Below, piece after piece: positions 1 through 64,000 of a stretch of 64,000 nt of DNA. Position 1 is the stretch's first letter. Every line of letters begins with the position of its first letter. Position numbers and translations under genes: made by a program. Location: positions 7,130,001 through 7,194,000 of the forward strand of contig NC_090348.1 of the NCBI RefSeq assembly GCF_035084215.1, in the 5' to 3' direction. The notes under the pieces are model-generated. The model made no database searches. It had not been told where the DNA came from and saw nothing but the letters and a program-made list of their open reading frames with translations. The stretch comes from Heptranchias perlo. Lineage: Eukaryota.

Positions 1-11754: not shown

Positions 11755-11863
11755 TTTCTCTACGTTACAAGTGACTACGCTTCAAAAGTATTTCATTGGC
11801 TGTGAAGCGCTCTGGAATGTCCTGAGGTCGTGAAAGGCGCTAGATAAATGAAAGTTCATTCTT
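11755..11863 (+). mobile_element. DeuSINE 3' tail fragment
   Basis: GTGACTACGCTTCAAAAGTATTTCATTGGCTGTGAAGCGC..GAGGTCGTGAAAGGCGCTAGATAAATG. Confidence 0.7.
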
Positions 11864-12440
11864 TACGAGCATTTATGCTGTTTCTCCCCCCGGGGTCTCT
11901 GTAGCTCCTCTTAGTTACAGTGGGCGATTGGAGCCTCCCCCCAACCCCAATAACTTTTAACTACATAGTTAAAAGTCATTTGTACCCACACAAAGGGTAG
12001 AATCATTCATCAACTTTTCTGATGAGTTATGCCCCAAAAGAATCCCCAGACTTTGCCATTTTCCTGTATAGAAACAATTAGTGTCAATATTTTCCAAACG
12101 GGCATGACAGATGGGCCGTGTAGATCTGGACATAGCAGGCGTGTTGGCCATCATCTTCTGCCCATCAATTACAACAGATGCAGGGCTATGGAAAAAGAGT
12201 GGGGGAGCGGGACTGATTGGATAGATCGTTCAAAGAGCCGGCTCAGGAATGATGGGCCGAATGGCCTCCTACTGTGCTGTACAATTCTATGATACAACCA
12301 GCAGTCAAGGCTTCTAGATGGTCACACGCATTTGCAAAATCGGCCCTGTTGTATCCGTGGCCTTATACAGGTCTGAATCTTCATGTACGGTACAGCTGTG
12401 TTTTGGGCAATAGTGTTTGAGCTGATATTTGGATACTTAC

Positions 12441-12487
12441 TTTGCCATAAGTCTGTGACGTGGGGAACTTTTTACTTCGCAGTTCAT
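12441..12487 (-). CDS. IRAG2: LRMP/IRAG2 exon
   Basis: cattttcag|ATGAA...AAA|gtaagt; phase 1-0; (D)ELRSKKFPTSQTYGK; bridges flanking exons in frame. Confidence 0.85.
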
Positions 12488-12842
12488 CTGAAAATGAATG
12501 ATACTGTAACTCAACAAATGTAAATTTAAGATTTATTAAAATGACAAACCTCTGATTACATGTGAAATCCAAACATTGCGCCTAGCACTGGATTACTGTA
12601 ATTTATATTGGCATTATTACAGCAAAGCTTGAGTTCCAGAAACTGAAGTTTTGATCTAATCTCTAATCACATGTGGTTTACATCAATTCTCACAAGGCAG
12701 CTGTGAAGTAGCTAGAATGAAGGGTTACTCTAACATACAAGACTGTCCTACTCTGCAAAGAAAATAATTGCAGAATCAACAGATGTCCATTTACTGTGTA
12801 CACTTCTCAATTTTCCTCAGTATTATAAAACAGACATCCATA

Positions 12843-13108
12843 TGCATGGGAACACAATCACCTCCAAGTTCCCCTTCAAGTCACACACCATCTCAACTTG
12901 GACATATAAATCAGCCGTTCCTTCATCATCGCTGGGTCAAAATCCTGGAACTCCCAACCCCAAACAGCACTGTGGGAGCACCTTCACCACACGGACAGCA
13001 GCGATTCACGAAGGCCCACCACCACCTTCTCATGGCAATGAGGGACAGGCGATAAATGCCAGCCTTGCCAGTGATGCCCACATCTAGAGAATAAATTTTT
13101 AAAAAAAC
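12843..13108 (+). mobile_element. 3' end of the CR1/L2-group LINE family at 55151-57655
   Basis: GCTGGGTCAAAATCCTGGAACTCCC..CACCACCACCTTCTC..GATAAATGCCAGCCTTGCCAGTGATGCCCACATC then A-rich tail. Confidence 0.8.
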
Positions 13109-13399
13109 CTCTCCAAAATTATCTGCTAGTCAGCAAATCATTCACTCAGTGGTTCAATCCTACAACTCAAATAAATGCATTTCTGTGATTTGCTCGTTCC
13201 ATTTACAAGCAAACCACTTCAAACCAAATTCTATTGGTCTGGGAACTCAATATTTTCTCCTATTTTGAAAAAAATACATACAACCATAATTAATTTGTAC
13301 ACTTGTGCTTTTGAACCTGAATTGACTGAGATGAAAACCAAATTTCTATTTTTCACCGAGCAAACTGAACCAGAGGTGTATACCATCCTCTCAAAATCC

Positions 13400-14135
13400 A
13401 ACGTGGGGAGCTCAATACCACCTTCACCAAATGGAAGCTATCCACTTGGATGCTTCTACCTTGTCCAACATCACCTCACTGATATTGCTGGGCTCCCCAG
13501 CCATCATCAGGATCAGTTTCCTCTCAGATCCACCACCAACTTCCTCGAAGACCTACCATCTGCTCCCTTGATCCCCTCTCAGTTCCTGATCCTAATTAAG
13601 GACTCTTACTGGTGACAATCCTTGGCTTATTGTCACCAGTAAGAGTCAAACTTAACATTTCACTATCCTCAAGCATCTTTTCTCTCTTTTCCCCCCCAAA
13701 TTTCAAAACTGTTCTGTAATGCCTCTTAAACTATTTGTCCTCTTGTAGCACTGCCCAAACTACACTTTCTAGCTGTTGTCCACAAACACGTCGCCACTCA
13801 ACTTGGTTCTTACCGCTGCCTGTTTGAGGCTGTATAGTCTGGATTCATTCCCAGCTACAGCACCAAGGCTGCCCTGCTCAAAGTCATGGACAATATCCCA
13901 TGTGACTACAACCACGATGTGCTATACCTCAATACCCTCAGACACCAATGACCACTCCACCCTCCTCTCGCACTTCTCTCCGTGGTCCGCCACCAAAGCG
14001 CCACCCTCTCCTGGTCCTATTCCCACCTCTCCCAACGGAATCGGTACATTTCCTGCGAAGGTCCCTCCTGCTGTGCACACCGTGACCTATGGCATGCTCC
14101 AAGCCTCCATTCCTAGCTCCTTCTATTCCTTATCA
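13400..14135 (+). mobile_element. highly degenerate L2 LINE fragment
   Basis: Resembles the reverse complement of the L2 at 24185-25665 (CCCTTGATCCCCTC.., CTGCTCAAAGTCATGGACAATATCCCATGTGAC, CTCTCCTGGTCCTATTCCCACCT). Confidence 0.55.
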
Positions 14136-14159
14136 ATAGATTAAAGCAAAGCTATTGAA

Positions 14160-17100
14160 TATCTAATGCTAGTGCCAGGTTTTGAGAGGGCTAGCTTGGC
14201 AAAGATGGCAAATGACTTGAACCAGATTGATTAGGTCATCCTACTAGGGGGGAAATTAGCAACATGGAAGAAAAATGGAATGCCTTCAGGACTACCCTTA
14301 TACAAAGGGACGCCATGTAGTTCCCTAAAGTTAAAAAAGGACACATGGTAAAATAAGGTCAATTTGACTAATGGGTCATGTTCAAAGACAAATCAGACTT
14401 AAGCAGAAATAGTTCTGAGGAAAACAGGAATAGGTATCGATCAGTCTGAAGAACTTTGGAGATGGTGATATTGGATAACTATGCTGGTAATAGAAAGATC
14501 TTCTATGTTATGAGTCAGTGGGCCATTAAGGACTGTACAGGGCCATTGAAGGATTCCACAGAGCAGATCCAGATTGAGTCCCAAAGTATGGCAGAGGTAT
14601 TAAATGGTTACTTTGCATCAGTCTTCACTGCAGATGATGATACAGAGTTAGCAGTAATACATCGGGCGGATGCTAAGGTTAAAAAGAGTCAAAGCGGACA
14701 CGGATAATAGTTCTGGCTGCTGGTCATCACTGCATTTACCTGAGAGAGTAGAAAGGGAGAGGGGGCTATTCTCTGAGCCCCTTGTTCATATATTTAACAG
14801 CTCACTGGGGTCTGGAATTGTCCCCATGGACTGGAGAGGGGTCCATGTGGCTCAAAAAGGGCAACAAGTCAGCACAGGGAAATTAGTTTGACTTCAGCTT
14901 TGGATAAGTTGCTAGAAGGGACCTACCGCATGGTAGGTTGTTACATAAGGTTAAATCTCACGGGATCCAAGGTGAGGTAGCCAATTGGATACAACATTGG
15001 CTTGACGACAGAAGACAGAGGGTGGGTGTAGAGGGTTGTTTTTCAAATTGGAGGCCTGTGACCAGCGGTGTGCCTCAGGGATCGGTGCTGGGTCCGCTGT
15101 TATTTGTTATTTATATTAATGATTTGGATGAGAATTTAGGAGACATGGTTAGTAAGTTTGCAGATGACACCAAGATTGGTGGCATTGTGGACAGTGAAGA
15201 AGGTTATCTCGGATTGCAACGGGATCTTGATAAATTGGGCCAGTGGGCTGATGAATGGCAGATGGAGTTTAATTTAGATAAATGTGAGGTGATGCATTTT
15301 GGGAGATCGAATCGGGCCAGGACCTACTCCATTAATGGTAGGGCGTTGGGGAGAGTTATAGAACAAAGATCTAGGAGTACAGGTTCATAGCTCCTTGAAA
15401 GTGGAGTCACAGGTGGATAGGGTGGTGAAGAAGGCATTCAGCTTGCTTGGTTTCATTGGTCAGAACATTGAATACAGGAGTTGGGATGTCTTGTTGAAGT
15501 TGTACAAGACATTAGTTAGGCCACACTTGGAATACTGTGTACAGTTCTGGTCACCCTATTATAGAAAGGATATTATTAAACTAGAAAGAGTGCAGAAAAG
15601 ATTTACTAGGATGCTGCCGGGACTTGATGGTTTGACTTATAGGGAGAGGTTGGATAGACTGAGACTTTTTTCCCTGGAGAGTAGGAAGTTGAGGGGTGAT
15701 CTTATCCAAGTCTATAAAATAATGAGGGGCATAGATAAGGTAGATAGTCAACATCTTTTCCCAAAGGTAGGGGAGTCTATAACGAGGGGACATAGATTTA
15801 AGGTGAGAGGGGAGAGATACAAAAGGGTCCAGAGGGGCAATTTTTTCACTCAAAGGGTGGTGAGTGTCTGGAACGAGCTGCCAGAGGCAGTAGTAGAGGC
15901 GGGTACAATTTTGTCTTTTAAAAAGCATTTGGACAGTTACATGGGTAAGATGGGTATAGAGGGATATGGGCCAAGTGCAGGCAATTGGGACTAGCTTAGT
16001 GGTATAAACTGGGCGACATGGACATGTTGGGCCGAAGGGCCTGTTTCCATGTTGTAAACTTCTATGAATGAAGGTACTCTGTATGACCAACCCGACAGAA
16101 GGGGCAATTAGAGAATCTCAACATGGTTTTCTGGGGGAAAAAAAGGTCATGTCTCACCAACCCGATTGGATTTGTTGAGGCAGTCACTAGTTTGTGGATG
16201 TAATTACCTCAGTCATCATGGTGTGTCTTCATCATCAAAAAGCCTTTGATGAGGTGCCTGATGTATTACTGTTAATGATAGGCTACTTAATAAGATTGAG
16301 CCCTGTGGGATTCAGGGGCAGATTTTGGGTTGGATAAGGAATTGGCTGCATTTCCGTAGGCAGAAGGTTGTTACTAATGGTAGTGCTTCTGTGTGGGGAC
16401 AGATTACTAATGGAGTCCTGTAGGAATCAGTATTAGGAGCATTAGCCTTCAACATCTTCATCAACGATCTGGATGAAGGTGAGAACTGTCCACAGACGAT
16501 ACAAAAGGTATGTGTGGGTTTTAGGACCTTAGAAGGAAAAATAGATTACAGGCAGATCCAGAGGTCATGGGGGAGTGGACCCAAATCTGGTAGATGACAT
16601 TTAATATAAATAAAGGTAGTGTTATGCCCATGGGTACAGCCAACACCACACACGCGTGTACACACTTGTACACACTATGCAGGGCTGCACATTCAAGGCT
16701 GTTGAGCAGGAGAAAGATATGGGTGTTAATGTGCATGAATCTCTGAAGGTCCACAGTCAGTCAATGTCACCAGGCTATTGTAAAAGCAAATAAGTGTGCT
16801 AGCATGTATTGCCAGGACAATTAATACAAAATAAACAAAAAACAATAGTTTCCTTGTACAAGGCCCTAGTTAGGCCTCATTTCGAATACTGTGTCCAGTT
16901 TTGGTAAGTGATAAAGGCCCTGGAAAAGGTTCAGAGAAAGGCTACTAGATTGGTGCCTAGTTTAGAGGCCCTTAGTTATCGGGGTAGGCTTGGAGAGTTG
17001 CAGCATTTTACTCTACCCTGTAGACTGAGATTTGACCGGGGTCTTTAAAATAATAAAAGGATTAGATACAGTCCACGTGGATAGGTTAAGGAAGACGAGG

Positions 17101-17530
17101 GGACCGGAGAATAAGTTACGCAAGCACAGAACTAGGTTTGATATCTGGCCGTATTTCTTTTCACAGAGTGTCATTAACTTACGGGGCAAGTTTCTGGCTC
17201 ATGCAGTGAATGCAGATTCACGGCAAACATTTAAAAGTGAGCTGGATGAGATTGAGTGTGGCCAACATAAACACACATAGAAGGTAGGTGGGATATTGAG
17301 GGATGGTCGAAGGGAATTTTCCAGAGTGTTTTTTTCCCTAAATTGACCTAGTTTTTTCCTCCCTTCTTTGGCATCTCCCAGGAGATTGAGGGGGGTCCGG
17401 GGCGGGGGGGGGGGGGGGGGGGGGGGAAAGAGGAAAGCGAAGAGGTGGGGATCATGGTGCACATAGATTGCATGATGACCATAGGGACAAGCTCAACATA
17501 TTAGCTGATCTTTTCTTGTTCTTCGTTCTG
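14160..17530 (+). mobile_element. old CR1 LINE interrupted by a younger CR1
   Basis: MAEVLNGYFASVFT, PLVHIFNSSL..PMDWR before 14920; RESQHGF, KAFD, FNIFINDLD, RPHFEYCVQFW remnants after 16070. Confidence 0.8.
14923..16066 (+). mobile_element. young CR1 LINE, 5'-truncated (RT domain to 3' tail)
   Basis: GVPQGSVLGPLLFVIYINDL..SKFADDTKIG..VRPHLEYCVQFWSP..WNELP (one frameshift near 15390); tail ends CTTCTATG. Confidence 0.93.
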
Positions 17531-17589
17531 GATGAACCTAAAACTTTCTTCAGCTCGTTGACTAGGTGAGTCACCCCGTTTGGCTTCTG

Positions 17590-18010
17590 CTAGAAAATTT
17601 TCACTTTAAGCATGTCCTCTTCCTCTCTGGATGTACATTCAGACAGAATCTGAAAATGTACAATCTTAGTGCCCTAAACAACACTGGCCTGAGCTTCAAA
17701 CCCCACATCTGGTTCTTCACCAAAACAACTTCCGGAATACTGCCTGCCTGCCAGGGCATCCCCATTGCTGCTAAAATCCTCATCCTCACATGTCATCTCA
17801 AGGCTGACCTTCCACAGCACAGCATTCTATCCCACACAAAGCTCTGCTCACATATCACCTCTCTCCTTGTTGACCGTCATTTGCTCCTAGATACCCCAGA
17901 TTATCAAACGTCAACCCCCTCCCATGGCCTTACTCTGCTCTCTAGCCTCTTATCTTCCAACTGCGCCTTTCTCCCTCCCCTTTTTGGTCCACCATTGCTG
18001 GCAGAACAAT
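17590..18010 (+). mobile_element. degenerate L2 3' fragment
   Basis: LSFKPHI, AKILI, HITSLLVDRHLL remnants. Confidence 0.45.
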
Positions 18011-18124
18011 CATCCACCATACCCTTGCGCTATAAAAATGGCGAATGTACCAAAGAAGTTTAGCAAGAGAAAGTCAAAACTCTACAAATTTTGCTGTCGA
18101 TTGTTCTGCATAACCCTCCCCCTC

Positions 18125-18480
18125 CCCAATATTCTATTCTCCACCAATGAAGGCAGTGACTTATGCAAGGGTACAGTTCCACAGGAAATGACTGCCAATA
18201 TGCTCGTGACCATCCCTCATGTGCAAGCTTGGAATGTGTGCATTGGCAGGCTATTTGACCATGGGAGGAAGGGAGCCTGATCCCTTCAGGTATGCGCTTC
18301 CAGCTGATGGCTGGATGGTTAACAGCGAGAGCAGAGTGAGAATCGTATACATTTTTTCTCCACTTCTAGCCCAGGAACAGTCAAACGACATTCCCCACCA
18401 CTGCCCCACCCAGACCAGGGATTGAACCTGGGATCTTCCTTATATGGTTGAGCAACATCATGCGGTTGCCTACTGGGACT
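18125..18480 (-). mobile_element. ancient tRNA-derived SINE remnant (related pieces near 30490-30800 and 42935-43200)
   Basis: Minus-strand B-box-like CCCAGGTTCAATCCCTGG near 18415-18433; degenerate similarity to other intronic segments. Confidence 0.35.
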
Positions 18481-18571
18481 TGATGACAAGTGAGGGCGGC
18501 TCCAAGTCATTAGACTAACAGGGACTGGAAATAACTAGTCTAGTACTTTCAAAGAAATCGGCAACAATTAC

Positions 18572-18722
18572 CTCTGTTTTCTCCAAATGAACTAGTGACT
18601 TTTTCATTCTTCAGAAGAAGCTGCTTCATTTCTTCCAGTTCTGTGTGCTCTTTTGCATACATTCGTTTCAAGTTTTCAACGTACTGGATCATAACTTCAA
18701 CAGCCTTACTGACCCGGGTCTC
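18572..18722 (-). CDS. IRAG2: LRMP/IRAG2 coiled-coil exon
   Basis: caatag|GAG...AGAG|gtaatt; [50 protein letters not shown]. Confidence 0.95.
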
Positions 18723-19029
18723 CTATTGAGCAAAAGTACCAGCTTTCAGTGCATTGGCTGCTCAATATAGAATTTAAAAACTGCACAATCCTGACTTTAA
18801 TCAGAGAAATTTCAGCCTAGGAGGAGGCCGTCATTTGGTCCAAGCGGCCTAAGGAAATATTTGGTACACTAGTTGCTCAGTTTACCCACTGCCCCCATCA
18901 CCGGATTATGGCTTCACTACTTCTGCAGTAGCCGTGTGCACTAATATTATGTATTAATCCTCAGTTGGGAGAGGCATTCTCCATTCTAGATATATAAACG
19001 CATGCCTTTTCTTTTATATAGTCCTCAAT

Positions 19030-20490
19030 AAGGAATGAAGCGGGGTGGGTGGAGCATATTTCAGTGGGTAGTATTTGGGGAATAGTGATAATATTAGGTT
19101 TAAAATAGTTATGGAAAAGGACCAAGAACAATCAAATGTGAAAATGCTAATTTCAGTGAGTTAAAGAGGGATCATGTCCAGTTGGATTGGAATCAAAAAT
19201 TGGTGGCAAAACAGTAACTGAACAATGGGAGGCCTTCCAGGAGGAGATGATTCAGGTACAGAGTAGACACATTCCTTCGAGGGGGAAAGGAACAGCATCC
19301 AAAGCTAGAGCTCTCTGGATGACTAAAGATATAGAGATTAAAATGAAACAGAAAAAGGAGGCTTATGACAAATGTATAATTCATAATACAGTAGAAAACC
19401 AGGCTGAATACAGAAAGTACTGAGGAGATCTAAAAAAGGGAATAAGAGGGGCAAAGACAGAGTATGAGAATAGATTAGCAGCTAACATAAAAGGGAATCC
19501 AAAAGTCTTTTATAAACATATAAATAGTAAAAGGGTAGTCAAAGGAAGGGTGGGGCCGATTAGGGACAAAGAAGGAGATGATCTTGTGGAGGCAGAGGGC
19601 ATGGCTGAGGTACTAAATGAATACTTTGCATCAGTCTTCACTAGAGAAGAGGATGCTGCCAATGTAGCAGTAAAGGAGGAGATATTAGTGATATTGGATA
19701 GGATAAAAATAGATGAAGAGGAGATACTTAAAAGATTGGCAGTACTCAAAGTAGAAAAGTCACCCGGTCCGGATGGGATGCATCCTAGGTTACTGAGGGA
19801 AGTAAGGGTGGAAATTGCGGAGGCTCTGGCCACAATCTTCCAATCGTCCTTAGATATGGGGATGGCGCCAGAAAACTGGAGGATTGCTAATGTTATACCC
19901 CGTTCAAAAAAGGGGAGGGGGATAAACCCGGCAATTACAGGCCAGGCAGCCCAACGTCAGTGACAATAATCTGGGACAAAATTAATTGGCATTTGGAAAA
20001 ATATAGGCTAATAGATTAAAGTCAATACGGATTTATTAAAAGAAATTCGTGTTTGATTAACTTGACAGTTCTTTGATGAAGTAATGGAGAGGGTTGATGA
20101 GGGTAGTGCGGTTGATGTGTATACGAACTTTCAAAAGGCATTTGATAAAGTACCACATAATAAGCCCATGGGATTAAAAGGGACAGTGGCAGAAGGGTCA
20201 GTAACCAGAGGACACAGATTTAAGGTGATCGGCAAAAAAGAGCCAGAGGCGACATGAGGAAACTTTTTTTTTTTAAAAACACAGCGAGTTGTTATGATCT
20301 GGAATGCACTGCCTGAAAGGGCGGTAGAAGCAGATTCAATAGTAACTTTTAAAAAGGGCATTGGATAAATACTTGAAGGAAAGAAGTTTACAGGGTTATG
20401 GGGAAAGAACAGGGGAACAGGACTAGTCGGATAGTTCTTTCAAAGAGCCGGCACAGGAATGAAGGGCCAAATGGCCTCCTCCTGTGCTCC
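19030..20490 (+). mobile_element. CR1 LINE ORF2 fragment with internal deletion, plus 3' end
   Basis: MAEVLNEYFASVFT, KSPGPDGMHPRLLRE, WRIANVIP, FQKAFDKVPH; then jumps to the 3' end near 20190. Confidence 0.88.
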
Positions 20491-20494
20491 GACA

Positions 20495-20685
20495 TTGAAT
20501 ATTTTAAGGCCGAGTTAGATAGATTCCTGATTAACAAGACAGTCAAAGGTTATAGTAGGTAGATGGGAAAGTAGGGTTGAGGTCACAATCAGATCTGCCG
20601 TGATCTTATCAAATGGCAGAGCAGGCTCGAGGGGCCGAATGGCCTACTCCTGCACTTAATTTGTATGTTTGTTTGATACTATGAT
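20495..20685 (+). mobile_element. CR1 3' tail
   Basis: GCAGGCTCGAGGGGCCGAATGGCCTACTCCTG. Confidence 0.7.
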
Positions 20686-21885
20686 AATCTGCTAGTGTAG
20701 ATTGCTCAACTGCAGCTCTTGAAATGAGCTGTCGATGTCACCTACAGAATGCTGGCAAAAAATCAATCAGGAACAACCAGCCCCTGGTACAGATCTTGTG
20801 GTGCTCAATATCACGTGCAGTCCGTGGGTTTGCTGACATGTGGGGTGATATGGACTACTCTGGTGGGATTGCTGGAGGTGAGTGCAAACTGCCTTTGGAT
20901 GAGGGCCTGTGGCTGGTGCCAGGGTGTTAGGCTAGAAACACCTGCCACTATAGCCCCTGTGATATAAAACGGTACATCATGGCATACGTCTACCAACATC
21001 GTGCCTGTGCCAGTGCTGCTCCACATCACAGCTTTCTACTCAAAATCCATTTCTGGTTTAACATTTTTCTTTAAGTCTTTATGTAACGCACTTTGAAACA
21101 TTAATTGAATCGACTGACTCATGTGGTCATTGAAACTGAGTCAGAGTTGCAAATTGGTTTGTCATTTAAACCCCTTGGGGGAAGATATGGATTTGATAAC
21201 CAATTTGAGATGTTTATCATACCTCCAGTTTCAATCCTTTCACGAGGAGGTTAACTCACCAAAATACGAAAGTTAGAAGCTCGGTTTCAGTCACACATTC
21301 TGACTATAACAACCATTTGCTAAATTTTTACAAGGGACGAGGTGCACAGACGTTTATTTCACTCTTGTTAGTGAGAGCACACTTTTCAAATCAACTACTA
21401 GAACAATAAATGGAAGAAACTTCTTACATTAAACAGGATAGAGGTGGTTCAGTCCTCCAATAAAGGTTTATTCACTTGAATAGGCAAAAGTGACATTAAA
21501 CCCCCGCCCACCCCAACATAATATCCTAACCGTTTGCACTCATAGTTCTGGTTAACTCCGTTAGAAGAGTTAAAATCTGCTGCAGTACCTTGGTGTAGTC
21601 CATGTGCTCTCTTCCTTCTCTCCCCCCATCGTCCTGACTTTTAGACTCCTTGTTGCCTCCCACTACATCTCGCCCTTCAGCTGCAGTGTGTGACGTGGAG
21701 ATATGTTGTATGCTCCTGAAGCATCTTAGTGCCCTGGTCCTGCCAGCTTTACTAGTGACGAGCAAAGCGGACATGGAATTCCTAGTTTGCTAGCACTAAA
21801 ATGAAATCTCAAGTGTTTTACCCCGGTTGTGATATTTGCACCACTGACACTAAGATTTTAACAGGCGCTAGTTATCTTTCTTCAC

Positions 21886-22020
21886 CTGGTGAATGGCTCC
21901 TAGCATTTCGGCCCGGCTGGCTACTCTGGTTATGGTCTGTGTTAGAATCCCAAGACTTCTTTCCAGTTTCTCGAAGATCTCCAGTGACTGTTGTTCTTCT
22001 TCACACAGAGGCCTCATTGT
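21886..22020 (-). CDS. IRAG2: LRMP/IRAG2 coiled-coil exon
   Basis: ccctacag|ACA...CAG|gtgaag; TMRPLCEEEQQSLEIFEKLERSLGILTQTITRVASRAEMLGAIHQ. Confidence 0.95.
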
Positions 22021-22074
22021 CTGTAGGGAATAGAAAAGCCTTCTTAGAAAATGATAAATGGGAGAGGGCACGAT

Positions 22075-23040
22075 GAGTGGGGGGAAGAGCGAGTGAGAGA
22101 GGGGGGAGAGGGGGGGGAAGAGCGAGTGAGAGAAGGGGGAGGGGGGGGGAAGAGCGAGTGAGAGAAGGGGGGGGAAGAGCGAGTGAGAGAAGGGGGGGGA
22201 AGAGCGAGTGAGAGAAGGGGGGAGAGGGGGGGGAAGAGCGAGTGAGAGAAGGGGGGAGAGGGGGGGGAAGAGCGAGTGAGAGAAGGGGGGAGAGGGGGGG
22301 GAAGAGCGAGTGAGAGAAGGGGGGAGAGGGGGGGGAAGAGCGAGTGAGAGAAGGGGGGAGAGGGGGGGGAAGAGCGAGTGAGAGAAGGGGGGGAAGAGCG
22401 AGTGAGAGAAGGGGGGGGGAAGAGCGAGTGAGAGAAGGGGGAGGGGGGGGAAGAGCGAGTGAGAGAAGGGGGGAGAGGGGGGGGAAGAGCGAGTGAGAGA
22501 AGGGGGGAGAGGGGGGGGGGAAGAGCGAGTGAGAGAAGGGGGGAGAGGGGGGGGGAAGAGCGAGTGAGAGAAGGGGGGAGAGGGGGGGGGGGAAGAGCGA
22601 GTGAGAGAAGGGGGGGGGGAAGAGCGAGTGAGAGAAGGGGGAGGGGGGGGAAGAGCGAGTGAGAGAAGGGGGGAGAGGGGGGGGAAGAGCGAGTGAGAGA
22701 AGGGGGGAGAGGGGGGGGGAAGAGCGAGTGAGAGAAGGGGGGAGAGGGGGGGGGGAAGAGCGAGTGAGAGAAGGGGGGAGAGGGGGGGGAAGAGCGAGTG
22801 AGAGAAGGGGGGAGAGGGGGGGGGGGGGGAAGAGCGAGTGAGAGAAGGGGGGAGAGGGGGGGGAAGAGCGAGTGAGAGAAGGGGGGAGGGGGGGGGAAGA
22901 GCGAGTGAGAGAAGGGGGGAGAGGGGGGGGAAGAGCGAGTGAGAGAAGGGGGGAGAGGGGGGGGGAAGAGCGAGTGAGAGAAGGGGGGAGAGGGGGGGGG
23001 GGGGGGGAAGAGCGAGTGAGAGAAGGGGGGGGGGAAAAGA
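22075..23040. repeat. polypurine minisatellite, ~30 copies of ~33-bp GAAGAGCGAGTGAGAGAAGGGGGGAGAGGGGGGG with variable G-runs
   Basis: Directly visible tandem array, followed by (GA)/(GAGATA) microsatellite to ~23165. Confidence 0.97.
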
Positions 23041-23468
23041 GAGAGTGAGACAGAGACAGAGAGAGAGAAAAACTGAGAGAAAGGGAGTACGTACCAGCAC
23101 ATAGGAGAGAGATAAAGCGATCCAGATAGAGATAGAGATAGAGATAGAGATATATAGAGAGATTCCAGAGAAGAGATTATGGCAGGAATTTGAGTTATTT
23201 CTCTGATCATCCTTGTTGACACAACTAAAAAAAGGAACCGGTTTATAACTTGGGAAAGACAGTGAAATGGCTAAATTCTGCTGGGTCACTCATCCCACCA
23301 CATTGTTTATTTGATTGACACGTATGTGGTATGAGTGGGACACAATGAGCAGCGTGTGAAATACCTTTTCCCTTTTGGCGTGTGGGGGAAGCGGAGAGAA
23401 CACTAAAGCAATGTACAGAAGTTCAACAACAATCCAAACATGGGTCAGCAAATGGGACCTGTGCTAAC

Positions 23469-23609
23469 CTGCAGAGTTTGTTGGCATTTCTCAATCTCTT
23501 TTTTCAAATTCGTTTCAGCGAGATCTCTGGATCGTTCCTCCAGCCGTAATCTCTTATCGAGAGTAAACATGTCGCACTTGAAAGCTAACGAGAAGCGGAG
23601 AAATTCAGC
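23469..23609 (-). CDS. IRAG2: LRMP/IRAG2 coiled-coil exon
   Basis: aacacag|GCT...CAG|gttagc; AEFLRFSLAFKCDMFTLDKRLRLEERSRDLAETNLKKEIEKCQQTLQ. Confidence 0.95.
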
Positions 23610-23902
23610 CTGTGTTTAAAAAAAAACTCAAAATAAATACTCAGAACATTAAAATAACTGAAATACACGTCCTTTAAATCCGCACACTTATGTACGCATA
23701 CATATATGCACACACTAGGGCTGCTAACTCTGGCTGGACGTATTCCAGGGAGTTTCATCACATGACCTCCCACCTCCAACTGACCCCAACACCCCACCAC
23801 CCCCCTGATGTGCCCATCCTCTCAGCCCACCATCTTGGATTCTTGACTGTCCATCAAATGGCCTTTTCTATCCCATCTCCAATATTTTTATAACTAAAAA
23901 GT

Positions 23903-24090
23903 CTTTTTGAATGAGATGTTAAACCAAGGCCCCGTCTGTCCTCTCAGGGGTGGACGTAAAAGATCCCAAGGCACTATTTCGAAGAGCAGGGGAGTTCTCC
24001 CCTGTCCCCTGTTCATTTATCTCTCAGCCAATATCACTGAAACAGATTATTTGGTCATTATCAAATTGCTGTTTCTGGGACCTTGCTGAC
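23903..24090 (+). mobile_element. DeuSINE internal fragment
   Basis: GTTAAACCAAGGCCCCGTCTGTCCTCTCAGGGGTGGACGTAAAAGATCCC. Confidence 0.8.
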
Positions 24091-24184
24091 GCATTTCATC
24101 CAAGCATACAAAATGGACCAGCAGGAAAAGACCAGCTGGTCCATCAAACCTGCCCCACACACCATGACGGCCGGAGCATGGTGA

Positions 24185-25665
24185 CTAAAGCAGAGGCAGT
24201 GGAGGGGTCGAGAGAGGTGGTGGTGAGGTAGAGCCGAGCGTCGTCAGCGTACATGTGGAATCTGACGTCGTGTTTTCAGATGATGTCGCCGAGGCGCAGT
24301 GTGTAGATGAGAAATAGGAGGGGACCAAGGATAGATCCTTGGGGAACTCCAGAGGTAACGGCGCAGGAGCAGGAAGAGAAGCCATTGCAGGAGATTCTCT
24401 GGCTACGAATGGATAAATAAGAATGGAACCAGGAGAGGGAACTCCCACCCAGTTGGAAAGACGGAGGAGATGCGTTGGAGGAGGATGGTGTGGTCAACTG
24501 TGTCAAAGGCTGCAGACAGGTCGAGAAGGATGAGGAGGGATAGTTTACCATGGCCACAGTCATAGGATGCCATGTGTGACTTTGATAAGGGTCGTTTCAG
24601 TACTGTGGCAGGGCAGAAACCCGATTGGAGGGATTCAAACATGGAGTTGCGGGAAAGATGGGCACAGATTTGGGAGACAACACATTCATGGACTTGGGAG
24701 AGGAAAGGGAGGTTGGAGATGGTGTGGGAGTTTGCAAGGACAGAGGGGACACGTGTGGGTTTTTTTTGAGGAGGCAGGGTGATGGTGGCAGATTCGAAGG
24801 AGAGGTGGATAGTACCTGAGGAGAGGCAACCATTAACAATATCAGCTAACATGGGGGCCAGGAAGGGAAGTTGGGTGGTCAACAGTTTGGTGGGAATAGG
24901 ATCGAGGGAGCAGGAGGTGGGTCTCATGGACAAGATGAGCTCGGAGAGAGCATGAGGGGAGATAGGAGAGAAACTAGAGAAAGATGTGAGTTTAGGGCTA
25001 GAGCAGGGACCTTATGGGAAGTTTGGCTCGGTGGGCTAGGGGAAGGGAGGGAAGCGGCAGAAGCAGCTGAATGGATGGTCTCAATCTTAGTGACAATGAA
25101 GTCCATGAGCTCCTCGCACTTGTTGGAGGTGAGGGTGGAGGGGACAGGAGAGAGGGGTTTAAGGAGATGAGTGATAGTGGAGAATAGAAGCTGGGGGTTA
25201 TCTTTGCATTCCAGGATGATCCTGGAACAGTGGGCAGTTTTGGCAGAGGAGAGCAGGACCTGATAGTGCTTTATGTGGTCCAGCCAGTTCTGGCGATGAA
25301 TGGCTAAACCAGTCATCCGCTGTAAACGTTCAAGTCTGCGTCCCTTGGACTTAAGGGAGCGAAGATGAGGGCTGTATCGGGGGAACGACCAGGGTGAGAG
25401 AGAGTAATGGGTTTAATGGAGACAAGGGCATCAAAGGTGGAGGTGAGGGTGTGATTGAGTAGATCAGTAGCTGTAGAAATGTCGTGGTGAATGGAGGGCC
25501 AAAAGCTAGACAGTTGGGAATTTGAAAGTGCCGTTGTAAGTGACTTGGGGGAGAGTTTTTCCCAAGGACGGGCACAGAAGGAAGTGGGAAGAGGGATTTG
25601 ATGAGGGGTGAGAGAAAGAAGGAAGTGATCAGAGATGGCCTTATCTGTGATTGACAGTCTATTAT
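24185..25665 (-). mobile_element. L2 LINE ORF2 fragment (APE end, tether, RT), frameshifted
   Basis: [51 protein letters not shown]. Confidence 0.92.
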
Positions 25666-25718
25666 TGAGATTTTTACATAAAAACAAATGATGCACAGAC
25701 TGTGCATCGACAACCTAC

Positions 25719-25746
25719 CTCCACTTCCTGTTCAGTAGCTGAGGCA
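25719..25746 (-). CDS. IRAG2: LRMP/IRAG2 28-nt microexon
   Basis: ttcccccag|TGCC...GAG|gtaggt; (S)ASATEQEVE vs human TSANEKEVE. Confidence 0.88.
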
Positions 25747-25860
25747 CTGGGGGAAAATATACAATGAACTTTAGTTTTGCATATTCCAGAATTGCGAAAA
25801 CAAAACGAACATTACAACACGGATGAAAACAAAGTGAATTAATTTTGCACCAATTCCTAC

Positions 25861-25921
25861 CTCTGTAAGATTGTTCTTTTCAAAAGGTCTCGACATTTAG
25901 AGTCAGGTGACTGAGAAACTC
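25861..25921 (-). CDS. IRAG2: probable LRMP/IRAG2 exon
   Basis: ctctcagcag|GAG...AGAG|gtagga; phase 1-2; VSQSPDSKCRDLLKRTILQ(S); open and phase-compatible. Confidence 0.7.
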
Positions 25922-26181
25922 CTGCTGAGAGAAGGACAATTGATGTTTTTGAAGTATATAAATTACTGTCAGCTGAAACCAAACTACCCAAGTTAAAAGC
26001 CATTTATGACTAAGCTTTGCCATGTAAAAGTTCACCCCATTTTAGGGTTGGTGAGTGGACCAATAAATACAATTACTCTCAGCAGTGACTAAATTAGGAG
26101 ACCTTTAGTTAACTATCCCTGAGTAGGCCCAAAATAGAGTTGAGGGCAAGATAGATCACTGATATTCACTCTGGATCAAAA

Positions 26182-26184
<3 letters not shown>

Positions 26185-26214
<30 letters not shown>
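26185..26214. repeat. (TC)n microsatellite
   Basis: about 15 TC units. Confidence 0.95.
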
Positions 26215-26216
<2 letters not shown>

Positions 26217-26729
26217 GGTGAACAACTTCCCGTAACCCTTGCATCTACTCATTCAGAGTTGGAAATGTCAGGGACTTGCAGATCAAGGTAGGCTATCCCA
26301 ACAATTAGATACTGTGGGAATAACCTTTCCTTGGGCCCCCAATATCAAGCCCAGGTCACCCACAACTGACCGACTGGTGGAGAGAGGGGTAGGGTTAACA
26401 GAGGATGGCTTGGAAAGAAAAGACACTTCCAGAATTATCTCATTCTCAAAACACAGGTTAACAGGTAGATCACTTTCTCTTTACAACTCAGGATGATCCA
26501 TTGTCTCAGCTATCTGCCCTATTGAATTTACTCAGTGTAATGCAATCTGGTAACCATTCAGCAAGAACTGGGTGTTCACAGATACACATGTACCCCCCCC
26601 CCCCTTGCAGTATTGAGATTTACAGATTACAATTTATTCAACCTCAACATATATTTGCATAAGCAGTCATCAAATTTGGGAGGGGGCATTGTGGGGGCAG
26701 GAGGGCAATTTCAACATAATCCTTTAAGA

Positions 26730-27150
26730 GGAATATAGGAACAGGAGGAGGTCATCCAGCTCCCTGAGCCTGTTCCGCCATTCACTTAGGTTATGGTTGA
26801 TCTGCATCTCAACTTCATTTAACAGCTTTTGCTCCGTAACCCTTAATACCTAACAAAAATCTATCGATCTCAGTCTTGAAACTTTTAATTTGACCCCCCC
26901 CAGCCATAACAGCTTTTTGAGAGGGAGTGTTCCCGATTTCCACTAACCTTTGTGTGAAGAAGTGTTTCCTGACATCACCCCTGAACAGCCAACTCTAATT
27001 TTAAGGTTATGCCCCCTTGTTTTGGACTCCCCCACCAAATCCTTTAATCATCTTAAACACCTCAAATCGGATCACCCCTTAATTTACATACTCAAGGGAA
27101 TATAAACTAGTCCATGCAACCTGTCCTCATAATTTAACCCTTTTAGCCCC
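26730..27150 (-). mobile_element. CR1 3' fragment
   Basis: Reverse CR1 tail GGAACAGGAGGAGGTCATCCAGCTCCCTGAGCCTGTTCCGCCATTC; FFTQR-like remnant. Confidence 0.75.
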
Positions 27151-27289
27151 AAGACCATGTTGCAAGAGACTTACGTTCAGGATCCCAGATGAGGCAAATA
27201 AATCTCAAAAGATCGGCTATGTCTTCTTGTAGCCGGGTAAATATTAAGGGCTTCTGTCAAGCTGTGTGGACTTGACGATTAATACTTAC

Positions 27290-27322
27290 TAAGTGGTCTA
27301 CTTAGAGGTGATTCATCCACTT
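27290..27322 (-). CDS. IRAG2: candidate LRMP/IRAG2 33-nt exon
   Basis: cttcaaag|AAGTG...CTTA|gtaagt; phase 1-1; (E)VDESPLSRPL. Confidence 0.55.
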
Positions 27323-27579
27323 CTTTGAAGTAACATTAGGATGTACAACAATGGTCATGTTGTAGGTATCGACCAGTGGAGTCTGCTTCTCGCCAGCAGT
27401 TAAATTAAATCAGGAAAGAAAATATGGAACTTTTGTTTTTGTCCCCATTAACCAAAAGTTCTTGAGTAGAGGAATCCCAAGAACTAGGAGGACATTGTTA
27501 ACCAAGGCTAGGGGTGGCAAATCGTCTGGCCAGGTTGTAAATAACTGTTAAACCTTTAATCTAGGTAATGAACAAAATC

Positions 27580-27858
27580 TGAATCTCTGCGTTCCTTCAA
27601 TTCTGGCCTCGTGCATCCCGATTTCCTTCGCCCCACCATTGGTGGCCGTGCCTTCAGCTGTGTAGGCCCCAAGCTCTGGAATTCCCTCCATAAACCTCTC
27701 TCTCCTCCTTTAAGACCTCTTTGGCTAAGCTTTTGGCCACTTGTCCTGATATCTCCTAATGTGGCTCGGTGCCAATTTTTTGTTTGATAACACTCCTGAA
27801 AACTGCCTTGGGAGGTTTTACTACGTTAAAGGCTCTACATAAATGCAAGTTGTCGTCA
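27580..27858 (+). mobile_element. L2 3' end
   Basis: IGGRAFSCVGPKLWNSLH remnant and TACTACGTTAAAGGCTCTACATAAATGCAAGTTG tail. Confidence 0.8.
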
Positions 27859-27905
27859 TTGAAGCAAAGACAGAAAATGCTGGAAGGTCCATCTTTAAAT
27901 CTCAC

Positions 27906-27993
27906 CTTCAACACTACTAAATGGACTGCCACGGCTGACTTGTAATTCACTTGGGCTAAATTCATCTACAGCCACAGAGCCCCTAGTCGCTTC
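27906..27993 (-). CDS. IRAG2: probable LRMP/IRAG2 exon
   Basis: ccctcctgctatatttag|GAA...GAAG|gtgaga; phase 0-1; EATRGSVAVDEFSPSELQVSRGSPFSSVE. Confidence 0.7.
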
Positions 27994-28384
27994 CTAAATA
28001 TAGCAGGAGGGAAAAGAGGCCGTTAAAGAGTATCGTATACAGCCAGTAATTCAGCTGATCACTATGCGGATGTGAAAACACAGCATTTATATATTTTAAA
28101 AAAAAACCAATACTATTGTTTACAATCATGGAGCAGTTTACCCAATGACAGGATTTTAAAAAAAATGTCTGTCCATCCCATCCCATTGTAAGGGTAAACG
28201 AGTCTCAGTGGAGACAGTCATGAGAACACTGGAAGAAAGTGGAATAGGAGAGAGGGGGGGAACTTAGCCATGTGCCATAATGTAATGTATTTGTTAGAAA
28301 GGTGCATTAAATTTCAGCATCAACACCTCTGCCAATCTCAGCACTGTTTAGTTTGAGCAATTCAAAGAACAAACCAAGGAACAG

Positions 28385-29015
28385 AGGGAGGTGGAGGGAA
28401 TTCCAGAGCATGGGGCTTAGACGGCTGAAGGCACAGCTACCAGTGTCGGGGCGAAAGGGGAGTTGATGCACAAGAGGCTGAAGTCAGATGAGTGGAGTGT
28501 TTCGGGGGGGTGGGGGTAAGAAGGTGGTTGTAGAGGTGGAGGAGGTTACAGATAGGGAGGGGCAAGGCCACGGAAGGATTTAAACACGAGGATGAGAATT
28601 TTAAATTTGAGACGTTGGTAGACTTAGAGTCAAGCTAGGTCAGTGAGGATAGGAATGATGGGTGAGCAGGCCTTATTATGGGATAAGAGATTGGCGGCAG
28701 ATTTTTGGATGAGCTGAAGTTTCCAGACTTCAGAGGATGGCAAGCCAGTCAGGAGAGGATTGGAATAGTTGAGCCTGGAGGTGACAAAGGCATGGTTGCG
28801 GGTTTCAGCAGGTGAGCTGAAGCAGGAGCGCAGATGGGCGATGTAATGGAGGTAGAAGTAGGCGATCTTTGTGACATAGGTGATGGAGGTCAGAAGCCCA
28901 GGTCAGGGTCGAATAGGATGCTGAGGTTGCAACCAGTCTGGTTCAACCTTGGTCGATGGCTGTTTTAAAAGGGAGGGGGGACAGTACCTGAGGAGAGACC
29001 ACCATTTACAATGTC
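28385..29015 (-). mobile_element. L2 fragment
   Basis: Similar to 1775-2450 and 37985-38550. Confidence 0.7.
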
Positions 29016-29156
29016 ATCAACCACATGCCATATAAGTGACATTTTATGCAGGATACAATTAGGTTCATTTATAAAATATTGGGTTTCCAAAACATCCAAG
29101 TATTTGGAACGCCACAGGTACAAATAGTGGCCTTCGTTAAATGCGTATTTTCATAC

Positions 29157-29254
29157 CAAGTTAACTTTAAATTTATTGCTTGAATCCGGTTGATGTTTAT
29201 TGGAGGTACGAAGCTCAGAGATGAGCTGACTGGCAGCTGTAGGAAGTGGGCCAT
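29157..29254 (-). CDS. IRAG2: probable LRMP/IRAG2 exon
   Basis: tatttccacag|ATGG...TTG|gtatga; phase 1-0; (D)GPLPTAASQLISELRTSNKHQPDSSNKFKVNL. Confidence 0.65.
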
Positions 29255-29629
29255 CTGTGGAAATAGAACTTGAGTCAATTCTGCACAACCATCACTTTCA
29301 GCGAACATTACATTTTTGTTGCAGAAAGAAACCCTGCAAGAATCTCTCACCTCAGTTTCACACAAACCCAAAGCTTTCGTAATTCATATTTGACTTGGCA
29401 TTGGGCACAATGACAGTAGAAATTGGGGGACTTTTTTTTTAAAACACGACCCTCTGTTGAGACGTTTAAACTCTTAAAAAAATCAGGCCTGCATGCACAT
29501 GCGAACTGCTAAGGGCTTCTTTTTCAAGTATACAAAATCTTACTCAAGTTGACTTAACGGTAGAAAGACATTTAAGGACTGATAGTTTGAAGTCTGCAGA
29601 TTTAATATACTGAAAAAAAGGCCATATCA

Positions 29630-29885
29630 AATTACACAGAATTTGCAGCACAAGAACAGACCATTCCACCCAACTGGTCTATACCAGTGTTTATGCTCCA
29701 AACAAGCCTCCTCCCACCCTACTTCATCTAACCCTATCTGCACATTTTTCTATTCCTTTCTCCCTCGTGTTTATCTAGCCTCCCCTTAAATGTATCTATT
29801 CTATTCATCTCAACTACTTCATGCGTTAGCAAGTTTCACATTCTAACCATTCTATGGGTAAAGAAGATTCTCCTGAATTCTTTAC
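29630..29885 (-). mobile_element. CR1 3' end
   Basis: Same subfamily as 6165-6400. Confidence 0.75.
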
Positions 29886-29964
29886 CTGAATGGCATTAAT
29901 ACACGCTGTTAACTGCTTACACATGTCAATATATCTAAAATAATGTAAACTAAGAACGACCTAC

Positions 29965-30096
29965 CTGAGGGGCCATCTTTAATTATGCCACACATATTGA
30001 CATTGCTTTCGCTAACTACGTCGAGTGTTTTTATGGCTTCCTGCAGCTGCAAGCCATCATCAGGTTGTTTTGTGGAAGTATCAGAGGCACTGGATC
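29965..30096 (-). CDS. IRAG2: probable LRMP/IRAG2 exon
   Basis: gcttgaagcag|GATCC...TCAG|gtaggt; phase 1-1; SSASDTSTKQPDDGLQLQEAIKTLDVVSESNVNMCGIIKDGPS. Confidence 0.7.
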
Positions 30097-30196
30097 CTGC
30101 TTCAAGCACAGAAGAAGTCAACCTCATGCAAAAGGTAATGGGTTACCACATATTTCATAAAAGCATTTACAACCGTAGATGCTTGGAGTTGCTTAC

Positions 30197-30264
30197 CTGA
30201 CATCGTGGAGCTCTCCAGCGTAACAATACAAGTTGCGTTTGACTGGATGTGTTTGAGGTTTTCA
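30197..30264 (-). CDS. IRAG2: probable LRMP/IRAG2 exon
   Basis: cattttccag|TGAA...TCAG|gtaagc; phase 2-1; ENLKHIQSNATCIVTLESSTMS. Confidence 0.65.
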
Positions 30265-30384
30265 CTGGAAAATGATTCAGTTACATGGTTATTTCTGGGT
30301 GCTAAAGTAATGTAGAAATTTAATATGATTTGTGGATTCTTAAAAAAAAAAGTCAAACCCCATCAGTAGGAAACCAGGTCTTAC

Positions 30385-30431
30385 CTGAGTCGAAGCAAAT
30401 CGCTGCCAGCCACTTCCTCACCAGCAGGTGC
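30385..30431 (-). CDS. IRAG2: probable LRMP/IRAG2 exon
   Basis: ttctgtatag|GCA...TCAG|gtaaga; phase 0-2; APAGEEVAGSDLLRL(S). Confidence 0.65.
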
Positions 30432-30824
30432 CTATACAGAAAACATCAGTACAAAATTTCAATAATCCAATTTTAATATTCCAATAATCTAGCTCATTTT
30501 CTCCATTTTTATCCTATTCACTTTTCCTGAAGGTGGTGGAGTAATGGTCCAGAGACCAGTAACCACCGCCTGCTTTGTGCAAGCCTAGATTGAGTATAGG
30601 CTGCTGGTTTCACCACAGTAGGGTTTTGCCCACCCAAGGCCCAATCCTACCCTCAGCTGAACTTCACACATGTGCTTTGCAGCTAAAAACAACAGGCGGT
30701 TAGAGGGTGGGAGAGCAATTTTGCCTTCGTAACTGGGAATCTTGGCTGATATGGTTTGTCCCTTCACCAGTCCGGGGGTATGTGAGCCAATTACACCATC
30801 CCCAATGCCCCATACAAGCAATCT

Positions 30825-31250
30825 AACAACAAATTGCATTTATATAACATCTTTAACGTAGTAAAACGTCCCAAGGGGCTTCACAGGAGCGATTATGAAA
30901 CAAAATTTGACACCATGTCACCTAAGAGAGAAGGACAGGTGACCAAAAGCTTGGTCAAAGAGGCAGGTTTCAAGGAGAGTCTTAAAATAGGACAAATGTG
31001 GAGATTTATAGGGAGGGAATTCCAGAGCTTAGGGCCCAGGCAGCTGAAGGCACAGCCACCAATAGTGGAGCGATTAAAATCGGGGACGCGCAAGAGGCCA
31101 GCATCAGAGGAGCACGGAGATCTCGGAGGGTTGTAGGAGGTTACGGAGATAGGGAGAGGGTGAAGCCATGGAGGGATTTGAAAACAAAGAATTTTAAAAT
31201 CGAGGCGTTGTCAGACGAGAAGCCAATGTAGGTCAGTGTGCACAGGGGAC
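30825..31250 (-). mobile_element. L2 3' end
   Basis: STIGGCAFSCLGPKLWNSLP; L2 tail. Confidence 0.82.
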
Positions 31251-31740
31251 AGACCAGGAACCACACTGGTCAGTGCATTTAATGGTCGAGTCAGCCATCA
31301 AGAAGTTTTGAGCACACTTCCAAATAGACACTTTTCACAATGCGAAATTGGACTGCTAAAATTATAAAATTTCAAACATTAAGGTAAAAGATTCCAGGCT
31401 TTACACAGATTTAAAAAAAAACTTTTCCATACTTATGGCGAGTTTCATTAAAGGGGTCGCTTATTCTAGAGGCTTTTAGATAATTCAGGTTTGCATGCTG
31501 GCTGTTGCCCATTGGCTGGGAGGGCTCTTCAAATACTGGCTATTCTTCTGGGGCCAGGAAACCACACAGAATAGTTCAACGTACCATGCAAAGTAAACCA
31601 GAATCCCATCACTATGTTTAAGAGTCTCCAAACCATGCAACTGAGAAATCAACACAGATGGGAGCTTCGATATGTACAGCACGCACTCTCCCCATAAGAA
31701 CACATCCCACTGTGCTCAAGTCCAGAATGCAAATGTGTGA

Positions 31741-32175
31741 AAAGATCTTGCATTTATAAACCACCTTTCACAACCTCAGGACGTCTCAAAGCATTTACAG
31801 CCGATGAAGTATTTTTGAAGTGTAGTCACTGTTGTAATGTAGGAAACGCAGTAGCCAATTTGTGCACAGTAATGTGGTAACGACCAGTTCATCTGTTTTT
31901 AGTGATGTTGGTTGAGGGATAAATATTGGCCCCGACACCGGGGTGAGCTCCCGTGCTCTTCTTTCAAATGGTGCCATAGGATCTTTTACATCCACCTGAG
32001 GGGGCAGACTGGGCCTCGGTTTAATGTCTCATCCGAAGGACAGCACCTCCGACAGTGCAGCACTCCCTCAGTACTGGATTAAAGTGTCAGCCTAGATTAT
32101 GTGCTCAAGTCACTGGAGTGGGACTTGATCCCATGACCTTCTGACTCAGAGGCGAGAGTGCTACCACTGAGCCAC
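31741..32175 (-). mobile_element. DeuSINE, near full length
   Basis: head, Deu-domain and tail as at 2452-2906. Confidence 0.87.
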
Positions 32176-32872
32176 GACATGGGGGGAAACCCCCCCTCAT
32201 CTAATGTGTGTAAGGGTACTATGGGAGTTCCTAACAAGCTAAACTCATACTGATTATCCTTCCAGAGCATTGATAAGGTCCTGCTGGAACCACTCTACCT
32301 ATGAAGGACATTGGTTTGCAGGGTGACCGAGAGCTGAGCCCCCGTGACAGGTCTACCCCTCTAGGGCCCGTTAATTGGACACACTATGCTGGTTAAGCAT
32401 CAGCAGTGCCAGAGTGCTATGGACCTGCCACCTCAGGTCACCAAAATTGCCATGTTGGGTTATTGGGATTCCAATCTTCCGTAATCAGCTGTGTCATTTT
32501 GAGGTGAACTTGACCCAAAAGAGACTCTGTTTAGTTCCTCTCCCCCAAAAAGGATGGACACTAATTAGTTACTAGACAACAGCAGCAACGTGAGTCCCAG
32601 TGACGGGCTCCTGCCGCCTGATATCCCACTCTTGTCCGCCAGCCTCCACATCTGGTTTGGGTGGGAGTCAGTGTTATCAGATTTAAATGAGGCCCAGGAG
32701 TTAAAATGACCTTGGCCTCAGGCTTGCACGACCGTGCGAGCCTATTGCTTGCTTCAGCACCACCTCCTCTCCCCCCCCCTCCCCACTTAAAATCGGGGCT
32801 ATTACAGCTAGCTAGGTCACTTTAAAGGGGCAGTCCTCCAATGCTGCTCCAGCAAACAACCAAAAGAGCAGC

Positions 32873-35387
32873 ATGGAGCAGACCAGGGGAAAAGCTGCTC
32901 CCAGGTTTAATGATGCCTCACTCCAGGTGTTACTGGATGGGGTGAGGAGGAGGAGAGAGATATTCTACCAAGCCGAGGGGAGGACGTGGCCTGCCTCTGT
33001 CACCAAGAAGGCCTGGCTCGAGGTGGCAGAGGAGGTCACCAGCAGCAGCGACGTCTCCCGCAGCTGGATCCAGTGCAGGAAGCACTTCAGTGACCTAACT
33101 AGGTCAGCCGAAGTGAGCACACTTACTCATTCTCCTACACTCCATCTTCCATATCACCGCCCCCACCCCACAACTCCTTCTGCACTGCCAACACTACTCT
33201 ATCACATCACTCCTCGCACCCACTCAAACCTCATCCTCAACTTACCTGCACTTACTCACCTCCCCAGTACTCATCCCACCACTACCACTCAACCCAATCC
33301 TCATACAATGTCGTGGCTCTGTCTCATACTCACCCTCTGATGCATCTCTTTCACGGTCAGCCTCACCCAAACCAATGCATTCAGCGATTGGCCACATCAC
33401 CATCCCTCACTCACGCCTCTCTACTTTCTCCCCTTATAGGAGAAGAGAGCCCAGAATGCATGGGAGAGGGCGAAGACCGGAGGGGGGGCTTCATAATCTG
33501 GTGGTCCTCACGGACACGGAGCAGGAGGCTCTCTAATTGAGCCGCACCCTCGAGTGCCTGTCTGTGGGGGACGCCGAGACTGCTGACGATCCGGATTCTT
33601 TCCCCTCAGTCTGGTTCAGTAATAACTGAAGTCGAGTACATTTTAAAGTTCAGCACAACTTTAATAGCAGGGTTCTTAGTCTGCAGCATTGATTTGGACT
33701 CCTGATAGAGTCCCTCTATGCTGGCAGAGCAAGAACAACAACATACAGAAATCCACACGTTTTTATACAAATCAATAGGGTTGGAACATACTTAACGAGG
33801 GTCAACACCAATCATAAGCCGGGCATAGGTTGCCATGCGAGGTTACATTATTTCCGGCCAATCATAAATAATCATGTGCTGACCATGTTGCTGTTAGACA
33901 TCAAAGGGGATACTTCCTCATCTTCCAACTTGGAATGTTCTTCCCTGTCCCTTCTATTCCTTATCTCCCAACCTGGAATGTCTTTCAACTTTGGCTAAGC
34001 TCGTTACCTATATTGATCTGCCATAAACATGGAGACATTCAGACCAGTCCTTGACTCACATCAAAGACCTATCATTGATAAGACAATGCAGGCCTGCTGA
34101 CTACGCAAACATATGGCCCAGCAGGAGGGCCAGGCCACCTGTACCAATCTCAGTTACTAACTAATTAACCCTTTCTAACCATTTTGCATTCTGCTTCTTT
34201 GCCACGTAGGCATCTTAATATTTTACCGAAAACTGACCACGTAGGGATTCTCACTGCCACCCGACAAACGGCTGGTGACAGAACTTTAACATTCAGCACT
34301 CAATAGCAAATGATGTTAAAATGCCTTGCTATCTTCAGCACCTCAACATCTGTCATCATGCTTAATATTGCCTTCTGTTCTTTTACAGGGCCTTCAGCGA
34401 CTGCCGTGACGGCGGAGGGCGATTCCTCAGAGGACCTGCCGGCCTCTGAGGGGGCACCGTCACATCTGAGCGAGCCATCCACCAGTACAGATACACACAC
34501 CTTGGTGGGTCCCATCCTCAGTTAGTTGGGGTCGCACATGGTGAGTCACCACACACGTGAGCACGAGCAAACACTGGTGGCAGGGGCAGCTGTGGAGAGT
34601 CCAGGTTGGTGGGAGCACTCTTCTGCAGGCTGTGCTCAGCTGGACACAGATGCTGAACCCTGGGGGCCATCCATGAAAAGGAGAATGATTGAGGGGCAGC
34701 AGCACATTTGCGAGGTGCTGGAACAGGTGCCACACGCGCTCTCCACAATCGTAGAGGATGGAGGAGTCCAACTCCTGCATGAGTGGAATGGTGGCACAGG
34801 TACAGGAGGGGATCTCCGAAATACTGTCACAGGGACGTGAGGGCATCTCTAAGATAGTGTCGCAGGTAAGTGCGGGAATGTCTGCGATGGAGGGAAGGCT
34901 AGCCTCCATCGAGCGTCAAGCACGGCTCAACAATGAGGCCACTGAGACCCTGACAATAGCCGTTCGGACTCAGTGTGAGCAACTTTCGGCCGCCTTAAAC
35001 AGGTAGGCAGAGAAACCAGCACTGGCCTTACAAGGCTTCACACATGTCCTCCAAACTGTCATCCAGCAGAGCGGTAGGAGTGATGTGGGCCTGGTCCAGG
35101 AGAGGGATATTGGCGAAAGGGGACATGGAAGTGGGGATGCTATGCAAAGCCCTTCCACGTCTCACCCGTTGCCCCCCTCTCAACCAGTACCCGAGTCTGC
35201 CCCTGCACAGGTGCAGGTGGAGCAGTCTTTGGAGGGGCCCTCGTGGGCACCGAAACCCAGAGGGCATCGGCCCAAAGCATCTAATCGGTCAGGGCATGAA
35301 CAAGAGCAACCTGCCACTACCTCTGCTGCAGCCACAGGGGATGCACCACATAGGAGTAGTTGGAAGCGTAAGGCAAATATTTTGTGA
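32873..35387 (+). pseudogene. Harbinger Myb/SANT DNA-binding protein gene (spliced, disrupted)
   Basis: APRFNDASLQVLLDGV..AWLEVAEEV..RSWIQCRKHFSDL; donor GTGAGC near 33113; acceptor ttatag|GAGAAG (EKRAQNA..KTGGG) near 33440; later exon from ~34390; frameshifts and an LTR insertion. Confidence 0.8.
33584..34253 (-). mobile_element. solo LTR (670 bp)
   Basis: TG...CA ends with imperfect terminal inverted repeat (TGACGATCC/GGATTCTCA), 4-bp TSD CTGC (33580-83, 34254-57), minus-strand TATAAAA at 33761-67 and ATTAAA at 33660-65. Confidence 0.8.
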
Positions 35388-35691
35388 GCACAAAGGGTCG
35401 CACAAGGGTGTTTGACGCTTTGTCATGTTTTTTTTGTGTTTATATTTGATTTTTTTTCCACACTCAATAAATCTGATCACCACCACTACTGCCACATCTT
35501 GCCCATTCTTGACTGGCTTGTGCAATAACTCCCTTTCATGAGGTTCACCATGAACACCCACATTGGGTCACTCTACAGTGGGCGTATGTGTAGTTGCAGG
35601 ACTGTTTTGTGGAGGGGGGGGGGTGCGGGGGGCTGGTGTGGTCGCTGCTCTGTCCAGGTGGTGAGGGCTGGACTCTCCACACCGTCTGATG

Positions 35692-36520
35692 TTAGGAGAA
35701 CCGTTTACATATCAGTGACTCCCTGGCCTCACGAGCAGCCAGGTGAGCCGCTGTTCTGCCCATGGGTTGCTCCTCCTCCTCTGCCTCCTCCTCAATGTGA
35801 GTGGCAGATGTGGATGGGGCCTCCTCCAGCGGCACCTCTCTCTTGTGCAGGGCACAGACGACTATAATGCGTCGCACTCTGTCTGGTGCGTATTGAAGCT
35901 CTCCCCCAGAACGATCAAGGCACCTGAAGCGCATCTTGAGCAGCCCTATAGCATGCTCAATTGTAGACCTGGTAGTAATGTGGCTGTCGTTATATCGACG
36001 CTATTGCTCAGTGATGAGGTTCCTCAGAGGCGTCATGAGCCATGTGGCTGAGGAGCCAGCCCTTGCGAGTATTCGATGCGTGGAAGAGGGGCGGGATGTT
36101 GGACTCGCGGAGGATGAAGGAATCGTGGCAGCTGCCAGGGTATCTGGCGCACACGTGAAGGAATCTCTTGCGGTGGTCACAAACGAGCTGAGTGTTGATG
36201 GAGTGATAGCCCTTCCTGTTGACGAACAGTCCTGGCTCGTGTGGAGGTGCTCGTATTGCTATATGGGTGTAATTGATTACACCCTGCACCCGTGGGAAGC
36301 CAGCCACAGCGTGGAATCCCACTGCCCTCTCCGTCTGGCTGAGGTCATCCATGGGGAAGTTGACACAGTGCGAGGCCCTGCAAAACAAGCCGTCAGTGAC
36401 CTGCCTGATGCACTTGTGTGCAGACGACTGAGAGACCCCGGCGATGTCCCTGGTGGCACCCTGGAATGATCCGGAGGCAAAGTAGTTGAGGGCAGTGGTG
36501 ACTTTGACAGCGACCGATAA
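35692..36520 (-). pseudogene. Harbinger transposase (HARBI1-like), 5'-truncated and frameshifted
   Basis: GFPRVQGVINYTHIAI..FVNRKGYHSINTQLVCDH..YPGSCHDSFIL; RFRCLDRSGGELQYAP. Confidence 0.88.
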
Positions 36521-61084: not shown

Positions 61085-61162
61085 TGGTTTCCAAGAACAT
61101 TTTTCTGAGTAATATAAGCTTTGGCTTCAGTTCAAAGTATTGAAATTCCACAGCTACAGAAG
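61085..61162 (-). CDS. IRAG2: candidate LRMP/IRAG2 exon
   Basis: ggtctttcag|CTTC...ACCA|gtgagt; phase 1-1; SVAVEFQYFELKPKLILLRKMFLET. Confidence 0.55.
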
Positions 61163-61365
61163 CTGAAAGACCTGCTCCTTTTTTGGATGCAATGAACGCT
61201 TGGTCTCATTGTGTCCACTTTTCAAACAACAAGCGTGGAAACTGTACACGCTGACCTTTCGAATGCGGGTGAACTTCACACGTCCGCCTGTTCTGAAGTT
61301 TAACCGAGAAGTCTACTATAACACGTTGTTTGTAAATTATACAAGGTGTGCATTAAAACATTATC

Positions 61366-64000
61366 GGGTAAGGTAGCATAGTGGTTACTTTACTGGACTA
61401 GTAATCCAGAGGCCTAAACTAATAATTCGGAGTTATGAGTTCAAATCCAGCCATAGCAGCTGGGGAATTTAAATTCAATTAAATAAAAATCTGGAATGAA
61501 AAAAAAAAACTAGTATCAATAATGGTGGCCATGAATCTACCGGATTGTCATAAAAAGCCATCTGGTTCACTAATGTCCTTTAGGGAAGGAAACCTGCCGT
61601 CCTTACCCGGTCTGGCCTATATGTGACTCCAGACACACAGCAATGTGGTCGATTCTTAATCGTGCTCTGAATTGGCCGAGCAAGCCACTCAGTTGTAAAA
61701 TCTCGCTAAAAAAAGTCATAATAAGAATAAAACCTGACTGACCACTAGGCACCGGACACGACAACGGCAAACCAAGCCCAGTCGACCCTGCAAAGTCCTC
61801 CTCACTAACATCTGGGGACTTGTGCCAAAATTGGGAGAGCTGTCCCACAGACTAGTCAAGCAACAGCCTGACATAGCCATACCTTTCAGCCAACGTCCCA
61901 GACTCTTCCATCACCATCCCTAGGTATGTCCTGTCCCACCAGCAGGACAGACCCACCAGAGATGGCGGTACAGTGATATACAGCCAGGAGGAAGTGGCCC
62001 TGGGAGTCCTCAACATTGACTCCGGACCCCATGAAATCTCATGGCATCAGGTCAAACATGGGCAAGGAAACCTCCTGCTGATTACCACCTACCGTCCTCC
62101 CTCAGCTGATGAATCAGTCTTCCTCCATGTTGACCACCACTTGGAGGAAGCAATGAGGGTAAGCAAGGGCACAGAATGTACTCTGGGTGGGGGACTTCAA
62201 TGTCCATCACCAAGAGTGGCTCGGTAGCACCACTACTGACCGAGCCCCGAAGGACATAGCTGCCAGACTGGGCCTGCGGCAGGTGGTGAGTGAACCAACA
62301 CGGGGAAAAACCTACTTGACCTCATCCTCACCATCTACCTGTCGCAGATGCATCTGTCCATGACAGTATTGGTAGGAGTGACCACTGCACAATCCTCATG
62401 GAGACGAAGTCCTGTCTTTACACTGAGGACACCATCCAACGTGTTGTGTGGCATCAACACCGTGCTAAATGGGATAGATTCAGAACAGATCTAGCAGCTC
62501 AAAACTGGGCATCCATGAGGAGCTGTGGACCATCAGCAGCAGCAGAATTGTATTTCAGCACAATCTGTAACCTCATGGACCAGCATATTCCTCACTCCAT
62601 CATTACCAACAAGCCAGGGGATCAACGAGGAGTGTAGAAGAGCATGCCAGGAGCAACACCAGGTGAACCTAAAAATGAGATGCCAACCTGGTGAAGCTAC
62701 AACACAGGACAACATGCATGCTAAACAGCGGAAGCAACATACTATGGACAGAGTTAAGCGATTCCACAACCAAAGATCAAAGCTCTGCAGTCCTGCCACA
62801 TCCAGTCATGAATGGTGGTGGACAATTAAACAACTAACAGGAGGAGGAGGCTCTGTGAACATCCCCATCCTCAATGCTGGCAGAGTCCAGCACGTGAGTG
62901 CAACAGACAAGGCTGAAGCGTTTGCAACCATCTTCAGCCAGAAGTACCAAGTTGATAATCCATCTTGGCCTCCTCCCGATATCCCCACCATCACAGAAGC
63001 CAGTCTTCAGCCAATTCGATTCACTCCACGTGATATCAAGAAACGGCTGAGTGCACTGGATACAGCAAAGGCTATGGGCCCCGACAACATCCCATCTGTA
63101 GTGCTGAAGACTTGTGCTCCAGAACTAGCCGCGCCTCTAGCCAAACTGTTCCAGTATAGCTACAACACTGGCATTTACCAGACAATGTGGAAAATTGCCC
63201 AGGTATATCCTGTCCACAAAAAGCAAAACAAATCCAATCCGGCCAATTACCGCCCCATCAGTCTACTCTCAATCATCAGCAAAGTGATGGAAGGTGTCGT
63301 CGCCAGTGCTATCAAGAGGCACTTACTCACCAATAACCTGCTCACCGATGCTCAGTTTGGGTTCCGCCAGGACCACTCGGCTCCAGACCTCATTACAGCC
63401 TTGGACCAAACATGGACAAAAGAGCTGAATTCCAGAGGTGAGGTGAGAGTGACTGCCCTTGACATCAAGGCAGCATTTGACCGAGTGTGGCACCAAGGAG
63501 CCCTAGTAAAATTGAAGTCAATGGGAATCAGGGGGAAAACTCTCCAGTGGCTGGAGTCATACTTAGCACAAAGGAAGATGGTAGTGGTTGTTGGAGGCCA
63601 ATCATCTCAGCCGCAGGACATTGCTGCAGGAGTTCCTCAGGGCAGTGTCCTAGGCCCAACCATCTTCAGCTGCTTCATCAATGACCTTCCCTCCATCATA
63701 AGGTCAGAAATGGGGATGTTCGCTGATGATTGCACAGTGTTCCATTCCATTCGCAACCCCTCAGATAATGAAGCAGTCTGTGCCCGCATGCAGCAAGACC
63801 TGGACAACATCCAGGCTTGGGCTCATAAGTGGCAAGTAACATTCACGCCAGACAAGTGCCAGGCAATGACCATCTCCAACAAGAGAGAGTCTAACCACCT
63901 CCCTTTGACATTCAACGGCATTACCATCGCCGAATCCCCGACCATCAACATCCTGGGGGTCACCATTGACCAGAAACTTAACTGGACCAGCCACATAAAT
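61366..64000 (+). mobile_element. CR1/L2-group LINE with a tRNA-derived SINE-like 5' end, running off the window edge
   Basis: A-box TAGCATAGTGG (61374-84), B-box GTTCAAATC (61439-47), SINE body to ~61695, then APE (KVLLTNIWGL..QPDIAI; TTYRPP; GDFN; SDH) and RT (YRPISLLS, DIKAAFD, GVPQGS, FADD); several frameshifts. Confidence 0.9.
61374..61447 (+). promoter_or_regulatory. type 2 Pol III internal promoter (A and B boxes)
   Basis: TAGCATAGTGG fits TRGCNNARYGG; GTTCAAATC fits GTTCRANNC. Confidence 0.7.

Follow-up and report, generated by a model that had tools for sequence, protein, structure and literature searches.

The junction at which a tRNA-like head passes through a conserved non-coding body into an APE-RT reading frame, found in a LINE at the end of a 64,000-nt stretch of Heptranchias perlo DNA (NC_090348.1, positions 7,130,001 to 7,194,000 of the forward strand; hereafter the window), was confirmed as a property of the whole family and is not a local accident. 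Judged from its sequence, the element belongs to the elasmobranch Zenon family of LINEs, which is already known and whose architecture was previously unremarked. In the best explanation overall, to which we give a probability of roughly 0.6, the element would be transcribed by Pol III, translated from a non-AUG codon with participation of the body, primed for reverse transcription by its A tail, and reduced by deletion to short derivatives. The Zenon element here is a 3.25-kb LINE with a single ORF, no ORF1 and a poly-A end, and the positions of its parts are collected in Table 1.

Table 1. Positions of the Zenon copies in the window and of the parts of the full-length copy.
Feature	Position	Strand	Remarks
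Full-length elasmobranch Zenon LINE copy	61366..64000	+	3252 nt, 617 nt of which lie beyond the window end; 9-A tail
tRNA-Gln-like head	61366..61462	+	anticodon arm duplicated (61393-61409 and 61414-61430)
Pol III A box TAGCATAGTGG	61374..61384	+	identical form in 16/20 copies
Pol III B box AGTTCAAATCC	61438..61448	+	identical form in 13/20 copies; core common to tRNA-Gln
Conserved non-coding body	61510..61704	+	nearly invariant between sharks and a ray; candidate element for translation initiation; a single compensatory pair (61561:61633)
Hairpin with 7-nt anticodon-like loop	61673..61687	+	CUAGCAA in most copies, CGAGCAA in the window copy; could pair with GCU at 61705; post hoc
Inferred ORF start GCT and Arg/Lys-rich N-terminal extension	61705..61791	+	GCT 9 nt after CAGTTG; TAA at 61696; no in-frame ATG
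APE endonuclease domain	61792..62450	+	disrupted in the window copy
Reverse transcriptase domain	63224..63967	+	
Second Zenon copy	55153..57667	-	5'-truncated within APE; 3' tail complete
Old SINE-sized derivative	7756..8136	-	head, body and 3' tail; ORF deleted

The A box, the B box, the conserved body up to 61704 and the APE motif KVLLTNIWGL with its Asn at 61807, all described in the initial annotation, are present in the sequence, and the element indeed offers neither room nor frame for an ORF1. Regarding the APE motif behind the body, the annotation was right in motif and position, but the ORF appears to start earlier, with a basic N-terminal extension of ~29 codons before the motif. The window copy is broken by a TGA at 61735, by deletions near 61877, 62301, 62333 and 62626, and by one additional base near 62161. 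Its RT domain was recognized as RVT_1 (E 3e-39), and the APE domain was recognized as Exo_endo_phos_2 on an unbroken copy (E 9e-14). No wholly intact Zenon copy was found among the copies examined, and in 18 of 20 copies the tail is a run of 6-9 A. The two Zenon copies of the window are inverted to each other, ~3.7 kb apart and 92% identical over the compared part. At 12845-13105 and 50027-50255 lie old fragments from the 3' end of this LINE lineage (71-83% identity).

An exact body-to-APE pattern gave 889 matches in this genome, and the control gave none. The DNA search scored 40 hits out of 4503 candidates, all 40 of which span head to APE, and the flanks of 30 retrieved copies were mutually unrelated. 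Upon extension, 19 of 20 copies ran from the head to the tail region, these 20 loci having been chosen from 29 other loci in favor of those that ran on, and four of the nine omitted loci end early. When copies were picked by APE alone, 23 of 29 extended to 14 nt or less from the head start and the remaining six were cut inside the head or body, with another leader in none of the 29; two of the picked copies look like one segmental duplication, and the APE query held the window frameshift, so that the picks are enriched for copies with an indel there, which leaves the head result unaffected. Full copies diverge by 2.2-4.8% from the column majorities, and the head-body-APE junction is shared by an older subfamily of 77-80% identity. 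The concern that the junction might be specific to this locus was dispelled by these exact matches and APE-picked copies, which have it in common genome-wide, and the concern that the family consensus might carry an upstream ORF1 or a Pol II UTR was dispelled as well, as no copy shows an ORF1 or another UTR. SINE-sized elements bearing the same head do exist, as would be needed if the window locus were the product of a 5'-truncated LINE inserting by chance next to a SINE. However, we give such an insertion next to no chance, and chance adjacency was ruled out by the 889 exact junctions against a control of zero, the junction being present in two subfamilies and in five other species. The boundary could not be defined by target-site duplications because those left by the family are at most 4-6 nt; at least 5 nt are shared in 4 of 18 copies (null 0.02) and at least 8 nt in none of the 18.

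The body motif matches six supplement rows of PMC13343379, all of them elasmobranch Zenon. The comparison applies to the initial ~400 nt of each row, where seven of the published Zenon rows, from five elasmobranch species (CarCar, RhiTyp, ScyCan, SquAca and HypSab), open with the same head, body and junction, by eye and by motif search, and three of the seven display GGTTCGAATCC. Five published Zenon-1 rows measure 3.24-3.31 kb, the same length as the window element, so that published elasmobranch Zenon shares with it the first 400 nt, the length, the absence of ORF1 and the poly-A end. In the hagfish and coelacanth Zenon rows of this supplement, the head is absent and T runs are present in the first 400 nt. 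Zenon is described in elasmobranchs, coelacanth and hagfish as always lacking ORF1 and having poly-A (Stuart et al. 2026, PMC13343379). The absence of ORF1, which had initially been regarded as unusual, is therefore normal within the Zenon clade (PMC13343379, PMC6740152), and since it was already known, only the head is new. The main text of PMC13343379 mentions neither tRNA nor Pol III, and tRNA is also absent from its supplement; the head goes unremarked there, and the start codon is undiscussed in the passages covered. In the covered text of a whale shark preprint, CR1-Zenon is named merely as a repeat class. In our RT tree, which had no labelled Zenon RT, the window RT fell at a poorly resolved position among relatives that bear no labels, separate from the canonical vertebrate CR1 clade (100/98).

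An ungapped alignment of the head with the tRNA-Gln(CTG) of this genome matches at 27-28 of 43 positions, from about tRNA position 1 (one base before), and the second copy of the anticodon arm sits before the B box. A pattern built from the anticodon arm and B box of the head recovers the tRNA-Gln genes of this genome. ARAGORN called no tRNA in the window and misses the element's own head, and the Rfam tRNA scores were below threshold, at 16.8 bits (E 1.5) for the window and 19.6 bits (E 0.04) for another copy (L040). Between species, the head is less conserved than the body in the published Zenon rows, and the B box is shortened in the stingray row. Among distant relatives, ARAGORN detected no tRNA head in the 60 of 80 metagenome loci scanned and a box-motif scan of 64 long-ORF metagenome loci gave one B-box-like word, on contigs many of which may lack the 5' end of the element. 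tRNA-Gln genes repeated in a large tandem array (period ~3.1 kb) were also seen at G000:C38:2.5-8.9 Mb, with more than 70 matches among those listed.

Vertebrate Pol III terminates at four or more T. The 20 full copies contain six T4 runs in 62,779 nt (~0.1/kb), compared with 359 A4, 204 C4 and 128 G4 runs, and at none of 3315 column windows is a T4 run present in more than 10% of the 20 copies. Other LINE segments of this genome contain 274 T4 runs in 68,264 nt (4.0/kb), the T-poorest of these LINEs 33 in 11,733 nt (2.8/kb), and 64 related ORFs from 80 metagenome loci range from 2.3 to 15.1 T4/kb at a higher T content. Codon-aware nulls, for which the C-terminal stretch used was partly off-frame, predicted 3.6-5.4 T4 runs, with P(0) of 0.015 and 0.003. 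Markov nulls of order 1 and 2 did not reject chance (P 0.06-0.36 and 0.33-0.79, respectively), and these nulls absorb the very effect under test. The element strand is T-poor (20%), pooled avoidance of NTT codons was not significant (p 0.12), and old-subfamily copies have 0.54 T4/kb, for which decay may account. In public runs, words of the element were covered to 58-83% in DNA runs of four organisms and to 52% in two possible RNA runs, figures that are not evidence of expression. Considering that a T4 run common to the copies is absent and that the 5' end lies at the tRNA +1 position, Pol III use of the element becomes likelier and, on these sequence features, seems probable. Pol III would initiate at the first G of the element, read through 3.3 kb owing to a strand without a T4 terminator, and terminate where the flank has its first T run. 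Target-primed reverse transcription is established LINE biology, and the encoded A tail would prime the RT in this manner.

In most copies, stops are found 30-45 codons upstream of the APE motif and are followed by no in-frame ATG before or within APE; the APE stretch of one copy (L049) contains no Met. Most related metagenome ORFs carry Met near their start, and two homologues (P0004 and P0005) have a similar basic extension that is Met-initiated. Among 81 young copies, 61 have a length from the body end to APE that preserves the frame, as do 16 of the 21 old ones (non-coding control, 23/22/18), and the GCT is placed 9 nt after CAGTTG in 61/81 young and 12/21 old copies; by eye, the GCT of the dogfish row SquAca_Zenon-1 is shifted out of frame by one base. 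Short AUG uORFs are present within the body. The reading frame appears to start at the conserved GCU just behind the conserved 195-nt body, and this position gives a weak hint of IRES-like initiation of the Zenon ORF. The RNA would probably be uncapped and translated from a non-AUG codon near this GCU, where the conserved body would recruit or position the ribosome.

Among type 6a-6d IRESs, translation most often begins at GCU (PMC12221177; PMC10275262), and a review brought up the idea that non-LTR elements might contain such IRESs (PMC3894237). Like the dicistrovirus type 6 IGR IRES, the element has an RNA of ~165-195 nt before an AUG-less ORF that would start with GCU, and a putative anticodon-like hairpin just upstream. 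In contrast to that IRES, the loop of the Zenon body would pair with the GCU itself and not with the preceding triplet. The loop is complementary to GCU in 36 of 68 young and 1 of 12 old single copies, compared post hoc with a shuffle rate of ~0.008. The compensatory pair is U-A in 84 of 92 young and A-U in 34 of 39 old copies (null P 0.09), and the folding stability of the body is not unusual (z -0.58). No Rfam IRES model matched the element, and with this result and a single compensatory pair, the nested PKII/PKIII with L1.1 motifs of type 6 was not found. Neither an HDV-like ribozyme nor a 2A motif was seen by eye. It is an unlikely extension of our reading that the element operates entirely without Pol II and the cap pathway, with a 3.3-kb Pol III mRNA whose body is a factor-independent, tRNA-mimicking IRES starting APE-RT at the GCU.

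As a doubtful but serious alternative, the head could be a captured relic, with Pol II transcription from a body-internal or host promoter and translation of the ORF via AUG-independent reinitiation after a uORF. LINEs are generally transcribed by Pol II (PMC5786205, Discussion), the conservation of the body exceeds that of the head, and the body contains a 17-codon AUG uORF whose end lies ~80 nt upstream of the GCT and which is undamaged in young copies and, by eye, in three published rows. However, a relic would leave unexplained why the 5' end coincides with tRNA +1, why the A and B boxes are kept across sharks and a ray, and why T4 runs are scarce.

In a further alternative, the RNA is made by Pol III, capped afterwards like some pre-tRNAs, and then scanned, the APE frame being reached by reinitiation or by a -1 frameshift from a +1-frame uORF that overlaps the start of APE. 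In yeast, pre-tRNAs made by Pol III are reported to be capped (PMC13451320), the overlapping +1-frame AUG uORF is open in most young copies, and an additional +1-frame ATG occurs in 82 copies and in published rows. On the other hand, the old subfamily has mostly ACG and ATA at both AUG sites, differences between the subfamilies within the extension leave the amino acids of the APE frame unchanged (ACT/ACC/ACG and CGG/AGG, by eye), and no conserved slippery heptamer was seen, all of which makes this route very unlikely. The +1-frame uORF was also dropped as the true N-terminus, given the ACG and ATA of the old subfamily and the synonymous variants.

Turning to the short elements, 98 exact body-to-tail junctions with gaps of at most 30 nt were found, with many breakpoints, one of which recurs at a GTT microhomology. 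Diagnostic bases assign 26 short elements to the old and 21 to the young subfamily, and as they carry markers of both, they would have arisen from the LINE more than once. The SINE-sized head-body-tail elements look like products of repeated internal deletions of the LINE, which would leave elements resembling ordinary tRNA SINEs. The initial annotation's picture of a SINE fused to a LINE is accordingly not demonstrated; since the SINE-like elements look LINE-derived, the head may come directly from a tRNA gene, or it may come from an older SINE. Body motifs were absent from two MetaSINE supplement files, gave one unrelated match in bivalve SINE supplements, and in the full-text literature matched two unrelated plant papers. 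With tRNA-derived SINEs (SINE2), the element shares a tRNA head with A and B boxes, a conserved body, a LINE tail and a short A end, but it is 3.25 kb long and encodes APE-RT, and only its deletion derivatives are short and non-coding; SINEs are said to be unable to encode protein (Kojima 2018, PMC5786205). The lepidopteran Zenon is, like the shark element, a single-ORF 3.3-kb LINE with repeated short derivatives of its 5' and 3' ends formed by microhomology-associated internal deletion (PMC6740152). Its derivative Persaeus is stated to have no tRNA homology or Pol III promoter (PMC6740152), whereas the shark derivatives look like true SINEs because they carry a Pol III promoter.

In the literature searched, no account of a coding LINE driven by Pol III was found, a scope that ends short of Repbase, Dfam, subscription papers and bioRxiv supplements, where an earlier mention may exist. 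The nearest precedent for a tRNA-headed coding LINE is a sentence on RTE-1_DAn in Kojima 2018 (PMC5786205), according to which this element and its relatives are ORF-bearing LINEs with a tRNA-like sequence matching many SINE2 heads. Unlike shark Zenon, RTE-1_DAn is an insect element of the RTE clade, and the position and function of its tRNA-like sequence are not given in the text covered. The converse, SINEs that carry LINE heads, is described in Matetovici 2016. The split between LINEs and SINEs rests on Pol II-coding versus Pol III-non-coding elements, and a protein-coding Pol III-type family kept across sharks and rays would, if true, break this rule and provide an example from nature of a long mRNA made by Pol III. 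Deletion of the ORF would be a one-step route to SINEs. Two questions become testable as such, namely the origin of SINE bodies and the start of translation in ORF1-less LINEs, and if the IRES reading were true, conserved SINE bodies could be left-over IRESs of such LINEs.

TpA sites in the Zenon copies are unusually variable (CTA 9.0%, ATA 5.0%, TAG 5.0% and TTA 4.8%), changing to all three other bases. Other non-CpG contexts vary by ~1-4%, and the TpA excess may be genome-wide or specific to this RT, the control family having too few copies. Elsewhere in the window, an inverted repeat with perfectly matching 99-nt arms around a 16-nt spacer (40353-40566) is kin to inverted arms at 3855-4104 and 5745-5960 and looks like a repeat fold-back. 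A 411-nt inverted repeat of 97% identity (4224-4634 and 5215-5625, 580 nt apart) is nested in a second inverted pair and may represent a DNA transposon or an inversion of recent date.
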